A DNA stretch of 49,926 nt, from UHGV virus genome UHGV-1353897. One strand, given 5' to 3'. The notes under the pieces are model-generated. The model was not told the origin of the DNA. It worked only from the letters and a program-made list of their open reading frames with translations, and did not search any database. This document shows, piece by piece, positions 1 through 49,926 of this stretch (within the stretch, counting starts at the first letter, position 1; each line of letters starts with the position of its first letter). This DNA comes from a virus. The translations under genes and the position numbers were made by a program.

Positions 1-46
1 GGCGCATTGTCTGTACTTCTTTGGTCGTAAACATCAGAATCTCGAT

Positions 47-439
47 ATGGTATTCCCATCGGAACTACTTGAACGCTTCTCTGAAACCGAATTCCTGCTG
101 AAGCAAGCCGACGGAGTTGCTGTCAAATCTGGTGAAGTATTCAAATACCCGATAAATCTGGTGTCTGGGCATCTGCTGGTAGGGCGTGATCAGGTCGACC
201 TGGCGATTCATCCGGATATGGAGTATGATCAGAACTCCTGTCGTGCCATCCACAACTACGTAGGTGTCATTCTAGAAAACTTGTACTCAGCCATGGAAGA
301 AGTGATGGCAGCAGAACAACAGGAAGATGTGATTCGTCGTATCCGCGAAGATATCGAAGGGAAGGTGAAACAGGATGTTCTGGTGGGATATCTACCAGAG
401 CATTTCCCTGAAGTTCCAAACTTCTATCTGTCCAAATAA
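47..439 (+). CDS. hypothetical protein (possibly 5'-partial)
   Basis: 130-aa ORF; frame stays open upstream to the window edge; no recognisable motif; no clear SD before ATG at 47. Confidence 0.4.
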   Translation: MVFPSELLERFSETEFLLKQADGVAVKSGEVFKYPINLVSGHLLVGRDQVDLAIHPDMEYDQNSCRAIHNYVGVILENLYSAMEEVMAAEQQEDVIRRIREDIEGKVKQDVLVGYLPEHFPEVPNFYLSK

Positions 440-453
440 CTCCACTGTGAGAG

Positions 454-735
454 GTGTGTATGAAACGTTATCTGAAGCTGACGACTGTCCTTGAGTCGAT
501 CATAGAGTATTTCATCATGCAACACCTCCGCGCTGACAACATGCATTTAGACGGTTGCCTGACGTATGACCACAAGATCATTGTCCATTCTGTTGAAGTG
601 GTGGATGATGATCTGATGATTGCAAATGTAGAACACTGTCTGTTTGATGAGTCGGTTGATGCGTACTGCCAACCACGGTTCGCAAAAGTCGAGCTAACAA
701 ATTGTTGGCCACCGGAAATGGTTTTTCTATATTGA
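454..735 (+). CDS. hypothetical protein
   Basis: 93-aa ORF; GAGAGGTG Shine-Dalgarno-like sequence just upstream of ATG. Confidence 0.45.
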   Translation: MCMKRYLKLTTVLESIIEYFIMQHLRADNMHLDGCLTYDHKIIVHSVEVVDDDLMIANVEHCLFDESVDAYCQPRFAKVELTNCWPPEMVFLY

Positions 736-826
736 CGTAGAAAGTTAATATTCACGCAAGTTCGCGCTCCGCTTGGTCGCGCACCTTATAACACTAAGGT
801 GTTAACTTTCTTTTCAATAAAAAGTA

Positions 827-854
827 GTTTACATCTATGAAAATGCAGTATATT
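827..854 (+). promoter_or_regulatory. sigma70/T4-early-like promoter candidate
   Basis: GTTTAC (827-832), 16-nt spacer, TATATT (849-854); TTCAATAAA box at 814-822; lies in 190-nt intergenic gap upstream of CDS 925..1761. Confidence 0.4.
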
Positions 855-924
855 ATGTTCTCACTACACAGTCAGAACAACAATATGCCGCGGATACGGT
901 CTTAATAACGAAAGGGTTTTTATT

Positions 925-1761
925 ATGTCATATATTCTTCATGTGGATTCTGGAACCAAAATTGAAATTGAAGGCAAAGACGTTGCGGCTATCCAGGCTG
1001 AAATCAAAGAAGCAGGTCTGATCATCGGAAACGTTACCCTGCGCCGTATGGTTGAAGGTGTTCTTCAGGCTGCCAACGGCTTCGAACTGATTGAAGGTCT
1101 GAGCGCCGAAGAGAAGGAAGAAACTCAGCAGGCTCTGGCGCAAGCCCAAGAGCAAGCCCAAGCTGAAGTATCCCTGAAAGTCGCTGAAACCGTTGATGCT
1201 GAAGCACCGATCTCTGCCGATGCATGTGAAGCCCCAGTGTCCGACGCCCCGGTAGACGCGGTTGAAGATGCAGTCAACGCGGCGCTGGAAGAAGGCAATC
1301 AGCCGTCCGACGCGAAAATCGGCTCCTTGGCGTCTTCTATGTTGAAAGAAGCATCGAAGGGTAAGACCCTGACCCCACAGGCGGCGCTGGTAGAGCGTAA
1401 ACGCCGTCACACCAAACGTGAGGAAATGGTTGACGTGGCTCGCGCTTCTAATCACGGTCCGGTCTTGGCGGCGATTGAAGCTGGTGTTGTCCCCGGTGTG
1501 TTCCTGAGCTACGTGAACCCAGACATGCGTTGGTTCCAGTTCCCGGTCACCGAACTGGCTAACCCTGAAAACCTTCACGCCCGCACCAATACGTATGTCG
1601 ACGTTGCGCCTATCGTTTCCGGTGGCTGGGGCTTCAGTCTGTACGTGAACGGCAAGTCCTTCACCAAACGTCAGAAGATCAAAGAGTCTGATGCTGAGTC
1701 TCTGGTTAAGGCGATCAATGAATGGCTTCCACAGGCTCTGGCTGAAGCGAAAGCTGTGTAA
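925..1761 (+). CDS. hypothetical acidic protein
   Basis: 278-aa ORF with Ala/Glu-rich low-complexity central region; protein-like composition, whereas the antisense ORF 928..1578 is Arg/Phe-rich. Confidence 0.6.
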   Translation: MSYILHVDSGTKIEIEGKDVAAIQAEIKEAGLIIGNVTLRRMVEGVLQAANGFELIEGLSAEEKEETQQALAQAQEQAQAEVSLKVAETVDAEAPISADACEAPVSDAPVDAVEDAVNAALEEGNQPSDAKIGSLASSMLKEASKGKTLTPQAALVERKRRHTKREEMVDVARASNHGPVLAAIEAGVVPGVFLSYVNPDMRWFQFPVTELANPENLHARTNTYVDVAPIVSGGWGFSLYVNGKSFTKRQKIKESDAESLVKAINEWLPQALAEAKAV

Positions 1762-1779
1762 ATTTAAGTTCAGAAACTG

Positions 1780-1812
1780 TTCAATAGATGAAGGGGTTGC
1801 TATAATAGCAGC
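1780..1812 (+). promoter_or_regulatory. promoter candidate with -10 in palindrome
   Basis: GTTCAATAGA box, 12 nt, then TATAAT (1801-1806) embedded in palindrome GCTATAATAGC; 25 nt upstream of CDS start 1837. Confidence 0.35.
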
Positions 1813-1836
1813 TCCTTTTGTTTATCGGAGCAGTTT

Positions 1837-2496
1837 ATGTCCTACTCCCTGAAGGGGCTGATGAAGCGCCCCGTCCACACATTCTTTAAACCACCCGTCG
1901 TAAAGGGGATCTACCCAGCACGAGGGCAAATCTACTACGTCAAAGGCTCCAATGGTAGCGGTAAATCCACTGTGCCGTCTCAGCTGGCGGAGAGGGATCC
2001 TCAGGCGTATGTCGTGACCCATAACGGCAAGGTCATGCTGACTGTCTGTCCTTCGTTCAACGTGGTCTGTATCGGTAAATATGACAAGTCGAAGTCCAAG
2101 GGGGTTGATTCCCTGAAGGACACTGAGCAGATGTTGTTCGCGTTGTCTATTGCTGACCAACCAGAATACTTGAAATATGATGTGATTTTCGAAGGTATCA
2201 TTCCATCCACATTATTGAGTTCTTGGATCCCCCGTCTGACACGCCCACCACGTGAATTGGTTGTGCTCTTTATGGACACTCCTCTTGAAACGTGTATCGC
2301 CCGTGTTAAATCACGTAACGGCGGTGTGGACTTCAATGAAAGTCTGGTGGTTGAGAAGTGGGAGAGAGTTCATGACCATTGTCAACGACATAAAGACTTG
2401 TTCCCTACGGTGGCTGCGGGTATGATGAAGTCTCACGGCCTAACAGTAGACCAGGCTGTGATGGCATTCCTCTGTCGTGATTTTGGGAGTATCTGA
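1837..2496 (+). CDS. P-loop NTPase, kinase-like
   Basis: Walker A GSNGSGKST near N-terminus; GGAG SD before ATG; stop overlaps start codon of downstream TS-fold gene (TGATG), suggesting translational coupling. Confidence 0.6.
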   Translation: MSYSLKGLMKRPVHTFFKPPVVKGIYPARGQIYYVKGSNGSGKSTVPSQLAERDPQAYVVTHNGKVMLTVCPSFNVVCIGKYDKSKSKGVDSLKDTEQMLFALSIADQPEYLKYDVIFEGIIPSTLLSSWIPRLTRPPRELVVLFMDTPLETCIARVKSRNGGVDFNESLVVEKWERVHDHCQRHKDLFPTVAAGMMKSHGLTVDQAVMAFLCRDFGSI

Positions 2497-3542
2497 TGGA
2501 AATCAAAGCAATAAACAACAATGACATGCTGAAACAGGCTGTCTTGGCTATCCGTGAATTCGGGATCGAATCTGATCCTGGTAATGCTGAAATCAATACT
2601 GATAGCACCCGCTTCCTTGATGGCGTGACCATAACCGTCGCCGACATCCGTGACCGCTGGCTATCCGTTGAAGGTCGTAACTCATCGGCTATCGCTGCCA
2701 TCGGCGAGACCTTCTGGGTTCTGTCCGGGCGCGATGACGTTCGCTTCCTGTCCCGCGTGTTGCCCCGCGCCGCCAACTTTTCCGACAACGGCCACACATG
2801 GCGAGCCGCTTATGGTCCGCGTCTGTACGCCCATGGCCAGCTGGATAGCGTCATCAACCGCCTGCGCAAGAATCCAAACACTCGCCAGGCGTACCTCACC
2901 ATCTATGATCCGGCTCTGGATTCGGATGCTGGTCTGGCGAAGTTCAGCGAGAGCGGCGAAGCGAAGACTAAGGACATGGTGTGTAACCTGGCTCTGTTGT
3001 TCGCCATCGTTGAAGGTCGTCTGAACCTGACGGTTATCAATCGCTCACAGGATGTTCTGTGGGGTATGAGTTCAATCAACTTCATTGAGTTCTCTATTCT
3101 TCAGGAAGTGATTGCTCGGGTGTTGGATGTTGATGTCGGTCAGTACAAGCTATTCTCTAACAATCTTCATTACTACAACAATGAAGTCAGCCAGAAGCAG
3201 CTGGGCAAGATCACGAAGGACACCAAAGTAGAAGCTGGGTTCATCAACTCCATGATCCACTTCACGAACGTGACCAACCAGAACCATATCCGCGATCTGT
3301 TCACTGGCGTGCTTGTTCATTGTGACTTCGGTAGTCCTTGGGAAACTGTTGTTGCCTTCCTGAAGGAGTATGATGCGGATCGCGGTCTGATTGTGCAGAT
3401 GGCATACTGCCTGCACTGCAAATTGAATAACAAGCTCATTAACCTGGACCTGATTCAGGATCATGGATTGAACACCGCGCTCACCCATTCTCCGGTTGAC
3501 CGCAAGATCGTTGATCCTAAGTTCCTGGAAGGTGTAGTATGA
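2496..3542 (+). CDS. thymidylate synthase / pyrimidine hydroxymethylase superfamily enzyme (divergent)
   Basis: Core aligns to TS/dCMP-hydroxymethylase catalytic segment: Cys in MVCN, exactly 20 residues before RSQD (TS: PCH...RSxD), then GxxxxNF and LHYYNNE (TS GDxHxYxNH-like); 348 aa, longer than T4 td/gp42. Confidence 0.65.
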   Translation: MEIKAINNNDMLKQAVLAIREFGIESDPGNAEINTDSTRFLDGVTITVADIRDRWLSVEGRNSSAIAAIGETFWVLSGRDDVRFLSRVLPRAANFSDNGHTWRAAYGPRLYAHGQLDSVINRLRKNPNTRQAYLTIYDPALDSDAGLAKFSESGEAKTKDMVCNLALLFAIVEGRLNLTVINRSQDVLWGMSSINFIEFSILQEVIARVLDVDVGQYKLFSNNLHYYNNEVSQKQLGKITKDTKVEAGFINSMIHFTNVTNQNHIRDLFTGVLVHCDFGSPWETVVAFLKEYDADRGLIVQMAYCLHCKLNNKLINLDLIQDHGLNTALTHSPVDRKIVDPKFLEGVV

Positions 3543-4108
3543 TGTACCCAAATCTTGAATTCTTTACGGGGCGCAAGCGTTCCGGCAAGGACTTCTGTTT
3601 GGAGTCCCTCATCAGCTATCACCAACTACAGGGTGATATGGACATCCAGCGCCTTTCGTTCTCAGATGAACTGCGCCGGGTTGCCAACTTCATCTATCCA
3701 TGGCTGCCAGCGGAGGTAGAGGATGCCGTGAAGGACGTTCCTTACGTGCACCCTGATAACCCCAAGGGCTTAACTCCACGGCAGATCTGGCTTCATCTAG
3801 GCAGCGATACGGGCTTGCGTTACGTACAGCCTGATCTGTTCCTGGCATTCTTCAAGCGCTTCCAGCTTCCTTTGGTAGAGCAGAACCCCCACGTCCATTA
3901 TATCGTGAGCGATCTGCGTACCCCTCAGGAATATGAATGGGCGCTGAGTACGAAATGTCCTATCACCCGTATTTCAAAGGCCGACCGTGCTGGTATCATA
4001 GAGGACGATATAGAGGCTTTCATTGACCAAATGAAAGTGGACTACGAATTCCTCAATCCATTTGATGGTTGGGCACCGTTCGTTAAATTCTACGGAGAAC
4101 GTAAATGA
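3539..4108 (+). CDS. 1: deoxynucleoside monophosphate kinase (T4 gp1-like)
   Basis: N-terminal P-loop GRKRSGKD matches T4 gp1 GVKRSGKD; YIVSDLRTPQE resembles gp1 YYIVPDTRQDHE; ATGA overlap with upstream gene. Confidence 0.7.
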   Translation: MMYPNLEFFTGRKRSGKDFCLESLISYHQLQGDMDIQRLSFSDELRRVANFIYPWLPAEVEDAVKDVPYVHPDNPKGLTPRQIWLHLGSDTGLRYVQPDLFLAFFKRFQLPLVEQNPHVHYIVSDLRTPQEYEWALSTKCPITRISKADRAGIIEDDIEAFIDQMKVDYEFLNPFDGWAPFVKFYGERK

Positions 4109-4659
4109 TCACAGCAGGGCATATCCAAAGCCTGCTCGAACTCCAAAAGGCCACCAACGTGGCCTACTTTGGGGAAGAGTGGAAGAATGTATGGAGTCAG
4201 AATGCAGTCATCAACTCTATCTATCGTGAGTGGGCAGAGTTCCTTGATGAAACCACCCGTGACTGGAAGGTCTATGGCAACGACATCGGGTTTGACCATA
4301 CGAACGCAGTTTATGAACTGGTGGACGTGGTACACTTCATGTTGTGCTTCATCCTTGTGGACCGCACCAAAGGTGAGATCGAAGAAGAATTTGAAGTCCT
4401 TAGTAATCGCGAATTCACCCCGTGTGCTTTGGGTGTTGCAGGGCATCGCAATGTTACGTACCGCCTTGGGCAATTCATGAACGATCCTTGCGTTGAGACT
4501 CTCATGTTCTTCCTGTCGTCTGCGTGTTCTTATATGGAGATCGACATTGAGACTTACATACTGGCGCACAAACGCAAGAACGATCGCAATCGTCTACGTG
4601 CTTCTGGTGGCGCGGATTACGACAAGTCCGCAGAAACCCCTCTGACCCTGGAGTTCTAA
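4105..4659 (+). CDS. 56: all-alpha NTP pyrophosphatase (MazG-like; T4 gp56 dCTPase/dUTPase-like)
   Basis: EWAEFLDET and ELVDVVHFMLCF motifs typical of MazG/dimeric-dUTPase fold and reminiscent of T4 gp56 (recalled from memory, not searched). Confidence 0.55.
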   Translation: MITAGHIQSLLELQKATNVAYFGEEWKNVWSQNAVINSIYREWAEFLDETTRDWKVYGNDIGFDHTNAVYELVDVVHFMLCFILVDRTKGEIEEEFEVLSNREFTPCALGVAGHRNVTYRLGQFMNDPCVETLMFFLSSACSYMEIDIETYILAHKRKNDRNRLRASGGADYDKSAETPLTLEF

Positions 4660-5201
4660 TGTTTACAGTCGTCGTTTCATACCATGCGGAGAACGCTGCT
4701 CAGGCATCCTCCAAATTCGCCGAGCACATCATCGGCGGCGGACATAATGTATTCTTTACCGAATACACCAGGCCTGTTAAACCGGGCGACGGTCTTTCGG
4801 CGACTGTTACGCATAAGATCGCCAGCGAGCAACCAGAGTCTCTGTTCAGGATGATCGAAGAGTATGCCGGTGGTGGCACCAAGATACCAGATGAACTGGT
4901 AGACGTCTATTTTGAAGGCTCGATCTATTACATCCACGCTATGCCAAAGGATATAACCATTGAACAGATGATGTATATCCTGAATATAGCACTGAACACT
5001 GCGTGCATCAACCGCACGAACTACAACAATCTGCGCAATATGTACCTAACCGACCGGCATAATGACGCATCGTCACTTGTTGAGACAATGTCCCTGAAGA
5101 GCATCCAAGAGGCGGTTAACATTTTGTCCCAGAAGGTTATGGGTGTAGACTTACTAACGACGATTAACAACAAAGAGGAAGTGAAATGGCCAGTTCATTA
5201 A
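4659..5201 (+). CDS. hypothetical protein
   Basis: 180-aa ORF in tightly packed operon between the dCTPase-like gene and uvsX. Confidence 0.5.
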   Translation: MFTVVVSYHAENAAQASSKFAEHIIGGGHNVFFTEYTRPVKPGDGLSATVTHKIASEQPESLFRMIEEYAGGGTKIPDELVDVYFEGSIYYIHAMPKDITIEQMMYILNIALNTACINRTNYNNLRNMYLTDRHNDASSLVETMSLKSIQEAVNILSQKVMGVDLLTTINNKEEVKWPVH

Positions 5202-6271
5202 TGGACCGCATGCTGAAGGTTGCTAAGAAACACGATGACCAGGCTTCAGTGCTGTCCCAATCAGACGCTCTGGAACCGTCTATCATCTGTTCTACTGGTA
5301 TTCCCCTGATCGACATCGCATGGTCTGGGCGTATTGACGGCGGCCTGATCTCCGGTATCAAGATGATGGTGGGTGATTCCCGTACCTTCAAAACGATGTT
5401 CGGCCTGGTGGACGTCAAGGCGTACATGGACAAGTTCCCTGATGCTATCTGCGTCTTTGCGGACTCAGAAAAGGGTGCCAACGCCGATTACTGGACCTCT
5501 ATGGGCATTGACATGGACCGCGTCCTGTACGTACCGATCGACAACGTTGAACAGACCAAGATCCGCTTGCTGCAGATCCTACAGGAAGTCAAGAAAGGCG
5601 ACCATGTTATAATCTTCATCGACTCTATCAGCCAACTTCCCTCCACCAAGGAAGTTGAAGATGCGATCAAAGGGAACGACACTCAAGACATGACCCGCGC
5701 CCGTGCCCTTAACAGCTTCTGGCGTGTCATGACTCCCGAAATCAACAGCAAAAATCTCGTGTGTGTTTGGATCAACTCCTATTACGATGAGATCGGCAAC
5801 CAGTATGCCGAGCCCAACATCAAAGGCGGCAAGCAGGGCTTCTTATCCTCCAACTTGATCTGGTTTATCACCCGTTCTCAGGTGAAGGAAGACAAAGATC
5901 TGCTGGGCTGGAACTTCAACATAAGCATCATGAAAGGTCGCCATGTCAAAGAGAAAGCCAAGCTCCCTGTGACGGTACTGTACAACGGTGGTATTGATCG
6001 CTGGAGCGGCCTGCTTGAGATCGCTCGTGCTCTGGGTTATGTTGATATGCCGTCTTCCGGCTGGTATGTGCGTACAGCCAAGGGCGGCTTCGATCCTGAG
6101 AAGGAAAAGAAATATCAGAAGCGTCAGATGGGTGATGATTTCTGGTATCCGCTGCTGGAGAATGTCAACTTCGCCGATGACGTGAAGAAAATGTTCGGTG
6201 TTTCTAACGGTACTGTTATGCCTGCTAACATGCTGGAGCAAATGGACCATGTTATCAACACAAGCGAATAA
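5186..6271 (+). CDS. uvsX: UvsX RecA-like recombinase
   Basis: Extended similarity to T4 UvsX: Walker A GDSRTFKT (T4 GPSKSFKS), FPDAICVFADSE, IIFIDSISQL, DMTRARALNSFWRVMTP, KNLVCVWINS. Confidence 0.9.
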   Translation: MASSLMDRMLKVAKKHDDQASVLSQSDALEPSIICSTGIPLIDIAWSGRIDGGLISGIKMMVGDSRTFKTMFGLVDVKAYMDKFPDAICVFADSEKGANADYWTSMGIDMDRVLYVPIDNVEQTKIRLLQILQEVKKGDHVIIFIDSISQLPSTKEVEDAIKGNDTQDMTRARALNSFWRVMTPEINSKNLVCVWINSYYDEIGNQYAEPNIKGGKQGFLSSNLIWFITRSQVKEDKDLLGWNFNISIMKGRHVKEKAKLPVTVLYNGGIDRWSGLLEIARALGYVDMPSSGWYVRTAKGGFDPEKEKKYQKRQMGDDFWYPLLENVNFADDVKKMFGVSNGTVMPANMLEQMDHVINTSE

Positions 6272-6578
6272 CAGTGGAGGGGGAGGAGACTCCCCCAATA
6301 ACTACACAATCATCGACCCTGGTGCTGATCAGCTGGCGATCATCAAGATCACTTCTGGCAAATTCCGTGGTGTTCAATTCCGGTTCGGCAAGGTGGCCAT
6401 CAACGAAGTGGACGGCGAACCCCGCCTGTCTTTCGTGACTGATATATTGAAGAAACCATTGCGTCTGATGTTTGTGAATTTGAAAGAAAATGACTTGTTC
6501 ACTGAGGTGTCAGGGGATATCCTTGTAGACCTCATGCAGCGTAATGCTCAGGAATATAATAAATTTTTGGTGGGGTAG
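6249..6578 (+). CDS. hypothetical protein
   Basis: ORF track starts at GTG 6198; first ATG at 6249 overlaps uvsX end; Gly-rich N-terminus; sits between uvsX and the helicase gene. Confidence 0.4.
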   Translation: MLSTQANNSGGGGDSPNNYTIIDPGADQLAIIKITSGKFRGVQFRFGKVAINEVDGEPRLSFVTDILKKPLRLMFVNLKENDLFTEVSGDILVDLMQRNAQEYNKFLVG

Positions 6579-6584
6579 TGGCCA

Positions 6585-8009
6585 ATGTTACTCGAATCTG
6601 TCGTGCTTTCACAGTTGATTTACAATGAAGATTACCAAAGAAAGATCCTGCCGTACCTGAAAGCCGATTATTTTGACAACGAAGGCGAAAAGGTCATCTT
6701 TGGTCTGATTGACAGTTATACCTCAGAGTACAATGCCCGCCCGTCTGTCGAAGCACTATCTATCATTCTTGAACGGACAAAGCTGAACGAATATGTGTTT
6801 GACCAGGCGGTATCTGCCCTGGAGAACATCAACGACAACACCTTCAATGAAGAGTGGCTGGCGAAGGAAACCGAGGCTTGGGCGCGGCAAAAGGCCGTAC
6901 ACAACGCAATCAAGACCGCCGTTAACATCTACGGTGACGAGAAGCGCAAGGACGAGATGAACAACATCCCGACCATGTTGCAGGAAGCCCTGGCGATCCG
7001 GTTTGATTCATACCTCGGTCACATCTATTGGGAGATGGCGGCAGAGCAGTATGACCACATGAACTCCAACGAGGCCAAGATCCCGTTCGCAGTTGAGATA
7101 TTCAATAAGGCGACACGTGGTGGCGTTGGTAAGAAGACACTGAACATCGTAACAGGTGCGATCAACGCAGGTAAGACCACAACGCTGATTGACCTGACCG
7201 CAGGGTACTCGGAGCAGGGGCTGAACGTCTTTGTCTTCACCCTTGAAGTGGCCGAGAACGTCTGGCGACACCGTCTTGATGCCCGTATCATGCGACGCGA
7301 CTTTGAGTCTTTAGAGAAACTCACAAGGCACGAGTATATTGCAACGATAGAGAAGCTCCGCAGTCGCCAAGATGGTGCGCCCAAGGGTGATATCGTCATC
7401 AAGGAATATCCTTCTGGTACTGGACACACAGGTTTATTCCGCCGCGATATCCTTGAGTACATCCAGGCAACTGGTCGTGCTCCTGATGTTATCGTTATTG
7501 ACTATCTTGGCGAAGCTGCTTCCTCACGCCTGCCTGCCCACCTGATGCAGAACACGAACGTCTATTACACGTCTGTGGCTCGTGAGTTTCGTGCGCTGGG
7601 ATTTGAGTTTGATGTCCCTGTATGGACTGGTATGCAGTTCAATCGTGAGAATCAGAATAGCACTGATGGTGGAATCAGTGATTTGGCAGATGCTATCGGT
7701 ATTCCGAAGGTGGCCGACTTCATCATGGCATTCTATGCTCCTGACGAACTGGCGGCGGTCAAGAAAGCCCGAGCCTCAATACTCAAGAACCGTTATGCCA
7801 ACAAGCAGAAGCTGAAATCATTCCTGTTTGGTATGGACCAAGACAAACAGATCCTGTTTGACCTGGACTGGAACGAAGTTAAGAAGGACCTGACTGAGGC
7901 TGAGGCCAAATATGTCGAAAACGTACACATCAAACATGACCTCAACAAGTCCGGGGCTGCTGCCAGCGATGAGCAGAAAGCCCAAACAGTCAATAATTGG
8001 AAATTCTAG
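6585..8009 (+). CDS. 41: replicative DnaB-family DNA helicase (T4 gp41-like)
   Basis: 474 aa (T4 gp41 is about 475 aa); Walker A GAINAGKTT; RecA-like core; adjacent to uvsX as in T4. Confidence 0.85.
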   Translation: MLLESVVLSQLIYNEDYQRKILPYLKADYFDNEGEKVIFGLIDSYTSEYNARPSVEALSIILERTKLNEYVFDQAVSALENINDNTFNEEWLAKETEAWARQKAVHNAIKTAVNIYGDEKRKDEMNNIPTMLQEALAIRFDSYLGHIYWEMAAEQYDHMNSNEAKIPFAVEIFNKATRGGVGKKTLNIVTGAINAGKTTTLIDLTAGYSEQGLNVFVFTLEVAENVWRHRLDARIMRRDFESLEKLTRHEYIATIEKLRSRQDGAPKGDIVIKEYPSGTGHTGLFRRDILEYIQATGRAPDVIVIDYLGEAASSRLPAHLMQNTNVYYTSVAREFRALGFEFDVPVWTGMQFNRENQNSTDGGISDLADAIGIPKVADFIMAFYAPDELAAVKKARASILKNRYANKQKLKSFLFGMDQDKQILFDLDWNEVKKDLTEAEAKYVENVHIKHDLNKSGAAASDEQKAQTVNNWKF

Positions 8010-8013
8010 GTAA

Positions 8014-8047
8014 TTCAATAAAGCGGGTCATAGGGTATAATTCTATG
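8014..8047 (+). promoter_or_regulatory. promoter cassette (TTCAATAAA box + hairpin-embedded -10)
   Basis: TTCAATAAA at 8014-8022, TATAAT at 8036-8041 flanked by inverted repeat CATAG/CTATG; 27 nt upstream of CDS 8074. Confidence 0.4.
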
Positions 8048-8073
8048 ATCTGAATATAAACCAGGAGCACATC

Positions 8074-8409
8074 ATGTCACACAATGATTTTATGGCTGGC
8101 CTGGTGCAGGCCGCCAAACAGGTGTGCCACACCAAACAAGCGATTGAGCTGAGTCCGGAGCAGACTCTGGAGTTCTTCAACAATCGTAAAATCTGGGAGG
8201 AATATGGAATTGGTATGATATGCCAAGAGGGTGAACTCGTACATCTGGATCTGCCGTCATTCCCCCTTCCAGTGCGCACCAACACAGTGGAATGGTATAC
8301 GACGGAAGATGGTGTAGAGATCATCCCGAAGTTCCAGTATCACTCAATCGTAAACTTCTTTTTACGCCGTTGCGGGACTAATCTGATCCCACAAGGCATG
8401 AGATCTTAA
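8074..8409 (+). CDS. hypothetical protein
   Basis: 111-aa ORF; AGGAGCA SD-like sequence upstream. Confidence 0.5.
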   Translation: MSHNDFMAGLVQAAKQVCHTKQAIELSPEQTLEFFNNRKIWEEYGIGMICQEGELVHLDLPSFPLPVRTNTVEWYTTEDGVEIIPKFQYHSIVNFFLRRCGTNLIPQGMRS

Positions 8410-8424
8410 CAAGAGGAACACCAA

Positions 8425-8739
8425 ATGTCTGTAGAACAAATCGGTTTTTATGTACTACCATCTGATCCTGAATCCCGTCGCAAGCTGATAGGTGCAATTG
8501 AAAACTGTCGTGCCGCCCAGGTCCGCATCAAGTCGGAACAGACTTTCATTACTGAGACTCTGGCCGAGCTGGCGAAAGACACGGGTATCAAGGCCAGCGA
8601 CTTGCGCAAGGTTGTATCCGACCGCGCCAATGGAACTTACCATAAGACGATCGAAACGAGCGAGAAATATCAAGACTTATACGAGTCTCTATTCCCGAAC
8701 GCCAAGCCCGATCGAGATCCGAATGTCAGTGGCGAATAA
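8425..8739 (+). CDS. hypothetical protein
   Basis: 104-aa ORF; AGAGGAACA upstream of ATG. Confidence 0.5.
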   Translation: MSVEQIGFYVLPSDPESRRKLIGAIENCRAAQVRIKSEQTFITETLAELAKDTGIKASDLRKVVSDRANGTYHKTIETSEKYQDLYESLFPNAKPDRDPNVSGE

Positions 8740-8756
8740 GTCAATCGAACACCAAG

Positions 8757-8785
8757 AAGCCCAGTCAAGTACTGGGCTTTTAAAT
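8757..8785 (+). terminator. rho-independent terminator
   Basis: AAGCCCAGT-caagt-ACTGGGCTT hairpin followed by TTTTAAATT, directly after stop of CDS 8425..8739. Confidence 0.55.
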
Positions 8786-8865
8786 TCAAAAACTTTACTT
8801 TCAAGAAATAATCGCCTAATATTTAATCTGTATTGAAGAGTTACAACTACATCATGAGGCTGGAA

Positions 8866-10059
8866 ATGAACGTCAAAACATTCAATATTCCGATCGACAA
8901 TGAAGGGTTGGTAGTTGAGCGATTGAAGAAGCTCGAGCGCACTGCCGAAAGGTTGGGTGTTCCGTTTCCGACTGTGACTTATGGTGAACCCTTCAAAACC
9001 CACACCCGCGACTTCACTGGTGAGATCCTTACCCACTGGTGGAAACCTGTTACTCTCGAAGGCGAAGGCATTGACCGCCCCATCTCTTATGGCGGCTGGA
9101 AGATCATCGGTCAGTTCAATCACGAATATCCAAAGGTTATTCTTAACCGCCTGTCCGACAACATCAATCCTGACTTCATCCGTCGCTTCGAGACAGAGAA
9201 CGTCTCTTGGTGTCAGCATTGCAATCTAGCCATCCGTCGCAAGAACACGTATGTGATTGAAAATGAGGAAACGCATACCCAGATGCTGATTGGTAGCACC
9301 TGTATGCATCATTATGTGCCTCATCAGAAGTCCCTTGACGCGATTATGTCTTACTATCTGGAAATCCAAGAGTTCTTCATGCCAGACGAGGACGACCCAG
9401 AGGGTATATATCGCGTCCAAAATGAGCGCTTCACCGACACCCACAGTTACCTGCGCGCATGCTTCCAGGTGATGCTGGCAGGCGTGGATATCAAGTCTGA
9501 ACTGTTTGACAAAGTACTGGGCTATGTCCGGTCTCACCAGAAACCAAAAGCAGGTTCCGATGAAGAGTATTTCGTAAACAAGGCACACGAATACCGTGAA
9601 GATGCCGAGTCGGAAATGTACCATATGAAGCTTTTCATCAGTGCGCTGTCCGAATCTAATGAGTTCAATGTTCGCCTGAAACGCATGTGTGAACCCGGCT
9701 ATCACCTCATCAAGGATAACAACACAGTCCGCTGGGGTGCCAAGAAGTATTACGATTACATCCATCGTCCTCGTACTGACCGCAAGGCGGAGAACAAATG
9801 GGTGGGTGAAGTCGGTGAAATGCTGGAAGTTCAAGTCAGGTTCGACAAGCGCACCTTCCTCTTCTCCAATGAATATGGTGATAGTTACCTGTTTACTTTC
9901 AAAACAGCAGAAGGCAATACAATTACCTGGAAGACCTCTTATATGGATACAGAGTTCTTGCAGGGCGATATGATCATCCGTGGTCGTGTCAAAGAACTGA
10001 CTGAGTACAACGGCGTTAAACAAACTCAGGTCACTAGAGCCAAATTGAGGAAATTATGA
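8866..10059 (+). CDS. hypothetical protein
   Basis: ORF track starts at TTG 8833; ATG 8866 preferred because of GAGG 6 nt upstream; protein-like composition; no recognised domain. Confidence 0.5.
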   Translation: MNVKTFNIPIDNEGLVVERLKKLERTAERLGVPFPTVTYGEPFKTHTRDFTGEILTHWWKPVTLEGEGIDRPISYGGWKIIGQFNHEYPKVILNRLSDNINPDFIRRFETENVSWCQHCNLAIRRKNTYVIENEETHTQMLIGSTCMHHYVPHQKSLDAIMSYYLEIQEFFMPDEDDPEGIYRVQNERFTDTHSYLRACFQVMLAGVDIKSELFDKVLGYVRSHQKPKAGSDEEYFVNKAHEYREDAESEMYHMKLFISALSESNEFNVRLKRMCEPGYHLIKDNNTVRWGAKKYYDYIHRPRTDRKAENKWVGEVGEMLEVQVRFDKRTFLFSNEYGDSYLFTFKTAEGNTITWKTSYMDTEFLQGDMIIRGRVKELTEYNGVKQTQVTRAKLRKL

Positions 10060-10172
10060 ATTTGATTGAGTTTGTTCTGAAGTCGTTCGCCTTTGGTCTG
10101 ATAGCATGTGGGATGATTACAGCTATGCTTCTCATCATAGCCCTGGTCATCCCCTTTAAGAGGAAACGCTGA
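10056..10172 (+). CDS. small hydrophobic peptide (38 aa)
   Basis: ATG overlaps stop of upstream gene (ATGA) with GAGGAAATT just upstream; single predicted TM helix; below ORF-track length cutoff. Confidence 0.3.
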   Translation: MNLIEFVLKSFAFGLIACGMITAMLLIIALVIPFKRKR

Positions 10173-10384
10173 TGGAATGTTCATGCGGAGGACAGGGCAC
10201 AAGTGCTTACCTGCCATTCACCACTGTGAAGGAAGCCGAAGCCGCCGGATTTGCCGTAAGCAAGGCTCCCTGTGTAATCGCCACGAAGGATTGCCCGTGC
10301 TGTAAGAGGCACTCTCAGGACGTCTTCTACGCCCCTGATGCGCGTCCGGCTACGGTCAACCTACTCTCACTGATGAGGAAGTGA
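10172..10384 (+). CDS. small Cys-rich protein
   Basis: 70 aa with CxC and CPCC clusters; start overlaps stop of preceding mini-ORF (TGATG). Confidence 0.4.
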   Translation: MECSCGGQGTSAYLPFTTVKEAEAAGFAVSKAPCVIATKDCPCCKRHSQDVFYAPDARPATVNLLSLMRK

Positions 10385-10583
10385 CATGCGCAAGTATTTC
10401 AATTGGCTGTTGGCAAGCCCCTGATGCGCTGAGATCCGTTGTCTAATCGATGCCATTGACGCCAAGGCTTGTTTACAAAGCCCTCTCCCGACATCACAAG
10501 CGCTAGATTAATCGCACAGAGGCTCAGGCCGAAATTAAAAATCGTGAAGAAGTCCACAAGGCTCTGGGTTTCATAACAAATAA

Positions 10584-10616
10584 TTCAATAAACTATTCAC
10601 CCATATAATACATGGG
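10584..10616 (+). promoter_or_regulatory. promoter cassette (TTCAATAAA box + hairpin-embedded -10)
   Basis: TTCAATAAA 10584-10592, 11 nt, TATAAT 10604-10609 within CCCAT/ATGGG inverted repeat; upstream of CDS 10638. Confidence 0.4.
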
Positions 10617-10637
10617 AACTTACAGAAGGAACAGACC

Positions 10638-10979
10638 ATGACTACACTCGTAGAAACATTATTCCCAGGCTGCGTACTTGGGCGCGGCGGATCCGAAGCC
10701 AACGGGCTACCGATTGACGTCGAACCTCAGAACTGTGTTATTGTTGACAAGTTTCACGACAACCACTATGCCCTGAACAATCGTCGTGACCACTATCTTG
10801 TTTCCGTAGGAGATTCTTTGGTCAGTCTGCGCATCTGCAAGGCTATGCCAGGATACGGCTATGGAGCATTCGCCTATATTCACAGCGTGTCAAATGACGA
10901 GCTGGGTAAAGAAGCCCTGGTTGAAAAATTCAAGAGTTGGAAGGATTCTTTCACCTCAATTGAACCCCCGAAGAAATAA
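10638..10979 (+). CDS. hypothetical protein
   Basis: 113-aa ORF; GAAGGAACA SD-like sequence upstream. Confidence 0.5.
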   Translation: MTTLVETLFPGCVLGRGGSEANGLPIDVEPQNCVIVDKFHDNHYALNNRRDHYLVSVGDSLVSLRICKAMPGYGYGAFAYIHSVSNDELGKEALVEKFKSWKDSFTSIEPPKK

Positions 10980-10996
10980 CTGAGGACTACACACTG

Positions 10997-11605
10997 ATGT
11001 CACTGAAAAACTTACTGAAACGCATCTTCACCACTGTTGAAGCCAACGTCACCACAAGTCTGGATAAACTGACCGACACCGAAAAGCGCCTGAACCTGGC
11101 TGCTCGCAAGCTGTCTGACGAAATCCGTCGCCTGGAGGAAGCCCGTGTCACCAACGTCCGCAACGGCGTCAAGCTGAAGAAGACCGCAGAACAGAACCTG
11201 AGTGAAGCCGCCAAGCGCGAAGAAGTTCTGAAGGATGCCATCGCTCGTGGTGTCACACCAACCCGCGCCGACGCCCTGATTATTCTGCATCGCCGCCGTA
11301 TCGGTGAAGCCCTGTTGTCTCAGGTGAAGGACATCGAAGCAAGCAGCGACAAACTGAACGGTGCGATCATCCAGCTGGGTGACAAACTGGACGAAGTCAA
11401 GTCCAATCTCGAGCTGGTTCGTGTTCAGAAAGAGACGAACGACCTGGGTCTGGTGCTCCCTGAAGATATCGATTATGCCGCTGGTATGACCACCATCGAT
11501 ATCGATGCCATCCTGCGCGAAACCGAAATCGCTGATTCGAGCTACTCCGCCAACAGCCCGTCGTCTATCGAAGCCGACAACTACCTCGCCAGCCTGAGCA
11601 AATAA
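10997..11605 (+). CDS. coiled-coil protein (PspA/IM30-like?)
   Basis: 202 aa, strongly alpha-helical heptad-like composition reminiscent of PspA/IM30; weak assignment. Confidence 0.35.
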   Translation: MSLKNLLKRIFTTVEANVTTSLDKLTDTEKRLNLAARKLSDEIRRLEEARVTNVRNGVKLKKTAEQNLSEAAKREEVLKDAIARGVTPTRADALIILHRRRIGEALLSQVKDIEASSDKLNGAIIQLGDKLDEVKSNLELVRVQKETNDLGLVLPEDIDYAAGMTTIDIDAILRETEIADSSYSANSPSSIEADNYLASLSK

Positions 11606-11619
11606 CATCAGAGGGGCTT

Positions 11620-12180
11620 ATGCCCCTCTATCACTTCGGGGATCTTATGAACATTATTGATTCTTTCAACATACTCACTGGTGCTACTGCTTTCGTTCTT
11701 TTGTGTATTGGCAGTGCCTGGCTGAGAGGTCGACTGAAGAAACGGGAAGTCTTGAAGCGAGACCGTGTTGACATCCACAAAATAATGCTGGATAGAACTT
11801 GCAAACATGGCCCCAGCGGTGACTTCCGTTTGTATTATTTGTCGGATGAAGTCACCCCTTCGGAATTCTTCAATTATGCGATGACTGGGTTGCATTGGCC
11901 GGAGATAAATGACGTTGTTCAGAAAAACGATTACGTGTACGTGAATATGGCTTCTCTGAACAAGCACGGGGAACGCGACGATCTGCGGATGTGGTTCTTT
12001 GGAGGAGAGGAACAAGAAGAGTTCGTAAAAGAACTTGCTCTCTTGCTTAACACGTACGAAAAGGCTGGTTGCCCACCACTCGAGGTGGAAGAATCAGTAG
12101 AATCTATCGTGGCTCGCGCTCGTGGTGAAACCGTGGATCTACTGAACAAATACGGCTTTGTCTGGGCGGAGGGTTCATGA
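11620..12180 (+). CDS. hypothetical protein (N-terminal TM helix)
   Basis: 186-aa ORF with hydrophobic segment near N-terminus. Confidence 0.5.
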   Translation: MPLYHFGDLMNIIDSFNILTGATAFVLLCIGSAWLRGRLKKREVLKRDRVDIHKIMLDRTCKHGPSGDFRLYYLSDEVTPSEFFNYAMTGLHWPEINDVVQKNDYVYVNMASLNKHGERDDLRMWFFGGEEQEEFVKELALLLNTYEKAGCPPLEVEESVESIVARARGETVDLLNKYGFVWAEGS

Positions 12181-12242
12181 TGGATACAGAAACATTTGCG
12201 GTCATTATCAGCCAAGCAAGATCCCACACCCGCCAATAATCT

Positions 12243-12285
12243 ATTGAAGTCCCCAGGGTTATAATAACAGCACATATAACCCTGG
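12243..12285 (+). promoter_or_regulatory. promoter cassette (ATTGAAG box + hairpin-embedded -10)
   Basis: ATTGAAG 12243-12249, 10 nt, TATAAT 12260-12265; 11-bp inverted repeat CCAGGGTTATA/TATAACCCTGG encloses the -10; upstream of ligase gene. Confidence 0.4.
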
Positions 12286-12294
12286 AGACACCAC

Positions 12295-13725
12295 ATGATC
12301 CCTATCCTTGAAACAGTCCACCGACTTCGCGAAACCAAAGGCAGCAATGCGAAGAAAGCTGTGCTGACCGAAGCATTCAAGAACAACCCAGACTTGGCAG
12401 ACTTCCTGCAATATGTCTATGACCCAATGACGTCGTTCTATCGGACTGAGTTGAAGCTCAGCGCGTACCCTCGCATGCTCGTCCGTGAGAAGACTGATGA
12501 CATCAGCGAAGTCTATGGCGTCCTCGACCAGATGGCGCAGCGCCTTGTCGGTGGCCAAAAGGCTGATGCCCTGTTGGCCTCTGTCGCCCTGAAGATGGAC
12601 CCCCAATACCACGAACTCATTCAGATGATCCTAGACCGTGATATCAAGGCGGGTATCGCTGAGAAGGGCATCAACGCTGCATTCAACGCCGCCGGAGGCA
12701 CTGGACGCCTGATCAACATTCTTCCGTATCATCGTTATGACAACATGACGATTGACCTGCTGAAGAAGATGGACTTCAAGCGCGGCGTCTACAGCCAGCT
12801 GAAGTCAGACGGCATGTTCGCCAACATCATATGTCGGTACAATAAAGAGCCTGAGATTCGCTCTCGCTCCGGTTCCCTTATCGCAGGTGGTTCGGTTGAT
12901 AACCTTTCACTGGTGTTCAAAGACCTGATCTACGATGCGGGGATTGGTGAGAGTGTGTTCCATGGTGAACTTCTCGTTGTTGACCTCAAGTCGAATACCA
13001 TCCTGCCTCGTGCTGTCGGTAACGGTAAACTCAACAGCGTGATTCAGACAGGAGAACCCCTAGAAGATCGTTATCGGGTGATCTACCGGGTGTGGGATGT
13101 TATCCCGTACGACAACTGGTTCAACGCCCAGCGCGTGGACACCCCGTATGAGCGCCGCTTCGATATTATCCAGCAACTGTTTGATGAAGACGACGGTCTG
13201 GTTCAGGTTCAAGAAACCCGCGTTGTTCACTCATTTGCCGAAGCCGTCGACCACTTCAAAGACGCGCTGGCTCGCAAAGAAGAAGGCACGATATGTAAGG
13301 CCGCAGACATGCCGTGGGAAGATGGTACTTCTTCTGAAGGTCTGAAGCTGAAGATGGAGGTTGAGTGTGACCTTGAAATCGTGGGCTTCAACGAGGCTGA
13401 CAAGAAGGGTAAACACGCCAAGACTTTTGGCTCACTGATTTGTAAAACTTCCGACAGCCTGCTTGTTGTTGGCGTATCAGGGATCTCAGATGAGCTGAGA
13501 CGCCATATGTGGGAGAACCAGGGCGACTACATTGGCAAGATCGCCGCAGTGCTCTCCAATGGCGTACAGGATAAGACCGATGATGCGATGAAGTCTTTGT
13601 TCCTACCTCGCCTTGTAGAAGTCCGCATTGACAAGAAAGTGGCCAACACACTGGATGAAGTCTATGCGATACAGAAAGCGTACATCGAAAACATCGCATT
13701 CCTGTTGGAGAAGAGTAATGGGTGA
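12295..13725 (+). CDS. 30: ATP-dependent DNA ligase
   Basis: Nucleotidyltransferase motifs: KSDG (motif I lysine), FHGELLV (motif III), EGTICK (motif IV), LKLKME (motif V); 476 aa, similar in size to T4 gp30. Confidence 0.85.
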   Translation: MIPILETVHRLRETKGSNAKKAVLTEAFKNNPDLADFLQYVYDPMTSFYRTELKLSAYPRMLVREKTDDISEVYGVLDQMAQRLVGGQKADALLASVALKMDPQYHELIQMILDRDIKAGIAEKGINAAFNAAGGTGRLINILPYHRYDNMTIDLLKKMDFKRGVYSQLKSDGMFANIICRYNKEPEIRSRSGSLIAGGSVDNLSLVFKDLIYDAGIGESVFHGELLVVDLKSNTILPRAVGNGKLNSVIQTGEPLEDRYRVIYRVWDVIPYDNWFNAQRVDTPYERRFDIIQQLFDEDDGLVQVQETRVVHSFAEAVDHFKDALARKEEGTICKAADMPWEDGTSSEGLKLKMEVECDLEIVGFNEADKKGKHAKTFGSLICKTSDSLLVVGVSGISDELRRHMWENQGDYIGKIAAVLSNGVQDKTDDAMKSLFLPRLVEVRIDKKVANTLDEVYAIQKAYIENIAFLLEKSNG

Positions 13726-13729
13726 GTGT

Positions 13730-13951
13730 ATGAGTTTCTGGTGGGCGAAGTTCTTGGTTGAACTTCAGATATCCGGCATCGTCTTCTTGATCGCCGTGAT
13801 CCTAGTTGCCCGTCCGGCGTTCAAGCAATGGCGCTGCAAACACAGCACCTATCGTGAGAACCATGCTTGCCATGCTATCTGCACCCATTGCGGGAAGGAT
13901 CTTGGGTTTGTGGGCACTGTTCGCAAGATGAAGAATCACAAAGAGGTGTGA
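13730..13951 (+). CDS. small membrane protein with Cys/His cluster
   Basis: ORF track 13628..13951 overlaps ligase; ATG at 13730 follows ligase stop and has GGGTGAG SD; TM helix then CxH...CxHC motif. Confidence 0.35.
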   Translation: MSFWWAKFLVELQISGIVFLIAVILVARPAFKQWRCKHSTYRENHACHAICTHCGKDLGFVGTVRKMKNHKEV

Positions 13952-13955
13952 TCTG

Positions 13956-14213
13956 ATGGACGAGCTATTCGCATTGGTGATTGCATTAACGTTCTTGCTG
14001 TCCTTGATTATCAGCTCGCTTGTGATGCTGCTGGTGTGGATAGCTATTCCCGAGATCAATAACCACAAGGCGCTCGTTGTCGTGATTATCCTAGGTCTGA
14101 GTGCTTCCCTTACTCTTCACTATTCCAAACAGGAGTATAATCCTAACAAATATTACAAGACATTAGCGGACAAGTATCATGAGTTTAAGAATGAAAGAGC
14201 TTCCGGTAAATGA
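13956..14213 (+). CDS. small membrane protein
   Basis: 85 aa with two hydrophobic helices. Confidence 0.45.
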   Translation: MDELFALVIALTFLLSLIISSLVMLLVWIAIPEINNHKALVVVIILGLSASLTLHYSKQEYNPNKYYKTLADKYHEFKNERASGK

Positions 14214-14433
14214 CAAGAAGTACATGTACAAGGTTCTGCTGAGCCTCGGGGTGTCACAATCTGGGCTGGCTCGTTTATTGGATTGTTCTAATGTTGTGAA
14301 CTACTGGGCGAAGGGTTATCGTGTTGTCCCCCGCTCCTTCCGTCGCTTCATCCTGGTGTTACAGTTCATCAAGAAGAAAGGGCTGATGGAAGAGTTATTG
14401 CAATTTATTAAAGAAGAGGAACGCAAATGCTAA
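14179..14433 (+). CDS. hypothetical protein
   Basis: 84-aa ORF overlapping neighbour; possible HTH-like segment; start uncertain. Confidence 0.35.
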   Translation: MSLRMKELPVNDKKYMYKVLLSLGVSQSGLARLLDCSNVVNYWAKGYRVVPRSFRRFILVLQFIKKKGLMEELLQFIKEEERKC

Positions 14434-15086
14434 CAGAGTGGCAGAAGATGGAGTTCGAGCGGGCGTTCAACGTTTACTGTGTCTTCATGGCGATCAAGCT
14501 GCACTTCACCACTAAGGACTTCGATTACAGCTTGTATGGACCTATGAATTACAAGTTCGAGACGTTCTTGGCGAAGGAGGCCGTGTGCAAACAGTTTGCT
14601 CGCCTTGCCCGTCGGTTCGAGTCATCACAGGGTGAAGTGGTAGAGAACTACATCATTGCCAACTTCATCAAATCACCCAAGACCTGGGTGACGACATTGC
14701 TTACACGCCAGGCTCAGGCCAATTATGATGAATACCGTAAGCTGTACGAGAACTTCACATATAACTTCCTTGAGGAGTTCGAGCGGGAGATGATCCCTGC
14801 CATAAGGGAGCGCAACTGTACCTTCATTGAGTACATCAAGGGGACGGGTACAGGTCATCCACCGTTGCTAACAGACATCATCATCAAGAAGTTCCCGATT
14901 TGGTTCCTTGTCGGTCTGAACAAGATCGTTGGGTTCATTCATCTATACGATACGATTCTGCGTGATGACATCTACTGGAACTCAGAGGCGTTCTTGCTCA
15001 GGAAGACGAATGCTGTGGTTCCGGATGAGGATACCACATATTCAAAACAGAGACTCCGTGAGCTAATACAAGCCCACGGAATCTGA
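14427..15086 (+). CDS. 59: helicase loader-like protein (T4 gp59-like?)
   Basis: 219 aa (T4 gp59 is 217 aa); FNVYCVFMAIKLHF..DFDYSLY resembles remembered gp59 N-terminal segment; memory-based and unverified. Confidence 0.45.
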   Translation: MLTEWQKMEFERAFNVYCVFMAIKLHFTTKDFDYSLYGPMNYKFETFLAKEAVCKQFARLARRFESSQGEVVENYIIANFIKSPKTWVTTLLTRQAQANYDEYRKLYENFTYNFLEEFEREMIPAIRERNCTFIEYIKGTGTGHPPLLTDIIIKKFPIWFLVGLNKIVGFIHLYDTILRDDIYWNSEAFLLRKTNAVVPDEDTTYSKQRLRELIQAHGI

Positions 15087-16673
15087 TTACCATTCCCACA
15101 GGATGCGGGAATTATCTGTTTTGTTCTCAGGCTCAAGATATGAGCTGTTGAAGTTATTGGTCGTGTTGATCCTCTTAGAAGCATCCACATTCTGCTGTAC
15201 TGGCATCACGACGCTGGCTGGAGGCGGTGAATAGCCGCCTTGTACTTGCTCAATATTAGACAGCGCCCTCCCTTGTGATGGCATGGCCCCGCCCAGAGTA
15301 CCACCCCCGATAGAACCATACGCAGCTTTCAGCTGAGAGGTGCGGTCATTAGTCATATTCTTGTCATCCGAAGACGCACCAGAAGGTATTGGAGTCAGCG
15401 TTTGTGGATCGATGTTCGGTTGTGCTGGCGTCTGTGGCTGCTGGGTCTCTGTCACATTAGGAGATGGATTCTCATCAGTGTCAATCAGCATAGACTGGCG
15501 AGCCTCATCCATCTTCTGCTTCGCAGTCTGTCCACCCAGAGCGTCAGGGATGATGCTGACGAACTTGTCAACGATATCGAACATCGCATTGGTGATTGTG
15601 TTCAGCATATTGAAGAAAGGTTTCTTCACATTTTCGGCAAATCCCTTCTTGATATCGTCAATGACCTTGTTGGCCACACCCATGCCCTCGTCGATCACAC
15701 TACTGATACCCCCTGTGATCCAGTCTACCAGCTTCATCAACTCGGACTGTAGGTTGTCTGCTAACTTGCCAGGGATATCCGTAAGAGACGTGTCTCTCCC
15801 GATCCCTGCAAACAAGTCGTTGCTAATCCAGTCGATAATACCATTCAGCCAACGAGCGGGAGCCTCAGTGATCATGAGGGTGTATTTGCGCAGGGTTTCA
15901 CCCGCCTCGGTATCAAAGCCAAAGATCTTGGACACCCAGTCAAATAGATCACCAAATCCACCAACCAGTTCTGATATCCCCGCCCGTACTCGGTCAACTA
16001 TCGTGACAGCACCTTTACCCAGGATCTCCTTCGCATCAATGAAGCCTTTACCGAAGTCCCAGATCATAGACAGGAGAGCCAGTGGGCCGACTTTCAGGAA
16101 CTTGAACACCTTCCCAAATGGGCCCAGAAGTTTGGTGATACCTTCTCCCAGCTTGGAGAACATGCCGAGGAAAGTCCCGACAACACCACCGATGATCTTG
16201 AACGGCTTGAGCAAGAAGCCCTTCAGTGCATTCAGGCCAAGCATGGCCGCCACCGCCGCCCCGATACCGGAGGAATCGTCTTTCTGGTCATCGTCTTTGG
16301 GTATAACAGAACCCGCCTGAGGATGACCACCCGTTTCTTTGTCGGTTTCCCCACGGCGCATCTCGTCCTTCTCACGCCACTTCTGGTCTTCATCAAAGAT
16401 GCGTGTCAACACTCCAACGATATGACCACCCGTGCGCCCAATCTTGTTTTCAATGCTAGACAAGCGAGTAAGGGTGTCATCGGAGTTCTTTTTCAGTTCA
16501 GCAACATCGTCACGAACCTCGATCATCACCCCGTCGATCATGTTCAAGAATGATCCCACGCGGACCAGAGACACACTCTGCTCGTCCATGCGCTTGAGGG
16601 TGTCATCATTGGCAGACTTCAGCTGGTCTGAGATCAGGTTAAGATACTCCAAGGACGTGTCATCTGTTGGCAT
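15087..16673 (-). CDS. tail tape-measure-like protein (gp29-like?)
   Basis: 528 aa, Gly-rich amphipathic repeats (GxxGxxK..), Gln/Pro-rich tail; last gene of a structural gene run. Confidence 0.4.
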   Translation of the reverse strand: MPTDDTSLEYLNLISDQLKSANDDTLKRMDEQSVSLVRVGSFLNMIDGVMIEVRDDVAELKKNSDDTLTRLSSIENKIGRTGGHIVGVLTRIFDEDQKWREKDEMRRGETDKETGGHPQAGSVIPKDDDQKDDSSGIGAAVAAMLGLNALKGFLLKPFKIIGGVVGTFLGMFSKLGEGITKLLGPFGKVFKFLKVGPLALLSMIWDFGKGFIDAKEILGKGAVTIVDRVRAGISELVGGFGDLFDWVSKIFGFDTEAGETLRKYTLMITEAPARWLNGIIDWISNDLFAGIGRDTSLTDIPGKLADNLQSELMKLVDWITGGISSVIDEGMGVANKVIDDIKKGFAENVKKPFFNMLNTITNAMFDIVDKFVSIIPDALGGQTAKQKMDEARQSMLIDTDENPSPNVTETQQPQTPAQPNIDPQTLTPIPSGASSDDKNMTNDRTSQLKAAYGSIGGGTLGGAMPSQGRALSNIEQVQGGYSPPPASVVMPVQQNVDASKRINTTNNFNSSYLEPENKTDNSRILWEW

Positions 16674-16736
16674 GCGGGTGATCTCACCGAGGCGTCAATC
16701 TTGCCTGCGATGTTCTCCAGTTCCCGATTGCCTTCG

Positions 16737-17033
16737 TTACCCCACATCGACAGTATCCTTCATCCATACGCTGAAGTCGCGGGTGAAGATCGGAGACATG
16801 CGAGCGAATCCCATGACGATCTCATTGACTGTCGGGATACGGATTTCAAATGGCTTGGACTCGGCCTTGGTGCCCTGTTTGGTGGCAGATTCCAGCTTGG
16901 CCAGATTCTTGTTCATCCGGTCAAGCTGTTTGTTGGTTTCATTCTGAGCGCGGAGTTGTTTGCGCTGCATCATCTCCGCCTTGATCTTGTCTAGAACTTT
17001 GACAACATCATTGTTCGTTGCTTCCTGTGCCAT
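16737..17033 (-). CDS. hypothetical coiled-coil protein
   Basis: 98 aa, Lys/Gln/Glu-rich helical; separated from downstream tape-measure-like ORF by 63 nt with stops in all frames. Confidence 0.4.
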   Translation of the reverse strand: MAQEATNNDVVKVLDKIKAEMMQRKQLRAQNETNKQLDRMNKNLAKLESATKQGTKAESKPFEIRIPTVNEIVMGFARMSPIFTRDFSVWMKDTVDVG

Positions 17034-17044
17034 GGGTCACCTCG

Positions 17045-18433
17045 TTAAACCTTCTGTGCTTGGCCTTTCTCAATCGCCTGAGGAGTAGTGGTGGAAGCAG
17101 TTGTCTGATTGGTCTGAGGTGGAAGCACCTGCTCCAGCAAACTGTCCTTGGCAATCTCAGCGATGCACTGATAATCTTTGGTCAGGCGGGAAATCTTGTG
17201 ACGCACTTTGGTCACGATATAGTGGCCTGTCGATAGCTTACTTAACTCTGCCAGGTTTTCGTTCTTCTTAGGACGGTTGGACTGGTCTTCGACGTAGAAC
17301 ACCTGACCGACGTTCAGGCGGTTATCACCAACGAGCAACACGCGCATCACAGTGCTGGCAAGACTGAAGTTGATAACACGACGAGCATAATCAATCTGCT
17401 CCGCTCCATCCGGCTGGGCTTCAATGTAACGGACGTTCTGACGATTGAATTCATCTGAGAACATCGGGAACGGATCAAGGTGAGCCGTCTCTGCAAACCA
17501 CTCAGTATAGATGCGCTGTGTTGGGGTGACTGTCTTGGTCTCAAAGTCGTAGACGCGCTCGTTCACCGCCAAGACATCGCGGTAGTTTGCCATGAACTGG
17601 TCACGCGCCAGCTTCTTCTCTGCCTTGATGATCGTGCGCATAAAGCGCTCAGAGTTGAAGTTGTTATCCTGCATGAGCGGCGCGTCCTGAGGATCACGGA
17701 ACAACTTGTTCTGCTGAGCTAGTTCCTGCTTCTCTTCTGCTGTCAATGACTGGCTACCCTGGTTGAACAACGTCGTCAGGCTCTTGAAGTGATAGCCATT
17801 GAAGTCTTCATAGAAAACGAATGGCATGAACAATTCGTCATAAGAACGGCTCGCCATATAATCAATAGATCGCAGCACAGGCCAGAGCGGGGTGGCGAAC
17901 CGCTCTTGAATTCCATATGACGGGTCGATGTCTTCGAACTTGGTGCGCGACTCCAACTGATTGAAGATTGTCTTTGCCATGTCAGAGTACGAACCGTCAA
18001 GACCGAGGGAGCATCGGATCATGCTGTCCTTATAGGCATCGGTGGTCACCATGTGCAACCAGAATGCTTTCTTGGACGAGCTGTTGGACTCATCAGCTAC
18101 GCGCCCAACACGCGCTACACGCAGGGAGAGAGTGGTGTATTCCGAGGCCGCCGGACTCTTGAATGACACCACAACTTCTTCACCACCCAAGATAGGCATT
18201 GTGTCAAGAATGTCCCACCCTTCTTTTATCAAGACATTGGCTGTAAGTGATGGAGATGACTTCCCTTCAAGACCCAGATCCTGGAAGACGTTGAACTCCT
18301 CAAACAACGCCGTCAGGTCATATGGCGTTGGTGATCCGCCCTGGGGTGTATGAGGGAGGATCGCCATATACTTCAGGTCAAATGTTGTTGACGGTGTTAC
18401 AATACCGTCTTGGGTCTCTCTGTTTTCGATCAT
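17045..18433 (-). CDS. putative baseplate/hub structural protein
   Basis: 462 aa in structural gene run; no motif recognised; assignment by context only. Confidence 0.35.
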   Translation of the reverse strand: MIENRETQDGIVTPSTTFDLKYMAILPHTPQGGSPTPYDLTALFEEFNVFQDLGLEGKSSPSLTANVLIKEGWDILDTMPILGGEEVVVSFKSPAASEYTTLSLRVARVGRVADESNSSSKKAFWLHMVTTDAYKDSMIRCSLGLDGSYSDMAKTIFNQLESRTKFEDIDPSYGIQERFATPLWPVLRSIDYMASRSYDELFMPFVFYEDFNGYHFKSLTTLFNQGSQSLTAEEKQELAQQNKLFRDPQDAPLMQDNNFNSERFMRTIIKAEKKLARDQFMANYRDVLAVNERVYDFETKTVTPTQRIYTEWFAETAHLDPFPMFSDEFNRQNVRYIEAQPDGAEQIDYARRVINFSLASTVMRVLLVGDNRLNVGQVFYVEDQSNRPKKNENLAELSKLSTGHYIVTKVRHKISRLTKDYQCIAEIAKDSLLEQVLPPQTNQTTASTTTPQAIEKGQAQKV

Positions 18434-18984
18434 TTCGCCAACTCCTGCTCCAGCTGATTGACAAACGAAGACACATAATCTGGGTCGAGTACTTGGATGT
18501 TCCGTTTGGCTTCATTCTTACTGATTGCATCATCATGGTATGAAACTGCCGTCAGACCATAGTTAGCAATTATGGACGGCTCATCCAGGTCTAGGTTATA
18601 TGCAAATTTGATAGCACGGGCGTCGGTCACATTGTTGAACTGGTCGACATAATAGGCTGTATCCCACATACCATCGATGCCGTAATCTGCAGTCAGTTCT
18701 TCAACAATACGGCGTTCCGGTTTCGGCCAGTCCTTATTGATGTCCATGATGCCGTTTATCAGACAAGGTATCCAAAACAACTCGAAGGATCCGTAAACGC
18801 GTTCTGCGAAAGACCTTGGGGTTTCCCCATCTTGGATCGTATACGGCAGGAGAAGCCCTTCGATGTCCTTAATTTTCTGTAAGATCATCACCCGGCGCGT
18901 TAAATTCTGTAACAGCACCTGATCATTCTCTTGGACATCTTGCAATTGATGCCAAACAAGTGGAAACTTCTCAAAATATTTCAT
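18430..18984 (-). CDS. putative baseplate-associated protein
   Basis: 184 aa; ATGA overlap with downstream gene; context only. Confidence 0.35.
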   Translation of the reverse strand: MKYFEKFPLVWHQLQDVQENDQVLLQNLTRRVMILQKIKDIEGLLLPYTIQDGETPRSFAERVYGSFELFWIPCLINGIMDINKDWPKPERRIVEELTADYGIDGMWDTAYYVDQFNNVTDARAIKFAYNLDLDEPSIIANYGLTAVSYHDDAISKNEAKRNIQVLDPDYVSSFVNQLEQELAK

Positions 18985-18995
18985 GGCATCCTCTC

Positions 18996-19964
18996 TTAGA
19001 AGCTATCGCCTTCGGTTTCAAAGCGCCCTTTATGCAGAGGCTCCAGTTCGATGAAGGTCATGTCAACCTGCGTGGACACGATACCATCATCTTTGTGAAC
19101 CGCGTATGAACTGTCCGGCGTCTCGTTGACGAACATGTTGGAAAGTACACAAGTGGAGATGCGGTGCAGCCACTGGTTACGCTCCCCATTGACCATGAAC
19201 GTAATGTCGAATGTTGAAGGATGCAAGTAAAACGCGCTGGAATTCTTGTTGTACTTGTACTCTGGGTACATATGCATCTTGAACATGCGGATGATCTCAC
19301 GGACCATCTTGGCTTCCTTCTGAGATCGCGGCGTGAATTTGAATGTAAACGGAATCTCACGGTTGCGAACACCCTGGAAGATCATCTCCACATATGGGTT
19401 GGTCATGGTGCCTGTGAACAACTCAAGGGTGTCATGAGCGTTAATGCTCGGCAGGAATGGAATAGCCTCCGACGCAGATTGGATAGCCTTGGTGGCAGCG
19501 AATCGCCCCATCTCCTTCCCGACGTTGAGCGCATCACCCAGTTTAAACTGAGTCATGTCTTGGGCGGCGCGGGAAAGGAACTGTGCCCCCATACCAGCCA
19601 GCCCCAGCTCGCTACCGTTCCAGCCAACACCATAGTTGGTTGTAATGGACTCAGGCATACAAAGTACGATAGACTCGTTTGAACGAACGTGACGCGCCCA
19701 TGCATATTTGGTGATGGAACCAGACTTGGACCCATAGACCACAGGAGTATTCCCCAGAGGGTTCTGTATTGGGTTCTCGATAGTCTGAGTAGCCGTGTTG
19801 CCATAAGATGAACCGGAGATGCGGTTGATGTTGAATAGGACATAGTGTCCCAAGGTCTTACCCCCAGTGACGTCCAGGGGATAAGATAATTGCTTCTGAG
19901 CCTGGGACAATCCCTTCGTGTTCAGAACCTTGATCTTATCGATTGTCTTCTTGAAGTCGGCCAT
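18996..19964 (-). CDS. putative baseplate/tail-tube initiator-like protein
   Basis: 322 aa (T4 gp54 is about 320 aa); context-based, no confirmed motif. Confidence 0.35.
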   Translation of the reverse strand: MADFKKTIDKIKVLNTKGLSQAQKQLSYPLDVTGGKTLGHYVLFNINRISGSSYGNTATQTIENPIQNPLGNTPVVYGSKSGSITKYAWARHVRSNESIVLCMPESITTNYGVGWNGSELGLAGMGAQFLSRAAQDMTQFKLGDALNVGKEMGRFAATKAIQSASEAIPFLPSINAHDTLELFTGTMTNPYVEMIFQGVRNREIPFTFKFTPRSQKEAKMVREIIRMFKMHMYPEYKYNKNSSAFYLHPSTFDITFMVNGERNQWLHRISTCVLSNMFVNETPDSSYAVHKDDGIVSTQVDMTFIELEPLHKGRFETEGDSF

Positions 19965-20014
19965 GGTCTCAGCCCTTAAATAGATAGAGTGTTATGGCTA
20001 TTTAGGACTAGATT

Positions 20015-20629
20015 ATGAGCAACTATCTTCAGGGGAAGTACACCCCGGTTAATCCCAAGAAGTATCAGGGGAATGTGAATAACATCATCTTCCGCTCTTC
20101 GCTGGAGTTGGTGGCTTTCAAGTTCTGTGATATGAACTCCGCGATAGTGAAGTGGTCTAGTGAGGAGACCGTAATCCCTTACATTTCCCCAGTCGACGGG
20201 CGCACCCATCGTTACTTCATGGACCTCAAGGTCTGGACGCGCCGTGAAGGGCAAGAGGAACTACAGGTCACCCTCATTGAGATCAAGCCCAAAGACCAGA
20301 TCAAGCAGCCGAAGAAGACTCCGAACATGAAGGAGTCGACATTCAACAATGCGATGCGAACCTGGTTGGTCAATTCTGCCAAGTGGGAGGCCACCCGCGA
20401 ACTGTGTGCCAAGAAGAACTGGAAGTTCATTATATGGACCGAAGAGCATCTTGTTCCGGGTGAAGATCCGGATGTTCGTAAACAGTTCGAATTGAAGTCG
20501 AAAAAGAAACGGGATATGGAGATGCAAGACCGTCGCCATGCTGAGCGTGTCAGGGTGCTGAAGGAACAGATGCGGAAGGAGATTAAACCCGCCCCAACGG
20601 AGCGGGATGATGGACTGCTCTTACCTTAA
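20015..20629 (+). CDS. gp2/gp4-family head completion / DNA-end protector-like protein
   Basis: N-terminal YTPVNPKKYQGN..IIFRSSLE..VIPYISPVDGRTHRYFMD matches remembered gp4-family signature (YRSSWE..HRYFPDF); basic C-terminal tail. Confidence 0.55.
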   Translation: MSNYLQGKYTPVNPKKYQGNVNNIIFRSSLELVAFKFCDMNSAIVKWSSEETVIPYISPVDGRTHRYFMDLKVWTRREGQEELQVTLIEIKPKDQIKQPKKTPNMKESTFNNAMRTWLVNSAKWEATRELCAKKNWKFIIWTEEHLVPGEDPDVRKQFELKSKKKRDMEMQDRRHAERVRVLKEQMRKEIKPAPTERDDGLLLP

Positions 20630-20838
20630 CTTCTCTTGTGGTCAGGGGCGTAACAGGTATGCCTGTCGCGCCCAATTTGCCAGCCGTCTGCTCGCGCCTG
20701 TTTGACACACTCACCCCAAGTCTCACCAGTGTATTGTTTGAACCCGCACTTGGGGTGATGCTCTTCCCAAGCCCAACTGCATGCCTTGCAATCTGAGCAT
20801 TCACAATAAAGATCGATGGTGTAACCTGAAATGATCAT
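20626..20838 (-). CDS. small Cys-rich protein
   Basis: 70 aa with CxCxxC...C...C...C pattern, possible zinc ribbon. Confidence 0.4.
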   Translation of the reverse strand: MIISGYTIDLYCECSDCKACSWAWEEHHPKCGFKQYTGETWGECVKQARADGWQIGRDRHTCYAPDHKRS

Positions 20839-20840
20839 GA

Positions 20841-21248
20841 TCAGTCTTCTAGGTGATCGTAGATCTTCTGGCGGAACGCATTACCACCAGCACAACCCTT
20901 GGCCAGCAGGTGGGTGCCGCCCGTACCGATCACGCTGATTGTTGAGAAGCCCAAGATGCGGCCTGTGATGGACTGATCAACCTTCACTGTCTCCACCTTA
21001 CCAATGCGCAACTCATCAGCATCACGACGGATGAAACCACGTTTGACGATGACGCGCTTGTTAGTCACAGCGAATTCAGTTGTCAATACATTTAAAATTG
21101 TTGGTATCAGAAATAACAAGCTGAATCCAAATGTTGGGATAAACGTTAAAATAACCAGAACGTAAATCCAAAAACCGCTCCACCAAGTCGGGCGGGTGAA
21201 GGCAATAACGTGCTCGTCTTTGCCGAGCATACGATCTACATAACGCAT
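20841..21248 (-). CDS. membrane-anchored bacterial PH-domain protein (YdbS/DUF304-like)
   Basis: 135 aa: short N-term, two hydrophobic helices, then TNKRVIVKRGF segment typical of bPH_2 domains. Confidence 0.45.
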   Translation of the reverse strand: MRYVDRMLGKDEHVIAFTRPTWWSGFWIYVLVILTFIPTFGFSLLFLIPTILNVLTTEFAVTNKRVIVKRGFIRRDADELRIGKVETVKVDQSITGRILGFSTISVIGTGGTHLLAKGCAGGNAFRQKIYDHLED

Positions 21249-21258
21249 GATAAATTCC

Positions 21259-21768
21259 TTATTTGTCAGGGTTCACTAAAACAGGGGTGGATACCAGTTC
21301 GCCGTTCTTCACAGAATGCTGGACTACAACAATCTGATCGACCATGCGATATACTTCAATCCCAGCAGCCAGCATTTCAATAATGCCGTCTATGATACGA
21401 TATGGTCGGTCATAGAACACTTTAGCGATCTTGCCACTGTCGATAATACGACGGGTGCACTCTGGGCATGGACTATGAGTGACAAACATCACCAGACCAC
21501 AACAGTCTTCGGTGTGCTGGGGGAGTTTGCTCAGAGCATTCTCCTCGGCGTGGATAACACCCACCGATACCAGTTGACCGTCTACTTCCTTCTCACAGAC
21601 ATTAGGAGCGCCAGGAGCAGTCCCGTTCCAACCGATAGACAGGGGTTGGTCAACACGTGGGTCAACGATAACACAGCCAACCTTCAGGCGCTGGGCATAG
21701 CTGGACAGAGCGTATGCATGAGCCGAGCGCATATGCGCAAATAACATACGGGGTTTGATAGCCATCAC
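21259..21768 (-). CDS. cd: dCMP deaminase
   Basis: Cytidine/deoxycytidylate deaminase zinc motifs HAEENAL and PCPECTRRI; 169 aa. Confidence 0.85.
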   Translation of the reverse strand: MMAIKPRMLFAHMRSAHAYALSSYAQRLKVGCVIVDPRVDQPLSIGWNGTAPGAPNVCEKEVDGQLVSVGVIHAEENALSKLPQHTEDCCGLVMFVTHSPCPECTRRIIDSGKIAKVFYDRPYRIIDGIIEMLAAGIEVYRMVDQIVVVQHSVKNGELVSTPVLVNPDK

Positions 21769-22079
21769 ATCACCAGTTTCTTTTCAAGGAGGAAGATCAT
21801 GTCGTCTTGGTCTGCACGACCAAAGATCTGACCCATGGCGACCATCTGGTGGACTTCCCTGACAATGATTTCTTTGCCAGGAGTAACTTCATCCAGGTCC
21901 ATGATAGTGCTGACGCGGTCTACCATGCGCGGCGGGTGATTAATGTAGCGCTGCAGGTACTTCTCGCGAGTGGCGATCAAAGTGTTCAGCTCGGACAGCT
22001 CTGTCTCTTCTTCTGAGAAGCGCTTTTCCTTCGCCTGCAGTTCAGCCAGGCGCTCATACATTTCTTTTAATGGGGTCAT
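21765..22079 (-). CDS. hypothetical protein
   Basis: 104-aa ORF; GAGGAAC SD upstream; ATGA overlap with cd. Confidence 0.5.
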   Translation of the reverse strand: MTPLKEMYERLAELQAKEKRFSEEETELSELNTLIATREKYLQRYINHPPRMVDRVSTIMDLDEVTPGKEIIVREVHQMVAMGQIFGRADQDDMIFLLEKKLVM

Positions 22080-22100
22080 TTCCGGTTCCTCTTAATAAAC

Positions 22101-22132
22101 GAAGGGGAGTATATACTCCCCTTCTTCAATAA
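22101..22132 (-). promoter_or_regulatory. promoter cassette (ATTGAAG box + palindromic -10 hairpin)
   Basis: Perfect 24-nt palindrome GAAGGGGAGTAT/ATACTCCCCTTC (22101-22124) with TATATA at centre; minus-strand TTATTGAAG immediately upstream; 22 nt before CDS start 22079. Confidence 0.4.
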
Positions 22133-22147
22133 CCGCTGAATCTTTAT

Positions 22148-22477
22148 TCAGAGATAAGATTTACCGAGTTCGGTCAGGCGATAGAACGTCACCTCAGTGT
22201 TCGGCCAGTTCACGTAAGAACCGTCATGAACCATTGAGCCAGCTGGTTCGATCAACCCCTTGGCGAGCAGGGAAGCCCCTGTGCGGGGGTTGCCTTTGAC
22301 GGAGGTGAAACCACCAGCGTTCGGACATACCCGGAACGTCCAGACGGTGTTGCCCTTGTCATTGGTCCAGGATTTGGGATGAAAGTACCATTCACCATAA
22401 CAGCAATGACCTTTCTCAAAGTTCAACATTCCTAAAAGGACGCAGAGTTGATGTCCTGTGATGCGTGGCTTTTTCAT
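22148..22477 (-). CDS. hypothetical protein
   Basis: ORF track 22148..22528; internal ATG at 22477 gives ATGA overlap with upstream gene. Confidence 0.45.
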   Translation of the reverse strand: MKKPRITGHQLCVLLGMLNFEKGHCCYGEWYFHPKSWTNDKGNTVWTFRVCPNAGGFTSVKGNPRTGASLLAKGLIEPAGSMVHDGSYVNWPNTEVTFYRLTELGKSYL

Positions 22478-22791
22478 GACAATACTCCTTTCAGAGCTAA
22501 AACGGAAAGCACACCAATAATCAACCATGTCGGGATAATCGGCTTGCAGTTCGTGTGGGTTTCTCCACCTTCGATGTTCGGACTTCCTTGTATAAGAACG
22601 TGTTCACAGGAAGCTCTGAATGTCATTACACAGCCCATCAACACAATCGGCCTGATATAATAACCCGTTTTAGTTTGCTTCACGATACATGGAGAGGAGA
22701 AGCGCAGATATGGATCCCCTTTCCGGTAGCCTGTGATTGTGACCTTCTGCACTTCAGAAGGCACTTTTTGGCCAGGAAAATAAATTTTCAT
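22474..22791 (-). CDS. hypothetical protein (C-terminal TM helix)
   Basis: 105-aa ORF, hydrophobic C-terminus. Confidence 0.45.
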
Positions 22792-23366
22792 ATTTCAATC
22801 CCCAGATTGGTGTATAACAACTCAGACAGGGTTACAGGGCGCTTGAATTGTTCCCAACTACAGTTCAGGTATTCGCGCTCTTCGCGAATATTTTCGTGAA
22901 GATGACCATGGATATTATACGCCCAGCGGTCTAATTGATAAGGAACGTGAGTGGTCAGCACACGACCAACCGGAGTATCACGCTCATACATCGCACCAAA
23001 GGAGCTAATCCATCCCTCTTGATACAGCTGCATCAACATCTTGAAGCTGTCATGGTTGCCTTGCGCCACCCTGATGATAAAGTTCGGTCGCCAGTCATCG
23101 GGAACCGGGCGGCGCTTGAACTCATCAATATTCCGCTTGGCACCCTCGCGCATCAGGCGAATGAACCCCTCAGCCCCGATGAAGCAGATGTCGCCTGCAA
23201 GTTCAAGGACGTCTCGAGACTTCATTCCCTGGAAGATCGTGTCGATGACTGCAGCATCATGCGCCTCTTGGGTATCGAACCCACGGGGCTTGAAGATCTT
23301 CTTGTGTCCGAGGTGGGTGTCGCCCAGATACTTCACAATTCCTGCCATTATGGTCTCCTCAACCAT
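22788..23366 (-). CDS. calcineurin-like metallophosphoesterase
   Basis: Motifs GDTHLG (DxH), AGDICF (GD), GNHD, GHLH in canonical order; 192 aa, lambda-phosphatase-sized. Confidence 0.7.
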
Positions 23367-23776
23367 TCTAAAATCGGTACGTTCACAAACCCTTTATGCC
23401 AGCGATGGGGTTTATGGCCTCTGTTGTGTTCGAGCAAACACGTGTCCGGTGGGACACTGAAGTGGATGCCGTCGATGTCGTAGTAATGCCCATCAATCAG
23501 AGTATACACATGACCTTCAATCTGACTGTAATGGATCTCTGCTTGAGGGTACACGTGCTTCAACAACAGAGCGACCTGGTAACACTTCCCGTTCTTCCCC
23601 ACGTACTCGACATCCACCTGTTGTGGAAACACATCTTTGACAAGGTTTATCAATCTCGTGATGTCATTTACAACAACCGAACGTTTCATATCGCCTCTCC
23701 CGAGGATTCGTTGGTGAACCAATGATACTCTATCCCGGATATAGAAAAGCCCCTCACGGGGCTTGATCGTCTTCAT
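23348..23776 (-). CDS. hypothetical protein
   Basis: 142-aa ORF, His-rich C-terminal region. Confidence 0.5.
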
Positions 23777-24056
23777 CAGGGAATATACGCCATCGACCTA
23801 TTCCATACCACTCACCGATAGAGTTCCATGTCCTTTCCCCAGGCCAGCCACCGACCGTGTAGTAATGCGCCACCAGCCGCCAGTAAGGAAGAGAGGCCAT
23901 GTTCATGCCGCCGTCGGCCTTTAGGCAGGCCAAGTACCAATTCGTGAGACTGAACGCCTGAAATAACGGATGAAGGAACATGAAGTACAGGTAGCCCAAT
24001 ATGGCTGCGAACACCCCAGCTGTTACGATAGCGCCAATAACTGTGAAGAATATCAT
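23754..24056 (-). CDS. small membrane protein
   Basis: 100 aa, two hydrophobic helices, Trp-rich. Confidence 0.45.
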   Translation of the reverse strand: MIFFTVIGAIVTAGVFAAILGYLYFMFLHPLFQAFSLTNWYLACLKADGGMNMASLPYWRLVAHYYTVGGWPGERTWNSIGEWYGIGRWRIFPDEDDQAP

Positions 24057-24475
24057 TCTTTCACTTCCAGACCCATCAGATCTTCCATGGTCTTCTGAAT
24101 ACGCAGCCAGTCAAGCGCAGCGTCATAACGAGGGTCATGATAGACCATACCTTCCAGTTCCCACGCCTTGATACCAGCATACCGATCCTGCTGTCCAACA
24201 CCCTTCAGCCAACTCACGATGTCGAAGGTGTGGTGGTAATCCCAAGGCTCGTTGGAGTCCTGCTTACACGTCACCTCAATGATGTGCTGAGCCTTGCGCA
24301 GATCAAACAGGTTACGGTCACACCAGTCAACCGAGCGCGGGTCTACCCCAAGACGATGACAACCCTTGCGGATTTCATCGGCCAATTGGAAGATAGAGAT
24401 GTCATCTTCCTTGGGATACAGACTGACGGCGCGAGCCGCATCACACGGGTTACGTTTACCCGCCCCAACCACCAT
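24053..24475 (-). CDS. hypothetical protein
   Basis: 140-aa ORF; overlaps ORF 24343..24684 by about 130 nt in another frame. Confidence 0.45.
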   Translation of the reverse strand: MVVGAGKRNPCDAARAVSLYPKEDDISIFQLADEIRKGCHRLGVDPRSVDWCDRNLFDLRKAQHIIEVTCKQDSNEPWDYHHTFDIVSWLKGVGQQDRYAGIKAWELEGMVYHDPRYDAALDWLRIQKTMEDLMGLEVKE

Positions 24476-24684
24476 TCTACCGTCCCCTGGTCCTTCACGC
24501 GACCAAGTTCGAGCTGCTCTTTGACATTCAGCTTAATGAACGTCGTGCGCTCCTCAACCAGCTGCTGAAGAGTATAACGCTTGGTCAGGTCGGCGATGGT
24601 GTGTGCCCAAGACAGCATGACTGCATCATCCCAGCGCCCCAAGGTTTCACTGTCGGCCACAGCCAAAAAATTTGATTTATACAT
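24343..24684 (-). CDS. hypothetical protein (start region likely real; 3' extent uncertain)
   Basis: 113-aa ORF covering otherwise uncovered 24476-24676; long out-of-frame overlap with 24053..24475 suggests frameshift or a shorter gene. Confidence 0.3.
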   Translation of the reverse strand: MYKSNFLAVADSETLGRWDDAVMLSWAHTIADLTKRYTLQQLVEERTTFIKLNVKEQLELGRVKDQGTVEWWLGRVNVTRVMRLAPSVCIPRKMTSLSSNWPMKSARVVIVLG

Positions 24685-24928
24685 GTTTATTCTCCCAACA
24701 CTTTATTTTGGCTTTTACTGTATAATAATTTTCATCAATGAACTTTTTGTTGACGCGCTTAATTTCTATCTCTGGGCAAAGTAACCCTATAGTTTCCCTC
24801 AAAATCTGGCTCACCCTGGCCTGTGAAATACAATAAATTTCTGATACTTCTTTCGAACTAGATCCAGACATGACAAGTTTTAGGATATTGACCTTTTTAT
24901 AAAATTCTTGATCAAACGCGCATATCAT
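24677..24928 (-). CDS. small HTH protein (sigma-70 region-4/LuxR-like helix-turn-helix)
   Basis: 83 aa with ISQARVSQILRET helix-turn-helix-like segment; gene lies in a markedly AT-rich island. Confidence 0.45.
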   Translation of the reverse strand: MICAFDQEFYKKVNILKLVMSGSSSKEVSEIYCISQARVSQILRETIGLLCPEIEIKRVNKKFIDENYYTVKAKIKCWENKHV

Positions 24929-25544
24929 TATTCACCCCCTCCACCCGGATAATTTCTTCTTCAGAATCGACGACGTTGATATCATCGTCCAGCGCGTTCA
25001 GATTTTCCATGTCTTCCGCAAACTTGTCTACTTCCATGATGTAGAACACGGGGACAACCCGGCAGCGAGTGTCTTCATACAGGGTTTCAGCCAGCGCTTC
25101 CACCTGGCGGACAACGTCATACAGATTCAGACCGCCGATGCCACAGCCGATAGCAGGCAGGCCGACATAGACAGTTTCGTCTTTAGTTGCTTCCACAATT
25201 TCATGCACCTGCTCAAACAGGGTCTGAACAGAACTGATGACAGACGGCATGCGAGCATTCGGACCTGGATAAAACTGAGTGTAGAGGTTCGCACCCCAGA
25301 CACCAGTGCTGTGGTCAAATGCATAGGACATGCCACCCAGGCGTTGCTCTGGACCACGAGGGTCGTTAGCATCGACTTCACGCAGGGCTGGGAAGTTGTT
25401 ACCGATGTGCAGGGCAATACCAGCGCCCATGGTAGACCAACAGTTGGCACCGTGGGCAAAGATGTCGATCAGATTGAAGCTACAGGCGGCTTTCAGTAAA
25501 TCGCCGCCATTGATTACATAGGTTGTCATGCGTACTGTCTCCAT
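24912..25544 (-). CDS. macro-domain protein (ADP-ribose binding/hydrolase-like)
   Basis: Two macro-domain signatures: HGANCWSTMGAGIALHI (cf. NAAN..GGGV..AIHRAAG) and VGLPAIGCGIGGL (cf. FPAISTGIYG). Confidence 0.6.
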   Translation of the reverse strand: METVRMTTYVINGGDLLKAACSFNLIDIFAHGANCWSTMGAGIALHIGNNFPALREVDANDPRGPEQRLGGMSYAFDHSTGVWGANLYTQFYPGPNARMPSVISSVQTLFEQVHEIVEATKDETVYVGLPAIGCGIGGLNLYDVVRQVEALAETLYEDTRCRVVPVFYIMEVDKFAEDMENLNALDDDINVVDSEEEIIRVEGVNNDMRV

Positions 25545-25768
25545 TCAATAATGCTGTTGTCAACACATGACACCTGGATGATGCCTGTGCGGTGGTGATA
25601 ATCAGTCATCTGCATGATAAAGTTGTTCCCATTGCGGATAATGGTGTTGACAACGATACCCTTGGCAGCAAGGCGTATTACAATGGCAGTACAAAGGCGG
25701 TCCATGTAACCGGACACAGAACCTGGTTCGAAGCATCGCTCGAACAGATTTTCAAATTCTGGGTTCAT
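25526..25768 (-). CDS. hypothetical protein
   Basis: 80-aa ORF. Confidence 0.45.
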   Translation of the reverse strand: MNPEFENLFERCFEPGSVSGYMDRLCTAIVIRLAAKGIVVNTIIRNGNNFIMQMTDYHHRTGIIQVSCVDNSIIEWRQYA

Positions 25769-25793
25769 TTGATGTTACCAAACAAGAGGTCGA

Positions 25794-25825
25794 GGCGGTA
25801 ATAATACCGCCTTTTTCTTCAATAG
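25794..25825 (-). promoter_or_regulatory. promoter cassette (ATTGAAG box + hairpin-embedded -10)
   Basis: Minus strand CTATTGAAG, 10 nt, TATTAT inside GGCGGTA/TACCGCC inverted repeat; the box overlaps the stop codon of the upstream gene; 26 nt before CDS start 25768. Confidence 0.4.
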
Positions 25826-26229
25826 AGGTCTTCGGAAAAGAGTTCGCGGAAAGGGGTTGTCTTCAGGCGCACCTGATTAATCTGTCCAGCTTCACGGGCT
25901 ACGATGCACGCCTCTTCACGAGTGAGGAAGTTGCCCTGGTTGTCGATGAAGCCCTGTTCGCGGGTATGGGTGGATTTAATGACGCCTGCTTCTTTCAGGA
26001 TCTTGAGCTGGCTGTTCATGAATCGGCTGTGGTGACGGTCAGCAACGACGATTACATCACCATATTTGTTGGCGGCAGCGACCACACGGCGCTCCCAGGC
26101 ACCTTCGACAGGAAGTTCACGAGTGTACAATGGAATCATCGTATCGCCGATGTCATCCCCTTTCACCTGTGAGAACAACTTGCCTTCAGTGCCCGTTGGG
26201 AGTTCACGAAAATATCCCAGTAATTTCAT
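25819..26229 (-). CDS. hypothetical protein
   Basis: 136-aa ORF. Confidence 0.5.
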   Translation of the reverse strand: MKLLGYFRELPTGTEGKLFSQVKGDDIGDTMIPLYTRELPVEGAWERRVVAAANKYGDVIVVADRHHSRFMNSQLKILKEAGVIKSTHTREQGFIDNQGNFLTREEACIVAREAGQINQVRLKTTPFRELFSEDLY

Positions 26230-26232
26230 AAT

Positions 26233-26508
26233 CTATTCAATCCAAATTTCAGGTTCAGAGATGTCGACCATATCCACTGTCTGGTTCTTCAGATCATGGA
26301 AACAGTCGCCGAGGAATTGTATTTTGCCGTCGGTCAGGAACAGATGGCAACGTGATGCTGGATCAGATGCATTCACCAGCAGGCTCGGTGTGAACGTAGG
26401 CTCAATAATATTGTTGTTCCACATCCACATCAAGACCTTGGATTTCGCCCTTAATGCGATACAGATGAAGTATATCACACCCAGGACAATGAAAATACAA
26501 GGAATCAT
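26233..26508 (-). CDS. small membrane protein
   Basis: 91 aa with N-terminal TM helix. Confidence 0.4.
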   Translation of the reverse strand: MIPCIFIVLGVIYFICIALRAKSKVLMWMWNNNIIEPTFTPSLLVNASDPASRCHLFLTDGKIQFLGDCFHDLKNQTVDMVDISEPEIWIE

Positions 26509-26547
26509 CCATAGACAGAAGTTTAGGGCTCAGAAGCTATGTTATGA

Positions 26548-26835
26548 TCAACCATCTACAGTGGCTTCAGGAACGTAGGGGCGCAGTTCACCAACCAGTT
26601 TCGGAAAGAGTGCAAGCCCAAACAGATTGAAAGAACGCATGGTGCCGACCATTGCAACATCTTCCCCTTCCTCGATATCTTTCAGGGCGCACATTGGGTA
26701 ATATTCATCGACCTCTGGGTCTTCCGTCTCACCATAGAGACCAAACGCTACCTCCTCTTTGATAAAGCGAGGAACCAGGAAATCAAATAGGAAAATGATG
26801 AATACCATAGGTGCTGCAGAACGGAGATAGAACAT
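26548..26835 (-). CDS. small membrane protein
   Basis: 95 aa with N-terminal TM helix, acidic C-terminus. Confidence 0.4.
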   Translation of the reverse strand: MFYLRSAAPMVFIIFLFDFLVPRFIKEEVAFGLYGETEDPEVDEYYPMCALKDIEEGEDVAMVGTMRSFNLFGLALFPKLVGELRPYVPEATVDG

Positions 26836-26876
26836 AGCACAACCCTCCAGGTGAGGAGGGGCGAACCCCTCCGATG

Positions 26877-28205
26877 TTATAGGCCAAGAGCCTTTTCAAG
26901 GTCATCAAGGTCTTCAGTGTAAAGATCGATGTCCTCTTTCTTACTTAATTCCTTATGTTGTGCTTCAAGGTTCTCAATCTGCTTGAGTAGGCGCTCACGG
27001 GCGTCCAGAGTAATAGACGACAGAGGCATCTTGAACAACTCGTCAAGATCACCACCAAAGTCCGGGTAGTCCTGCATGAACAGAGACTTCAGCACGTCAA
27101 TCTTTTGGCGGAGATCAACACGCGTCGCCCATTCAATGAACACCGCCCGGTCACCCAGCTTGCGGATCCTGTCTGCCATGTCCTTCAACAGATACTGGCG
27201 ACGGTCTTCGTACCGTGACAGGCGATAATTGAAGAACGGCAGCAACATGTCCCGCCAACCAGAATAACGATGAATAACACCGTCTTCATCCCATGCTGTC
27301 CACACAGGCTTGGTGGCTGAATACAGCTTGAACATCTGCTCAACCTGCTCGTCACTCAGCTTAGAGAGTTCGCCGCGCTTAAACACAACCGTGATATCCC
27401 AGCCATCTTCTGTCGTGTCGTTGGCGTACTCGGTGAGGATACCAGCCTTGTACAGAGGCAGCAACACCTTGGTCTCATAGGTCTTGGCAAACCAACCCAC
27501 TGGGACTTCGGTGATATGCAGGGTCGTGGCATTGACGCGACGGAAGATGCCGCGACTGTATGCTCTTCCTTCCTCAGTATAGCCTGTCTCTCCTTTGAAG
27601 CCGTTCCAGTACGGTTTTAAGTCTTTCGGGTCTTCGCCACGGAGAAGCGCTCTCAGGGCATTCAGCACGGACTTAACGCAATGACACGGGGTGTCGGTGG
27701 AATATCCGGTGCCGATACCATTGATCCCATTCACCAGGAACATGGGTAGGATGGGCAGAAAGAACTTCGGCTCCAGTCTTTCTTCACCAAGGTAGTTGTA
27801 TTCCAAAATACCCTCATCCTCCTTGCGGAAGATCTTGCGGATAACGTCAGATACAGCGACGGATATGTATCGGGCAGATGAAGCATCACGCCCCATGATA
27901 GAACCAAACTGGCCATCGCGGTCAAAGTACGGGATGTTGTTCGTGCCTGGGAACCCCTGAGCCATGTTCACGATAGTGCCGCTCATGTTCTCACCACCAG
28001 ACTTGTAGTTGGTGCGAGCGGCGGCGAACATACCAAGGCGGTCAACAATCTCCTCCTTGTTGTACTCAAGAGCAGCGAAAAGGATCTTGCGCTGGCTTGG
28101 CTTGAGGCTGTCAATCAGCTGAGGGATTTGACGGATGCTGTTGACCACAGAAAACTGCTTATGGTCAGTGTTGACAAAGTCCGTTACAGTAATGCTCTTA
28201 GCAAC
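26877..28205 (-). CDS. 52: DNA topoisomerase II medium subunit (GyrA-like; T4 gp52-like)
   Basis: GyrA/ParC-like N-terminal breakage-reunion region (SIRQIPQLIDSLKPSQRKILFA...); start moved to ATG 28205 (GAGGA SD) just after upstream stop; ORF track gives 28289. Confidence 0.85.
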   Translation of the reverse strand, partial: VAKSITVTDFVNTDHKQFSVVNSIRQIPQLIDSLKPSQRKILFAALEYNKEEIVDRLGMFAAARTNYKSGGENMSGTIVNMAQGFPGTNNIPYFDRDGQFGSIMGRDASSARYISVAVSDVIRKIFRKEDEGILEYNYLGEERLEPKFFLPILPMFLVNGINGIGTGYSTDTPCHCVKSVLNALRALLRGEDPKDLKPYWNGFKGETGYTEEGRAYSRGIFRRVNATTLHITEVPVGWFAKTYETKVLLPLYKAGILTEYANDTTEDGWDITVVFKRGELSKLSDEQVEQMFKLYSATKPVWTAWDEDGVIHRYSGWRDMLLPFFNYRLSRYEDRRQYLLKDMADRIRKLGDRAVFIEWATRVDLRQKIDVLKSLFMQDYPDFGGDLDELFKMPLSSITLDARERLLKQIENLEAQHKELSKKEDIDLYTEDLDDLEKALGL

Positions 28206-28209
28206 CATC

Positions 28210-29376
28210 TTATTCATCCTCAGTTTCAAACAGGCAAACATCGCTAAACCAGGTTTTACGGTAATCGGCAGCCTCATCACCGAAGCCATTCTTCAGTGAC
28301 TGTTGGTAGCCATCGTCCAGCGTGACCGTCGTAGTATACGCATCCAGGTTGTTTAGAATACGTTTGAAGTCTTCAGTGCTGTTACCACCCAGACCTTTCA
28401 GATATTTCTTCTTCGTGATCTTCTTGGCATCAGGCGTCTTCAGGAACTCCTCATACTCTGCGTTGTTCATGAACTCATGCATCACCTTACCACACCACAC
28501 ACGCATGTAAGGGGTGCGCAGGAGCTTCAGCCTGCCCTGACGGACATACTCCGGCCAGTAGGTGCAATACAGGGTGATCAACAACCCACGGATGTGGATG
28601 CCGTCATCGTCCGCATCGGTAGCCACAACAGTCTGTGGGTAACGGGTGATATCAAGGGGCTGGCCTGGCACTGCGCCGCCATGGATCGTACACAGGTTCT
28701 TGAACTCTTCATTGTTCATCACCTTTGAGCGCGGGGCGTTCAGGCAGTTGATGAACTTACCACGAAGCGGGAACAACCCGATCTTCTTGGTGTCGCGGGC
28801 GTTCAGGATAGGATTGGAGGCACTATCACCCTCTGTCAGCAACAGGGAGCATCCGCTGCGGTCACCACGGGCGGTCGCCGGGTAATACTTCTCAATCTCA
28901 CGATAATCCCGTTTGCTGATGTCCTTCTTGGCCTTTTCAAACTCAGCATCATCCTGCTCATTGCGCAGGGAAGCCAGTTCTTTGCTCAGACCAGCCGTAA
29001 CGAACTCAAGCGCCTTGCGGATCAGTTTATCGCTGGGCTTGTACGACGTACCGAACTGGCTGACAGGAGTGGTCATGCGCTCCTTGGTCTGGCTGTCAAA
29101 GCGCGGGTTGTTGATGTCGGCGGCGATGAACAAGGACATGTGGTTCTTGATCATTGCTGGCTTCAGTTCGGTCTTGAACTTCTTCACCAGCTGGGGACGA
29201 ATCGCTGCCACGATCTGGTCAGCAACATAATCAACGTGAGGACCACCGATGTGGGTGGCAATAGAGTTCACGTATGATGCGTGCATGAACGTACCGGATG
29301 AAGGGGCTACAGCAACAGACCAATCCCCCGGTTTGCAACAGCCGAACCAGCATGGAATAATCAACGAAGTGGCCAA
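28210..29376 (-). CDS. 39: DNA topoisomerase II large subunit, transducer + Toprim portion
   Basis: GyrB-like transducer (GGPHVDYV, FDSQTKERM) and Toprim (LLLTEGDSASN); frame is open well upstream of the listed start and overlaps the ATPase ORF. Confidence 0.8.
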   Translation of the reverse strand: MATSLIIPCWFGCCKPGDWSVAVAPSSGTFMHASYVNSIATHIGGPHVDYVADQIVAAIRPQLVKKFKTELKPAMIKNHMSLFIAADINNPRFDSQTKERMTTPVSQFGTSYKPSDKLIRKALEFVTAGLSKELASLRNEQDDAEFEKAKKDISKRDYREIEKYYPATARGDRSGCSLLLTEGDSASNPILNARDTKKIGLFPLRGKFINCLNAPRSKVMNNEEFKNLCTIHGGAVPGQPLDITRYPQTVVATDADDDGIHIRGLLITLYCTYWPEYVRQGRLKLLRTPYMRVWCGKVMHEFMNNAEYEEFLKTPDAKKITKKKYLKGLGGNSTEDFKRILNNLDAYTTTVTLDDGYQQSLKNGFGDEAADYRKTWFSDVCLFETEDE

Positions 29377-30116
29377 AGCGTCAATCCGGATTTGCTCCCG
29401 TTGAGAACAATCTTCAGGCGCGGGTTACACGCAGCCACTTCAAACGCGCGGCGATAGATCATCAGCAGGTTGTTCTGGTCAAGTCCTTTGACGCCCAGAC
29501 GAGCATAGTCAGGGATCCAGGCGATGGATGTGCCAGGACTGTTCACGTTGCTGATGACTGGGTTAGATTTCTTGCTCATGTTGTCTTCAAACGTCTGAGT
29601 ATAAGACTTCTTGCCGTCATTAGTCGTGACGCGGAACCATTTGGAGAACACGTTGACGAGGGACGCCCCTTCGCCATTCTGACCACCGGACTTCTGGTTG
29701 TTGTACTCTTCGTCTTCGTCGTTGAAGTTCGATCCCGCATATAGAGAGCCGAACAACATTTCAGGAAGCCACTCGTTGGTGACGCCATGCTTGACCACAG
29801 GGATACCTCCGTTGTCAGCAACGATGATTTGACCGTTCATCGGGGAAACTGTGACGGTGATTTCCGTCAGGGATTTACCCTCAGGGGTCTTGCTGTGGTC
29901 AACACAGTTGGTGATGATTTCATCAAACTGTTTGATCAGCGCGGGGGAGTACTCAAAGTTGTCACGGAAGATGACTTTGTCCTTAGTTGGGTCATACACC
30001 CACACCGTCCCCACAGACGAACGAATACTGCCCAGATGACGCTCTGGGCGGAGTAGGATATGCTCAACGTGAGTGAGCTTCTTGTACTTGCGTTCAATAT
30101 CAATTTTGTTGGACAT
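29361..30116 (-). CDS. 39: DNA topoisomerase II large subunit, N-terminal GHKL ATPase portion
   Basis: YKKLTHVEHILLRPERHLGS N-terminus typical of T4 gp39/GyrB; ITNCVDH N-box; VADNGGIPV G1-box; ends in stop after 251 aa while homology continues in the -1 frame. Confidence 0.8.
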   Translation of the reverse strand: MSNKIDIERKYKKLTHVEHILLRPERHLGSIRSSVGTVWVYDPTKDKVIFRDNFEYSPALIKQFDEIITNCVDHSKTPEGKSLTEITVTVSPMNGQIIVADNGGIPVVKHGVTNEWLPEMLFGSLYAGSNFNDEDEEYNNQKSGGQNGEGASLVNVFSKWFRVTTNDGKKSYTQTFEDNMSKKSNPVISNVNSPGTSIAWIPDYARLGVKGLDQNNLLMIYRRAFEVAACNPRLKIVLNGSKSGLTLWPLR

Positions 30117-30164
30117 CGGCCTATCCCGTCAATGGTAAACACACAAGATTATGTATGGGGTCGC

Positions 30165-30746
30165 TTATAGACCAAATTTGCTACGCCACTTTTCAACCTT
30201 GTGTTCAATAGCGTGCTCCACTTTAATGCGAGTGGCCATCAAAGAGGATCCACGGATCGCCCCTTCCCCACACCCCATGCGCGCAACATGCTTGATTAGG
30301 TCATTGACGAGTTGATCCAATCTGTCTTGACTGCGATAAGGCTGGTTGCACAACCGGATAATCCGGCCATGATAATGATGGATAAGATTCAGATGCTTTT
30401 GAGGATCACGATCAATCAGACGGAACCAGTCTTCTTCCAACAGATTAGAAGAAATATCGTTCACTGTCGCCATGTGGTTGATGACAGAGTCGATCATTTC
30501 GGCCTTGTTCAGAGAGCCGCGCATTTGGACGTCGTCATAATCCATGACGTACAGAAGGTCAATAGCAGAGATAATGACATCAGAAACTTCGCCATTCAAC
30601 GGCTCGGAAGATACTATGCCATGAAACACATCAGACAGTTCACAGATCTCTTCACCTAGTTTGTTCAGAACAAACACAGGAGAACGGTCTGGGGTATGAG
30701 CAGTACAGTCATAAGAAGTGTCGACGATAGTGTGTAGAAATTTCAT
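30165..30746 (-). CDS. hypothetical protein (possible all-alpha NTP pyrophosphatase-like)
   Basis: 193 aa; LGEEICELSDV and EVSDVIISAIDLLYV loosely resemble MazG EExxE/ELxDV motifs; weak. Confidence 0.3.
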   Translation of the reverse strand: MKFLHTIVDTSYDCTAHTPDRSPVFVLNKLGEEICELSDVFHGIVSSEPLNGEVSDVIISAIDLLYVMDYDDVQMRGSLNKAEMIDSVINHMATVNDISSNLLEEDWFRLIDRDPQKHLNLIHHYHGRIIRLCNQPYRSQDRLDQLVNDLIKHVARMGCGEGAIRGSSLMATRIKVEHAIEHKVEKWRSKFGL

Positions 30747-31246
30747 TTCAAAGTTCCTTGTATGCGGAGACGATTAATGTGGGCAATGATATAGTCCATA
30801 GAGTTTTGAAAACTGTATTTCCCGTTCTGAACATATGCATGGATCAGGGGTAGGCGACTGTACGCCAATCTGATCTTCAGACGTTCAGGCATTGTCTGGA
30901 GTTTCATGCTAGTTGCAAATAGGATATCGCGCTTGAATTCTTCGGTAGACGGGTCCAGGACAATGACGCGAGAAGCCGCCAATCCCTGTCCATATTGCTT
31001 GGCCTCATAACCGTCGAGCAGGCGCAGGTTGTCATCCCTATACTTCAGCCAATACCAGTACCCCTCCATGGAGTTAAACACACCATGTTCATGGGTAGTC
31101 ATTGGATGATGGGTAAAATGCGAGAGGAAGCGCCCGAGTTCCGTCTGGCTCCGGCTGTAGATGTTGAAGTGATTCTTATCCTCTGTTGCAGGGGTCATCT
31201 TGTTCTGTGGAACGTTCATTAACAGCATCATGATGTAGTTTCTCAA
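30743..31246 (-). CDS. hypothetical protein
   Basis: 167-aa ORF; ATGA overlap with downstream gene. Confidence 0.5.
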   Translation of the reverse strand: MRNYIMMLLMNVPQNKMTPATEDKNHFNIYSRSQTELGRFLSHFTHHPMTTHEHGVFNSMEGYWYWLKYRDDNLRLLDGYEAKQYGQGLAASRVIVLDPSTEEFKRDILFATSMKLQTMPERLKIRLAYSRLPLIHAYVQNGKYSFQNSMDYIIAHINRLRIQGTLK

Positions 31247-31273
31247 ATCAAAGTATTGCTGTGTGCAGCCAGT

Positions 31274-31471
31274 TTATTTCTTCACACACCCCAAATAGGA
31301 GCAGAGTAAACCGACAACAGAAAATATAATGGCAAGAAGGTAACGAGTCACCTGCATTTGTGGTGTTGTAAGCAGGCCGATAACGCTTTCGAGCGCCAGG
31401 AACAAACACACCCCAGCGATTACACCGAATTTGAACGAATTACGTTCTCTGTTAATTCTGAACTTGTACAT
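31274..31471 (-). CDS. small membrane protein
   Basis: 65 aa with two hydrophobic helices; GGAGGTG SD upstream. Confidence 0.4.
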   Translation of the reverse strand: MYKFRINRERNSFKFGVIAGVCLFLALESVIGLLTTPQMQVTRYLLAIIFSVVGLLCSYLGCVKK

Positions 31472-31520
31472 TGCGCACCTCCTGTTAGGGAAATAGGGGA
31501 GGAAACTCCCCTGTAACTAT

Positions 31521-32021
31521 CTAGCCCAGAAACACTACTAAAGTCAAATTAGTGAGGGCGCTGCGACCTTCCCGCAGCATTTCATGCGCAGATGCAAGGC
31601 GCTTGGGGTCATGCAACGTATCAGAGAACACGATGATGTTTGCTTTATCGATGTCCGTGCCCATGTAATGGGAGATGGTTGTCGTGTGCTGTTTCTTGTC
31701 TACATCGGGCAATGATACATCCGCACCTGCTCGGGAGCGGAAGAAAGAATCGCGTTCACTAACGCTATGGAAGACACCCATGATGTAGAGGTTGTTCTCT
31801 GTCTGGAAATCATAGGACAGAATCTTCTTCAGCGCGGCGGTGTGCCCAGTCTGGCGCAGCATGCGATAGTACAGTATGTTTCCAGGACAGGTGGGGTCCG
31901 TCACACCTCCCCTCGATTGGCGATCTTTCTGGATTTCATACGCATCCAGGATAAGTTGTTGGACCATTTCAATATGGGCAGTCAGGGAGATTTCGACTTT
32001 ACGTTTGACCATGGATTTCAT
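31521..32021 (-). CDS. hypothetical protein
   Basis: 166-aa ORF. Confidence 0.5.
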   Translation of the reverse strand: MKSMVKRKVEISLTAHIEMVQQLILDAYEIQKDRQSRGGVTDPTCPGNILYYRMLRQTGHTAALKKILSYDFQTENNLYIMGVFHSVSERDSFFRSRAGADVSLPDVDKKQHTTTISHYMGTDIDKANIIVFSDTLHDPKRLASAHEMLREGRSALTNLTLVVFLG

Positions 32022-32085
32022 TTGGTGTATCCTCAGTTAGGTTCCGCTCATGGGGAACGAGTCCATTATACACCGAATACCGGAA

Positions 32086-32113
32086 ATGAAAAAGAGGCCG
32101 GAGCCTCTTTTGT
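32086..32113 (-). terminator. rho-independent terminator (bidirectional hairpin)
   Basis: AAGAGGC-cgga-GCCTCTT stem-loop flanked by A-run and T-run; follows stop of minus-strand CDS 32140..32397. Confidence 0.55.
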
Positions 32114-32139
32114 TAACCCATGATCATCGCGTTCATGGC

Positions 32140-32397
32140 TCATTCCTCTTCGTATTTTCCTGTCCTGAAGTTCCACTTTCTTGCATTCTTCAGGTCGAGG
32201 TCTTTGAAGATGTTTCCAAAGATCTTTTGGAAGGAGGTCTGCTCTTGTTCTTCCTCAAGATCCTTGGGCTTCTTGACAGGCTCTTTCACCATACCGCCTT
32301 CGGGTTTCCCCACATCGGCGGTCGTGGTTCCAGGGGCTGCTGAGTCTTCAAGGAAGTCCTGGAAGCCTTTCATGATTAGACCGCAGCCATTTCGCAA
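32140..32397 (-). CDS. hypothetical protein
   Basis: 85-aa ORF, charged/Lys-rich. Confidence 0.4.
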   Translation of the reverse strand: MRNGCGLIMKGFQDFLEDSAAPGTTTADVGKPEGGMVKEPVKKPKDLEEEQEQTSFQKIFGNIFKDLDLKNARKWNFRTGKYEEE

Positions 32398-33197
32398 CGA
32401 GTAGAGGTCACAGAGTGGCCGTCAGCGTCTTCAACAACACACCAGTACTCACCCTCGTTTTCGGCAGCAACTGCAGTGATAACCAGGCTCGCAGTTGCAG
32501 CAGTGGGGTTAGTGCCAGCATCGATCACCTCACCTTCACCACCAGGGACATCAGAGAAGTACCAAGTATGTGTGTATGGGGTAGTGCCGCCTGTAGCAGC
32601 GATGGTGAAGGTTGCGGATTCACCTGTTGTTACATCCTGAGAAGCGGCCAGATCGGTAGACAGAGACAGAGCGCCAGCCACTGTGATGACGGTAGAGTCG
32701 GTGTGGTCACCTTCGATGGTTACACCGTAAACAGTCACTGAACCCGGCGCCAGCAGCTTGAATTTACCACCACCGATGTGCACAGCTTTGGTCAGATCGC
32801 CAGAGTACCAGTTGACACCCTGGTAGGTCGCGTTCTCCGGAGCGACGACCGCCTTCAGTTCAACAACCTGACCGACTTCACCATTAGCAGTTTCAGGGGT
32901 GATGGTCAGGCCAGTGGTCAGCACAGCGCTTGGGTCGTGGATTTCATAAGACAGCTGGAAGCCAACGGGCTTGGTTGGATCCACTTTGGTGACGCCATCG
33001 GCCTGCAAATTGCTCTTGGTCAGCAGTGCATCCAGACCTTTACACTCAGTCAGGATCTCGTCTGGGTCTTGGTTAAGACTGGTCTTTTCCCAACCACGAG
33101 CAGTACCTGTTACATTGTGAAGACGCTCAGTTTCCGGTTTGTTGCGAACAACTTCCGGTGCTACTAATACAGTGATCGTTGGCATGGTTTCCTCCAC
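32376..33197 (-). CDS. Ig-like domain protein (Big_2 / I-set-like; Hoc-like?)
   Basis: Thr/Val/Gly-rich beta-strand repeats (ATYQGVNWYSGDLTKA..GSVTVYGVTIEG; ATFTIAATGGTTPYTHTWYF..GEYWCVV) typical of Ig-like folds. Confidence 0.55.
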   Translation of the reverse strand: MEETMPTITVLVAPEVVRNKPETERLHNVTGTARGWEKTSLNQDPDEILTECKGLDALLTKSNLQADGVTKVDPTKPVGFQLSYEIHDPSAVLTTGLTITPETANGEVGQVVELKAVVAPENATYQGVNWYSGDLTKAVHIGGGKFKLLAPGSVTVYGVTIEGDHTDSTVITVAGALSLSTDLAASQDVTTGESATFTIAATGGTTPYTHTWYFSDVPGGEGEVIDAGTNPTAATASLVITAVAAENEGEYWCVVEDADGHSVTSTRCEMAAV

Positions 33198-33556
33198 TCA
33201 TCCAAATCGTTGTTCAGAGCCATCATCAGCTCATTATCTGGTTCGTATGAACCGGAACATAAATCATCGCGCCATACGCCTAATGTCAACAAAGCAGCCT
33301 TGAGGCGTGGCAACTGGGGCTTATCCACCTTCAAAACGAGCATGCGGCAAGCGGCCTCTGTTTCGAACGTATTGAAGACAGTAATCAATTGATTGAGAAT
33401 CAACCGAGGACTCTTACCAGGGACAAATCTCTTCAATGATTGATTAATTAGCGAAATCCGCTGAATGTCTACCAGCAGTTCATCCCACGAGACAGAATCT
33501 ACAATATAATGCCTCAGTGCATAATCCATCAAGTTGCTTTCGTCAACGATAGGCAT
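33164..33556 (-). CDS. hypothetical protein
   Basis: 130-aa ORF. Confidence 0.5.
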   Translation of the reverse strand: MPIVDESNLMDYALRHYIVDSVSWDELLVDIQRISLINQSLKRFVPGKSPRLILNQLITVFNTFETEAACRMLVLKVDKPQLPRLKAALLTLGVWRDDLCSGSYEPDNELMMALNNDLDEWRKPCQRSLY

Positions 33557-33586
33557 ATTGAATAAGTTCAGCTGTTGTATATCGGC

Positions 33587-34012
33587 TTATTTAATCTGCA
33601 ATTTTTCGATCAGCTTCGCAATCAGTTGAATGCGATCTTCTTCTGTGATACCCAGCGGCGCAGCCAACAACTTGAGATCGTCAACCCCCAACAGGTTCAG
33701 AGTCTCGACTGTGATGTTGGTTTCAATCACAGCCCCGGTTTCAAACGGCTTGCCGAACTTGTCGCGACCATAACGCTTGAGGGTCGCAGCCAGCCCTGGA
33801 AGCTCCTGGAGGAGTTCCTTCGTGCCGTCTTGGTATTCACACACCCAACCGTACCCGCCAGCGTAGACGACGCCTCCGTCTCCCCCTGGAGGGATGTTAT
33901 CGATGGCGCGTTGTAGGTAGGTAGGCAACACACCTTCCTCCTTCGCCTGGATGTCATCGACTGGGGCTTCAGTTTTAATTTCAACTTTCTTGACTTCAGG
34001 TTTCTTCGCCAT
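33587..34012 (-). CDS. hypothetical protein
   Basis: 141-aa ORF with Lys/Glu-rich N-terminus; AGGAGAAC SD upstream. Confidence 0.5.
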   Translation of the reverse strand: MAKKPEVKKVEIKTEAPVDDIQAKEEGVLPTYLQRAIDNIPPGGDGGVVYAGGYGWVCEYQDGTKELLQELPGLAATLKRYGRDKFGKPFETGAVIETNITVETLNLLGVDDLKLLAAPLGITEEDRIQLIAKLIEKLQIK

Positions 34013-34197
34013 GTTTGGTTCTCCTATAGACTGTTACGTATTTACCACAGCAATTGCAGCAGTATACGTGCATCGCGTATCCTTCGTCTGTGAAGTCGCA
34101 ACCACCACAGCGACAGAACAATTTCACGAACTGTTGGTCATGAACTTCACGGGGAGGGAATTGTTTGTGGGAGTATTCCCTAGTCTCGCCTTCGAAC

Positions 34198-34222
34198 TGA
34201 AAAGGAGGCCGGAGCCTCCTTG
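34198..34222 (-). terminator. rho-independent terminator
   Basis: GGAGGC-cgga-GCCTCC hairpin (same loop as 32086..32113) followed on minus strand by TTTTC; directly after rIIB stop. Confidence 0.5.
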
Positions 34223-34237
34223 GTGGATGGGGTTTGG

Positions 34238-35803
34238 TTACTTGTACAGGCCTGTCACGTCAATGGACTTGTGCTGGCGGTTGTACTCGGCGGTGTAATC
34301 ATCCAACACCAAGTATTCACAGCAGCGGATTTTGCTTGAACCAAAATCATCGGTGACCGACACGATGTCACGCGGGTTCAGCTTACAGCGAACGACGCGC
34401 TGGCCAACAGAACCGAAACACTCCTTCAGATAGGCCAGGGAGCAAACGTGCAAACCGTATGAACACAGTTCAGAGTTGTTGTCGTTCACGAATGAGCGAG
34501 CCATCCGCACGATAGTGCCTGGGGCGTTGCTGATCGTGTTGCTGTGCTTGTCCATGTAGTTACCGCGCACCGATTTGTAGAGGATGATGTCACCATCTTC
34601 GTCAATTTCGATGTCAGAGTACGCCATGAACTCATAGATGCGCCCAGACTGAACCAGAGAAGCTGACGGGTTCTGGAACATTTTGTCCATAAACTTCGCC
34701 ATGCGGTCCAGGTTGTGGAAGTCACCCTTCAGCATCAGCGCCAGTACACGCTTGGCGATGGATGTGCCTGTGATGTCATGACCGGACCAGCGGACACGGT
34801 TGTCAGACACGTCTACCAGACCAGCAGCGTACTTCGCGATGGCTTCACGAGGTCGCATCAGCGAGTAGGCCAGCTTCACGTCTTTGTCTTTGATCGCCTG
34901 TACGATGCGGTCGTAGGCCGGGTGTGAAGTGGTGATCGTTTCCGGCTTACCGTCAATCGCGATAACAACGCTGTCAGGCAGAATCAGGATCTGGTGTTCG
35001 TTCAGGAACACGTCCAGGTCTTTCGCACCGAAGTCCTGCTTGGTCTTCTTGTCATCAGCCACTTCTTCAACGTCTTTGACAGCGACGGTGAATTCTACAG
35101 AAGACAGAGCCAAGCGCAGGGTGCGACCGAGGATGCCATCAAAGTAACCAACACGGCGACGGGCATCCAAGGATCCACGGATAGGATAGGTTTCCCCGTC
35201 AACCACAACGCTGATTTCAACGTTGCTCGGAACTTTGTCCGCACCTTCTGACAGCGCCACAGAAATTTCTGCCATCTTGCCGATATCTTCAACATCGAAA
35301 TCGCGACTATCGCCTTCCACAGGAGTCAATTCAGACTTTTCAAAGAAAGCCCCTTTGAAATTGCCGTCGTTAATGAGACACAGATACTTGTTGTGGTTCG
35401 GCAGATATGCCCCAACATACCATTCTGTGTCATCTTTGTCTTTGGCCGTGCCGCCCGGTTGGACCTCGAATACTTCCTGCTCTTCCGGCTTGATAGGAGA
35501 GATCACAGTTACCTTGTTTTTCTCCTCGGTAATCCGGACCAACAGAGCGCGAGCAATGGTCTTGGCGGACACACCGTACACCTTGGCCAAGAATGCATTG
35601 CTGACATTACCTGCCGCCGAATCCCTTTGGATATTGGCGATCTGATCTGTTGTCAGGGATTTCAGCGAAGTAGGGTCAACACCGAGTTCCGTGTCTGCAA
35701 CACGTTGTACAGTCGAGCGGGGTATGCCCAACAGAGTAGCAATTGCGCTCTGGCTTTTGCCTTCCTTCAAATGCTTCAGGATCTTTTCTTCAATCTTGTT
35801 CAT
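34238..35803 (-). CDS. rIIB: rIIB protein
   Basis: N-terminal HTH-like SQSAIATLLGIPRSTVQRV and C-terminal CSYGLHVCS..RVVRCKLNPRDIVSV match remembered T4 rIIB segments; start moved to ATG 35803 to avoid overlap with rIIA; larger than T4 rIIB. Confidence 0.7.
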   Translation of the reverse strand: MNKIEEKILKHLKEGKSQSAIATLLGIPRSTVQRVADTELGVDPTSLKSLTTDQIANIQRDSAAGNVSNAFLAKVYGVSAKTIARALLVRITEEKNKVTVISPIKPEEQEVFEVQPGGTAKDKDDTEWYVGAYLPNHNKYLCLINDGNFKGAFFEKSELTPVEGDSRDFDVEDIGKMAEISVALSEGADKVPSNVEISVVVDGETYPIRGSLDARRRVGYFDGILGRTLRLALSSVEFTVAVKDVEEVADDKKTKQDFGAKDLDVFLNEHQILILPDSVVIAIDGKPETITTSHPAYDRIVQAIKDKDVKLAYSLMRPREAIAKYAAGLVDVSDNRVRWSGHDITGTSIAKRVLALMLKGDFHNLDRMAKFMDKMFQNPSASLVQSGRIYEFMAYSDIEIDEDGDIILYKSVRGNYMDKHSNTISNAPGTIVRMARSFVNDNNSELCSYGLHVCSLAYLKECFGSVGQRVVRCKLNPRDIVSVTDDFGSSKIRCCEYLVLDDYTAEYNRQHKSIDVTGLYK

Positions 35804-35834
35804 CTTGTAGTTCCCACGTTGGTTAACAGGACTA

Positions 35835-38591
35835 TTATGCCCTGATAATGGAATTTGAAATAACGTCCAAGTAATCCGAAGAATTTTCAATCGGGTTCAG
35901 GGCGCTTGGTTTGTAATTCTCTTTCAAGAACCGGACAACACGATGACGTTCTACGGTCATGCGGTTCGCCTTTTTCGCGTTCCGTGTTGGCGTCTTCAGT
36001 AAATCAAACGGCACGAATCCATGAATCCTCAGAACTTCCGATGCGTGACTGAAGATTTGCAACATGCGTTGTTCAGCGCGGAACACCCTTTCATCCCGCT
36101 CATTGGTGTATAGATTCAGATTCAGAGTGCTGATCGTATCCTGGAAATGTTTGAAGCGGCGAACCTCATGGAGGGAAACACTACGCTTCGACATCGCCTG
36201 ATAATGGCGGATAGTTTGTTCGTCCAAGATATCGTCAACATAATCCAGCATTTGGTTATACCGATTAACCAGCTGATTATAACGCCCGTCTTCCCCTTCA
36301 CCGAACGCCTGTTTTACCAGATGACACCCGTATTTCAGGCGATTAGAACCAAGGTGAAGTCTCTGATGAGATTTCAGCAACCGTATCGCGTTGTGGCGTT
36401 CCAGCATCGGCTTGGCATTCTCCAACATAATCTTCAGGATTTCGTCGATCGGGATGAAGACCTCTGGGAACTTCTTCATCATCGGAACCGATTTGCGACG
36501 AGCCAAGAATATTCTGTCGTGAACGTTGAGCATATCTTTGATGTACACAGGCTTGCTATCTTCATCCGCGTGAACGGCATGTTTGTAGAGAGACTCGCGA
36601 ATACCCCGCGCCGCAGCTGTGGTCAACGTTCTGTCCATCACCTGATGGATACACTCATAGCCAGACACCTCAATATAGACGATGCGCTCGCCCTTGTTTA
36701 TGATATCTGAGATCTGGTCGCCCGTCAGTTCTTCATACTGGTATATGTCGAAGTTGCTGCGCGTGAACGGAAACAGGCCAGGGTCTTTGGTGACCGGGGG
36801 CGTGACATACGCCAGTTCGTTCATGAACTTAACTTCAGCAGGCTCCAACACCGCACTCAGCCAATCGACGAACTTGTCAGCGAAGCACAGATAATCAACC
36901 GTCGTTTCTTCTTTACCAATCCAAGTTTCAAAGAAATCATAGAGAGCCTGAGAATTCTTGAACGCAGGGTTGTCCTTAGATTGGTTGCGCTTGGTGACAT
37001 AGGATGTGTTCGGCTTGGCCACGATGACTATCGTCCCTGTATCTTTCAGCTGCTTGATCTTCAGGTTACGAGCACGAACACTATCTTCGATCACCACAGT
37101 AACATGCTGGCCGCGATCAATCCACTTCTGGATTTCTGAAATGGTCAGGGTACTGGACTCACCCCAGTCATAGAAGATCTCCATAGAGAACGGCGATGAC
37201 AGCTCATTGAACGGCGCGGTATGGTCATAATCGCGATCAATCTCAACAGGCAGCGGGTAACGGTAATATGAATCATGAAAGCGCTTGTCTGCCGGGTATT
37301 CCTTTTCAACCATCTTGCGGAACCCACTGCCGAACATTTCACTCAGTTTTGCCTTCTCCATATACAGGGCAAGAGGACCGCGCTTACACGCCAGCTCTAG
37401 GTCACGCATCTTTTCTGTCAAGATTGCATTGGCGGTGCCCTTAAACTCCTCAGAGAGCGTCTCACGCGTGAATTCGTCATATGAAAGGTCTTCACGCGAC
37501 GGCGGTACGTTCAGCGAGCCGAGTTCGAAGAACGTATAGGACGATGGAAACTTGCTCATGATAGAGGAAGTGTCTGGATCGAGCTGATTCAGGTCAATCG
37601 GGTACGACACGCCACCCATTACAGCATAATGGGTGTTCCCCTGGCCTTTCGGCTGGATGTACGTGTTGTTGACCTTGAAATCATAACTGATATCTTCCCA
37701 GCTGAAGCGGTATGAAGCGTTCTCAACAATTGGGCGCTGTTCAGGGCGCATAACACGACCAAGACGGACCAGTTCATCGGAGAATGCAGAGAAACGAGCG
37801 TTCTTCACCGGGATCTTCACCGTCATGCCGTTGAACTCATCGGTGTCTTCCGGCTTAGGATCACGGGTTTCAAGATCTTTGGTGATCAGATCAACAGTCG
37901 GGATACGCTTGGCATTCAGGTACATCAGGAAGCGATGGAGTTTACCGTCCATGCGGCTTTCCACTGTGAACGAATCCGATACCGCAAATGGTGATTTGGA
38001 GCCAAGACCGAATGCCCCAATCTGATCATCATCTTCTTCCTTCGTACTGTGGAAGAGAGTGGTATACAACCCAGGCGTACGAATGATTTCACCATCTTCG
38101 CGACGGAACACTAGACCACCATTATAGAACGCAGGCACGCCGATGACCTCAGCTGAGTCAGGGATCTCATCTTCCTTAACCACCATGTTGCCTTCCAGCA
38201 GCACCTCATCTTCCTGCGCTGGGATAGGCTCGCCAATGATCTTCTCAAGTGGCAGACCGATGCCGTAATCACGTATTTCCAGCCATGGTTCAAAGTCATC
38301 AGGTAGATGCACAACAACCTGCTTACCCTTCGGTGCAAGGTATTTGCTATGGCGGGCAGGAGGCGGAGTGAGAGGCGCGTAGTGGGATGCCATCACACGG
38401 TGCATACGATCACGCATGCCATGGGAGTCGATGGCGTTACAGACGGTTTCGCGCAGGGCTGCAGCCTCTTTGTAACGATACAATGATGAGAACAGAGTCT
38501 CAAACATCTTATCGTTCATCTTCACGTTGAACGCCTGCCCCTGAATGGAAGACGACGAGCGGATAAAGTGCTCGGACTTGCGCATTTTCAT
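35835..38591 (-). CDS. rIIA: rIIA protein (GHKL ATPase domain)
   Basis: Bergerat-fold motifs ETVCNAIDSHG, IRDYGIGL, GAFGLGSKSPF; LNVPPSREDLSYDEF resembles T4 rIIA LDIAPSREALSLDD; immediately upstream of rIIB. Confidence 0.75.
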   Translation of the reverse strand: MKMRKSEHFIRSSSSIQGQAFNVKMNDKMFETLFSSLYRYKEAAALRETVCNAIDSHGMRDRMHRVMASHYAPLTPPPARHSKYLAPKGKQVVVHLPDDFEPWLEIRDYGIGLPLEKIIGEPIPAQEDEVLLEGNMVVKEDEIPDSAEVIGVPAFYNGGLVFRREDGEIIRTPGLYTTLFHSTKEEDDDQIGAFGLGSKSPFAVSDSFTVESRMDGKLHRFLMYLNAKRIPTVDLITKDLETRDPKPEDTDEFNGMTVKIPVKNARFSAFSDELVRLGRVMRPEQRPIVENASYRFSWEDISYDFKVNNTYIQPKGQGNTHYAVMGGVSYPIDLNQLDPDTSSIMSKFPSSYTFFELGSLNVPPSREDLSYDEFTRETLSEEFKGTANAILTEKMRDLELACKRGPLALYMEKAKLSEMFGSGFRKMVEKEYPADKRFHDSYYRYPLPVEIDRDYDHTAPFNELSSPFSMEIFYDWGESSTLTISEIQKWIDRGQHVTVVIEDSVRARNLKIKQLKDTGTIVIVAKPNTSYVTKRNQSKDNPAFKNSQALYDFFETWIGKEETTVDYLCFADKFVDWLSAVLEPAEVKFMNELAYVTPPVTKDPGLFPFTRSNFDIYQYEELTGDQISDIINKGERIVYIEVSGYECIHQVMDRTLTTAAARGIRESLYKHAVHADEDSKPVYIKDMLNVHDRIFLARRKSVPMMKKFPEVFIPIDEILKIMLENAKPMLERHNAIRLLKSHQRLHLGSNRLKYGCHLVKQAFGEGEDGRYNQLVNRYNQMLDYVDDILDEQTIRHYQAMSKRSVSLHEVRRFKHFQDTISTLNLNLYTNERDERVFRAEQRMLQIFSHASEVLRIHGFVPFDLLKTPTRNAKKANRMTVERHRVVRFLKENYKPSALNPIENSSDYLDVISNSIIRA

Positions 38592-38641
38592 AGTATAGAA
38601 ATCCTATCAATGTCAAAGGGGAACATATTGGTTGAGTGGGT

Positions 38642-38668
38642 ATAATACGGTGGGCGTCTTCAATTGAA
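38642..38668 (-). promoter_or_regulatory. promoter candidate (TTCAATTGAAG box + TATTAT)
   Basis: Minus strand TTCAATTGAAG, 10 nt, TATTAT; about 50 nt upstream of rIIA start, right after the preceding terminator. Confidence 0.3.
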
Positions 38669-38692
38669 AAAGCCCTCGACTGAGGGCTTTGT
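38664..38692 (-). terminator. rho-independent terminator
   Basis: AAGCCCTC-agtc-GAGGGCTT hairpin followed on minus strand by TTTTTC; just after stop of CDS 38698..39045. Confidence 0.5.
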
Positions 38693-38697
38693 TCAGA

Positions 38698-39045
38698 TCA
38701 ATCTTCGGTGGCAAATCGCGCCTGGAAGTCGAATGTTGGGCGCTGGGCACCAGGTTCCAACTTCTCTTCCAGATAGCCGATGATGGTGCGAGTGACCGAC
38801 ACAGGCTCTTTGCGTGGGTTGACTGGAGTAGCCAGCGCGATGATAGAGGACTGCTGCTCTTCTACACGCGTGTATTCCACATTGAAGTGATAGCGAGAAC
38901 CAAAGGCCGCCACTTCGACTTCAACGATTTGTAGATCTTTCAGGTCAGTGCTGCTCAGGGTTCCCACGTTCAACTGTGAGCGCAGATGCTCAACAATGTT
39001 AGAATACACATACTGTGGGGTGATCAGCTGTTCAATAGAACTCAT
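38698..39045 (-). CDS. hypothetical protein
   Basis: 115-aa ORF. Confidence 0.5.
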   Translation of the reverse strand: MSSIEQLITPQYVYSNIVEHLRSQLNVGTLSSTDLKDLQIVEVEVAAFGSRYHFNVEYTRVEEQQSSIIALATPVNPRKEPVSVTRTIIGYLEEKLEPGAQRPTFDFQARFATED

Positions 39046-39186
39046 AACATATCCTCTACTTTTTGGGTTCGGTTTTACTTAATCGAGCGACCTCTGCTCG
39101 AAGGAAGATTATCTCGTCGGTCATCAAACATCACCCATGATCTGGCCAACTTTGGAGTGTCTGCAGAAAGATCCTTCAGGCACTCC

Positions 39187-39387
39187 TCACTTACGTTTGC
39201 GCTTGTTCTTTCCATAGGTCTTCGCCTTCTTCTTGCGGGTTACAGATGGACGACCATGTCCCGGTTCGCCGGGTGTGCCACCCTGAGTGTAACGACGCCC
39301 CCACATGTCATCACCACGATGCGCGGCGACGATTTCCATTTCTGACAGCGCTAGCATAGCAGCAACAGCCGCAGATGATTTCTTCAT
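39187..39387 (-). CDS. small protein with basic C-terminal tail
   Basis: 66 aa; hydrophobic N-terminus, Lys/Arg-rich tail; weak. Confidence 0.3.
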   Translation of the reverse strand: MKKSSAAVAAMLALSEMEIVAAHRGDDMWGRRYTQGGTPGEPGHGRPSVTRKKKAKTYGKNKRKRK

Positions 39388-39839
39388 TTTGTTTCCCCCT
39401 TGGCAGCATAGGACAGTGCCTGAACAATCATTACAGCCAGATCGATCGGTGAGTAGGTGCTGTTCAAATCTTCTCGAACACTCTGCTCGATTTCTTCATC
39501 AGACTGGACCACAGGACAGTTCTTCCCCTGGCGACGGCGTTCTGTGTTGATCATATCACGCAGGAGCAGATCGGTGAAGGAGTACTCGTCAAAGTTCTCC
39601 AGGTATTTCTGAATCCCAGTGGATACAGGGGTTTGCTCCGGCTCCTGTGCCCCAGGATCTTTCAGGGCAGCAACAGTGGCATCAATATCCCACAGAGGGT
39701 TCATCAGTAACAGAAGATTAACTGTTTCTCCTGACTCTGAAGTCGGGTTATTTCCCAGCACCTTGTAAAGATTCTTCAGGGTACTGTCAAAGGTCAGAAC
39801 GGTCTGCGCCAGTTCTTCATAAGTTGGTTTGGTAGTCAT
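39384..39839 (-). CDS. hypothetical protein
   Basis: 151-aa ORF. Confidence 0.5.
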   Translation of the reverse strand: MTTKPTYEELAQTVLTFDSTLKNLYKVLGNNPTSESGETVNLLLLMNPLWDIDATVAALKDPGAQEPEQTPVSTGIQKYLENFDEYSFTDLLLRDMINTERRRQGKNCPVVQSDEEIEQSVREDLNSTYSPIDLAVMIVQALSYAAKGETK

Positions 39840-39906
39840 CAGCGTTTGCTCCGGCGTTTGTTCTTCATCTTTCTTGGCTTGTCTGTCATGTCTTGTCCAC
39901 GAAAAA

Positions 39907-39945
39907 GGGGATAGAGCAATAATACCCTATCCCCTTTTATTGAAG
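39907..39945 (-). promoter_or_regulatory. promoter cassette (TTCAATAAA box + hairpin-embedded -10)
   Basis: Minus strand CTTCAATAAA, 11 nt, TATTAT inside GGGGATAG/CTATCCCC inverted repeat, then TTTTT; between stop of 39951 gene and start of 39839 gene. Confidence 0.4.
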
Positions 39946-39950
39946 AACGA

Positions 39951-40364
39951 TTAGACTTCAGATTCTACTTTCCCGCCTCGTAGATCCCGAACTGGTTTAC
40001 CGTCCGGTGTCATCACATAAATGGTGTTGATTGTCTCAAACCAAGACAGCTGGTCAACACCCTCGGTGTATGGAGTCACCGGAACAGAAGTCTTGACCTC
40101 TTTGCCTTTCGTGTTCGGATGTTCAACCACATCCAAGAACGCACATTTCCCGCTCGGAAGGATCACACCATCAGTAAACAGCACGATCTTCTTGCGAGGG
40201 TTGCTGGCCTCACCCAGGCACACCACCAGATGATGGATCATCTCGGGGCGGTCAATCAACAAGTCGTCTTTGATAATCCCTTGCTTGATAGCAGAGATCA
40301 CTACTTCATCCAACAGAGCCTGCTGTTGTTCCAGTGTCAGGGATTCAGTGAGTTTCACGCTCAT
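39951..40364 (-). CDS. hypothetical protein
   Basis: ORF track 39951..40433; ATG at 40364 follows upstream stop without overlap. Confidence 0.45.
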   Translation of the reverse strand: MSVKLTESLTLEQQQALLDEVVISAIKQGIIKDDLLIDRPEMIHHLVVCLGEASNPRKKIVLFTDGVILPSGKCAFLDVVEHPNTKGKEVKTSVPVTPYTEGVDQLSWFETINTIYVMTPDGKPVRDLRGGKVESEV

Positions 40365-40368
40365 GACA

Positions 40369-40938
40369 TCAGCCTTTGAAGTTAATCGGTTTCTGAATAC
40401 CAGCGTCGAACGCGGCCTGGGTACGGGTATCACTCACCACCTGACAGGTCTTGTCAAGGTCGATACGCGGGTAGCCGAACATGCCAGCAATCAACGAACC
40501 AGGGAACTGAGCCAGCTTGGTTTCGTATATTGTGCAGATATCCAGCTTCTTGGTCTGGCTGATGCGGAATTCATCACGCCCAGAACTGATCACCACCTGG
40601 ATCTCTTTGTACAGGCTGGAATCGAACTGAATATTCTGCTCCTGGATCCACTGCATGACGGCCTTGGAACCATCAGCGCCATAACGCCCTTCGAACGTGC
40701 CTTTGATCACTTCCTTCAGGCCGTCTTTATACATGTCAGGAATCTGCGCCGTCTCTTGAACTTTGAGCGTGTAGTTGCTCAGGTAGTTCTCGGAGTCTTT
40801 GTTGAACTTCTTGACCTGCTGCTCAGTGCGGTTGAAGTCGTTGAAGTAGCTGATGACTGTACCGATGCCGAGAATCACTACACCCAGCAAAGCCAAACCA
40901 ATTATCCAACCTGTTGCAATACCCTTAGATTGAGACAT
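40369..40938 (-). CDS. membrane-anchored protein
   Basis: 189 aa with N-terminal TM helix then soluble domain. Confidence 0.5.
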   Translation of the reverse strand: MSQSKGIATGWIIGLALLGVVILGIGTVISYFNDFNRTEQQVKKFNKDSENYLSNYTLKVQETAQIPDMYKDGLKEVIKGTFEGRYGADGSKAVMQWIQEQNIQFDSSLYKEIQVVISSGRDEFRISQTKKLDICTIYETKLAQFPGSLIAGMFGYPRIDLDKTCQVVSDTRTQAAFDAGIQKPINFKG

Positions 40939-40956
40939 TCTTACTTCCTCTTTTGA

Positions 40957-41601
40957 TTAAAAATTAAACGGATAACGACGACGGCCACCATTGTACTCCA
41001 TTCGCTGTAATATGAAAATTGCGGTGAACGGTAGACAGCCCAGTAGAACAACAATCACAACTTCCCAGGTCTTGAGTTCCCGCCACTTCAGGTACTCCAT
41101 TTCCTTCATCTCAACGCGGTTGTAGCCTTTGGTGATGTTAGCGACAACATCAGCCATGACACCGACACCCATGTCGTGGCCTGTGAGAGCCATGCCATTG
41201 CGAGAATGGAGTTCACGGTTATGCATACCATCAGCGAACGAAGTGCTCTTGCCCCAGTTGATCTTCAGGTCTTTGTTGATGTCGGTCACGACGATAACGT
41301 CGTTCTTTTTACCACCATCCCAAGCATAGACCAAGCCCTGGAAGTATTCAACTGGCTGACCGGAAGTCACAACCCAGACGATGTTCACCTGCTTGGCTGC
41401 GCCCAGCTTCTTCAGGACATCGTTCAGATAGTCGTTCCAGTATGTGGTCGGTAACGCCAGACCAGACACATTCAGTACACGAGTGACGCGATAGTAGTCA
41501 TAGACCTCAGGGTACTTGGGAATCTTGTCTTTGAAGCGCTCAGCAAACTGCTGGTCCGAGCGAGAGAACAAAGAGTCCTTGTTACCCAGCACATAGTTCA
41601 T
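40957..41601 (-). CDS. membrane protein (C-terminal TM helix)
   Basis: 214-aa ORF; hydrophobic segment near C-terminus. Confidence 0.45.
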   Translation of the reverse strand: MNYVLGNKDSLFSRSDQQFAERFKDKIPKYPEVYDYYRVTRVLNVSGLALPTTYWNDYLNDVLKKLGAAKQVNIVWVVTSGQPVEYFQGLVYAWDGGKKNDVIVVTDINKDLKINWGKSTSFADGMHNRELHSRNGMALTGHDMGVGVMADVVANITKGYNRVEMKEMEYLKWRELKTWEVVIVVLLGCLPFTAIFILQRMEYNGGRRRYPFNF

Positions 41602-42071
41602 GTAGGAATGCTCACGAGCTGCGGGTTCGCCGATCTGAACCTGCGCCCAGCGCGGGGCTGACCAAGACCGCGACGATCAATGCGGTCAATCGTCAGATTA
41701 CCGACAGTCGTCAACACATCCCAGTCCACGTCATATGAATGCTCATAACATGTACTGCAATGGCGAGTGCGGGTACAGGACTTGCTGCTGCCGGAGCCGG
41801 AGCATGATGTGGTGTAGTAGCAGTTGCATTCATATGAATGCTCACAGCTCACCTTATTCCGCTCCTTTGCAGTGACGTACCCGTTCAGGATCTCAACATC
41901 CCCTGAACTGCCAAGGGAGAACGCAGCATAAGTCCCCGCCTGAATCAGACAGGATAGCACCACTACAATCGCGGTCGCTATCAGAGTCTCTTTCGGCTCA
42001 TGGGTCTTGCGGTGGTAGGCCACAAACAAAATAGCCAGTACCAATGGCACACCAAACAGGAGGTAGATCAT
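41598..42071 (-). CDS. membrane-anchored Cys-rich protein
   Basis: 157 aa; N-terminal TM helix; CEHSYECNCYYTTSCSG..CTRTRHCSTC cluster. Confidence 0.4.
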   Translation of the reverse strand: MIYLLFGVPLVLAILFVAYHRKTHEPKETLIATAIVVVLSCLIQAGTYAAFSLGSSGDVEILNGYVTAKERNKVSCEHSYECNCYYTTSCSGSGSSKSCTRTRHCSTCYEHSYDVDWDVLTTVGNLTIDRIDRRGLGQPRAGRRFRSANPQLVSIPT

Positions 42072-42307
42072 TTGGATTCACCGACGAGCTGCGCCTTGGT
42101 CATCCCAAGGAGTTGATCTTTATGCTCAGGATTGGCACCGTTCTTTAACAACAAATCCCAACGCTCTTCATGGTACTGTGGGTCCAGTGCTTCATCAAAT
42201 GTGATGTGGTGGCGGAACATAATAGTTGCCACTGAATGGACACAGTGAGCGATTGCGCGCTTCATTGTTCGGGTATTCTTGATCATCTTGTACACCCTCC
42301 GACACAA
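42068..42307 (-). CDS. hypothetical protein
   Basis: 79-aa ORF; ATGA overlap. Confidence 0.45.
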   Translation of the reverse strand: MCRRVYKMIKNTRTMKRAIAHCVHSVATIMFRHHITFDEALDPQYHEERWDLLLKNGANPEHKDQLLGMTKAQLVGESK

Positions 42308-42507
42308 ATGATATTCAGTTCGCCACGGACAAACCCATTCTTACCGGAGGATTTGTTGCCGTTCAGCATTTTCCACAGCCCATCAGCGTCGCCCAATTCC
42401 GGCATCTGATACTGTACCACAGGGGTCTTGCGATCTTCTTCGAGCATTACAGACACCATAGATTCGATATCCAGGGAGTCCATATCTTCAATTCGTTGCA
42501 TTGCCAT
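42283..42507 (-). CDS. hypothetical protein
   Basis: 74-aa ORF. Confidence 0.4.
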   Translation of the reverse strand: MAMQRIEDMDSLDIESMVSVMLEEDRKTPVVQYQMPELGDADGLWKMLNGNKSSGKNGFVRGELNIICVGGCTR

Positions 42508-42519
42508 AGTGAAATCCTC

Positions 42520-42717
42520 TTAATAGAGTTTGGTGTATGTTTGTTTGACACACATAAAAGTGCTCATATATCTTTGTGATTCCACCAAATGAGCAAACGC
42601 CTTTTCTGCCGAACTCTTGTCCTTGAACTCCAGAACGGAAGTGTCTACTGCAATAGATTGATTCTTCCCGTCGAAGCCAACGGTTGTCACTAAGATCTTA
42701 TAATCTTGGGTTTCCAT
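42520..42717 (-). CDS. hypothetical protein
   Basis: 65-aa ORF; promoter cassette 30 nt upstream. Confidence 0.4.
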   Translation of the reverse strand: METQDYKILVTTVGFDGKNQSIAVDTSVLEFKDKSSAEKAFAHLVESQRYMSTFMCVKQTYTKLY

Positions 42718-42740
42718 GATGTATATCCTTGCAAAAGAAA

Positions 42741-42779
42741 GGGGAACGGGCTAATAATAACCCATTCCCCTTTATTGAA
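42741..42779 (-). promoter_or_regulatory. promoter cassette (TTCAATAAA box + hairpin-embedded -10)
   Basis: Minus strand TTCAATAAA, 11 nt, TATTAT inside nested inverted repeats GGGGAA..GGG/CCC..TTCCCC. Confidence 0.4.
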
Positions 42780-42798
42780 GGAAGCAACCCCAGTCAGA

Positions 42799-42966
42799 TT
42801 ACTTTTTCTTCAGCTCGTCCAGTTTGGCTTCGATCTGGTCCAGAATCTCTTTGCCTTTCTGAACAATCACTTCACCATCTTGCGCGTGTTTACGGAAGAC
42901 CAGAGCACCAGCGATGAAGCCGACAACCGCGCCAGGAAGCGCATAAACCAGCAGATCTTGTAACAT
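42799..42966 (-). CDS. small membrane protein (55 aa)
   Basis: Not in ORF track (under 60 aa); GAGGA SD 8 nt upstream of ATG; single TM helix then charged helix (MLQDLLVYALPGAVVGFIAGALVF...). Confidence 0.4.
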   Translation of the reverse strand: MLQDLLVYALPGAVVGFIAGALVFRKHAQDGEVIVQKGKEILDQIEAKLDELKKK

Positions 42967-43076
42967 GATAATATCCTCGCTTTATAGGCGAGGATATTTA
43001 TATCAGCGTTTCAAGAGTGCCATGAGGTTGACGCTGCTGGACTTCGACTTGTCCTCAACCTTGCGCACAGGCATCT

Positions 43077-44237
43077 TCAGGTTCGTACATACCTCGGATG
43101 GTTCCCAGCGCGACCCTTTTGCAGGTGCCAGATATGCAGAGGAACACCAGTCTCAAAGAACACAGGCATCTTCCACTTCTGGACGCCTGGAACGTGCCCT
43201 GCAGGAGCCTTTTCGCACAACAGGGTATCTGGTAGCCAGAGCGAACGGGCTTCCCAGAGCGCTGCGCAGGAGTATTCAGGCCAGACGCGTTCCATGTAGT
43301 CTATCTCATCCCAGGTACGCTCTGCGTCCCACCCGATGTAACGGGTATTCTTCAGTCGGAAGAATTTCTTCAGCCAACAAGCACCGGAGGTTTCAAAGTT
43401 CAGGCGGTTGATGAACGTCAGGTGCCCGAACTCAGCCACACAATCTTGGAACGCCTGCTCAAGGTCGGCCTCAAGGATGTCACACTCTTCATCCGTGATA
43501 GGACAACCGTTGATCTTTTTCTTCCCGTGTTTAGTCACCCAATCGTCACGGTTGGACAAGAACGCCGCTCCATTACGGTTGGACTCGCTTCCATCACGAT
43601 CACGCAACATGAAGCCAGGGACGTCAATGGTGTATTCGTTCCCGAAGACCATGTTCAGGGCTTCCAGGAAGTTCCAGGCGCTCAGGCGACCGAAGTATTT
43701 CCAGGACATCGCCGTGTCCCACAGCTGGGTGAATTGTTCTGTCTTATCGATACACACCAACATCCCACGGAAAGCGTCATATTGAGTACGGCCAGCCAGC
43801 CAGTCAATATAGGACTGAACACACGGAATCATCTTGGACTTGCGGTAGCGACAGTCGGTATCGAATCGCATGCGATCAAAGTTCAGATTATACCAATCAG
43901 AGAAGCGCTGCATCTCTTCCTTAGACTGAGGCGGCACAGGGAACTCACTGTAGATAGTCCACGGCCCGACAGCGTTATAGCAACAACCCCACAGGAATGC
44001 CATCCAGATCTTGCGCTCGACTTTCTGTTCGAGGCTGATACCTTCAGTGACTTCAATCGCATAGTCCATCAGACGCATCTGCTGGTTGTGCTCTTCTGTG
44101 TAGGACAGCGCCTCCACCCAAGCCTTGAGCAAGTACATGCGATTCTCAGGCTTGCGATAATCAACAGCCAGGTCAATCGGGTACTTCCATTCAGTCGGAG
44201 GCGTATAGCCCGTCGGCATTTTAGATAGATGCGTCAT
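43077..44237 (-). CDS. hypothetical protein (Trp/Cys-rich, 386 aa)
   Basis: Long ORF with protein-like composition; no motif recognised. Confidence 0.55.
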   Translation of the reverse strand: MTHLSKMPTGYTPPTEWKYPIDLAVDYRKPENRMYLLKAWVEALSYTEEHNQQMRLMDYAIEVTEGISLEQKVERKIWMAFLWGCCYNAVGPWTIYSEFPVPPQSKEEMQRFSDWYNLNFDRMRFDTDCRYRKSKMIPCVQSYIDWLAGRTQYDAFRGMLVCIDKTEQFTQLWDTAMSWKYFGRLSAWNFLEALNMVFGNEYTIDVPGFMLRDRDGSESNRNGAAFLSNRDDWVTKHGKKKINGCPITDEECDILEADLEQAFQDCVAEFGHLTFINRLNFETSGACWLKKFFRLKNTRYIGWDAERTWDEIDYMERVWPEYSCAALWEARSLWLPDTLLCEKAPAGHVPGVQKWKMPVFFETGVPLHIWHLQKGRAGNHPRYVRT

Positions 44238-44577
44238 CTTTCGCTTCCTCTTCAGGAGCCAGCTGAATATCTTCCGGCTTCACGAACCCCATCGGACGTT
44301 CCCACATATCGACAAAGCGACGGTCAGCGGTCACGAACCACAGACGGGCTGCGGTGTGGGTCTTACTCGAGATGAACATCTGAGCGTTCGTCTGGGTACG
44401 GAACGGAGCAGCCTGCAACCACTTGCCAAAGTCTTTGGACGACGGATTGGCATTCAGCTGGAACTGAGGGATGACGCAGTTCTTTTCAGGAATCAGACGC
44501 ACAGCCGTAATGTGCTTGGCGTTTCCGGTGTAGTCAATTGCGACAGCCACAGCATCGCGAGGGATTTGAATTTTCAT
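44221..44577 (-). CDS. hypothetical protein
   Basis: ORF track 44221..44712; ATG at 44577 gives ATGA overlap with upstream membrane-protein gene. Confidence 0.4.
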   Translation of the reverse strand: MKIQIPRDAVAVAIDYTGNAKHITAVRLIPEKNCVIPQFQLNANPSSKDFGKWLQAAPFRTQTNAQMFISSKTHTAARLWFVTADRRFVDMWERPMGFVKPEDIQLAPEEEAKDDASI

Positions 44578-44777
44578 TTTGGTTCCTTGAATATTTTGTA
44601 ACCAGCAGCGCCGATAGACATCACCGCGCCAATACAGTACATCACAGTCACGTTCAACTTCTCTGAGGTTGTTAAGTCCAGAGGGGTGAAATGATAGGCT
44701 AGGGCAGTACACATTGAAACGGCTGCCATAACCAGACCAATGAACAACAGATAATTAGACAACCGTTTCATGATCAC
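44574..44777 (-). CDS. small membrane protein
   Basis: 67 aa with two TM helices. Confidence 0.4.
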   Translation of the reverse strand: MIMKRLSNYLLFIGLVMAAVSMCTALAYHFTPLDLTTSEKLNVTVMYCIGAVMSIGAAGYKIFKEPK

Positions 44778-46369
44778 CCCTTCTTCATCAGGTCAAGGAG
44801 AGAGCGCGACGCTGCCTTCGTTGCTTCTGGCTGGGCGCTCGCCTTGGTTTTAGTTTTGGATGCCTTCTGTGGCTTCTCAGGGACTCTGTGTGCCAAAGGG
44901 TTGCTACCTCTTATCTTGCGCAGCATGGGATACTGCTCGCAATATTTATGGAATTCATCTTTTGAAAGATTAAGCCCAACAAAGTCAATAACAAAGTCAC
45001 CGATAACCGCCAACGGGGCGTCAAAATATTTCAGGATGTTCCAGCCGACGGCCTTCACACCGTTTCCATTAGCAGCCTTGGCAATGAAGAGTTCATGATT
45101 GGAATCCGGTTCCAGCTCATACCCAATAGCAGAATATTCGCCCATGATCTTGACATGATCCTTGGTGTATTGATCGTTTCGTCCCCAGCCAGTGTCCTTC
45201 GCCGCCTTACCAGAACGACCGATGATACGCTTGTCGTAATCTTCCCGTGCCTGATAGATGAATGAGATGAATGCCATGTTGTTGAACCCCAAGTCCTGGT
45301 GTACGAACTTAGGACGCCACCGATGGCTCTGCATCATAGGTTCCCCTTCCAATATGATGGTAGAATCCTTGTATTTCCCTTTGATGTATTTCACCAATGA
45401 ATTGGCCATCTCAGAAGTCTTGAGAGTGGAGTGGATGAAGTCCATGGAAGTCCAAGAAGCCAGATCTGATTTGTTGGACACTGTATACTTGCCGATGAAC
45501 ACCAGATTGATTTCCTTGAACCAAAACCCAACCTGGATCATCTTCTTGTCGAATTCGTATTCTATGAGTTCTGGCTCATATTTGGTTCTCAACCACTCAA
45601 GGAATTGAACGACACGAGTCCCCTTTCCCGTTCCACTTGTCCCGCGAATAACGACAATACCCGGCGTCACGCTAGAATTTATCATAGTCATAAAACGTTT
45701 GTCCTCTTTGGGAATCCAACCATCTTTAAACATGGCGATCATATTACGAAAGACGCTCTCATCGCCCTTTAGATTACGATACTCTGTGTCCAGTAGTTTA
45801 GAATACCACAATCCGATAGATTTGTAACCACATCCTCGTTTTGGCATACAGGTAGGATTCACAGTACCGCCGTTGTTCACCCATCTATCATAGATCCTAC
45901 GGGCGTCCTTCCAAACCCACCAATAACCATTTGAAACCATGAATGGGTAGGGAGAATTACCCCTGTTCTCCTTTATTGATTTTATTACACGTTCCCGGTA
46001 TTCTGGATCATCCCAAGGATTTATACCAGATTTGTATTTCTTGCCAGTCCTAGCCAACGCCGCCTTAAATTGGTTTGGTATGATAGAATTGTCTCCTCCC
46101 AATTTCAGGTTCAGGCATAATGGGTCCAACAGTAACTCTTCCGTAACAATAATAGACTCCAGGTCGGATGCCTCCAACCTGGTTTCAAACTTTTCTATTA
46201 TCGTCTTTAAGAATTCAGAAGCGGGGTGAGATTCCAACAACCTTTTGATGATAACACCAGAACCCATATAGGGGTCTTGTTCGGGGGTGCATGAACAAGA
46301 CCGAATCCCGACGTAGAATCTCCCAGTTGGGACATGAGTTATCCTATATGTGTAATGGTAGCGAGCCAT
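44774..46369 (-). CDS. GIY-YIG-like N-terminal domain fused to P-loop NTPase-like domain
   Basis: N-terminus YHYTYRITHVPTGRFYVGIRSC..YMGSG resembles GIY-YIG nuclease motif; central Walker A GTSGTGKGT; 531 aa continuous ORF. Confidence 0.5.
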   Translation of the reverse strand: MARYHYTYRITHVPTGRFYVGIRSCSCTPEQDPYMGSGVIIKRLLESHPASEFLKTIIEKFETRLEASDLESIIVTEELLLDPLCLNLKLGGDNSIIPNQFKAALARTGKKYKSGINPWDDPEYRERVIKSIKENRGNSPYPFMVSNGYWWVWKDARRIYDRWVNNGGTVNPTCMPKRGCGYKSIGLWYSKLLDTEYRNLKGDESVFRNMIAMFKDGWIPKEDKRFMTMINSSVTPGIVVIRGTSGTGKGTRVVQFLEWLRTKYEPELIEYEFDKKMIQVGFWFKEINLVFIGKYTVSNKSDLASWTSMDFIHSTLKTSEMANSLVKYIKGKYKDSTIILEGEPMMQSHRWRPKFVHQDLGFNNMAFISFIYQAREDYDKRIIGRSGKAAKDTGWGRNDQYTKDHVKIMGEYSAIGYELEPDSNHELFIAKAANGNGVKAVGWNILKYFDAPLAVIGDFVIDFVGLNLSKDEFHKYCEQYPMLRKIRGSNPLAHRVPEKPQKASKTKTKASAQPEATKAASRSLLDLMKKG

Positions 46370-46674
46370 TACACAGCATCCTCAATACGCCAGCTCACGC
46401 CGCCCAGCCAAGGTGCCCAGAACACAGCAACCTGCGGACGACCGTTTTCTTCAAACTTAACTTTATACTGGTCGTCGAAGTTATAGAAGATTTCATCCGA
46501 TTCAGAGCGCTGGCCGATCTTCACCAGTACATCATGAAGAGCCTTGGCTGCGCCGATAGGAGTCGGAGTCTCCTGCTGGCGAATGAAGTTGTTCACATGG
46601 TTAATCACGCCATCCATGTCGCTATCACCGGAACGCTTGTCGGGGATTTCCCCGAACTTATTCTGATCTTGCAC
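46369..46674 (-). CDS. hypothetical protein
   Basis: 101-aa ORF. Confidence 0.45.
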   Translation of the reverse strand: MQDQNKFGEIPDKRSGDSDMDGVINHVNNFIRQQETPTPIGAAKALHDVLVKIGQRSESDEIFYNFDDQYKVKFEENGRPQVAVFWAPWLGGVSWRIEDAV

Positions 46675-46683
46675 GATGTCCTC

Positions 46684-47463
46684 CTATCGGACGTATTGAT
46701 AATGACTAATCAGGCGGTTCACCACTTCGACAATATTGCGGTTCAGGAAGTCGAAGTGATTCTGACCTTCTACTGGTTTAATATAAAGCATGTCTTCCGA
46801 ATTCGAAAGATCCAGTTTTTCATAATTACCCTGAGGAACAAAGATGACAAAGATGTTGTTCAGACCACACGGCTCGACATACTTCGGATTGTCATCAATC
46901 AGGACATCGCCAGCCAGCAGATGCTTTTCGTCGGTGCTGACAAACCCGTTGAAGATACCAGGGAACTTATCATAGACAAACTGACGCTTGCTGCGCTCGT
47001 GTTCCGGCTCGCACTTCGACACCGCGATGAATTCAACATTGTCGAAATCTTCAAGCAAGATATCCTTCAGATTTACCAGGAACTCGTAAGCACCGGGGAG
47101 CGGGTTCATCTTGGCGTACAAGTCAGGGCGACGCCACCAATCCATAGGATCGTTACCGCTTGGCACACGTTGTTTGTGCATCCCCAATTGGACTTCATGG
47201 TATAGCCACGCCGGATGCGCACGTTCACGCATCAGAATAGCCAGGTCGCCAGCATGGGACATATAACACTCTTTGGTAATCGGCTGGAACTGGTATGACT
47301 TATGTTCCCCCGTAGCGATAGCAGCGGCGGCGATGTTCTCTTCGTTGAACCACTGCACCCAAGGGGAGAGGCTGTCGACCAACGTCAGGTCAACATCCAC
47401 GAGGACGCGATACAGACCACCGACCTTTGATTTCATATCATAGATACAAACCAGGTTGTTCAT
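46684..47463 (-). CDS. HAD-superfamily 5'(3')-deoxyribonucleotidase-like protein
   Basis: HAD motif I DVDLT near N-terminus and motif IV LIDDNP near C-terminus; 259 aa. Confidence 0.55.
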   Translation of the reverse strand: MNNLVCIYDMKSKVGGLYRVLVDVDLTLVDSLSPWVQWFNEENIAAAAIATGEHKSYQFQPITKECYMSHAGDLAILMRERAHPAWLYHEVQLGMHKQRVPSGNDPMDWWRRPDLYAKMNPLPGAYEFLVNLKDILLEDFDNVEFIAVSKCEPEHERSKRQFVYDKFPGIFNGFVSTDEKHLLAGDVLIDDNPKYVEPCGLNNIFVIFVPQGNYEKLDLSNSEDMLYIKPVEGQNHFDFLNRNIVEVVNRLISHYQYVR

Positions 47464-47810
47464 TTGTCTTCCTCAACTTTATCGTAGCCTGTAGCAACAC
47501 ACTGTTCTTCGGTACAATCTGCATACAGAACGACGGAGGCCTGCTTCACGTAGGTGATGCAGTGGTAAGTTTCGTCTTCCTGGACGGAATCGTCATAGTT
47601 GCAGACAGTTTGGAGCGGACCCGGAGTAGTGTTGTCCAGTGCTGCATGCGCCTTGATGGTGTCTTCCATCTTGGACACGGCCTGCTCATTGGTGAACGTC
47701 GGCGCGTCAAGGTCTACAGTAGATGCAACGTCCAGAAGGGTGGAACACGCAGTGGTAGAGAAAGCCAGAGCGCACACCAGAAGAATCTTATTGAGTTTCA
47801 TTTCAATCAC
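47460..47810 (-). CDS. secreted protein / putative lipoprotein
   Basis: N-terminal signal peptide MKLNKILLVCALAFSTTAC with lipobox-like TTAC; several Cys; promoter cassette 20 nt upstream. Confidence 0.5.
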   Translation of the reverse strand: MIEMKLNKILLVCALAFSTTACSTLLDVASTVDLDAPTFTNEQAVSKMEDTIKAHAALDNTTPGPLQTVCNYDDSVQEDETYHCITYVKQASVVLYADCTEEQCVATGYDKVEEDK

Positions 47811-47830
47811 CTGTTTGTCAAAGGGTTAAC

Positions 47831-47862
47831 AGGGGGAATTATATCCCCCTTTGGTTTATTGA
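47831..47862 (-). promoter_or_regulatory. promoter cassette (TTCAATAAA box + hairpin-embedded -10)
   Basis: Minus strand TTCAATAAA, 11 nt, TATAAT in loop of GGGGGA/TCCCCC stem; between DNA polymerase stop and lipoprotein gene. Confidence 0.45.
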
Positions 47863-47863
47863 A

Positions 47864-49792
47864 TCAACCTTTCTTCTTTTGCATCATGGCAAGAAGGTTC
47901 ACACGGCGCTTGTGTGACCAGCCGACCACGTCGAGGATAGACTGAATCGGATCAATGAAGGACTTCTCAAAGGCCGCCTGATAATCCACCCATTTGCCCA
48001 GACCAAGCTCCTCAGGGAAGAACTCAGGATATGCGAAGTAATTCTGGCCGAATGGGTTGCCTGGCTTCAACAACACCATCTGTACCTTATCACCCGACTC
48101 GATCATCGGTAGACCCAGATCTTCGTTCTTCTCAACCAGACGGTTGTAGCCCACACACGCCTTGGCAGCAAAATGAGCACCAGAGATGAACGATCCGTCA
48201 GCAGCCACACACTTCTCTATGTCGGACACGCCGGAAGCCTTGGCGATATCGTCTACAGAGAGTTTCATGTACTCCTCTTTGTACTGGGAGATGAGCGTCT
48301 GTACTTCCTCTTCGGTGCCGAGTAGGATCTTCTCATAACACTTGACAAGACGCTCACGACACCATTCCGGCGTGGTGGACTTGCGGGCTTCCAGACCTTT
48401 GAACTTAATCTTCGGCTTCTCGTACTTGATACCCTCACTGTCGTACACGGCCATGGCATACATCTTCTTGGCTCGCCAGACAGCGGCTGACGCAATGACC
48501 TCACGCTCCCATACCATGCGCTGTTCAAATCCGTTCATGGTGTTACACAGAAGCTGTGCCCACTCATTGGTCTTCGGCTGGTAGTTGTCTTTGATCCATT
48601 GGTCGATATTATCAACCATAGCATGATGGTCAGTAACATCAGGCCACAACTGCTTGACAAGACGCTCAATGCAGATGTAGTTGGAGTCGGTATCCCCTGC
48701 GATGACGAAGTCCTGGCCTGTTGTACCACACAGCTTGTTCAGATAGTCATCAGTGTAACGCTTGTTCCACTTGTTGATCAGCTGACCGGATGTGGTGATG
48801 GCTTCGGCAATGTTGAGGTTGAAGTACTCTTTGAACCAGACGTTTGAGATCGCGCCATAACCTGCGTTCATCAAGATCTTCAGACCTTGCTGTAGGGTGT
48901 CTTGAGCAACGCCCAGATCTTCCCACTTCTTCATCACTTCGGTCAGGGCATCAAGATCAATGTTCTTGTGCTCTTCATACCACTCTGGGTCATAGTAGCG
49001 AGACTTCATGGCAGACTCAAGATGGAAGTCGCCCTTCGACATCTCTTTACACCAGCCAGCCCACTGCTCATACTTCAGACCCTTGGCCTTCTCTACTTTA
49101 CGGTCGCTGTAGATACCACGCATGATTTCAGACAGGAACGACATCTTCTCGTTGCTGAAGAATTGAACGTTCGGCGTGAACGACACGTTGTAGCGGCGCA
49201 GGGTTTCAAAGTGGAACTCACCCAGGGCAACCAACTCATCAACAACCTGCAGGCGTTCGTCAATCGCACGCAACAGCTTGTCGTGAAGGGCTTTCATCAA
49301 CCGACGTTTGTGCATCGGCGTTGCCATGTTATTCATCTGAGCAGCCAGCTCTTCACACATAGCCTCAATAATCTCGCGGCGCTGGTGTTTGTCGCCAACG
49401 ATAGTCTCTGGACCGAGGTTGTACTGCTGAATGATGTGAGGATACAGGGAGTTCAAATCTTCCGAGAAGACCCAGAAGTAGATTCCTGGTGTCACATCCA
49501 TGACGTATGCACCCTCAAAGTCGGTCGGACCATCGTATACACGCTGGATCTTAGGCACTATCCCCTTCTCATACAGACGATAGTAGCACATGGCCAGCCA
49601 CGGAGACACAGTGCCCAGACCGTCTTCATAGTTGGACTTGGTGCGGTACGCAAGGACGAACATCAGCTGGAGCAGGCGCAGCTTCTGTTCAAGTCGCCAT
49701 ACCAGCTTAACGTCTTTGATACCATATCGGGTGTGTTTGCAGTAGTCGTTGAAGTACAGATCAAAGAGCGACTTGCTCTCACTGTAGTCCAT
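47864..49792 (-). CDS. 43: family-B DNA polymerase, polymerase domains only (T4 gp43 C-terminal part)
   Basis: Pol B motif A DLNSLYPHII, motif B KILMNAGYG, motif C VIAGDTDS, KKMY motif; collinear with T4 gp43 from about residue 320 onward; no 3'-5' exonuclease domain in this ORF. Confidence 0.9.
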   Translation of the reverse strand: MDYSESKSLFDLYFNDYCKHTRYGIKDVKLVWRLEQKLRLLQLMFVLAYRTKSNYEDGLGTVSPWLAMCYYRLYEKGIVPKIQRVYDGPTDFEGAYVMDVTPGIYFWVFSEDLNSLYPHIIQQYNLGPETIVGDKHQRREIIEAMCEELAAQMNNMATPMHKRRLMKALHDKLLRAIDERLQVVDELVALGEFHFETLRRYNVSFTPNVQFFSNEKMSFLSEIMRGIYSDRKVEKAKGLKYEQWAGWCKEMSKGDFHLESAMKSRYYDPEWYEEHKNIDLDALTEVMKKWEDLGVAQDTLQQGLKILMNAGYGAISNVWFKEYFNLNIAEAITTSGQLINKWNKRYTDDYLNKLCGTTGQDFVIAGDTDSNYICIERLVKQLWPDVTDHHAMVDNIDQWIKDNYQPKTNEWAQLLCNTMNGFEQRMVWEREVIASAAVWRAKKMYAMAVYDSEGIKYEKPKIKFKGLEARKSTTPEWCRERLVKCYEKILLGTEEEVQTLISQYKEEYMKLSVDDIAKASGVSDIEKCVAADGSFISGAHFAAKACVGYNRLVEKNEDLGLPMIESGDKVQMVLLKPGNPFGQNYFAYPEFFPEELGLGKWVDYQAAFEKSFIDPIQSILDVVGWSHKRRVNLLAMMQKKKG

Positions 49793-49926
49793 CTTCTTCA
49801 GTACCGTACATTACAGTTTTGCCAGATTTGGATTGAGCGATAATTTCGATTGCCATGATGTATTTCCTTCTCTTCAGTATTGTTGTTTGTTCGTACTACA
49901 ATTAGAAGTATACGCCAGTTATTGAA

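Follow-up and report, generated by a model that had tools for sequence, protein, structure and literature searches.

A probable dUMP hydroxymethylase and 5-hydroxymethyluracil DNA kinase gene pair in an AV101-like phage genome

What do two overlapping phage genes, one for a P-loop protein and one for a homolog of thymidylate synthase (TS), do together? The pair lies in UHGV virus genome UHGV-1353897, of which we analysed a stretch of 49,926 nucleotides (hereafter the window) that is 98.3% identical to Escherichia phage AV101 (Ackermannviridae). The original prediction, made from the letters of the DNA, placed the two genes in an operon for the synthesis of a non-canonical pyrimidine, with hmC, hmU and a hypermodified derivative as candidates. 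Both open reading frames were confirmed:

1837..2496, plus strand: P-loop protein of 219 aa, 5-hmdU DNA kinase family (5-HMUDK, clade 1), ortholog of ViI gp67, from its PF18748 match, sequence identity and Walker A motif
2496..3542, plus strand: TS-fold protein of 348 aa, predicted dUMP hydroxymethylase (TS superfamily), with a core at about residues 1-235 and a C-terminal helical domain at about residues 260-340

As claimed, the start of the second gene overlaps the stop of the first, by a single shared base (cTGATGg at 2494-2498). Homology is far above chance for both products (Pfam HMUDK_HMUD1, E = 7e-108; Pfam PF00303 Thymidylat_synt, E = 1.5e-15), and our analysis establishes the family membership and orthology of the genes. 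The pair very probably encodes a dUMP hydroxymethylase and a 5-hydroxymethyluracil DNA kinase, which would form the entry of a thymidine-hypermodification pathway of the type found in phage ViI. This result is correct but ordinary, because the system is already published: the 5-NeOmdU pathway of ViI was worked out experimentally between 2018 and 2021 (Lee et al. 2018 PNAS, PMC5889632; Lee et al. 2021 NAR, PMC8989533), and the novelty that had been implied does not hold.

The thymidylate synthase homolog and its substrate

The key residues of the TS homolog are D160, C163, N164, R183, S184, D186, N195, H225 and Y227, among which C163, R183, D186, H225 and Y227 are invariant across 56 homologs. 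The motifs read earlier from the translation are all there: Cys163 lies 20 residues before R183-S-Q-D186, with the spacing of E. coli TS (C146 to R166), LHYYNNE is found at residue 224, V-C-N replaces P-C-H around the catalytic Cys, and the protein exceeds T4 gp42 by about 100 aa (348 against 246 aa). The one-residue indel invoked at the base-specificity position is also needed, because Asn195 stands 9 residues after D186 and the corresponding distance is 8 in E. coli TS, in T4 gp42 and in MilA, the CMP 5-hydroxymethylase of Streptomyces rimofaciens (PDB 5b6d, 5jnh; PMC5175136). The description of the enzyme as divergent, however, must be dropped: SPO1 gp29, PaMx11 gp51 and SP10 gp188 also show the C-N motif, the inserted residue and the extended C-terminus, which are usual features of dUMP hydroxymethylases.

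These three proteins are the closest relatives of known or inferred function. By blastp, PaMx11 gp51 (4e-41), SP10 gp188 (7e-33) and SPO1 gp29 (6e-31) are much nearer to the TS homolog than is E. coli ThyA (2e-12), and SPO1 gp29 is a biochemically proven deoxyuridylate hydroxymethylase (Wilhelm & Rüger 1992, cited in PMC5175136). Within the family, the protein is 100% identical to that of AV101 and 94% identical to that of CBA120.

Residues around the active site point the same way. Three positions before the catalytic Cys, Asp160 is present in 55 of the 56 homologs, as well as in SPO1, SP10, PaMx11, T4 gp42 and MilA; Asp at this position is a hydroxymethylase signature where TS has Leu (PMC6400193), L143 in E. 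coli TS. The second element of the published signature, a Ser or Thr two residues before the catalytic Tyr, was proposed for dCMP hydroxymethylases. The TS homolog has Ala104 there, and since SPO1 gp29, SP10 and PaMx11 have Ala or Gly, we consider this element a trait of dCMP rather than dUMP hydroxymethylases.

The profile searches and structure prediction that had been suggested as checks favour a hydroxymethylase, and the specificity residue is Asn195. All seven NCBIfam TS equivalogs score under their cutoffs, none above 57 bits where cutoffs of 108-427 apply (the best being 56.6 against 327). The AlphaFold2 model (pLDDT 94.3) matches the folds of both TS and MilA; it aligns with MilA over the full length, C-terminal helical domain included (TM 0.71/0.77), and with TS over the core only (about 240-290 columns aligned). 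The confident full-length match to a canonical TS that had been named as counting against a variant enzyme is thus absent.

Could the protein nevertheless be a genuine thymidylate synthase making dTMP, next to a P-loop gene unrelated to base modification? We regard this as very unlikely. The Pfam match, the retained catalytic Cys, Arg, Asp, His and Tyr, and an Asn195 identical to the TS residue at the base-specificity position all agree with this label, which is the one carried by most GenBank and RefSeq records, and TS-like chemistry may contribute to the plain thymine found at about 60% of T positions in ViI virion DNA. However, the Leu143 and His147 positions of canonical ThyA are occupied by D160 and N164 (PMC6400193), the 121-aa C-terminus is of the MilA helical type and lacks the folate-closing tail of TS, and both the equivalog scores and the nearest relatives speak for the hydroxymethylases. 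CBA120, which has the 94%-identical ortholog, cannot incorporate 3H-thymidine, and the TS proteins of CBA120 and of AG3 cluster with dUMP hydroxymethylases (PMC3184105). The neighbouring gene also counts against a plain thymidylate synthase: its product is orthologous to a DNA kinase of proven hmdU specificity, and such a kinase requires DNA that contains hmdU.

A dCMP (or CMP) hydroxymethylase resembling T4 gp42 or MilA, which would make hmC, or hmdUMP through deamination of hm-dCMP, is highly improbable. Among solved structures MilA indeed ranks first, both in sequence (E = 8e-18) and in fold, with an alignment that spans the whole protein and takes in the five-helix C-terminal domain; Asp at Cys-3 is common to dCMP hydroxymethylases, and a dCMP deaminase gene lies inside the window. 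MilA and the TS homolog have the C-terminal helical domain in common, and our search returned no solved structure of a dUMP hydroxymethylase; these two facts account for the resemblance to MilA. At the base-specificity position, Asn corresponds to uracil and Asp to cytosine (PMC5175136); Asn195 is found in 56 of 56 homologs and again in SPO1, SP10, PaMx11 and E. coli TS, as opposed to Asp in T4 gp42 and MilA. This invariance excludes hmC, so that of the pyrimidines originally proposed it is hmU, further hypermodified, that stands. Besides, the catalytic Cys is followed by Asn, the residue that dUMP hydroxymethylases have there, where gp42 and MilA have Thr; pairwise blastp against T4 gp42 gave no match, and CBA120 does not replace C by hmC (PMC3184105).

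The sugar preference fits a dUMP hydroxymethylase as well: Arg130 and Ser184 occupy the 2'-deoxyribose-preference positions, where Arg/Ser mark deoxyribose and MilA has K133/A176 (PMC5175136). The literature searched contained no direct assay of the enzyme activity for a dUMP hydroxymethylase from Ackermannviridae; we infer the activity of this clade from the signature residues, the homology to SPO1 gp29 and the hmdU-derived base in ViI and CBA120 DNA, with indirect support from the failure to incorporate 3H-thymidine.

The P-loop gene and its operon

The P-loop NTPase motif GSNGSGKST was read correctly and forms a Walker A motif at residues 37-45. The protein matches Pfam PF18748 HMUDK_HMUD1 with 358.9 bits (cutoff 27) and E = 7.4e-108 over positions 1-195 of the 196-position profile, and is 87.7% identical over 219 aa to ViI gp67 (YP_004327432), which is encoded at the syntenic position. 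ViI gp67 was shown in vitro to transfer phosphate from ATP to 5-hmdU in DNA (PMC8989533). As part of the pathway as a whole, the P-loop protein would thus in all probability phosphorylate hmdU within DNA at its 5-hydroxymethyl group, with the gamma-phosphate coming from ATP. An extra kinase step had been suggested on the strength of this gene; the kinase is present, but the step would be post-replicative, acting on 5-hmdU in DNA and not on a free nucleotide (PMC8989533).

Gene association agrees with a DNA kinase: the gene co-occurs in the window with the adjacent hydroxymethylase gene and with genes for a transferase (PF18724) and a kinase 2 (PF18747), and the same kinase/hydroxymethylase/transferase association exists in SP10 and PaMx11. 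The NCBIfam search with the kinase gave no match, and the search of solved structures gave marginal P-loop matches only (CFTR NBD, E = 0.008), with no 5-HMUDK structure found.

It is scarcely credible that the protein is a terminase small subunit, as RefSeq labels ViI gp67 and its orthologs, or a free-nucleotide kinase (hmdUMP or thymidylate kinase): PHROG 800, described as terminase small subunit, matches at E = 1.6e-68, yet the alignment takes in just positions 4-220 out of 511 in the profile; Pfam finds no terminase domain; and in ViI the true small terminase is another gene (Vi01_162c), which adjoins the large terminase about 73 kb from the kinase gene. A weak match to PHROG 761 'thymidylate kinase' (E = 1.4e-6; one record reads 'putative thymidylate kinase') faces a specific, full-length and very strong Pfam match to 5-hmdU DNA kinase, a ViI ortholog that acts on hmdU in DNA, and a separate dNMP kinase gene two genes downstream.

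The remaining elements around the pair are as follows:

1790..1828, plus strand: 13-bp GC-rich hairpin with a U-run, from a terminator-like scan, between the stop of the upstream ORF (1761) and the kinase start
3539..4108, plus strand: dNMP kinase-family protein (PHROG 139, E = 7.5e-47; 91% identity to ViI 'dnk')
4105..4659, plus strand: all-alpha (dimeric dUTPase-type) NTP pyrophosphatase (dUTPase_2, E = 4e-9; PHROG 173, E = 3.8e-40)
4659..5201, plus strand: ACT-like phage protein (PF24021 ACT_phage, E = 3.4e-78; 55% identity to ViI Vi01_057c)

Genes of the dNMP kinase and pyrophosphatase types do follow in the operon, with ATGA overlaps, as stated originally. Four junctions overlap however the starts are read, and the ViI annotation has these four as well; at the fifth, between the ACT-like gene and uvsX, the overlap is 1 base with the start at 5201 (AV101 annotation) and 16 bases with the start at 5186. 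The overlap from which translational coupling of the pair was deduced is therefore real but not specific to the pair, as operon junctions overlap generally: these overlaps are ordinary phage operon compaction.

The comparison of the two downstream enzymes with T4 gp1 and gp56 needs some adjustment. The first belongs to PHROG 139, but direct similarity to T4 gp1 is not detectable: the protein has no PDB match (T4 gp1/1DEK included) and no NCBIfam match, and its tblastn matches are confined to Ackermannviridae-like and a few other phages. Its CBA120 ortholog was described as an apparent dNMP kinase (PMC3184105), and it presumably converts hmdUMP to hmdUDP. The second does belong to the superfamily that a gp56-like label implies, the dimeric dUTPases, with a match to C. 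jejuni dUTPase 1w2y (E = 9e-4); in an hmU phage, however, its expected substrates are dUTP and dTTP and not dCTP, and it presumably acts as a dUTPase/dTTPase keeping dUTP and dTTP out of phage DNA (PMC3184105). The ACT-like protein has no NCBIfam match.

Upstream of the kinase gene, the region 1762-1839 has a predicted fold with an MFE of -31.6 kcal/mol, identical in AV101, and the Shine-Dalgarno sequence of the kinase gene is paired in a longer predicted stem. The 1790..1828 hairpin is kept in ViI with a U-G to C-G stem change. It contains the sequence TGcTATAAT, which we did not call as a promoter because its -35 is poor; the promoter scan for the operon gave no convincing sigma-70 site.

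Other pathway genes and the predicted pathway

Searching the rest of the window for modification enzymes, as had been recommended, yielded a transferase, a kinase 2 and accessory genes:

21262..21765 (tblastn-matched stretch), minus strand: dCMP deaminase, for dUMP supply (63.5% identity to ViI Vi01_030; dCMP_cyt_deam_1, E = 4e-16)
30168..30746, minus strand: MazG-like pyrophosphatase, candidate second NTP house-cleaning enzyme (50% identity to ViI Vi01_011; PHROG 1247, E = 4.7e-34)
43077..44237, minus strand: amino acid:DNA transferase (aGPT-Pplase clade 2), ortholog of the ViI gp247 serine:DNA transferase (PF18724 ADDT, E = 5.4e-60; 90% identity)
44774..46369, minus strand: 531-aa ORF with a homing-endonuclease-like N-terminus and 5-hmdU DNA kinase 2 (PF18747 HMUD2, E = 7.7e-152, residues 236-530)
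46684..47463, minus strand: NT5C-type 5'-deoxypyrimidine nucleotidase homolog (PF06941, E = 9.5e-9, 35.8 bits, cutoff 24.8; PHROG 2643, E = 6e-5), candidate dTMPase

The C-terminal tail of the transferase is frameshifted here by a single-base deletion near 43112/43113. In the 531-aa ORF, the C-terminal part of about 295 aa is kinase 2 (44774-45664), with 46.6% identity to ViI gp243; its counterpart in fGh-Ecl02 is annotated as a single 532-aa CDS. The N-terminal part of about 235 aa resembles homing endonucleases in its PHROG matches (15209/314) and in a YxYxI...G.FYVG motif, and Pfam finds no GIY-YIG domain in this segment. The QueC-like gene (Vi01_023) and the gp226 decarboxylase of ViI were not found in the window; in AV101, a PLP decarboxylase with 91.6% identity to gp226 lies just past the point where the window ends.

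How would these enzymes work together? The predicted route runs from dUMP to hmdUMP, hmdU-DNA, phosphomethyl-dU, O-seryl-dT and 5-(2-aminoethoxy)methyl-dU. The dCMP deaminase would supply dUMP, whose C6 would be attacked by Cys163 of the hydroxymethylase, with the one-carbon unit coming from methylene-tetrahydrofolate. Water activated by Asp160 would then add to the exocyclic methylene, replacing hydride transfer and giving 5-hmdUMP. The dNMP kinase and host NDP kinase would raise hmdUMP to hmdUTP, while the dUTPase-type pyrophosphatase and the nucleotidase would lower dUTP and dTTP/dTMP, and the phage polymerase would put hmdU into DNA. After replication, the P-loop DNA kinase would phosphorylate a fraction of the hmdU in duplex DNA to 5-PmdU, the amino acid:DNA transferase would swap the phosphate of 5-PmdU for serine, and the PLP-dependent decarboxylase would produce 5-(2-aminoethoxy)methyl-dU, a barrier to many restriction endonucleases.

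The kinase, transferase and decarboxylase activities were shown for the ViI orthologs (PMC5889632; PMC8989533), and 5-NeOmdU replaces about 40% of T in ViI and CBA120 (PMC5889632; PMC11721090). For the phage under study we infer what the accessory enzymes act on and which base results, the latter being a prediction because the decarboxylase gene lies outside the window. The frameshifted transferase tail and the divergent kinase 2 also count against the scheme here.

Two elaborations of this scheme deserve mention, although it is unlikely that either applies. The tight linkage of the pair could reflect a physical complex of hydroxymethylase and kinase, coupling hmdUTP supply at the fork to prompt phosphorylation of nascent hmdU. 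Alternatively, a lineage-specific modification could arise through the divergent in-frame kinase 2 and the truncated transferase tail, which could change the hmdU sites, their number or the chemistry of the final base.

Comparison with known systems and annotation

ViI is the nearest model of the pathway. Its genes come in the same order, kinase, TS homolog (Vi01_061c/060c, 'thyA'), dnk, dUTPase, ACT-like gene and uvsX, with the same 1-nt and 4-nt start/stop overlaps and the same Pfam families, and identities reach 87.7% for the kinase, 74.8% for the TS homolog, 91% for dnk and 90% for the gp247 transferase. The window differs from ViI in its kinase 2, which is only 46.6% identical to gp243 and in frame with the upstream homing-endonuclease-like segment, in the frameshifted transferase tail, in its dUTPase-like and ACT-like proteins (55-60% identical), and in that no QueC-like gene was found.

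SPO1 gp29 shares with the TS homolog the Asp at Cys-3, the C-N motif, R-S-x-D, the one-residue insertion, the specificity Asn and the Arg/Ser pair, as well as a long C-terminal extension (157 aa after the catalytic Tyr, against 121 aa). Core identity is nonetheless about 34%, and SPO1 gp29 has P-C-N where the TS homolog has V-C-N. In SPO1, T is wholly replaced by hmU, and the DNA kinase and transferase steps are lacking. MilA also has Asp at Cys-3 but differs in combining Asp (cytosine) with Lys/Ala (ribose), against Asn with Arg/Ser here. The logic of T4 gp42, gp1 and gp56 is alike: there too, the replacement of a canonical pyrimidine is the joint work of a TS-fold hydroxymethylase, a dNMP kinase and an all-alpha NTP pyrophosphatase. 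T4 gp42, however, has Asp179 (cytosine), no C-terminal domain within its 246 aa and no detectable pairwise similarity to the TS homolog, and in T4 hmC is glucosylated instead of passing through a DNA kinase and a transferase.

In public records the DNA kinase still goes under 'terminase small subunit' or 'hypothetical protein', and the hydroxymethylase under 'thymidylate synthase'. A simple rule would allow re-annotation of the latter: Asp three residues ahead of the catalytic Cys and Asn directly behind it, a further Asn at the base-specificity position, and the Arg/Ser pair that marks the sugar. The practical value of the window lies in such annotation, as it adds confirmation only, for an AV101-like Agtrevirus, to a pathway whose genes are conserved across Ackermannviridae according to the review literature. 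A nucleobase kinase and an amino acid:DNA transferase acting on DNA were first known from the ViI pathway, and the hypermodified DNA of Ackermannviridae phages, which are candidates for phage therapy and biocontrol, resists most restriction enzymes, as was established for ViI.

The P-loop gene and its operon

1774-1836, plus strand: strong hairpin between the upstream ORF and the kinase gene
1837-2496, plus strand: P-loop protein, 219 aa
2496-3542, plus strand: thymidylate synthase (TS) homolog, 348 aa
4659-5201, plus strand: ACT-like protein, 180 aa
5186-6271, plus strand: uvsX, start ambiguous

The coordinates of the two ORFs in the original prediction, 1837-2496 and 2496-3542, were borne out exactly. 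Residues 37-45 of the first product form a Walker A motif (GSNGSGKST), and the TGA of this ORF and the ATG of the next have one base in common. This overlap is real, but the junctions downstream of the pair overlap too (ATGA, ATGA, TAATG) and the first four operon overlaps are the same in the annotation of Salmonella phage ViI; since every operon junction overlaps, such overlap characterises the operon in general and not this pair. For uvsX, the ATG at 5186 gives 361 aa and a 16-base overlap with the preceding gene, and the ATG at 5201, annotated in Escherichia phage AV101, gives 356 aa and a 1-base overlap (TAATG). The window is 98.3% identical in DNA sequence to AV101 (Ackermannviridae, subfamily Aglimvirinae); for other Agtrevirus-like phages, Shigella phage Ag3 among them, the figure is 91-97%.

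The P-loop protein matches the Pfam family PF18748, '5-hmdU DNA kinase', at full length (profile positions 1-195 of 196, 358.9 bits, E 7.4e-108). It is 87.7% identical over its entire length to ViI gp67: the ViI gene immediately upstream of thyA is Vi01_061c, whose product, YP_004327432, is listed as gp67 by Lee et al. 2021 (Table 1; PMC8989533). In that study, the gamma-phosphate of radiolabelled ATP ended up on DNA with gp67, and the product was the same phosphorylated 5-hmdU nucleotide as that of M6 gp54. An extra kinase step had been proposed, and the kinase family supports it, with the refinement that this ortholog of gp67 would act on DNA. Sequence search found no similar solved structure for the kinase. 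Across records the gene is labelled 'hypothetical protein', 'putative thymidylate kinase' or 'terminase small subunit'; the last, a RefSeq label and the description of PHROG 800, is a misannotation, as the real ViI small subunit is Vi01_162c, adjoining the large terminase.

In the upstream hairpin, the upper stem is 13 bp long (1790-1818) and leads into a U-run; region 1762-1839 folds with a minimum free energy of -31.6 kcal/mol. The lower stem is predicted to pair with the Shine-Dalgarno region of the kinase gene, and the element includes a perfect extended -10 (TGcTATAAT). The AV101 copy is identical. The ViI copy is conserved, and a stem pair changes there from U-G to C-G. Termination, RNA processing or control of translation are possible functions of the element.

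Further along the operon, the putative 'dCTPase' is more likely a dUTPase/dTTPase. The ACT-like gene (Pfam PF24021, 'Phage ACT-like domain', E 3e-78), which comes after the NTP pyrophosphatase gene and before uvsX, is translationally linked to its neighbours. As ACT domains usually bind small-molecule ligands, a role as regulator in nucleotide metabolism is conceivable.

Diagnostic residues of the TS homolog

That the protein is a canonical thymidylate synthase is contradicted by all seven NCBIfam thymidylate synthase equivalogs, which score far under cutoff (best 56.6 bits versus 327); Pfam Thymidylat_synt matches residues 67-235 only (E 1.5e-15). The predicted TS-core motifs are nevertheless present: Cys163 lies in V-C-N, R183-S-Q-D186 begins exactly 20 residues on, and LHYYNNE stands at residue 224.

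We diagnosed substrate and reaction by aligning the protein with functionally known enzymes and interpreting the alignment in the light of two structural papers. At the hydroxymethylase signature position of Park et al., where TS has Leu (PMC6400193), the protein has D160, and Asp is also found in 55 of 56 homologs and in SPO1, SP10, PaMx11, T4 gp42 and MilA; this points to a hydroxymethylase rather than a methylase. At the base-specificity position, cytosine enzymes (MilA, BcmA, T4 dCMP hydroxymethylase) carry Asp, and uracil enzymes (TS, SPO1 dUMP hydroxymethylase) carry Asn (Zhao et al. 2016, PMC5175136). N195, invariant in all 56 homologs, is the sole Asn able to match this position, 9 residues past D186, versus a spacing of 8 in E. 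coli TS, T4 gp42 and MilA. The base would thus be uracil, not cytosine; among the alternatives originally offered, hmU is favoured and hmC is not. The same authors show that Lys133/Ala176 determine a preference for ribose and Arg/Ser one for deoxyribose; R130 and S184 here suggest deoxyribose, not ribose.

The protein had been called divergent, but the features behind this description recur across dUMP hydroxymethylases, so none is anomalous and the enzyme is typical of its family. The residue following Cys is Asn in all dUMP hydroxymethylases compared, His in TS, and Thr in gp42 and MilA. The 1-residue insertion ahead of the specificity Asn is common to SPO1 gp29 and PaMx11 gp51, and the 121 residues past the catalytic Tyr compare with 157 in SPO1 and SP10, 132 in PaMx11, 55 in E. 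coli TS and 28 in T4 gp42. The Ser/Thr signature element two residues ahead of the catalytic Tyr is absent (Ala104); as other dUMP enzymes have Ala or Gly there, this element appears specific to dCMP hydroxymethylases.

Outside Ackermannviridae, the phage TS homologs nearest to it come from PaMx11, M6-like phages, SP10 and SPO1 (gene 29). Pairwise blastp gave E-values of 4e-41 for PaMx11, 7e-33 for SP10, 6e-31 for SPO1 and 2e-12 for E. coli ThyA, and no match to T4 gp42. SPO1 gp29 has been characterised biochemically as deoxyuridylate hydroxymethylase (record X60728; Wilhelm & Rüger 1992, cited in PMC5175136), and PaMx11 and SP10 are known makers of hmdU-derived bases (PMC8989533). The closest solved structure by sequence is MilA, a CMP 5-hydroxymethylase (E 8e-18), then TS (E 1e-8). 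An AlphaFold2 model built from a 56-sequence alignment was confident throughout (pLDDT 94.3, pTM 0.93). Searched with Foldseek against the PDB, it matched MilA over about 349 columns (TM 0.71 and 0.77) and TS structures over about 240-290 columns only (TMq about 0.53), with no dUMP hydroxymethylase structure among the results. In the literature searched, neither biochemistry nor a structure was found for any dUMP hydroxymethylase from Ackermannviridae.

The protein is 94% identical to that of CBA120 (Kuttervirus), 95% to that of a Dickeya Limestonevirus and only 74.8% to that of ViI (Kuttervirus); the products of the neighbouring kinase and dNMP kinase genes are 88-91% identical to those of ViI. 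The gene appears to have been exchanged between genera. In seven more distant homologs, each about 360 aa long and of bacterial or metagenomic origin (P0040, P0042, P0046, P0047, P0056, P0062, P0066; for example, from Paenarthrobacter and Rhizobium rhizogenes), MilA-like Lys/Ala occur together with the uracil-type Asn and the Asp of hydroxymethylases. Read in the same way, these residues would predict UMP (ribo) hydroxymethylases, an activity of which we know no description.

Other pathway genes in the window

43077-44237, minus strand: amino acid:DNA transferase, ortholog of ViI gp247
43006-43119, minus strand: transferase frameshift, deletion between 43113 and 43112
44774-46369, minus strand: kinase 2/endonuclease-like ORF, 531 aa
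46684-47463, minus strand: NT5C-type 5'-deoxypyrimidine nucleotidase homolog, 259 aa

Searching the window by tblastn with ViI proteins recovered a homolog of the serine:DNA transferase gp247 (Pfam ADDT, E 5e-60), with 90% identity, and another 5-hmdU DNA kinase (Pfam HMUD2, E 8e-152). It also recovered a MazG-like pyrophosphatase and a dCMP deaminase, but not the PLP-dependent decarboxylase gp226, whose homolog in AV101 (91.6% identical) lies just past the position matching the window end. In the AV101 record this gene (2306-3493) is annotated as 300 aa (2591-3493), with an overlapping opposite-strand ORF at 2267-2560; as homology to gp226 begins at 2306, the true start probably lies upstream of the annotated one.

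The transferase has lost a single base relative to AV101 and ViI (GGGTACGCG to GGGT-CGCG), outside any homopolymer run. Out-of-frame translation puts 11 residues in place of the final ~35, so that the protein has 386 aa, versus 405 in AV101 and 411 in ViI. The deletion leaves the Pfam domain (residues 49-292) untouched, and the DNA downstream is otherwise identical to AV101; the missing base reflects a sequencing error or else a recent mutation.

The second kinase (HMUD2, residues 236-530) is joined, with no intervening stop codon, to ~235 N-terminal residues resembling a GIY-YIG-type homing endonuclease (PHROG 15209/314). AV101 has here a different, SegD-like gene and a separate kinase gene, and its identity to the window breaks exactly at 44899-46367, which makes this a mosaic patch. 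The kinase part is 46.6% identical to ViI gp243, versus 84.5% for AV101's. The same fused ORF is annotated in fGh-Ecl02 as one 532-aa 'putative homing endonuclease' and is common to other Agtrevirus and Limestonevirus phages (89-93% DNA identity).

The NT5C-type gene (Pfam, 35.8 bits; threshold 24.8) is located between the genes for kinase 2 and DNA polymerase; genes of DUF7254 and DUF7292 flank it. dTMPases are known in Bacillus hmU phages, and its product is a candidate analog.

Public records and the proposed pathway

Misannotation of these enzymes is systematic. ViI gp67 and SP10 gp186, proven 5-hmdU DNA kinases, bear the RefSeq label 'terminase small subunit', as does PHROG 800 (sites: ViI record, 38203-38865; record L003, 42558-43472); ViI gp243 is labelled 'guanylate kinase', and the dUMP hydroxymethylase is named 'thymidylate synthase' in nearly all public records.

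The predicted pathway to a non-canonical pyrimidine is supported by the kinase family, the hydroxymethylase residues and the further pathway genes in the window. dCMP deaminase would supply dUMP, which the hydroxymethylase would convert to hmdUMP and the dNMP kinase, with host NDP kinase, to hmdUTP; the pyrophosphatases and nucleotidase may deplete dUTP, dTTP and dTMP. Once polymerase had put hmdU into DNA, the DNA kinase would form 5-phosphomethyl-dU, the transferase would attach serine and the decarboxylase would yield 5-(2-aminoethoxy)methyl-dU (5-NeOmdU), three steps shown for the ViI orthologs.

The thymidine-hypermodification system is already known. CBA120 is unable to incorporate tritiated thymidine, and the 'thymidylate synthase' proteins of CBA120, ViI and AG3 cluster with dUMP hydroxymethylases (Kutter et al. 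2011, PMC3184105). 5-(2-aminoethoxy)methyl-dU was identified in ViI DNA, and 5-HMUDK was noted to occur in association with dUMP hydroxymethyltransferase (Lee et al. 2018, PMC5889632); the succession of kinase, serine transferase and decarboxylase was then reconstituted (Lee et al. 2021, PMC8989533). In ViI and CBA120, about 40% of T is replaced, and the genes are conserved across the family (2024 review, PMC11721090).

Follow-up and report, generated by a model that had tools for sequence, protein, structure and literature searches.

The genes for a deoxynucleoside monophosphate (dNMP) kinase and an NTP pyrophosphatase that lie downstream of a gene for a thymidylate synthase (TS)-fold enzyme in the phage genome analyzed here very likely represent the pre-replicative arm of the thymidine hypermodification pathway of Ackermannviridae (ViI type). 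The original prediction for this locus had proposed a modified-base lifestyle based on remodelling of the dNTP pool, and this part of it is borne out, given that the phage is predicted to contain a non-canonical base and that hypermodification genes are present in the window (the entire stretch of 49,926 nucleotides under study). Both 5-hmdU DNA kinases and the amino-acid:DNA transferase (ADDT) encoded in the window had been missed in that prediction. Together with an Asn residue in the TS-fold protein and the known chemistry of the related phages CBA120 and ViI, these enzymes indicate that the replaced base is derived from thymine and not from cytosine. Thymidine hypermodification in ViI-type phages has already been described (Kutter 2011; Lee 2018/2021); the present analysis makes a small addition, namely natural kinase-pyrophosphatase fusions that are encoded directly 3' of TS-fold genes in metagenomic contigs.

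Judging by sequence similarity, the window belongs to an Agtrevirus-like phage of the family Ackermannviridae. The best matches among 267 related records, most of which are phages of Enterobacteriaceae and other enterobacteria (Dickeya, Serratia), are Ackermannviridae, and the window shows 98.5% DNA identity across the operon to AV101, an Agtrevirus-like phage. The relevant genes are listed in Table 1.

Table 1. Predicted nucleotide-pool and DNA modification genes in the window
Predicted product	Coordinates	Strand	Evidence and remarks
5-hmdU DNA kinase	1837..2496	+	Pfam HMUDK_HMUD1, E=7.4e-108; first gene of the block
TS-fold dUMP hydroxymethylase (5-hmdUMP maker, predicted)	2496..3542	+	Pfam Thymidylat_synt, E=1.5e-15
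dNMP kinase, T4 gp1 family, 189 aa	3539..4108	+	phrog_139, P-loop, 1DEK profile and fold
Dimeric-dUTPase-fold (all-alpha) NTP pyrophosphatase, 184 aa	4105..4659	+	Pfam dUTPase_2, phrog_173, Foldseek
ACT-like phage domain protein	4659..5201	+	Pfam ACT_phage, E=3.4e-78; same block
dCMP deaminase (dUMP supply)	21259..21768	-	Pfam dCMP_cyt_deam_1, E=4.2e-16; phrog_174, E=3e-53
Second, MazG-like NTP pyrophosphatase	30165..30746	-	phrog_1247, E=4.7e-34; EExxELxD and ExxD motifs
Amino-acid:DNA transferase (clade 2 aGPT-Pplase)	43077..44237	-	Pfam ADDT, E=5.4e-60
Second 5-hmdU DNA kinase (HMUD2, residues ~236-531)	44774..46369	-	Pfam HMUD2, E=7.7e-152, residues 236-530
HAD/NT5C-type 5'-deoxyribonucleotidase, candidate dTMPase	46684..47463	-	Pfam NT5C, 35.8 bits (cutoff 24.8)

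Predicted genes for modification of thymine in DNA

The product of the first gene of the block is 88% identical to ViI gp67 (YP_004327432), although in public records and in phrog_800 this kinase is mislabelled as 'terminase small subunit'. The second 5-hmdU DNA kinase corresponds to ViI gp243; gp67 and gp243 both phosphorylate 5-hmdU in DNA in vitro, catalyzing the same reaction (PMC8989533). The predicted transferase shows 90% identity to the serine:DNA transferase of ViI, gp247 (YP_004327568), for which the transfer of serine to 5-PmdU DNA has been demonstrated in vitro (PMC8989533).

The HMUD2 open reading frame differs from its counterparts in ViI and CBA120 in that the kinase is joined, in the same reading frame, to an N-terminal part that resembles GIY-YIG homing endonucleases of the F-LimXI type, and the same 531-aa open reading frame is annotated as F-LimXI in the Limestonevirus LIMEstone1. 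A GIY-YIG domain in the N-terminal part was not supported by Pfam (E=0.078), but PHROG homing endonuclease families do match (phrog_314, 2.9e-24), and the entire open reading frame matches phrog_15209. The kinase itself is only 47% identical to ViI gp243 and 48% identical to the AV101 kinase, compared to 76-97% for the products of the flanking genes. With such a divergent HMUD2 allele, the extent or the sequence context of the modification could differ from that in ViI.

No counterpart of the PLP-dependent decarboxylase of ViI (gp226) was detected among the genes of the window that were examined. The ViI gp226 gene is located approximately 8 kb past that end of the corresponding block at which the polymerase is encoded, and relatives in Agtrevirus and Limestonevirus encode this decarboxylase, with identities above 90% in a tblastn search. 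The absence of the decarboxylase from the window and the divergence of the HMUD2 allele with its in-frame homing endonuclease would both fit a variant of the same pathway with another end product, that is, modification of different sequence contexts or of a different fraction of T than in ViI, or a halt at an intermediate such as O-serinyl-dT. We consider such an outcome decidedly unlikely because the transferase, which determines the amino acid to be attached, and the gp67-like kinase are so close to their ViI orthologs, LIMEstone1, a phage with the same fusion allele of HMUD2, retains the decarboxylase at the above level of identity, and both ViI kinases perform one and the same reaction in vitro.

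The kinase and pyrophosphatase genes are coupled to the hydroxymethylase gene

The genes from the 5-hmdU DNA kinase to the ACT-like protein are linked by overlapping start and stop codons: TGATG at 2494-2498 between the DNA kinase and TS-fold genes, ATGA at 3539-3542 between the TS-fold stop and the dNMP kinase start, ATGA at 4105-4108 between the dNMP kinase stop and the pyrophosphatase start, and TAATG at 4657-4661 between the pyrophosphatase stop and the start of the ACT-like gene, which is syntenic in ViI and AV101. A scan of the plus strand for terminator-like sites between positions 1837 and 6271 yielded none, and a scan of the gene block for sigma-70 promoters detected no convincing candidate. 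This layout agrees with the previously proposed single operon comprising a gp1-like dNMP kinase, a gp56-like pyrophosphatase and the TS-fold enzyme, and the PHROG, profile, Pfam and fold evidence described below confirms the identity of the first two.

The dNMP kinase, which is 91% identical to the ViI protein denoted 'dnk', contains the P-loop FFTGRKRSGKDF at residues 8-19, including GRKRSGKD, and G11, K13, R14, S15, G16, K17 and D18 of this motif are invariant in 14 close homologs. The protein matches phrog_139 (deoxynucleoside monophosphate kinase) with E=7.5e-47, and T4 gp1 belongs to the same PHROG (1.8e-65). Direct comparisons were far less sensitive: BLASTP of the kinase against T4 gp1 and of the pyrophosphatase against gp56 aligned only motif-sized stretches, hhalign comparison of narrow profiles of close homologs with the single T4 sequences gave probabilities of 14% and 24%, a phmmer search of PDB with the single kinase sequence retrieved nothing significant, and the Pfam DNMK model (PF21448) did not match the kinase at E<=0.01. 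The latter model is narrow, with a score of 358 bits for T4 gp1 and of 22-27 bits, just under the cutoff, for some distant homologs of the kinase. The relationship was resolved by an exhaustive search of representatives and a broader profile of 64 distant homologs, for which the best PDB sequence match is 1DEK, the T4 dNMP kinase (E=5.9e-21); hhalign comparison of the kinase profile with T4 gp1 resulted in a probability of 98.5% over 169 columns. In agreement with these results, the top two PDB matches of the AlphaFold model (pLDDT 87.6) in a Foldseek search are the chains of 1DEK (E=1.4e-6, TM 0.57). Unlike the kinase in the window, T4 gp1 contains an insertion of approximately 50 residues. 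By its family and gene context, the protein is a candidate hmdUMP kinase.

The pyrophosphatase, with 60% identity to the dUTPase gene product of ViI, matches the Pfam family dUTPase_2 (PF08761; 37.4 bits, cutoff 22.9) over residues 7-167, which correspond to profile positions 2-159 of 162. It also matches phrog_173 (3.8e-40), a PHROG that includes T4 gp56 as well (5.8e-39); the Pfam family, too, is common to both proteins. The structural model consists entirely of helices (pLDDT 90), and the top 26 PDB matches in the Foldseek search are all dimeric dUTPases, namely those of C. jejuni, trypanosomatids and staphylococcal phages. Comparison with 29 homologs shows no variation at E42, E45, D48, E49, E71 and D74 or in the Q14/N18 motif, and the ELVDVVHF motif aligns with EIVDIWHF of the C. 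jejuni dUTPase and ELVDIFHF of T4 gp56. At the superfamily level (all-alpha NTP pyrophosphatases), the 'MazG-fold' originally assigned to this protein is correct; more specifically, the protein belongs to the dimeric dUTPase family. From family membership and gene context, we infer that the enzyme is a dUTPase and possibly also a dTTPase; the context argues against dCTP as the substrate. That the CBA120 dUTPase is also a dTTPase has been proposed already by the authors of the CBA120 study (PMC3184105).

Among the 10 long homologs of the kinase, 8 are fusions of the kinase with a dUTPase_2 domain, a 'Rosetta stone' type of evidence for a functional link. Three contigs are of sufficient length to assess the gene neighborhood, and in each of them the fusion gene immediately follows a TS-fold gene; one of the three additionally carries HMUD2 and HMUDK_hel genes. 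Two of the fusion-adjacent TS-fold proteins were aligned, and the Asn discussed below is retained in both.

Many phages that lack modified bases carry dUTPases and gp1-like kinases. It could hence be argued that the pair is generic housekeeping, consisting of an ordinary dUTPase that prevents the incorporation of uracil into DNA and a broad dNMP kinase that increases the dNTP supply, as in phages whose DNA is canonical, and that the adjacency of the pair to the hydroxymethylase has no significance for a pathway; the structural matches of the pyrophosphatase to bona fide dUTPases and the ability of T4 gp1 to phosphorylate also dTMP and dGMP (T4 annotation) are compatible with this explanation. 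It appears very improbable all the same, considering the overlapping codons that link the TS-fold, kinase and pyrophosphatase genes, and the recurrence of the same order in unrelated metagenomic contigs, where the fused kinase-pyrophosphatase directly follows a gene for a TS-fold hydroxymethylase-like protein. Furthermore, a phage with hmdU requires phosphorylation of hmdUMP, and the gp1-family gene is the one that is coupled to the hydroxymethylase.

The TS-fold protein and the identity of the modified base

The TS-fold protein is 100% identical to its AV101 counterpart and 75% identical to the ViI gene product annotated as thyA. The catalytic Cys163 as well as Arg183, Ser184, Asp186, His225 and Tyr227 are retained. 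At the position that discriminates between pyrimidines, the Asn in the motif GMSSIN aligns with Asn177 of TS, the equivalent of Asp179 (RND) in T4 gp42, provided that a one-residue insertion is allowed in the loop; in the MAFFT alignment without this gap, Ile is placed opposite Asp179 of T4. The Asn is common to dUMP hydroxymethylases of the SPO1 and YuA types. Identity to the SPO1-type enzyme is approximately 34%, the loop that contains the Asn is shared as well, and the protein from the window groups with the SPO1/YuA dUMP hydroxymethylases. The association of a dUMP hydroxymethylase with an adjacent 5-HMUDK has been remarked upon previously (PMC5889632), and the two genes are likewise adjacent in the window.

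Among PDB sequences, the best matches of the TS-fold protein are hydroxymethylases (MilA) and not TS. MilA is a CMP hydroxymethylase, and we considered whether this match could signify cytosine specificity; this possibility was rejected because the discriminating residue differs. A BLASTP comparison with T4 gp42 yielded nothing significant, with matches no longer than a motif, and the best PHROGs of the two proteins are different (3676 and 160, respectively).

The T4 enzymes gp56, gp42 and gp1 follow the same three-step logic, from NTP to NMP, through hydroxymethylation, to re-phosphorylation, and the kinase and pyrophosphatase families are the same, but gp56 is a dCTPase/dUTPase and gp42 is a dCMP hydroxymethylase, whereas in the window the pyrimidine is predicted to be uracil, and modification would proceed via DNA kinases and an amino-acid transferase instead of glucosyltransferases. 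The original prediction that dCTP is excluded and hm-dCTP supplied as in T4, such that a dCTPase, a dCMP hydroxymethylase and an hm-dCMP kinase would give rise to hmC, perhaps modified further, can draw on the PHROG families shared with gp1 and gp56 and on the MilA match, but has a negligible chance of being correct given the specificity residue that is shared with TS and dUMP hydroxymethylases, the divergence from gp42, the enzymes in the window that act on hmdU in DNA, the lack of hmdC in CBA120, which also cannot incorporate 3H-thymidine (PMC3184105), the location of the ViI modification on thymidine (PMC5889632), and the consideration that a phage that retains unmodified C, at a GC content of about 49%, would be deprived of a required precursor by a dCTPase. 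Judging by the chemistry of the ViI orthologs, the base that had been left open in that prediction is very likely a thymine derivative. The Pfam scan of 38 ORF products from the window detected no glucosyltransferase family, and none is present among the gene names of the retrieved AV101 and ViI segments; the search for such enzymes, suggested at the time, was aimed at the wrong target since the relevant post-replicative enzymes, the 5-hmdU DNA kinases and ADDT, are already encoded in the window.

Other genes of the nucleotide pool

Pfam matches and motifs validate the two additional enzymes predicted from the sequence at the outset, the dCMP deaminase and the HAD-type nucleotidase. The deaminase contains the zinc-binding motifs HAE and PCxxC (PCPEC), and its translation probably begins not at the GTG but one codon further in, at an ATG. 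The nucleotidase, which is 76% identical to ViI orf00239, contains HAD motif I (DVDLT) and the DD motif; its gene has the DNA polymerase gene on one side and the HMUD2 and ADDT genes on the other, and the orthologs in ViI, PC3 and LIMEstone1 occupy the same position. The gene for the MazG-like pyrophosphatase adjoins topoisomerase genes, which is the position of the annotated MazG-like gene Vi01_011 in ViI (as judged by gene position), and its product could be an alternative candidate for the clearance of dTTP or dUTP.

A proposed pathway

Based on the family and fold assignments, orthology to ViI genes, gene order and coupling, we propose the following pathway. The nature of the modified base, the reactions after replication and the failure to incorporate thymidine are taken from the literature on the orthologs, and the kinase, pyrophosphatase and nucleotidase are assigned the substrates suggested by their families and their gene neighborhoods. 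The dCMP deaminase and the pyrophosphatase (dUTP to dUMP and PPi) would raise the dUMP pool, and the pyrophosphatase would also shield the polymerase from dUTP and possibly dTTP. The TS-fold enzyme would then convert dUMP to 5-hydroxymethyl-dUMP, which the gp1-family kinase would phosphorylate to the diphosphate; the host NDP kinase could complete the synthesis of 5-hmdUTP, to be incorporated by the phage polymerase instead of dTTP, while the HAD nucleotidase probably removes dTMP. After replication, the two 5-hmdU DNA kinases would phosphorylate hmdU in DNA, and the gp247-type transferase would attach serine. A PLP decarboxylase encoded outside the window would then generate 5-(2-aminoethoxy)methyl-dU (5-NeOmdU), a step extrapolated from the relatives, and the leftover hmdU would be converted to thymine. 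In ViI and CBA120, 5-NeOmdU replaces approximately 40% of the thymidine (PMC5889632; PMC11721090).

A more far-reaching version of this scheme, which we regard as unlikely, is that the dimeric-dUTPase-like enzyme, alone or jointly with the HAD nucleotidase, is the long-postulated dTTPase and excludes dTTP completely, so that all the thymine in the virion would be made on DNA from hmdU by a further enzyme, with the kinase-pyrophosphatase pair channelled with the hydroxymethylase and, separately, the HMUD2-homing endonuclease allele altering which thymines are modified.

Comparison with other phages

The gene set and order of the block, 5-HMUDK, TS-fold enzyme, dNMP kinase, dUTPase-like enzyme, ACT-like protein and UvsX, are alike in ViI and CBA120, and so is the second block, comprising DNA polymerase, nucleotidase, HMUDK2 and aGPT-Pplase2; the protein identities to ViI are in the range of 60-91%, apart from the HMUDK2 allele. 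The base chemistry is known for these phages (Kutter 2011, PMC3184105; Lee 2018, PMC5889632; Lee 2021, PMC8989533). The Bacillus hmU phages SPO1, SP8 and phi-e employ the same logical enzyme set for the replacement of dTTP by hmdUTP, namely a dTTPase, dTMPase, dCMP deaminase, dUMP hydroxymethylase and hmdUMP kinase (PMC8989533), with the dTTPase and dTMPase matched to window genes by predicted function. These phages stop at hmdU, whereas the lineage of the window converts hmdU further on DNA.

The assignment of the modified base to thymine corrects the view that it is derived from cytosine. Hypermodification of thymidine blocks many restriction enzymes and matters for phage therapy and for the sequencing and cloning of these phages. 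Misannotation of several of the genes involved is widespread in public records: besides the 'terminase small subunit' label of the 5-HMUDK, HMUDK2 is listed under 'guanylate kinase' or 'homing endonuclease', and 'thymidylate synthase' is the name given to the hydroxymethylase.

Organization of the kinase and pyrophosphatase genes

The interval 3539-4659 is the exact span of two genes, encoding a predicted nucleotide kinase and a predicted pyrophosphatase, which belong to a block that is densely packed on the plus strand in the ORF listing. Given that the block junctions are, in order, TGATG, ATGA, ATGA and TAATG, the genes almost certainly share a transcript and have coupled translation. [quoted passage not shown] The loop region includes TATAATA, reminiscent of a -10 box or of a late promoter of the T4 type, and this element may serve as a terminator, as a promoter, or in both roles. 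The pyrophosphatase stop codon is overlapped by a gene whose product has an ACT-like phage domain (PF24021, E = 3e-78) and which is syntenic in Salmonella phage ViI and Escherichia phage AV101. ACT domains typically bind small molecules, e.g., amino acids.

Coordinates of the features discussed and identity of the window proteins to their ViI counterparts (pairwise protein comparison)
Feature	Coordinates	Strand	Length	ViI counterpart (identity)
Hairpin and T-run	1790-1818	+		
5-hmdU DNA kinase	1837-2496	+	219 aa	gp67, 5-HMUDK (88%)
TS (thymidylate synthase) fold	2496-3542	+	348 aa	TS-fold (75%)
Kinase, P-loop GRKRSGKD	3539-4108	+	189 aa	dnk (91%)
Pyrophosphatase, dUTPase_2	4105-4659	+	184 aa	dUTPase-like (60%)
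ACT_phage	4659-5201	+	180 aa	
UvsX-like	5186-6271	+	361 aa	
PspA/IM30 family	10997-11605	+		
dCMP deaminase	21259-21768	-		
MazG-like pyrophosphatase	30165-30746	-		
GIY-YIG-like and HMUD2 frame	44774-46369	-	531 codons	gp243, 5-HMUDK2 (47%)
Amino-acid:DNA transferase				gp247, serine:DNA transferase (90%)
HAD-type nucleotidase	46684-47463	-		nucleotidase (76%)
DNA polymerase B	47864-49792	-	642 aa	
TS-fold + fused dNMP-kinase/dUTPase_2, contig L011	4919-7128			
TS-fold + fused dNMP-kinase/dUTPase_2, contig L012	397-3677			
TS-fold + fused dNMP-kinase/dUTPase_2, contig L015	1854-4159			

Family assignment of the two enzymes

The kinase has no Pfam match above the threshold, a PDB search with its single sequence was unsuccessful, and narrow profiles gave no clear result. 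Its PHROG match is to family 139, deoxynucleoside monophosphate kinase (E = 7.5e-47), across the identical profile span as phage T4 gp1. An exhaustive search among 1.84 billion representatives identified 122 relatives, and a 64-sequence profile made from these relatives hit the T4 dNMP kinase 1DEK far ahead of the rest of the PDB (E = 5.9e-21; hhalign probability of 98.5% against gp1). The top Foldseek match of the AlphaFold model (pLDDT 87.6) is again 1DEK. The window kinase is a short form, lacking an insertion of ~50 residues that is present in T4 gp1. The pyrophosphatase contains a Pfam dUTPase_2 domain (37.4 bits vs a cutoff of 22.9) and has PHROG 173 and PF08761 in common with T4 gp56, such that the original prediction of "gp1-like" and "gp56-like" enzymes holds at the family level. 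All top 26 PDB matches of the pyrophosphatase model (pLDDT 90) are dimeric dUTPases, and the acidic metal ligands E42, E45, D48, E49, E71 and D74, as well as the N-terminal Q14/N18 motif, are invariant among 29 homologues. The phage retains ordinary cytosine (~49% GC) and deaminates dCMP instead of excluding it, which makes dCTPase activity an unlikely function.

The dCMP deaminase (Pfam, 4e-16; PHROG 174; HAE and PCxxC motifs) and the HAD-type nucleotidase (NT5C/HAD, 35.8 bits vs a cutoff of 24.8; motif I DVDLT) had been recognized correctly as well. A second, MazG-like NTP pyrophosphatase (phrog_1247, E = 4.7e-34; EExxELxD motif) is encoded next to the topoisomerase II genes, where ViI has a gene annotated as MazG-like, Vi01_011. 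This enzyme could clear dTTP, replacing or acting alongside the dUTPase-like protein.

Identity of the modified base

A 5-HMUDK (HMUDK_HMUD1, Pfam E = 7e-108) is encoded directly upstream of the TS-fold gene, and near the opposite end of the window, the nucleotidase and DNA polymerase genes are neighbored by those for another 5-hmdU DNA kinase (HMUD2, E = 8e-152) and for an amino-acid:DNA transferase (ADDT, E = 5e-60). The region 1800-5300 is 98.5% identical to AV101 (Ackermannviridae, Aglimvirinae), 267 related phage records match the window, and the gene order is that of ViI. In vitro, ViI gp67 and gp243 phosphorylate 5-hmdU in DNA, gp247 puts serine onto the phosphorylated base, and gp226 decarboxylates the gp247 product to 5-(2-aminoethoxy)methyl-dU (PMC8989533; PMC5889632). 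The decarboxylase gene is located beyond the window, and its conservation among the nearest relatives (LIMEstone1, MK-13, P46FS4 and 29 Escherichia phage records) exceeds 90%. Escherichia coli phage CBA120 is devoid of hmdC, and 3H-thymidine could not be incorporated; its TS-like gene, adjacent dNMP kinase and dUTPase (possibly dTTPase) were tied by the authors to hmdU synthesis (PMC3184105). In both ViI and CBA120, ~40% of T is replaced by 5-NeOmdU, and the genes are conserved family-wide (PMC11721090). In our assessment, genomic context and the published chemistry of the orthologues are decisive for the base, which is predicted to derive from 5-hmdU. Such a system has been described before, and the window adds one more phage to a lineage that is already well sampled.

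The TS-fold protein retains the catalytic Cys163, Arg183-Ser184-x-Asp186, His225 and Tyr227, and given that its top PDB sequence match is MilA, a CMP hydroxymethylase, sequence comparison places this predicted enzyme in the hydroxymethylase group as opposed to the methyl-forming synthases. HMMER aligns the Asn of its GMSSIN motif with the Asn of the TS "FN" motif (Asn177, E. coli numbering). The dUMP hydroxymethylases of the SPO1 and YuA types share this Asn, as do two TS-fold proteins encoded on metagenomic contigs, whereas T4 gp42 contains RND, with Asp179 at the discriminating position; in MilA, this position is also Asp. Because the window clade has one extra loop residue, so that a gap-free MAFFT alignment shifts the positions by one, the Asn supports uracil specificity but is not decisive alone.

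A variant end product or a differing modification pattern is conceivable because the HMUD2 allele is divergent (47-48% identity) and in frame with a GIY-YIG homing-endonuclease-like N-terminus, but with no indication in its favor, we consider this unlikely.

Annotation errors are widespread in public records: 5-HMUDK is labeled "terminase small subunit" (RefSeq ViI, Ag3, SKML-39 and others; phrog_800), HMUDK2 "guanylate kinase", and the hydroxymethylase "thymidylate synthase".

A conserved module with natural gene fusions

Among the 10 longest homologues of the kinase, 8 are natural fusions with a C-terminal dUTPase_2 domain. The neighborhood of the fusion gene was judged on three sufficiently long contigs, in all of which the TS-fold gene is immediately upstream. 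The TS-fold gene of L012 harbors an intein with an HNH domain, and L011 additionally encodes HMUD2, HMUDK_hel and a GlcNAc-transferase-like protein. Since fusion genes follow TS-fold genes in these metagenomic contigs, the TS-fold, kinase and pyrophosphatase genes comprise a conserved module far outside the Ackermannviridae, which supports a pathway-specific rather than generic role for the latter two. The conserved coupling and natural fusions weaken the alternative of a pure housekeeping role, which we regard as very unlikely. The finding of these fusions is a small addition to the literature consulted.

Proposed pathway

The enzyme set of hmU phages includes dCMP deaminase, dUMP hydroxymethylase, hmdUMP kinase, dTTPase/dUTPase and dTMPase (PMC8989533); the window genes correspond to this classical set, with the addition of the post-replicative kinases and the transferase. 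Under the proposed scheme, the pyrophosphatase would regenerate the monophosphate from dUTP and perhaps also from dTTP, the deaminase would supply extra dUMP, the hydroxymethylase would form 5-hmdUMP, and the gp1-type kinase would convert 5-hmdUMP to 5-hmdUDP, with the remaining steps probably performed by the host NDP kinase and phage polymerase. The HAD nucleotidase likely removes dTMP. Once in DNA, hmdU that is not hypermodified would be turned into thymine. The modified-base lifestyle originally proposed stands, but its T4-like chemistry does not, considering the 5-hmdU DNA kinases, the transferase and the lack of hmdC in CBA120; with every testable point against it, a T4-type hmC system is exceedingly improbable.

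Additional observations

Among its early or middle genes, the phage has one for a member of the PspA/IM30 family (Pfam, E = 3.7e-10). The DNA polymerase B ORF is short compared with the ~1000 aa of ViI and AV101, and the gene either runs beyond the window end or is interrupted; in the LIMEstone-like record of Dickeya phage Kamild, the coding span of this polymerase is stated as not determinable.

The HMUD2 frame is uninterrupted, joining the GIY-YIG-like N-terminus (MARYHYTYRITHVPTGRFYVGIRS...) to the kinase; in LIMEstone1 and PC3, this same ORF carries solely the annotation "homing endonuclease F-LimXI". AV101 has a ViI-type kinase gene with a different, SegD-like endonuclease encoded upstream in an ORF of its own. 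The kinase portion of the window ORF is only 48% identical to the AV101 kinase except for a nearly identical C-terminal tail of ~50 residues, and the locus looks like a case of homing-driven cassette exchange.

Follow-up and report, generated by a model that had tools for sequence, protein, structure and literature searches.

The window analysed here is a stretch of 49,926 nt of the virus genome UHGV-1353897. About 8 kb around the feature under study match Escherichia phage vB_EcoM-ZQ1 at 98% nucleotide identity and Shigella phage Ag3 at 92%. The two phages are Ackermannviridae of the Aglimvirinae, with Ag3 assigned to the genus Agtrevirus. Judged by these matches, the window is from an Agtrevirus-like Ackermannviridae (ViI-like) phage. 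The gene map used throughout was transferred from the ZQ1 annotation. On this map, replication and nucleotide-metabolism genes occupy the plus strand up to position 15086, a late baseplate block follows at 15087–20629, and the minus strand from 20841 to the end of the window carries early-type genes, including those for dCMP deaminase, dexA, topoisomerase, rIIA/rIIB and DNA polymerase. Coding sequence makes up 94% of the window, leaving ~6% non-coding (6.2% intergenic as scored), and Rfam and tRNA scans detected no Rfam families and no tRNAs in it.

Between the helicase gene and the gene at 8074–8409 lies one of a set of recurrent cassettes that combine a short box with a −10 element (each site is named after the 5´-most base of its box, read on the strand of the gene). 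This cassette, at 8014–8052 (+), consists of the box TTCAATAAA (8014–8022), the −10 TATAAT (8036–8041) and an A/T-rich hairpin without a T-tract (8024–8052). Upstream on the same strand, before the gene at 1837–2496, the cassette at 1780–1823 has the box TTCAATAGA (1780–1788) and the −10 TATAAT (1801–1806), the latter at the apex of a 13 bp hairpin with a T-tract (1790–1823). The cassette at 10584–10616 (+), before the gene at 10638–10979, has its box at 10584–10592, its −10 TATAAT at 10604–10609 and a weak hairpin of just 5 bp at 10600–10616; it is present in few relatives, and ZQ1 has TTCATT at the position. Before the DNA ligase gene, at 12241–12289 (+), the box is inverted (CTATTGAAG, 12241–12249) and is followed by the −10 TATAAT (12260–12265); the 14 bp hairpin here (12249–12289) holds the ligase Shine-Dalgarno sequence GGAG within its 3´ arm.

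On the minus strand, two further inverted-box cassettes were found. The one at 22094–22132, before the gene at 21765–22079, carries the box TTATTGAAG (22124–22132), the −10 TATACT (22108–22113) and a palindromic hairpin with a GTTTATT tail. The other, at 25794–25825 before the gene at 25526–25768, carries the box CTATTGAAG (25817–25825), which includes the stop codon of the upstream gene, the −10 TATTAT (25801–25806) and a hairpin of 7–8 bp without a sense-strand T-tract (25794–25811). Before rIIA, at 38642–38690, a palindromic box TTCAATTGAAG (38658–38668; the palindrome TTCAATTGAA is present at this site) precedes the −10 TATTAT (38642–38647), where there is no hairpin; a separate terminator at 38667–38690 runs into the box. 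In the cassette at 39902–39944, with the box TTCAATAAA at 39936–39944 and the −10 TATTAT at 39919–39924, the −10 is enclosed by a hairpin with the shape of a bidirectional terminator (A4-GGGGATAG...CTATCCCC-T5, −28.3 kcal/mol), and in that at 42733–42779 (box 42771–42779, −10 TATTAT 42754–42759) it lies inside a G/C-rich 10 bp hairpin followed by a T-tract (−31.8 kcal/mol). The cassette at 47831–47863 immediately follows the stop codon that ends the DNA polymerase ORF; its box is at 47855–47863, and its hairpin, AGGGGGA/TCCCCCT, has a loop that is exactly TATAAT (47838–47843). This last cassette is kept in relatives, some of which have a longer stem.

The original prediction was of at least 11 sites sharing one architecture; it listed just ten, and those ten exist within 1 nt. 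Additional members or variants were noted at 32065–32111, as box copies at 813 and 8831, and as a truncated copy at the edge of the window (49907–49926). In the variant at 32065–32111 (−), a terminator (32089–32111) runs into TTCATT (32085–32090), which is followed by N14 and TGTATAAT, with the −10 at 32065–32070 and no hairpin enclosing it.

Occurrence and conservation of the cassettes

The box TTCAATAAA occurs in 6 exact copies in the window, against 0.25 expected. TTCAAT followed after 12–17 nt by a −10 element with at most one mismatch gave 8 matches against 0.39 expected, with a maximum of 4 in 200 shuffles. Seven of the 8 matches are intergenic, and all 7 lie on the strand of the next gene, 28–80 nt before its start codon, bearing out the predicted placement upstream of gene starts on the matching strand. 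The spacing between TTCAAT and the −10 is 14 nt at four sites, 15 nt at two and 16 nt at one; four sites in the window match TTCAAT-N14-TAT(A/T)AT exactly, and the others are off by 1–2 nt of spacing. A search for TTGAAG-N8–12-(−10) returned 5 matches against 0.27 expected, 4 of them intergenic and these 4 all with N10.

An unbiased word count gave TTCAATA/TATTGAA as the most intergenic-enriched 7-mer of the window, outranking the −10 and start-codon words. Equal frequency inside coding sequence, which the original prediction had named as evidence against itself, was not what we observed: 13 of the 24 copies fall in the 6.2% of the window that is intergenic (p = 2.5e-10), and 12 of these 13 are at a predicted promoter. 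The cassettes are flanked by an upstream stop codon on one side and by a Shine-Dalgarno sequence and ATG on the other, and their −10 elements are near consensus (TATAAT, TATTAT or TATACT).

Orthologous sites are conserved in the ~19 relatives from IMG/VR that were compared, with the box, −10 and stems kept down to relatives whose flanking proteins are 55–65% identical, while the flanks diverge. Cassettes were present in every Ackermannviridae locus fetched (1–5 matches per ~20 kb in most, and 7 in the 50 kb ZQ1 locus) and in 0 of 2 distant loci. The complete ZQ1 genome has ~13 box-type sites, all but one of them in prereplicative gene regions; the exception, at 126104, lies just past the capsid-gene block. 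Placement of the stem-loop is variable in ZQ1, where it may be around the −10, around the box, or upstream. The motif thus departs strongly from chance, is intergenic and in sense orientation, and is conserved across genera, and the sequence evidence supports the box-plus-TATAAT signals as real, promoter-like cassettes placed before genes.

The string TTCAAT[N14]TATAAT is reportedly first described for ViI-like phages by Adriaenssens and colleagues in Arch Virol in 2012. In the EspM4VN paper, it is one of "two unique regulatory motifs", the other being the late-type CTAAATAcCcc, and five TTCAAT[N14]TATAAT sites are given for that Agtrevirus-like genome; the motif was not recognised in the AG3, CBA120 and LIMEstone1 papers. 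The published motif has the same pattern and is from the same phage family as the cassettes of the window. The published mentions found, the original description apart, give the string only, without inverted copies, hairpins, box copies at early promoters or experiments, and no transcription start or 3´ end mapping for Ackermannviridae phages was found in the searchable literature.

One box in two orientations

Comparison of relatives defined a conserved core TTCAATA(A) at 1780, 8014, 10584, 39945, 42779 and 47862, and a conserved core (T/C)TATTGAA at 12243, 22132 and 25825. ATTGAAG, originally taken for a second box, proved to represent the reverse complement of TTCAATA, one motif inverted: TTCAATA(A) and (T/C)TATTGAA are one 8 bp box, TTCAATAA, which occurs in two orientations at nearly the same place. 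In both orientations, the centre of the 8-mer lies 15.5–18.5 nt before the first base of the −10, at approximately −27 to −31 from the predicted start. The orientation at a given site is stable across genera, and TTC/GAA outside the A-tract is invariant in the relatives. Counted from the 9-mer, the distance from box to −10 is 10–13 nt, close to the 10–12 nt first reported but with one more nucleotide at the upper end. The other strand offers no suitably spaced −10, which ruled out the inverted boxes as antisense promoters; a reading of TTGAAG as the −35 of a −10 element 17 nt downstream was also discarded on inspection.

At TTCAAT-N14–16, the box is too close to the −10 for a sigma70 −35 element, as had been predicted, and it is this spacing together with the two orientations that keeps it from being read as a normal −35. 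An unlikely alternative is that the box is a weak −35-like hexamer read by unmodified host sigma70 polymerase, so that the cassettes would be ordinary early promoters that need no phage factor. TTCAAT does share 4 of 6 bases with the T4-type early −35 TTTACT, but genuine T4-early-type promoters (TTTAC-N17) form a separate class in the same genome. A generic scan placed weak −35-like hexamers (TTGATT, TTTTCA) at 16–18 nt, overlapping the box, at three sites, whereas the 14–16 nt spacing of TTCAAT itself is mostly below the N15–18 range given for sigma70 by the AG3 and CBA120 authors. Such a promoter would also fit the near-consensus −10 elements, the published observation that some T4 middle promoters work with polymerase alone given a perfect −10, and the outcome of the MotA/AsiA searches, which found no activator gene; yet the box is inverted, at nearly the same place, at four conserved sites, and a −35 contact is directional.

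The predicted resemblance to T4 middle promoters holds for the geometry. T4 middle promoters have a 9 bp MotA box in place of the −35, centred at −30 and separated by 12±1 bp from a stringent −10; in the window, the 9-mer ends 10–13 nt before the −10. Both kinds of promoter stand before replication, recombination and nucleotide-metabolism genes. They differ in the box itself: that of T4 is (a/t)(a/t)(a/t)TGCTTtA, whereas that of the window is TTCAATA(A/G) or its complement, with no TGCTT, a difference already noted in the original prediction, and it occurs in two orientations in a phage for which our searches returned no MotA/AsiA homologue. An UP-like element, also suggested at the outset, does not explain a box centred near −29. 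By analogy with T4, where the MotA box has this role, the box is most likely the site of a separate candidate protein that would replace the −35 contact.

The same box recurs at early-type promoters. At 813–856 (+), a forward box TTCAATAAA (813–821) stands upstream of the −35 of such a promoter (TTTACA at 828–833, N17, TATTAT at 851–856), which is kept in a relative whose downstream protein is 63% identical. At 8794–8838 (+), TTTACT (8794–8799), N17 and TAATAT (8817–8822) are followed, just after the −10, by an inverted box TATTGAAG (8831–8838), and relatives also have TTCAATAA directly upstream of the −35. In ZQ1, the 8-mer is built into T4-early-type promoters of the form TTTACT-N16/17-TAnnnT: a box copy in the spacer, TTTACTTCTTCAATAA, is followed by 6 nt and then the −10, and an inverted copy often lies 4–6 nt upstream of the −35, giving the arrangement TTATTGAA, 4–6 nt, TTTACT, TC, TTCAATAA. 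Read by analogy with these ZQ1 paralogues, the copy at the window edge (49907–49926 (−); TTCAATAA, 6 nt, TATACT) is the spacer box of a TTTACT-N16-TATACT early-type promoter with its −35 beyond the window. The spread of box positions around the early-type promoters is unexplained by a simple "−35 replacement" model, and it suggests a separate DNA-binding factor, not a polymerase contact.

Hairpins around the −10 element

RNA folding gave stable hairpins, of about −14 to −32 kcal/mol, at 8 of the 10 sites; the hairpin is weak at 10584, and none surrounds the −10 at 38668 or 32080. Wherever a hairpin is present, it has the −10 at its apex or immediately beside it, and its 3´ arm contains the predicted start. 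Of the ten sites listed originally, eight thus have a strong hairpin, that of 10584 is weak and 38668 has none; the 8014 stem is A/T-rich, not G/C-rich. Of 11 cassette −10s, 7 stand at the apex of an inverted repeat that pairs perfectly over 5 bp or more, compared with 4 of 55 other TATAAT-like hexamers, 3 of these 4 being antisense images of cassettes. The sequences of the stems are entirely different between sites, and stem length and loop size vary as well.

In counts made over related sequences, which are not independent events, the 8014 helix is 97% paired across 13 relatives (at most 47% in slid controls), with 3 pairs (9 cells) changed on both sides (AU to GC, GC to AU) and 0 of 500 shuffles matching this; the 12243 helix is 97% paired across 15 relatives in an AU/GU/GC ladder with many G·U states (UG 10/CG 5; GU 7/AU 5/GC 3); and the 22132 stem has one GC-to-AU switch in 4 relatives. 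The G·U states at 12243 argue for pairing in RNA. Sense folds are also more stable than antisense folds (−21.4 versus −16.5 kcal/mol at 1780, −13.3 versus −7.8 at 8014 and −26.4 versus −17.6 at 42779), with 122 versus 46 G·U pairs in the same kind of count. Stem pairing is, from these comparisons, maintained by compensatory and G·U changes, which together with the better folding of the sense strand points to the hairpins as RNA elements of read-through transcripts from upstream, with no part in promoter recognition.

A U-tract accompanies a G/C stem at 1780, 39945, 42779 and, less clearly, 22132, and is lacking from five hairpins (8014, 10584, 12243, 25825 and 47862). The 1780 hairpin, which is kept in 10 relatives, and the 22132 site were each flagged as a terminator by an independent scan, and in the LIMEstone1 record the sole annotation of the 1780 orthologue is as a terminator. 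Three or four of the hairpins are accordingly predicted intrinsic terminators, and one would mask the ligase ribosome-binding site. At 38668 and at 32080, the two box promoters that lack a hairpin, a separate terminator stands upstream and its U-tract enters the box. This favours a view of promoter and terminator as distinct modules that mostly share one stretch of DNA, saving space.

It is very improbable that the sites are intrinsic terminators only, some of them bidirectional, with the A-rich box merely mirroring a U-tract of the antisense strand as its complement, and with TATAAT-like sequences that are A/T-rich loops without promoter function. An A-tract, a G/C stem and a T-tract do line up at several hairpins (39945, 42779), but the box is apart from the stem at 1780, 8014 and 10584, it occurs with a −10 and no enclosing hairpin at 38668 and 32080, and TTC/GAA beyond the A-tract does not vary in relatives. 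The opposite strand scores as a terminator at 25825 and 47862, with a T-tract that is the complement of the box; the neighbouring genes, however, are all co-directional, which leaves no evident need for bidirectional terminators. Intergenic terminators number 31–40 in the lists of the AG3 and LIMEstone1 papers, whereas in the window the plain terminators have TTCG-/TCCG-type tetraloops without a −10, and the loops of the cassettes all read TAnnnT, keep a constant distance to the box and lie 28–37 nt before most start codons.

Extrusion of a DNA cruciform or hairpin that presents a single-stranded −10, as in the phage N4 hairpin or plasmid single-strand promoters, would suit the position of the −10, which tops an inverted repeat whose centre is A/T-rich, but is highly implausible, given that many stems rely on sense G·T pairs, which are A·C mismatches on the other strand, where folding is much weaker, that stem length, stem sequence and loop size vary freely between sites, that two box promoters have no repeat at all, and that Ackermannviridae are not known to carry a virion RNA polymerase. 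The G·U pairs and the sense/antisense asymmetry disfavour protein-bound palindromes as they do DNA cruciforms.

A composite element and the reader of its box

We consider the cassettes to be probably family-specific prereplicative promoters of the Ackermannviridae, packed together with RNA hairpins into compact composites. The predicted order of elements is an upstream stop codon; the box TTCAATAA in either orientation, centred ~27–31 bp upstream of the predicted start; a hairpin whose 5´ arm takes up the short spacer; a near-consensus −10 at the apex; the 3´ arm with the predicted start; sometimes a U-tract; and then the Shine-Dalgarno sequence and ATG. RNA arriving from upstream would contain both arms and form the hairpin. 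Such read-through RNA would be terminated or attenuated at 1780, 39945, 42779 and probably 22132, and before the ligase gene its ribosome-binding site would be masked, to be free in RNA started in the loop. RNA from the embedded promoter would start inside the 3´ arm and, with the −10 at the apex, would be without the 5´ arm; it could therefore not form the hairpin, would escape termination and would keep the ribosome-binding site free, and each cassette would thereby return control of the gene that follows to that gene's own promoter. Where a U-tract is lacking, our guess is that the hairpin, apart from masking at the ligase gene, may act in attenuation, in stabilising or protecting 3´ ends, or in processing.

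This layout resembles the PeSL/PmSL cassettes of T4-like phages (Arbiol 2010; Comeau 2014), and the comparison, already drawn in the original prediction, is apt: in RB49 and phi1, the stem-loop of a PeSL is most often between the −35 and −10 or overlaps the −10. A −10 within a stem-loop, described at first as unusual, is thus not unusual for T4-type phages. PeSLs, for which promoter and terminator activities have both been measured and whose stems contain G·T pairs, are likewise intergenic composites of an upstream stop codon, A/T-rich DNA, a promoter, a stem-loop, a Shine-Dalgarno sequence and ATG. The PeSL stem-loop can terminate upstream transcription; the window has stable conserved hairpins at 8 of 10 sites, but a U-tract in just 3–4. 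PeSLs use a sigma70 promoter that is close to consensus and has a 17 nt spacer, whereas the box cassettes have 14–16 nt and no usable −35; it is the TTTAC-N17 promoters at 813, at 8794 and in ZQ1 that have the promoter by which PeSLs are defined. PmSLs carry a TGCTT Mot box, unlike the cassettes of the window, which have a different box and are from a different phage family. The gene-shuffling role of PeSLs is also not clearly seen here: homology to relatives stops at the cassette edge at 12243, 47862 and 42779, and gene adjacencies are broken at 0.30 of cassette junctions versus 0.21 of others. Despite failing the PeSL definition of a promoter, the cassettes would, by analogy, work like PeSLs.

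In T4, long early transcripts of e, soc, 49 and I-TevI hide the ribosome-binding site in a hairpin, and the site is free when RNA starts inside the hairpin. The ligase cassette (12241–12289) would follow this logic: it has GGAG in the 3´ arm and the −10 in the 5´ arm and loop, so that only read-through RNA could mask the site. The internal promoters of these T4 genes are late, whereas that of the ligase cassette is box-type, and masking here is a prediction from sequence.

The MotA/AsiA-like activator envisaged in the original prediction did not appear. T4 MotA and AsiA queries gave nothing significant in the ZQ1 genome (tblastn and phmmer), and no Mot or AsiA Pfam domains were present among the 20 window proteins scanned. 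According to the CBA120 paper, ViI-like phages lack MotA and AsiA, and in the early genome papers (AG3, CBA120, LIMEstone1) MotA, AsiA, Alt and ModA are reported absent and early and middle control is left unexplained. No candidate for a box-binding protein emerged from the window proteins or from the MotA/AsiA searches of ZQ1. The product of 8425–8739, annotated as a "transcriptional regulator", is a homologue of T4 DsbA (PF11126 in close homologues) and was set aside as the box reader, DsbA being linked to late promoters. The "histone-like" protein encoded at 31521–32021 has no Pfam, NCBIfam or HU-like features and no recognisable DNA-binding domain. When the box was compared by eye with the consensus sequences for sigma32, FNR, IHF, DnaA and H-NS, that of H-NS (TCGATAAATT) came closest to it, at 7 of 8 positions, which is probably an A/T-rich coincidence.

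As a tentative possibility, TTCAATAA might be an orientation-independent operator for an early protein, of the phage or of the host, that replaces the −35 contact, amounting to a "middle" switch similar to sigma appropriation that operates without MotA and AsiA. The 8-mer also brackets the −35 of early-type promoters and follows an early −10 at 8831, so that one factor could turn early promoters off and box promoters on, with the hairpins restricting expression to locally initiated RNA.

Collectively, the cassettes form a feature that is, at the level of sequence, real, strongly supported and functionally coherent, and from which we infer activity and timing. The core motif has already been published for ViI-like phages, and the composite layout has a precedent in PeSLs; what is new is that the box also occurs inverted, that there is evidence for the hairpins at the level of RNA, that one hairpin would mask the ribosome-binding site of the ligase gene, and that the box recurs at promoters of the early type. 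With motif and layout already known, the finding sharpens an existing open question, namely what reads the box, and opens none. ViI-like phages are widely used and engineered against Salmonella, E. coli O157, Shigella, Klebsiella and Dickeya, and the authors of the CBA120 genome paper were unable to identify signals or proteins for early or middle control. The cis-grammar described here, with a box in two orientations, a stringent −10 and hairpins that would insulate genes from upstream transcription, gives targets for start-site mapping, for pull-down of the box factor and for expression cassettes in engineered Ackermannviridae.

Late-type promoter words

The divergent late genes gp48 (- strand) and gp4 (+ strand) are separated by a 50-nt gap (19965-20014) with one such word on each strand: CTAAATAGCC at 19996-20005 (-) and CTTAAATAGATAG at 19975-19987 (+). 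Since both words are similar to CTAAATAcCcc, a late-type motif already published for this phage family, the gap probably holds a divergent pair of late promoters.

We also noted a T4-type late promoter word, TATAAATA, on the - strand at 42967-43002, within a gene array that is otherwise early-type. The word is directly followed by a hairpin, ATCCTCGC-CTATAAA-GCGAGGAT, which runs up to the start codon of a small gene (42799-42966).

Genes and non-coding DNA around the cassettes

The second gene downstream of the 8014 cassette (box plus -10) encodes a 104-aa protein (8425-8739, + strand) that is annotated as a 'transcriptional regulator' in relatives and was assigned to the T4 DsbA family through PF11126 in close homologues and phrog_639. 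The product of 10997-11605 (+ strand) carries the label 'e.6 conserved hypothetical protein'; its match to PspA/IM30, the family of phage-shock protein A, exceeds the Pfam cut-off (E=3.7e-10). Two non-coding stretches of ~200 nt each, 10385-10583 and 34013-34237, are unusually long for this genome; the former has a cassette only at its 3´ end, and no cassette was found in its remainder or in the latter.

Compared with Escherichia phage vB_EcoM-ZQ1 (ZQ1), the nearest complete genome, ~300 bp are missing at 39840-39900 (- strand) from a small gene encoding ZQ1 protein QVW27071. The deletion is bounded by short direct repeats, GCCAAGAA(A)GAT, and a 16-codon ORF remnant of the gene lies between the 39945 cassette and the gene at 39384-39839.

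A repeated promoter-leader and the DNA polymerase gene

A promoter and leader (49793-49926), compared with ZQ1 16249-16276 and paralogues (loci L042-L044), lie 5´ of a 642-aa DNA polymerase ORF. Because the polymerase gene of relatives is continuous at the corresponding place and lacks this promoter and leader, an insertion seems to have split the gene in the phage studied here. The downstream polymerase part would be driven by a copy of a predicted ~100-bp early promoter-leader cassette (TTTACTTCTTCAATAA...TTGAAAnnnAGGAACTATATCATG), which is repeated in at least 5-8 copies in ZQ1.

Stem-loop placement

The box-type promoter (conserved box plus -10) preceding nrdA in ZQ1 (82847-82872, locus L043) has an inverted repeat, CGCCGCC...GGCGGCG, that surrounds the box instead of the -10, which shows that the position of the stem-loop relative to the predicted promoter elements varies. 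Stem-loop placement likewise differs among the subclasses of PeSL (promoter-early stem-loop) cassettes of T4-like phages.

Follow-up and report, generated by a model that had tools for sequence, protein, structure and literature searches.

The metallophosphoesterase gene considered here lies in the viral genome UHGV-1353897, analysed as a single stretch of 49,926 nucleotides (the window), and its product belongs to the calcineurin-like superfamily, within the clade that holds Aquifex aeolicus aq_1665 (PDB 1xm7), COG4186 and PHROG 547. Judged from its sequence and modelled structure, it appears to be a stand-alone, minimal two-metal phosphoesterase with an intact predicted catalytic site, and we see roughly an even chance that it serves phage DNA metabolism as a metal-dependent phosphodiesterase whose substrate is a nucleic acid or derived from a nucleotide. 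The gene itself is an ordinary one: dozens of near-identical phage genomes already carry an annotated copy, and placing it in the superfamily is a routine matter. To our knowledge, the clade has no member with a known substrate; 1xm7 was deposited as 'unknown function', and no functional study of the clade was found in the literature on aq_1665, 1XM7, COG4186, phrog_547 and the phosphoesterases of Ackermannviridae and T5.

The window is from an Agtrevirus-like Ackermannviridae phage, approximately 96% identical to Escherichia phage AV101, with the region of the gene 95–98% identical to AV101 and other Agtrevirus-like Ackermannviridae; there the ortholog already bears the label "phosphoesterase" or "putative Ser/Thr protein phosphatase". 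The syntenic 50 kb of AV101 contains genes for DNA polymerase, rIIA/rIIB, topoisomerase II, Tk.4, DexA, the phosphoesterase and dCMP deaminase, together with baseplate genes, DNA ligase, primase/helicase, UvsX, dUTPase and a thymidylate-synthase-like gene. On the minus strand of the window the order is a macro-domain/Tk.4-like gene (24912-25544), an 83-aa ORF, dexA, phrog_2531, a YunG-like gene (PF24591) and the phosphoesterase, followed by DUF7618, phrog_4677, phrog_4059, dCMP deaminase and a bPH_2 membrane protein. The longest ORF of the YunG-like gene (23348-23776, minus strand) would encode 142 aa, compared with 342 nt and 113 aa for the AV101 ortholog, and is probably over-extended at its 5' end, with the real start at M30, giving 113 aa. 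In a more distant Ackermannviridae-like contig the place of this gene is taken by a 220-aa protein with no match to PF24591. A terminator-like hairpin with a 10-bp stem and the tail GTTTATTAAG is found between the phrog_4677 and phrog_4059 genes (22101-22124, minus strand), and may end a transcription unit that takes in the phosphoesterase; a promoter scan around the operon returned promoter-like sites no more commonly than in shuffled sequence.

The preliminary description of this DNA had placed a 192-aa protein at 22788-23366, and while that ORF is real, its length is likely to be overstated (Table 1). The true start is probably, indeed almost certainly, M7 (ATG 23348-23346), six codons inside the longest ORF, because this codon overlaps the stop of the YunG-like gene as TAATG, is preceded by GAGGAG, and agrees both with the homologs, all 11 of the 11 aligned opening with MAG, and with the orthologs in AV101 and vB_CECAV_050, which are annotated as 561-nt CDSs. 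The extension MVEETI is carried by none of the same 11 homologs and is probably untranslated. At the other end, the phosphoesterase stop and the DUF7618 start share 4 nt (ATGA), so that the gene reads as translationally coupled on both sides, through TAATG upstream and ATGA downstream. Comparison with AV101 reveals no indels inside the gene, which is intact and, because dN/dS is 0.12–0.20 among orthologs, evolving under purifying selection.

Table 1. Coordinates in the window of the metallophosphoesterase gene, its start signals and motifs, and the adjoining genes; residues are numbered on the 186-aa protein.
Feature	Coordinates	Strand	Remarks
Longest metallophosphoesterase ORF	22788..23366	-	192 aa
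Likeliest metallophosphoesterase CDS	22788..23348	-	186 aa + stop; from homolog starts and 561-nt ortholog CDSs
Six-codon 5' extension MVEETI	23349..23366	-	Within upstream gene; holds Shine-Dalgarno
Putative ribosome-binding site GAGGAG	23355..23360	-	6 nt 5' of ATG 23348; read off sequence
Motif I, GDTHLGH	23304..23324	-	D10 and H12 metal ligands; H15 nearly invariant in family
Motif II, GD (G52, D53)	23190..23195	-	D53 bridging metal ligand
Helical insertion, ~30 residues (58-90), between motifs II and III	23079..23177	-	From alignment gaps, split matches and modelled helices
Motif III, GNHD (97-100)	23049..23060	-	N98 metal ligand; H99 catalytic histidine
Motif IV, H134 (within THVP)	22947..22949	-	From alignment
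Motif V, HGHLH (147-151)	22896..22910	-	H147, H149, H151
YunG-like gene (PF24591), upstream	23348..23689	-	Pfam E 4.7e-43; PHROG 4814 over residues 30-142
DUF7618 gene, downstream	22474..22791	-	Domain match

All five metallophosphoesterase motifs (DxH, GD, GNH[DE], H and GHxH) are found in canonical order. In an alignment of 40 sequences, reaching down to 25% identity, D10, H12, G52, D53, G97, N98, H99, H134, P136, H147, H149 and H151 are invariant, and H15, R22, F24, D100, R141, N145, G148 and Y160 are nearly so; it is this conservation of the motif residues that argues against the pattern having arisen by chance. An AlphaFold2 model (pLDDT 88.7, pTM 0.87) predicts the beta-sandwich metallophosphoesterase fold. 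The initial characterisation of the product as a compact calcineurin-like metallophosphoesterase with every motif present is therefore upheld, by the ordered, invariant motifs and by the confident fold model.

Assignment to the clade rests on a full-length profile match, the closest fold and clade-specific residues. The window protein matches PHROG 547 'phosphoesterase' with an E value of 3e-44, and carries all of the residues that mark the clade beyond the metal ligands (H15, R22, F24, P136, R141, N145 and Y160). Its Pfam scan gave no relevant match, PF00149 and PF12850 included, and 18 of the 40 family members match Metallophos or Metallophos_2; neither PADLOC nor a single-sequence phmmer search of the PDB returned a match for the window protein, and its only NCBIfam match was to PdeM (TIGR04123), at 18.1 bits and below the cut-off of 150. 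An exhaustive profile search gathered 1862 cluster representatives at E ≤ 1e-3, most of 155–200 aa, and the extensions of the longer members hold no Pfam domains, so that fusions give no pointer to the substrate. Searched against the PDB, the family profile matches aq_1665 over its full length (E 3e-22), and GpdQ, SbcD and Mre11 over the N-terminal half only (1e-5 to 1e-6), followed by ApaH (0.018) and by PP2A (0.5), the sole PPP-family chain listed.

Structure comparison, which the preliminary description had proposed, also puts 1xm7 at the top (15.8 in the fold ranking), ahead of MJ0936 (10.0), LpxH (9.8), the Pseudomonas putida nuclease MPE (9.0), YfcE, Mre11 and SbcD (8.7 each), lambda phosphatase (7.9, with 116 residues aligned), ApaH (7.0), and the Clostridium thermocellum Pnkp phosphatase domain and Rv0805 (6.7 each). 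Foldseek against the PDB agrees with this ranking, and in a search of viral models it returns 'metallophosphatase/phosphoesterase' proteins of phages, including one with the label COG4186. Even the closest relative, aq_1665/COG4186 ('predicted phosphoesterase or phosphohydrolase'), is only about 21% identical to the window protein when 1xm7 is aligned with it, and differs in lacking the helical insertion between motifs II and III. This insertion is present in the Ackermannviridae-like subclade and is missing from most family members in the 40-sequence alignment; many profile-search matches fall into two stretches around it, and the AlphaFold2 model places helices at residues 59-73 and 75-78, with a pLDDT of 82–95 across the block.

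Ackermannviridae genomes keep one gene order, topoisomerase II ... Tk.4, DexA ... phosphoesterase ... dCMP deaminase, down to 50% protein identity. Dickeya phage RC-2014 (Limestonevirus) is without Tk.4, DexA, the YunG-like gene and the phosphoesterase, and retains of the last only its final ~70 nt (3501-3572, matching window 22788-22860), fused upstream of the start of the next gene. Limestonevirus has deleted these genes, a loss that marks a variable accessory block in the Ackermannviridae, in keeping with the earlier suggestion of an accessory cluster; and since only the 3' remnant survives there, the phosphoesterase gene is dispensable. The macro-domain gene, which had been put forward as a neighbour, does belong to the same block, but it is not directly adjacent, lying ~1.5 kb upstream with the YunG-like gene, phrog_2531, dexA and a small ORF in between, and the link holds within the Ackermannviridae alone, replication and nucleotide-metabolism genes being the neighbours elsewhere.

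A number of other differences from AV101 were seen in the window. DexA (24053-24684, minus strand) is split into two overlapping ORFs of 140 aa and 113 aa, both PHROG 255, at a 1-nt homopolymer difference near 24466, where the window has C4 and AV101, in which dexA is one 633-nt gene, has C5; the split reflects a genuine frameshift or else an error of sequencing. The topoisomerase II large subunit (28210-30116, minus strand) is likewise found as two ORFs, of 388 aa and 251 aa, in place of one 636-aa CDS, and a cluster of small indels at the junction (29329-29396) amounts to a net −4 nt relative to AV101; the 447-nt ORF between the two topoisomerase genes of AV101 is missing from the window. 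A compensating deletion and insertion at 16694-16743 leaves the ortholog of an AV101 648-aa protein, encoded between the baseplate genes and the helicase loader, as ORFs of 528 aa and 98 aa. Approximately 1.2 kb of the window (10997-12202), with two plus-strand ORFs of 202 aa and 186 aa, is missing from AV101, and 44899-46367 has no blastn alignment to AV101, where the matching stretch has a SegD-like gene.

Beyond the Ackermannviridae the family is widespread in phages. A tblastn search with one typical member as query found it in 2117 of 50,697 phage records, carriers including T5-like phages, Ackermannviridae, Kayvirus, Listeria and Enterococcus myoviruses, SPbeta-like phages, PBS1, Acinetobacter T4-likes and many Vibrio phages; a scan of bacterial genomes gave 22 family loci only, many of them on short MAG contigs. 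Members are mostly located in replication or nucleotide-metabolism modules, including beside FEN and gp46/47 genes. Examples are found between nrdA and nrdB in a T4-like MAG phage, between gp47 and gp46 in Acinetobacter phage Maestro, after nrdG in Vibrio phage F86 (with helicase, primase and dUTPase near), between a DnaB-like helicase and two genes annotated exonuclease and exonuclease I in Bacillus phage BillyBob, between yorR and nrdI/nrdE in the SPbeta-like phage Goe11, between DNA polymerase and virion genes in Salmonella phage PHA46, close to the polymerase, and, in this window, near dCMP deaminase and DexA. The T5-like phage DaisyDussoix, where the gene sits amid hypothetical and lysis genes, and Kayvirus P108, where its neighbours are hypothetical, are less informative.

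A census of neighbours was made at 80 IMG/VR loci, gathered with a narrower alignment than the 40-sequence one, by calling ORFs and clustering those within 8 kb. The commonest neighbours were ribonucleotide reductase and 5'-3' exonuclease (12 loci each), then DnaB-type helicase and family A polymerase (PolA; 10 each), a 257-aa metallophosphoesterase (8), ATP-dependent DNA ligase (6), endonuclease I (5) and PD-(D/E)XK nuclease (4); dNMP-kinase-like and terminase-like clusters were recognised by eye only, and RNA ligase, polynucleotide kinase and protein kinase did not recur. The 257-aa protein (at 6455-7228 in locus L047, and in seven other loci) is a second metallophosphoesterase, ~600 nt from the family member in three of the loci, and is homologous to Bxb1 gp47 (BLASTP E 7e-9), of the mycobacteriophage excision factor/phosphodiesterase family. 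Its presence near family members in 8 of the 80 loci is the basis for saying that in many phages two or three different small metallophosphoesterases are encoded next to one another.

Considering what such an enzyme might do, D10, H12, D53, N98, H134, H149 and H151 would coordinate a pair of divalent metal ions, which in characterised relatives are Mn2+, Ni2+ or Fe, and this pair would activate a water molecule for attack on the phosphoester, with H99 of the GNHD motif assisting the leaving group. Diester or pyrophosphate chemistry, rather than action as a phosphoprotein phosphatase or monoesterase, is suggested by analogy, since the characterised enzymes nearest in fold comprise diesterases, a pyrophosphatase and nucleases, and the PPP signature is absent. 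That the substrate is of the nucleic-acid or nucleotide-derived class is a less firm proposal, which draws on the recurring replication and nucleotide-metabolism neighbourhood; against it, the association is loose, with the top neighbour family present in no more than 12 of the 80 loci and some members amid hypothetical, lysis or virion-side genes. Metallophosphoesterases are known for their promiscuity, and fold neighbours do not fix the substrate. Oligonucleotides, or blocked DNA or RNA ends from host nucleic-acid breakdown, would be candidate substrates, and fit the place of the gene beside DexA and dCMP deaminase. A role in thymidine exclusion or modified-base synthesis was also considered, as family members occur in PhiW-14, PBS1 and AR9, which like the Ackermannviridae have modified or uracil DNA, but is not favoured: the family is carried too by T5-like, Kayvirus and Listeria phages, whose DNA is ordinary as far as is known.

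Two of the alternatives fare poorly once sequence, fold and neighbourhood are set side by side. That the protein is a Ser/Thr (or Tyr) protein phosphatase of the lambda phosphatase type, reversing host phosphorylation, is the commonest label in GenBank and was an option in the preliminary description, and the lambda enzyme (1g5b) and its PPP family do share the superfamily fold and metal ligands with the window protein. However, GDTHLGH, GDICF and GNHD stand in place of the PPP signature GDxHG, GDxVDRG and GNHE, lambda phosphatase comes only twelfth in the fold ranking, PP2A is the only PPP chain in the profile search, no kinase genes recur nearby at the 80 loci, and T5-like phages have a separate 287-aa PPP-like phosphatase, with GDLIDRG, beside the family member; taken together, these make a protein phosphatase improbable. 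A recombination nuclease of the Mre11/SbcD type, working with a Rad50-like ATPase, is effectively refuted, as the preliminary description had anticipated. The likeness to the Mre11/SbcD nuclease domain is a generic one of fold, in which only the core aligns (~138 residues); the protein has 186 aa and no capping domain, no gp46/gp47 (Rad50/Mre11) gene adjoins it or turns up elsewhere in the 50 kb of AV101 that is syntenic, and phages with gp46/gp47 carry the family gene in addition.

Closer to the favoured phosphodiesterase, of which it is a narrower form, is a DNA nuclease or end-processing enzyme like PdeM or gp48, possibly acting alongside phage Mre11/Rad50, which would either attack the host's DNA or, for replication and recombination, clean up DNA ends. 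We regard this as somewhat unlikely, if the best placed of the alternatives. Mre11/Rad50 genes adjoin the family member in one lineage and exonuclease genes in another, and the P. putida nuclease MPE (PdeM, 6nvo) is among the fold matches, but the PdeM profile score is far below its cut-off, the ligase/Lhr/exonuclease operon of that enzyme is absent here, where the neighbours are YunG-like and DUF7618 genes, and the protein has no capping or DNA-binding domain. MJ0936 (1s3l), E. coli YfcE (1su1) and LpxH are just as close, and none of the three is known as a nuclease; the small phosphodiesterases MJ0936 and YfcE, with natural substrates likewise not known, resemble the window protein in sequence at the superfamily level only, and belong to another subfamily (Metallophos_2, with a GNCD-type motif). 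The mycobacteriophage phosphodiesterase gp48/Bxb1 gp47 has been reported to damage host DNA (PMC12287305), and Bxb1 gp47 and A10ZJ24 gp48, early metallophosphoesterases with reported phosphodiesterase activity (PMC12287305), share with the family a phage origin and a replication-region setting. Kinship with these 255-aa proteins was nevertheless rejected, hhalign giving a probability of 1% with only GNHD in common, and their family is found as a separate gene beside family members.

Less likely again is a phosphodiesterase for counter-defence, which would break down a nucleotide signal of host immunity or stress (cyclic oligonucleotides, 2',3'-cNMPs, Ap4A or alarmones), perhaps together with the macro-domain protein. 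The dispensable accessory block does hold that macro-domain (Tk.4-like) gene, the family is widespread in large virulent phages, and the nucleotide-cleaving metallophosphoesterases ApaH, Rv0805 and Spr1479 are detectable fold relatives; phage phosphodiesterase families of other kinds have been predicted to have the same counter-defence role (PMC7824862). Against this, PADLOC, the family profile and the fold comparison lend it no specific support, and profile and fold comparison give no specific sequence or structure similarity to ApaH or to the class III cyclic-nucleotide phosphodiesterases (Rv0805/CpdA). A broader speculation, to which we give similarly little weight, is that the family is a dedicated phage enzyme for removing one specific nucleotide-derived molecule, whether an immune or stress signal or an end-blocking group, and that in the Ackermannviridae it could pair with the macro-domain protein.

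Were that speculation true, the family would be a new class of phosphodiesterases, widespread and devoted to counter-defence or to the repair of nucleic acids, in a clade present in approximately 4% of deposited phage genomes. For annotation, the GenBank label "Ser/Thr protein phosphatase" is without support from sequence or fold. The family is widespread in large virulent phages, Bacillus phages included, where it is found mostly in DNA-metabolism modules, and a single biochemical study of one member would annotate thousands of genes.

Follow-up and report, generated by a model that had tools for sequence, protein, structure and literature searches.

A frame break in the topoisomerase II large-subunit gene of a phage assembly is best explained by clustered sequencing or assembly indels

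In bacteriophage T4, the large subunit of type II topoisomerase is encoded by two genes, 39 and 60, and this split, like the translational bypass in gene 60, comes with inserted DNA: 60.1, mobA and a 50-nucleotide (nt) non-coding gap. The gene 60 gap is a 50-nt insert (bioRxiv 10.1101/2022.08.31.505936). Among Ackermannviridae (Aglimvirinae/Agtrevirus-like) phages, the large subunit is annotated as a single coding sequence (CDS) of 636-637 amino acids (aa) in Escherichia phages YX22 (WPH64598.1) and LHE287 (XAN60175.1), Enterobacter phage fGh-Ecl02 (USL85960.1) and Salmonella phage P46FS4 (YP_009889502.1). The first, second and third of these are the closest relatives of the DNA described here, and their intact protein has 636 aa.

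We analysed the corresponding gene in a viral genome assembly of 49,926 nt (UHGV-1353897), the whole of which we call the window. A megablast search with positions 28100-30200 matched 243 phage records, nearly all from Ackermannviridae, with YX22 (99.1%), fGh-Ecl02 (98.7%) and LHE287 (98.7%) as the best matches; the matched stretch measures 2106 nt in these three phages and 2101 nt in the window. Nucleotide identity between the window and the four relatives is 93.7-99.1% across this stretch. Judged from its nucleotide matches, the window is an Ackermannviridae phage, ~98-99% identical to YX22, LHE287 and fGh-Ecl02.

The topoisomerase II large-subunit gene of the window, a homologue of GyrB and of T4 gp39 plus gp60, lies on the minus strand at 28210..30116 and spans 1907 nt, against 1911 nt in the nearest relatives. 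As assembled, it is broken into two open reading frames (ORFs) on that strand: ORF1 (30116..29361), which encodes 251 aa with a GHKL ATPase domain, and ORF2 (29376..28210), which encodes 388 aa from a listed TTG start. The frame of ORF2 relative to that of ORF1 is -1 (equivalently +2), and both frames are open over 29424..29361, a stretch of 64 nt. The original prediction for this locus had placed the two ORFs at these positions and had described them as overlapping, as we also find; it had put the open stretch of the second frame upstream of the listed start at about 75 nt, which we measure as 48 nt (16 codons). The topoisomerase II medium-subunit gene (T4 gp52/GyrA-like; 28208..26880, minus strand) is intact and encodes 443 aa with a DNA_topoisoIV domain (PF00521, E = 8e-66). 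It shows 99.8% identity in a single frame, and it starts 2 nt past the large-subunit stop, as it does in the relatives. Phage SKML-39 has an HNH endonuclease gene after its large-subunit gene; the window has none at that place.

The two ORFs together contain the domains of a type IIA topoisomerase ATPase subunit. Residues 61-159 of ORF1 match the GHKL family PF02518 (E = 2e-5) with 25.4 bits, just below the curated cut-off of 26.4 bits, and this match together with 30% identity to T4 gp39 identifies a GHKL ATPase at the N-terminus. ORF2 carries, in the expected order and above cut-off, the transducer (DNA_gyraseB, PF00204; 63.5 bits), Toprim (PF01751; 25.9 bits) and TOPRIM_C (PF16898; 45.7 bits) domains. 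Both the frames and the Pfam matches thus bear out the earlier observation that GyrB-like homology, transducer and then Toprim, carries on in the -1 frame. ATPase and transducer lie on one polypeptide in the five relatives for which CDS tables were read; they lie on two in the window as assembled and are joined once four bases are restored (see below). The break falls within the first ~30 positions of the PF00204 model, upstream of the detectable match, and not at a domain boundary.

A 101-aa peptide spanning the junction matched 1,449 phage records; in 1,448 of these, 80% or more of the peptide is covered by a single matched place. We sampled 40 rows from throughout the ranking, T4-like phages among them, and in each the match is in one piece and one frame. 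The original prediction had allowed that the ATPase domain might naturally end at the ORF1 stop; the homologues examined are continuous coding sequence there.

We resolved the anatomy of the break with a MAFFT alignment of the window and the four relatives. It places four 1-nt gaps within 62 nt of the large-subunit gene, accompanied by a few substitutions, and no further indel in its 1.9 kb. Read along the minus strand, the in-frame N-terminal part (29397..30116; aa 1-240, GHKL ATPase) ends in ...KIVLNG, after which the intact protein continues as KQIRIDRFGHFVDYFHAGSAVDE..., whereas ORF1 reads SKSGLTLWPLR followed by a TGA stop (out-of-frame tail, 29361..29396). In the relatives, the four sites occur in the order GGGAAGC...GACCGC...TTACTTCC...TTGACGAAACC. 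At the first site (29396..29397), GGGAAGC has become GGGAGC by contraction of AA to A, which moves the coding sequence from frame A to frame B; ORF1's TGA is read only because this base is missing. At the second (29380..29381), GACCGC has become GACGC by contraction of CC to C (frame B to C), and at the third (29357..29358) a lone C has been lost, turning TTACTTCC into TTATTCC (frame C to A). The fourth site (29329..29336) is complex: the relatives have TTGACGAAACCGGGG and the window has TTGCAAACCGGGGG, a net change of -1 (frame A to B) that can be aligned either as one deletion with three substitutions or, by BLAST, as two deletions with an extra G in a G run. The in-frame C-terminal part then follows (28210..29328; aa 265-636), comprising transducer, Toprim and TOPRIM_C and forming the bulk of ORF2.

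Exact peptide matches to the intact YX22 protein, searched in all three frames of the minus strand, trace the same path. Frame A encodes YX22 aa 223-240 up to 29397, frame B encodes aa 242-246 (QIRID) at 29394-29380, frame C encodes aa 247-254 (RFGHFVDY) at 29380-29357, frame A encodes aa 255-261 (FHAGSAV) at 29357-29337, and from 29328 frame B resumes with GDWSVAVAPSS..., which begins at aa 265. None of the homologous coding sequence is therefore absent or interrupted, but it takes four frame steps in 62 nt, which leave the last 11 sense codons of ORF1 and the first ~17 of ORF2 out of frame. Between the sites, the sequence is identical to that of YX22 and so gives no sign of decay. Restoring the four bases yields a stop-free ORF of 1911 nt whose 636-aa product departs from that of YX22 at three residues, including two at the fourth site; this minimal repair thus recovers the full-length conserved ORF. 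The original prediction had held that one -1/+2 shift could join the two ORFs. Its arithmetic is sound, as a net loss of 4 nt equals -1, but the idea is wrong as biology: homology switches frame four times and not once.

The frame path bears directly on programmed recoding, in which a -1 frameshift or a T4 gene 60-like bypass in the 64-nt overlap would produce the full-length subunit. The frames do overlap and a net -1 shift does join the ORFs. Because of the four frame switches, however, no single shift or hop could join them without 18-24 conserved residues being replaced or deleted. Frameshifting at a programmed site would be expected to involve a single frame change conserved in relatives, and we find four changes here and relatives that are in frame. 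From 29450 to 29361, which includes the overlap, there is no zero-frame slippery heptamer of the form X XXY YYZ. The predicted fold of a 131-nt segment (-36.1 kcal/mol; pseudoknots lie outside the model) is no more stable than that of shuffled sequences (mean -37.6 kcal/mol, z = 0.44). A single -1 frameshift is rejected in view of the four changes in the frame of homology together with the lack of a heptamer and of significant structure.

Bypass was assessed by scanning all take-off/landing pairs for the last eight codons of ORF1 over 127 positions. One pair stands out, in that the TGG codons at 29375 and 29322 have exactly 50 nt between them and landing at the second resumes in the ORF2 frame. 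This pair has no adjoining stop, a bypass there would remove conserved residues, and the scan is expected to give ~2 such codon matches per take-off codon by chance. CGT is the codon ahead of the TGA, and landing at any of its downstream matches would continue reading in frame A or C instead of the correct one, so that no take-off codon next to the stop has a frame-restoring landing codon. The T4 gap is a non-coding insert of ~50 nt, whereas here nothing has been inserted, the window being 4 nt shorter, and the supposed gap encodes homologue residues 242-264 in shifted frames. The T4 site also lies at the gp39/gp60 junction beside a mobile-element insertion; no inserted ORF is present here. 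A gene 60-like bypass is rejected as well, the landing pairs being chance matches and the supposed gap homologous coding sequence. The same region is in frame in relatives with 99% identity, so no recoding signal is conserved. Programmed recoding, one of the options raised in the original prediction, is contradicted by the frame path, by the lack of heptamer and structure and by the in-frame relatives, and we regard it as extremely unlikely.

A second option raised there was a true gene split at a new point, that is, a natural, evolved division at the ATPase/transducer boundary like that of T4 genes 39 and 60 but located elsewhere. T4 provides the precedent, as its type II topoisomerase subunits are split, and its proteins are those of a homologous enzyme. 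The alignment of T4 gp39 (516 aa; 30% identity over 490 aligned positions) with the intact Ackermannviridae protein covers residues 7-481 and passes through the break uninterrupted, and gp60 (31% over 134 positions) aligns to residues 494-626. The T4 split must therefore lie at ~482-494, in the Toprim region and ~240 residues downstream of the break in the window. With gp39 unbroken at this position and nothing inserted in the window, the proposed analogy to T4 39/60 fails. No relative is split at the break, and the break has neither a mobile element nor an intergenic spacer. The tail of ORF1 and the first ~17 codons of ORF2 are frame-shifted homologous coding sequence, so the frame path also counts against a split. 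We found no Shine-Dalgarno-like sequence before the TTG of ORF2 (29376) or the next in-frame ATG (29286), and ORF2 is thus without a ribosome-binding site; in contrast, the gp52-like start has GAGGA upstream. A natural split in which ORF2 has its own start is rejected on this ground, and an evolved split of any kind at the ATPase/transducer boundary seems to us scarcely credible.

We then asked how the indels in this gene compare with those elsewhere in the assembly. The whole window was aligned to LHE287, fGh-Ecl02 and YX22, of which the first 36 kb form a confidently aligned block. Over the full 50 kb, the window has 16 private 1-nt indels. Within the 36-kb block it has 11 private indels of 1-2 nt, compared with 3, 1 and 1 in the three relatives, and the remaining 14 kb contains more window-private 1-nt indels, including those at 41655 and 43112. 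Short private indels of LHE287 at 44977-45362, in the last 14 kb, lie in a homing-endonuclease region, in which the alignment cannot be relied on.

Ten of the 16 window-private 1-nt indels fall within six conserved genes whose CDSs every relative has intact. The topoisomerase large-subunit gene has four (29335-29397, minus strand), and single indels are found in the DexA exonuclease gene (~24463), a 58-aa gene (26432), a 371-aa gene (~41655; GGGGG to GGGG) and a 411-aa gene that is alpha-glutamyl/putrescinyl thymine pyrophosphorylase-like according to the fGh-Ecl02 annotation (~43112). The sixth, a tape-measure-like gene, has a compensating deletion/insertion pair at 16693 and 16740, 47 nt apart, which scrambles ~16 codons and makes no stop. 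Most of the window-private indels shorten or lengthen a homopolymer (GGGGG to GGGG, CCCCC to CCCC and CCC to CCCC are examples). The private short indels of the relatives in the 36-kb block (window positions 8777, 17044, 21252 and 22796) are all intergenic, the pattern expected of real variation under selection. Frame-breaking indels like those in the topoisomerase gene thus recur elsewhere in the window and do not spare coding sequence, and at the break itself the indels are private to the window, with the relatives agreeing among themselves. Under uniform placement, simulation gives p ~1e-5 for four of 16 private indels falling within 62 nt; the cluster is thus a local anomaly, which indicates that the consensus is poor in this stretch and argues against independent events.

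These data also bear on the possibility that the indels are real, representing a genuine and very recent inactivating lesion in this isolate, for instance from a single episode of error-prone repair. In that case the gene would be a pseudogene or would yield two fragments, GHKL with a junk tail and transducer-Toprim, with host gyrase or topoisomerase IV making up for the loss. The break is present in the sequence as given, and its tight cluster (p ~1e-5) could in principle reflect one mutational event. In T4, topoisomerase II mutants remain viable and show delayed DNA synthesis, so loss of the gene need not kill the phage. Against a real lesion, private 1-nt indels that break or perturb the frame are present in at least five more conserved genes of the same 50 kb, and many simultaneous lesions would be needed in a lytic phage otherwise 98% identical to intact relatives. 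The lack of a Shine-Dalgarno-like sequence for ORF2 and the position of the break away from a domain boundary also count against it, and the variant k-mers occur in no other assembly of the collections searched. We consider a real lesion unlikely. A variant in which the deletions are real and topoisomerase II still works, through non-covalent association of fragments divided at the ATPase/transducer junction or through low-level frameshifting that tolerates ~20 scrambled linker residues, is very unlikely; if true, it would mean that the large subunit of a phage type II topoisomerase can be split in a second, independent manner.

Other sequence collections were searched for the variant. An exact-product look-up found no gene product on record identical to ORF1, and the indel-specific k-mers (a 56-mer, three shorter ones and a 38-mer) had no match among the IMG/VR contigs, the JGI metagenomes or the GTDB genomes. 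Two IMG/VR contigs do contain this stretch in its intact form. The absence of the variant k-mers fits a private error, although an intact k-mer found in only two IMG/VR contigs makes for a thin control. A literature search on frameshifts in Ackermannviridae topoisomerases yielded one paper, which concerns Pseudomonas jumbo phage PaBG.

Overall, our results indicate that the frame break is very probably a sequencing or assembly error, and not recoding or a natural split, and that the real phage most likely has an uninterrupted 636-aa large-subunit gene, as its relatives do. We infer that the indels, whose positions, frame path and repair to a full ORF can be read directly from the alignments, would have arisen in sequencing and not in the phage. 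In this account, four single bases would be missing from ~62 nt of consensus (29335-29397), two from runs of two bases, and a nearby G run may have gained one base. Every lost base would shift the frame by one, so that the true coding sequence would cross all three frames. A chance wrong-frame TGA would end ORF1 and the ORF finder would resume at a chance TTG, with no ribosomal event needed. An assembly indel was the third option in the original prediction, and it fits as to kind; as to number, the data point to a cluster of four to six indels instead of one. Four errors in 62 nt would call for a locally bad region, for example where coverage is low, where a read ends or where contigs were joined. 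Ackermannviridae carry hypermodified thymidines. We considered these as a source of base-calling errors and rejected them, as the plus-strand losses are T, G and G plus the complex site, with no clear thymine bias.

Taken as an error, the break leaves an ordinary Ackermannviridae topoisomerase II large subunit of little biological weight. The locus should be entered as a single gene of 636 aa, or marked as disrupted or of low quality; it should be presented neither as a recoding site nor as a new split. With at least five more genes of this assembly affected by private single-base indels, other frameshifts, pseudogenes or overlapping ORFs found in it need to be compared with close relatives first. 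Were the deletions confirmed, the locus would be a modestly interesting natural experiment on doing without, or splitting, the topoisomerase of this phage group.

This locus can be compared with three known systems. Unlike T4 gene 60, the window lacks an insertion, a take-off/landing geometry and a stem-loop, and its break lies at residues ~240-265. The second comparison is with the homopolymer indel errors of uncorrected or low-coverage assemblies, which, like those in the window, are 1-base length changes, mostly in homopolymers and private to one assembly, that do not spare coding sequence and break otherwise conserved ORFs. The window departs from these in the unusual density of four indels within 62 nt and in two sites that are not homopolymers: neither the loss of the lone C at 29357/8 nor the complex site at 29329-36 is a simple contraction, and a pure homopolymer-error model therefore does not fit there. 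The third comparison is with the Ackermannviridae relatives, with which the window shares a MazG-like gene upstream, the gp52-like medium subunit directly downstream and the domain order GHKL, transducer, Toprim and TOPRIM_C, and from which it differs by the four single bases missing between 29335 and 29397 that break the ORF.

The topoisomerase II large-subunit gene is accompanied in the window by other genes that carry private indels, that is, indels absent from the three nearest relatives (Escherichia phages YX22 and LHE287 and Enterobacter phage fGh-Ecl02). The DexA exonuclease homologue (24062–24684, minus strand) is broken near 24463 and requires two frames, owing to a window-private 1-nt deletion within a run of C residues (CCCC in the window versus CCCCC in YX22); the homologue is intact in all three relatives. 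Contraction of GGGGG to GGGG, again private to the window, divides a 371-aa hypothetical gene (40960–42071, minus strand) between two frames, with the break near 41655. The private deletion of one T shifts the frame near the C-terminus of a 411-aa gene (43006–44237, minus strand; break near 43112), which is unbroken in LHE287, fGh-Ecl02 and YX22. Alpha-glutamyl/putrescinyl thymine pyrophosphorylase clade 2, to which the fGh-Ecl02 record likens this 411-aa gene, is a DNA-hypermodification enzyme. A small hypothetical gene of 58 aa (26353–26512, minus strand) lies in two frames when compared with LHE287, as the result of a private 1-nt insertion near 26432; the sequence around this gene is also more divergent.

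The 648-aa tape-measure-like gene (15090–17033, minus strand) carries two private indels 47 nt apart, at 16693 and 16740: in one, GG has lost 1 nt to become G, and in the other, CCC has gained 1 nt to become CCCC. Together they constitute a compensated frameshift that scrambles ~16 codons and leaves the ORF open.

Larger differences are also found. A 1.2-kb segment of the window (10997–12201), flanked on one side by a 113-aa gene and on the other by the DNA ligase gene, is missing from all three nearest relatives and contains two plus-strand ORFs, of 202 aa (10997–11605; coiled-coil-rich by appearance) and 186 aa (11620–12180). Between the DexA and Tk.4-like genes, a short stretch (24684–25026) has no alignable counterpart in the three relatives, and ~248 nt of it are private to the window; close to this stretch, fGh-Ecl02 has insertions of its own (~440–460 nt, at ~23690). 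The homing-endonuclease region (44777–46372) is highly variable: the window copy shares only 48% protein identity with the LHE287 gene at the equivalent place, and large indels also distinguish the relatives from one another there.

At the junction of the topoisomerase subunit genes, the mechanical ORF of the gp52-like (medium-subunit) gene begins at 28289, giving an 80-nt overlap with the large-subunit gene (28208–28289). Because the annotation of the relatives places the gp52-like start at an ATG equivalent to 28208, with a GAGGA motif upstream, this long overlap is an artefact of the ORF finder. An insertion that some other phages carry in the topoisomerase region is absent from the window and from its closest relatives. 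In Salmonella phage SKML-39, an HNH endonuclease gene (2306–2878 of the SKML-39 sequence) separates the large- and medium-subunit genes at a site corresponding to ~28208–28210 in the window, and phages Ag3, Gloob and AV101 carry an insertion of ~450 nt somewhere within the 2.1-kb topoisomerase stretch (window 28100–30200). The placement of the SKML-39 HNH gene between topoisomerase genes recalls the arrangement in T4, in which mobA lies beside gene 39.
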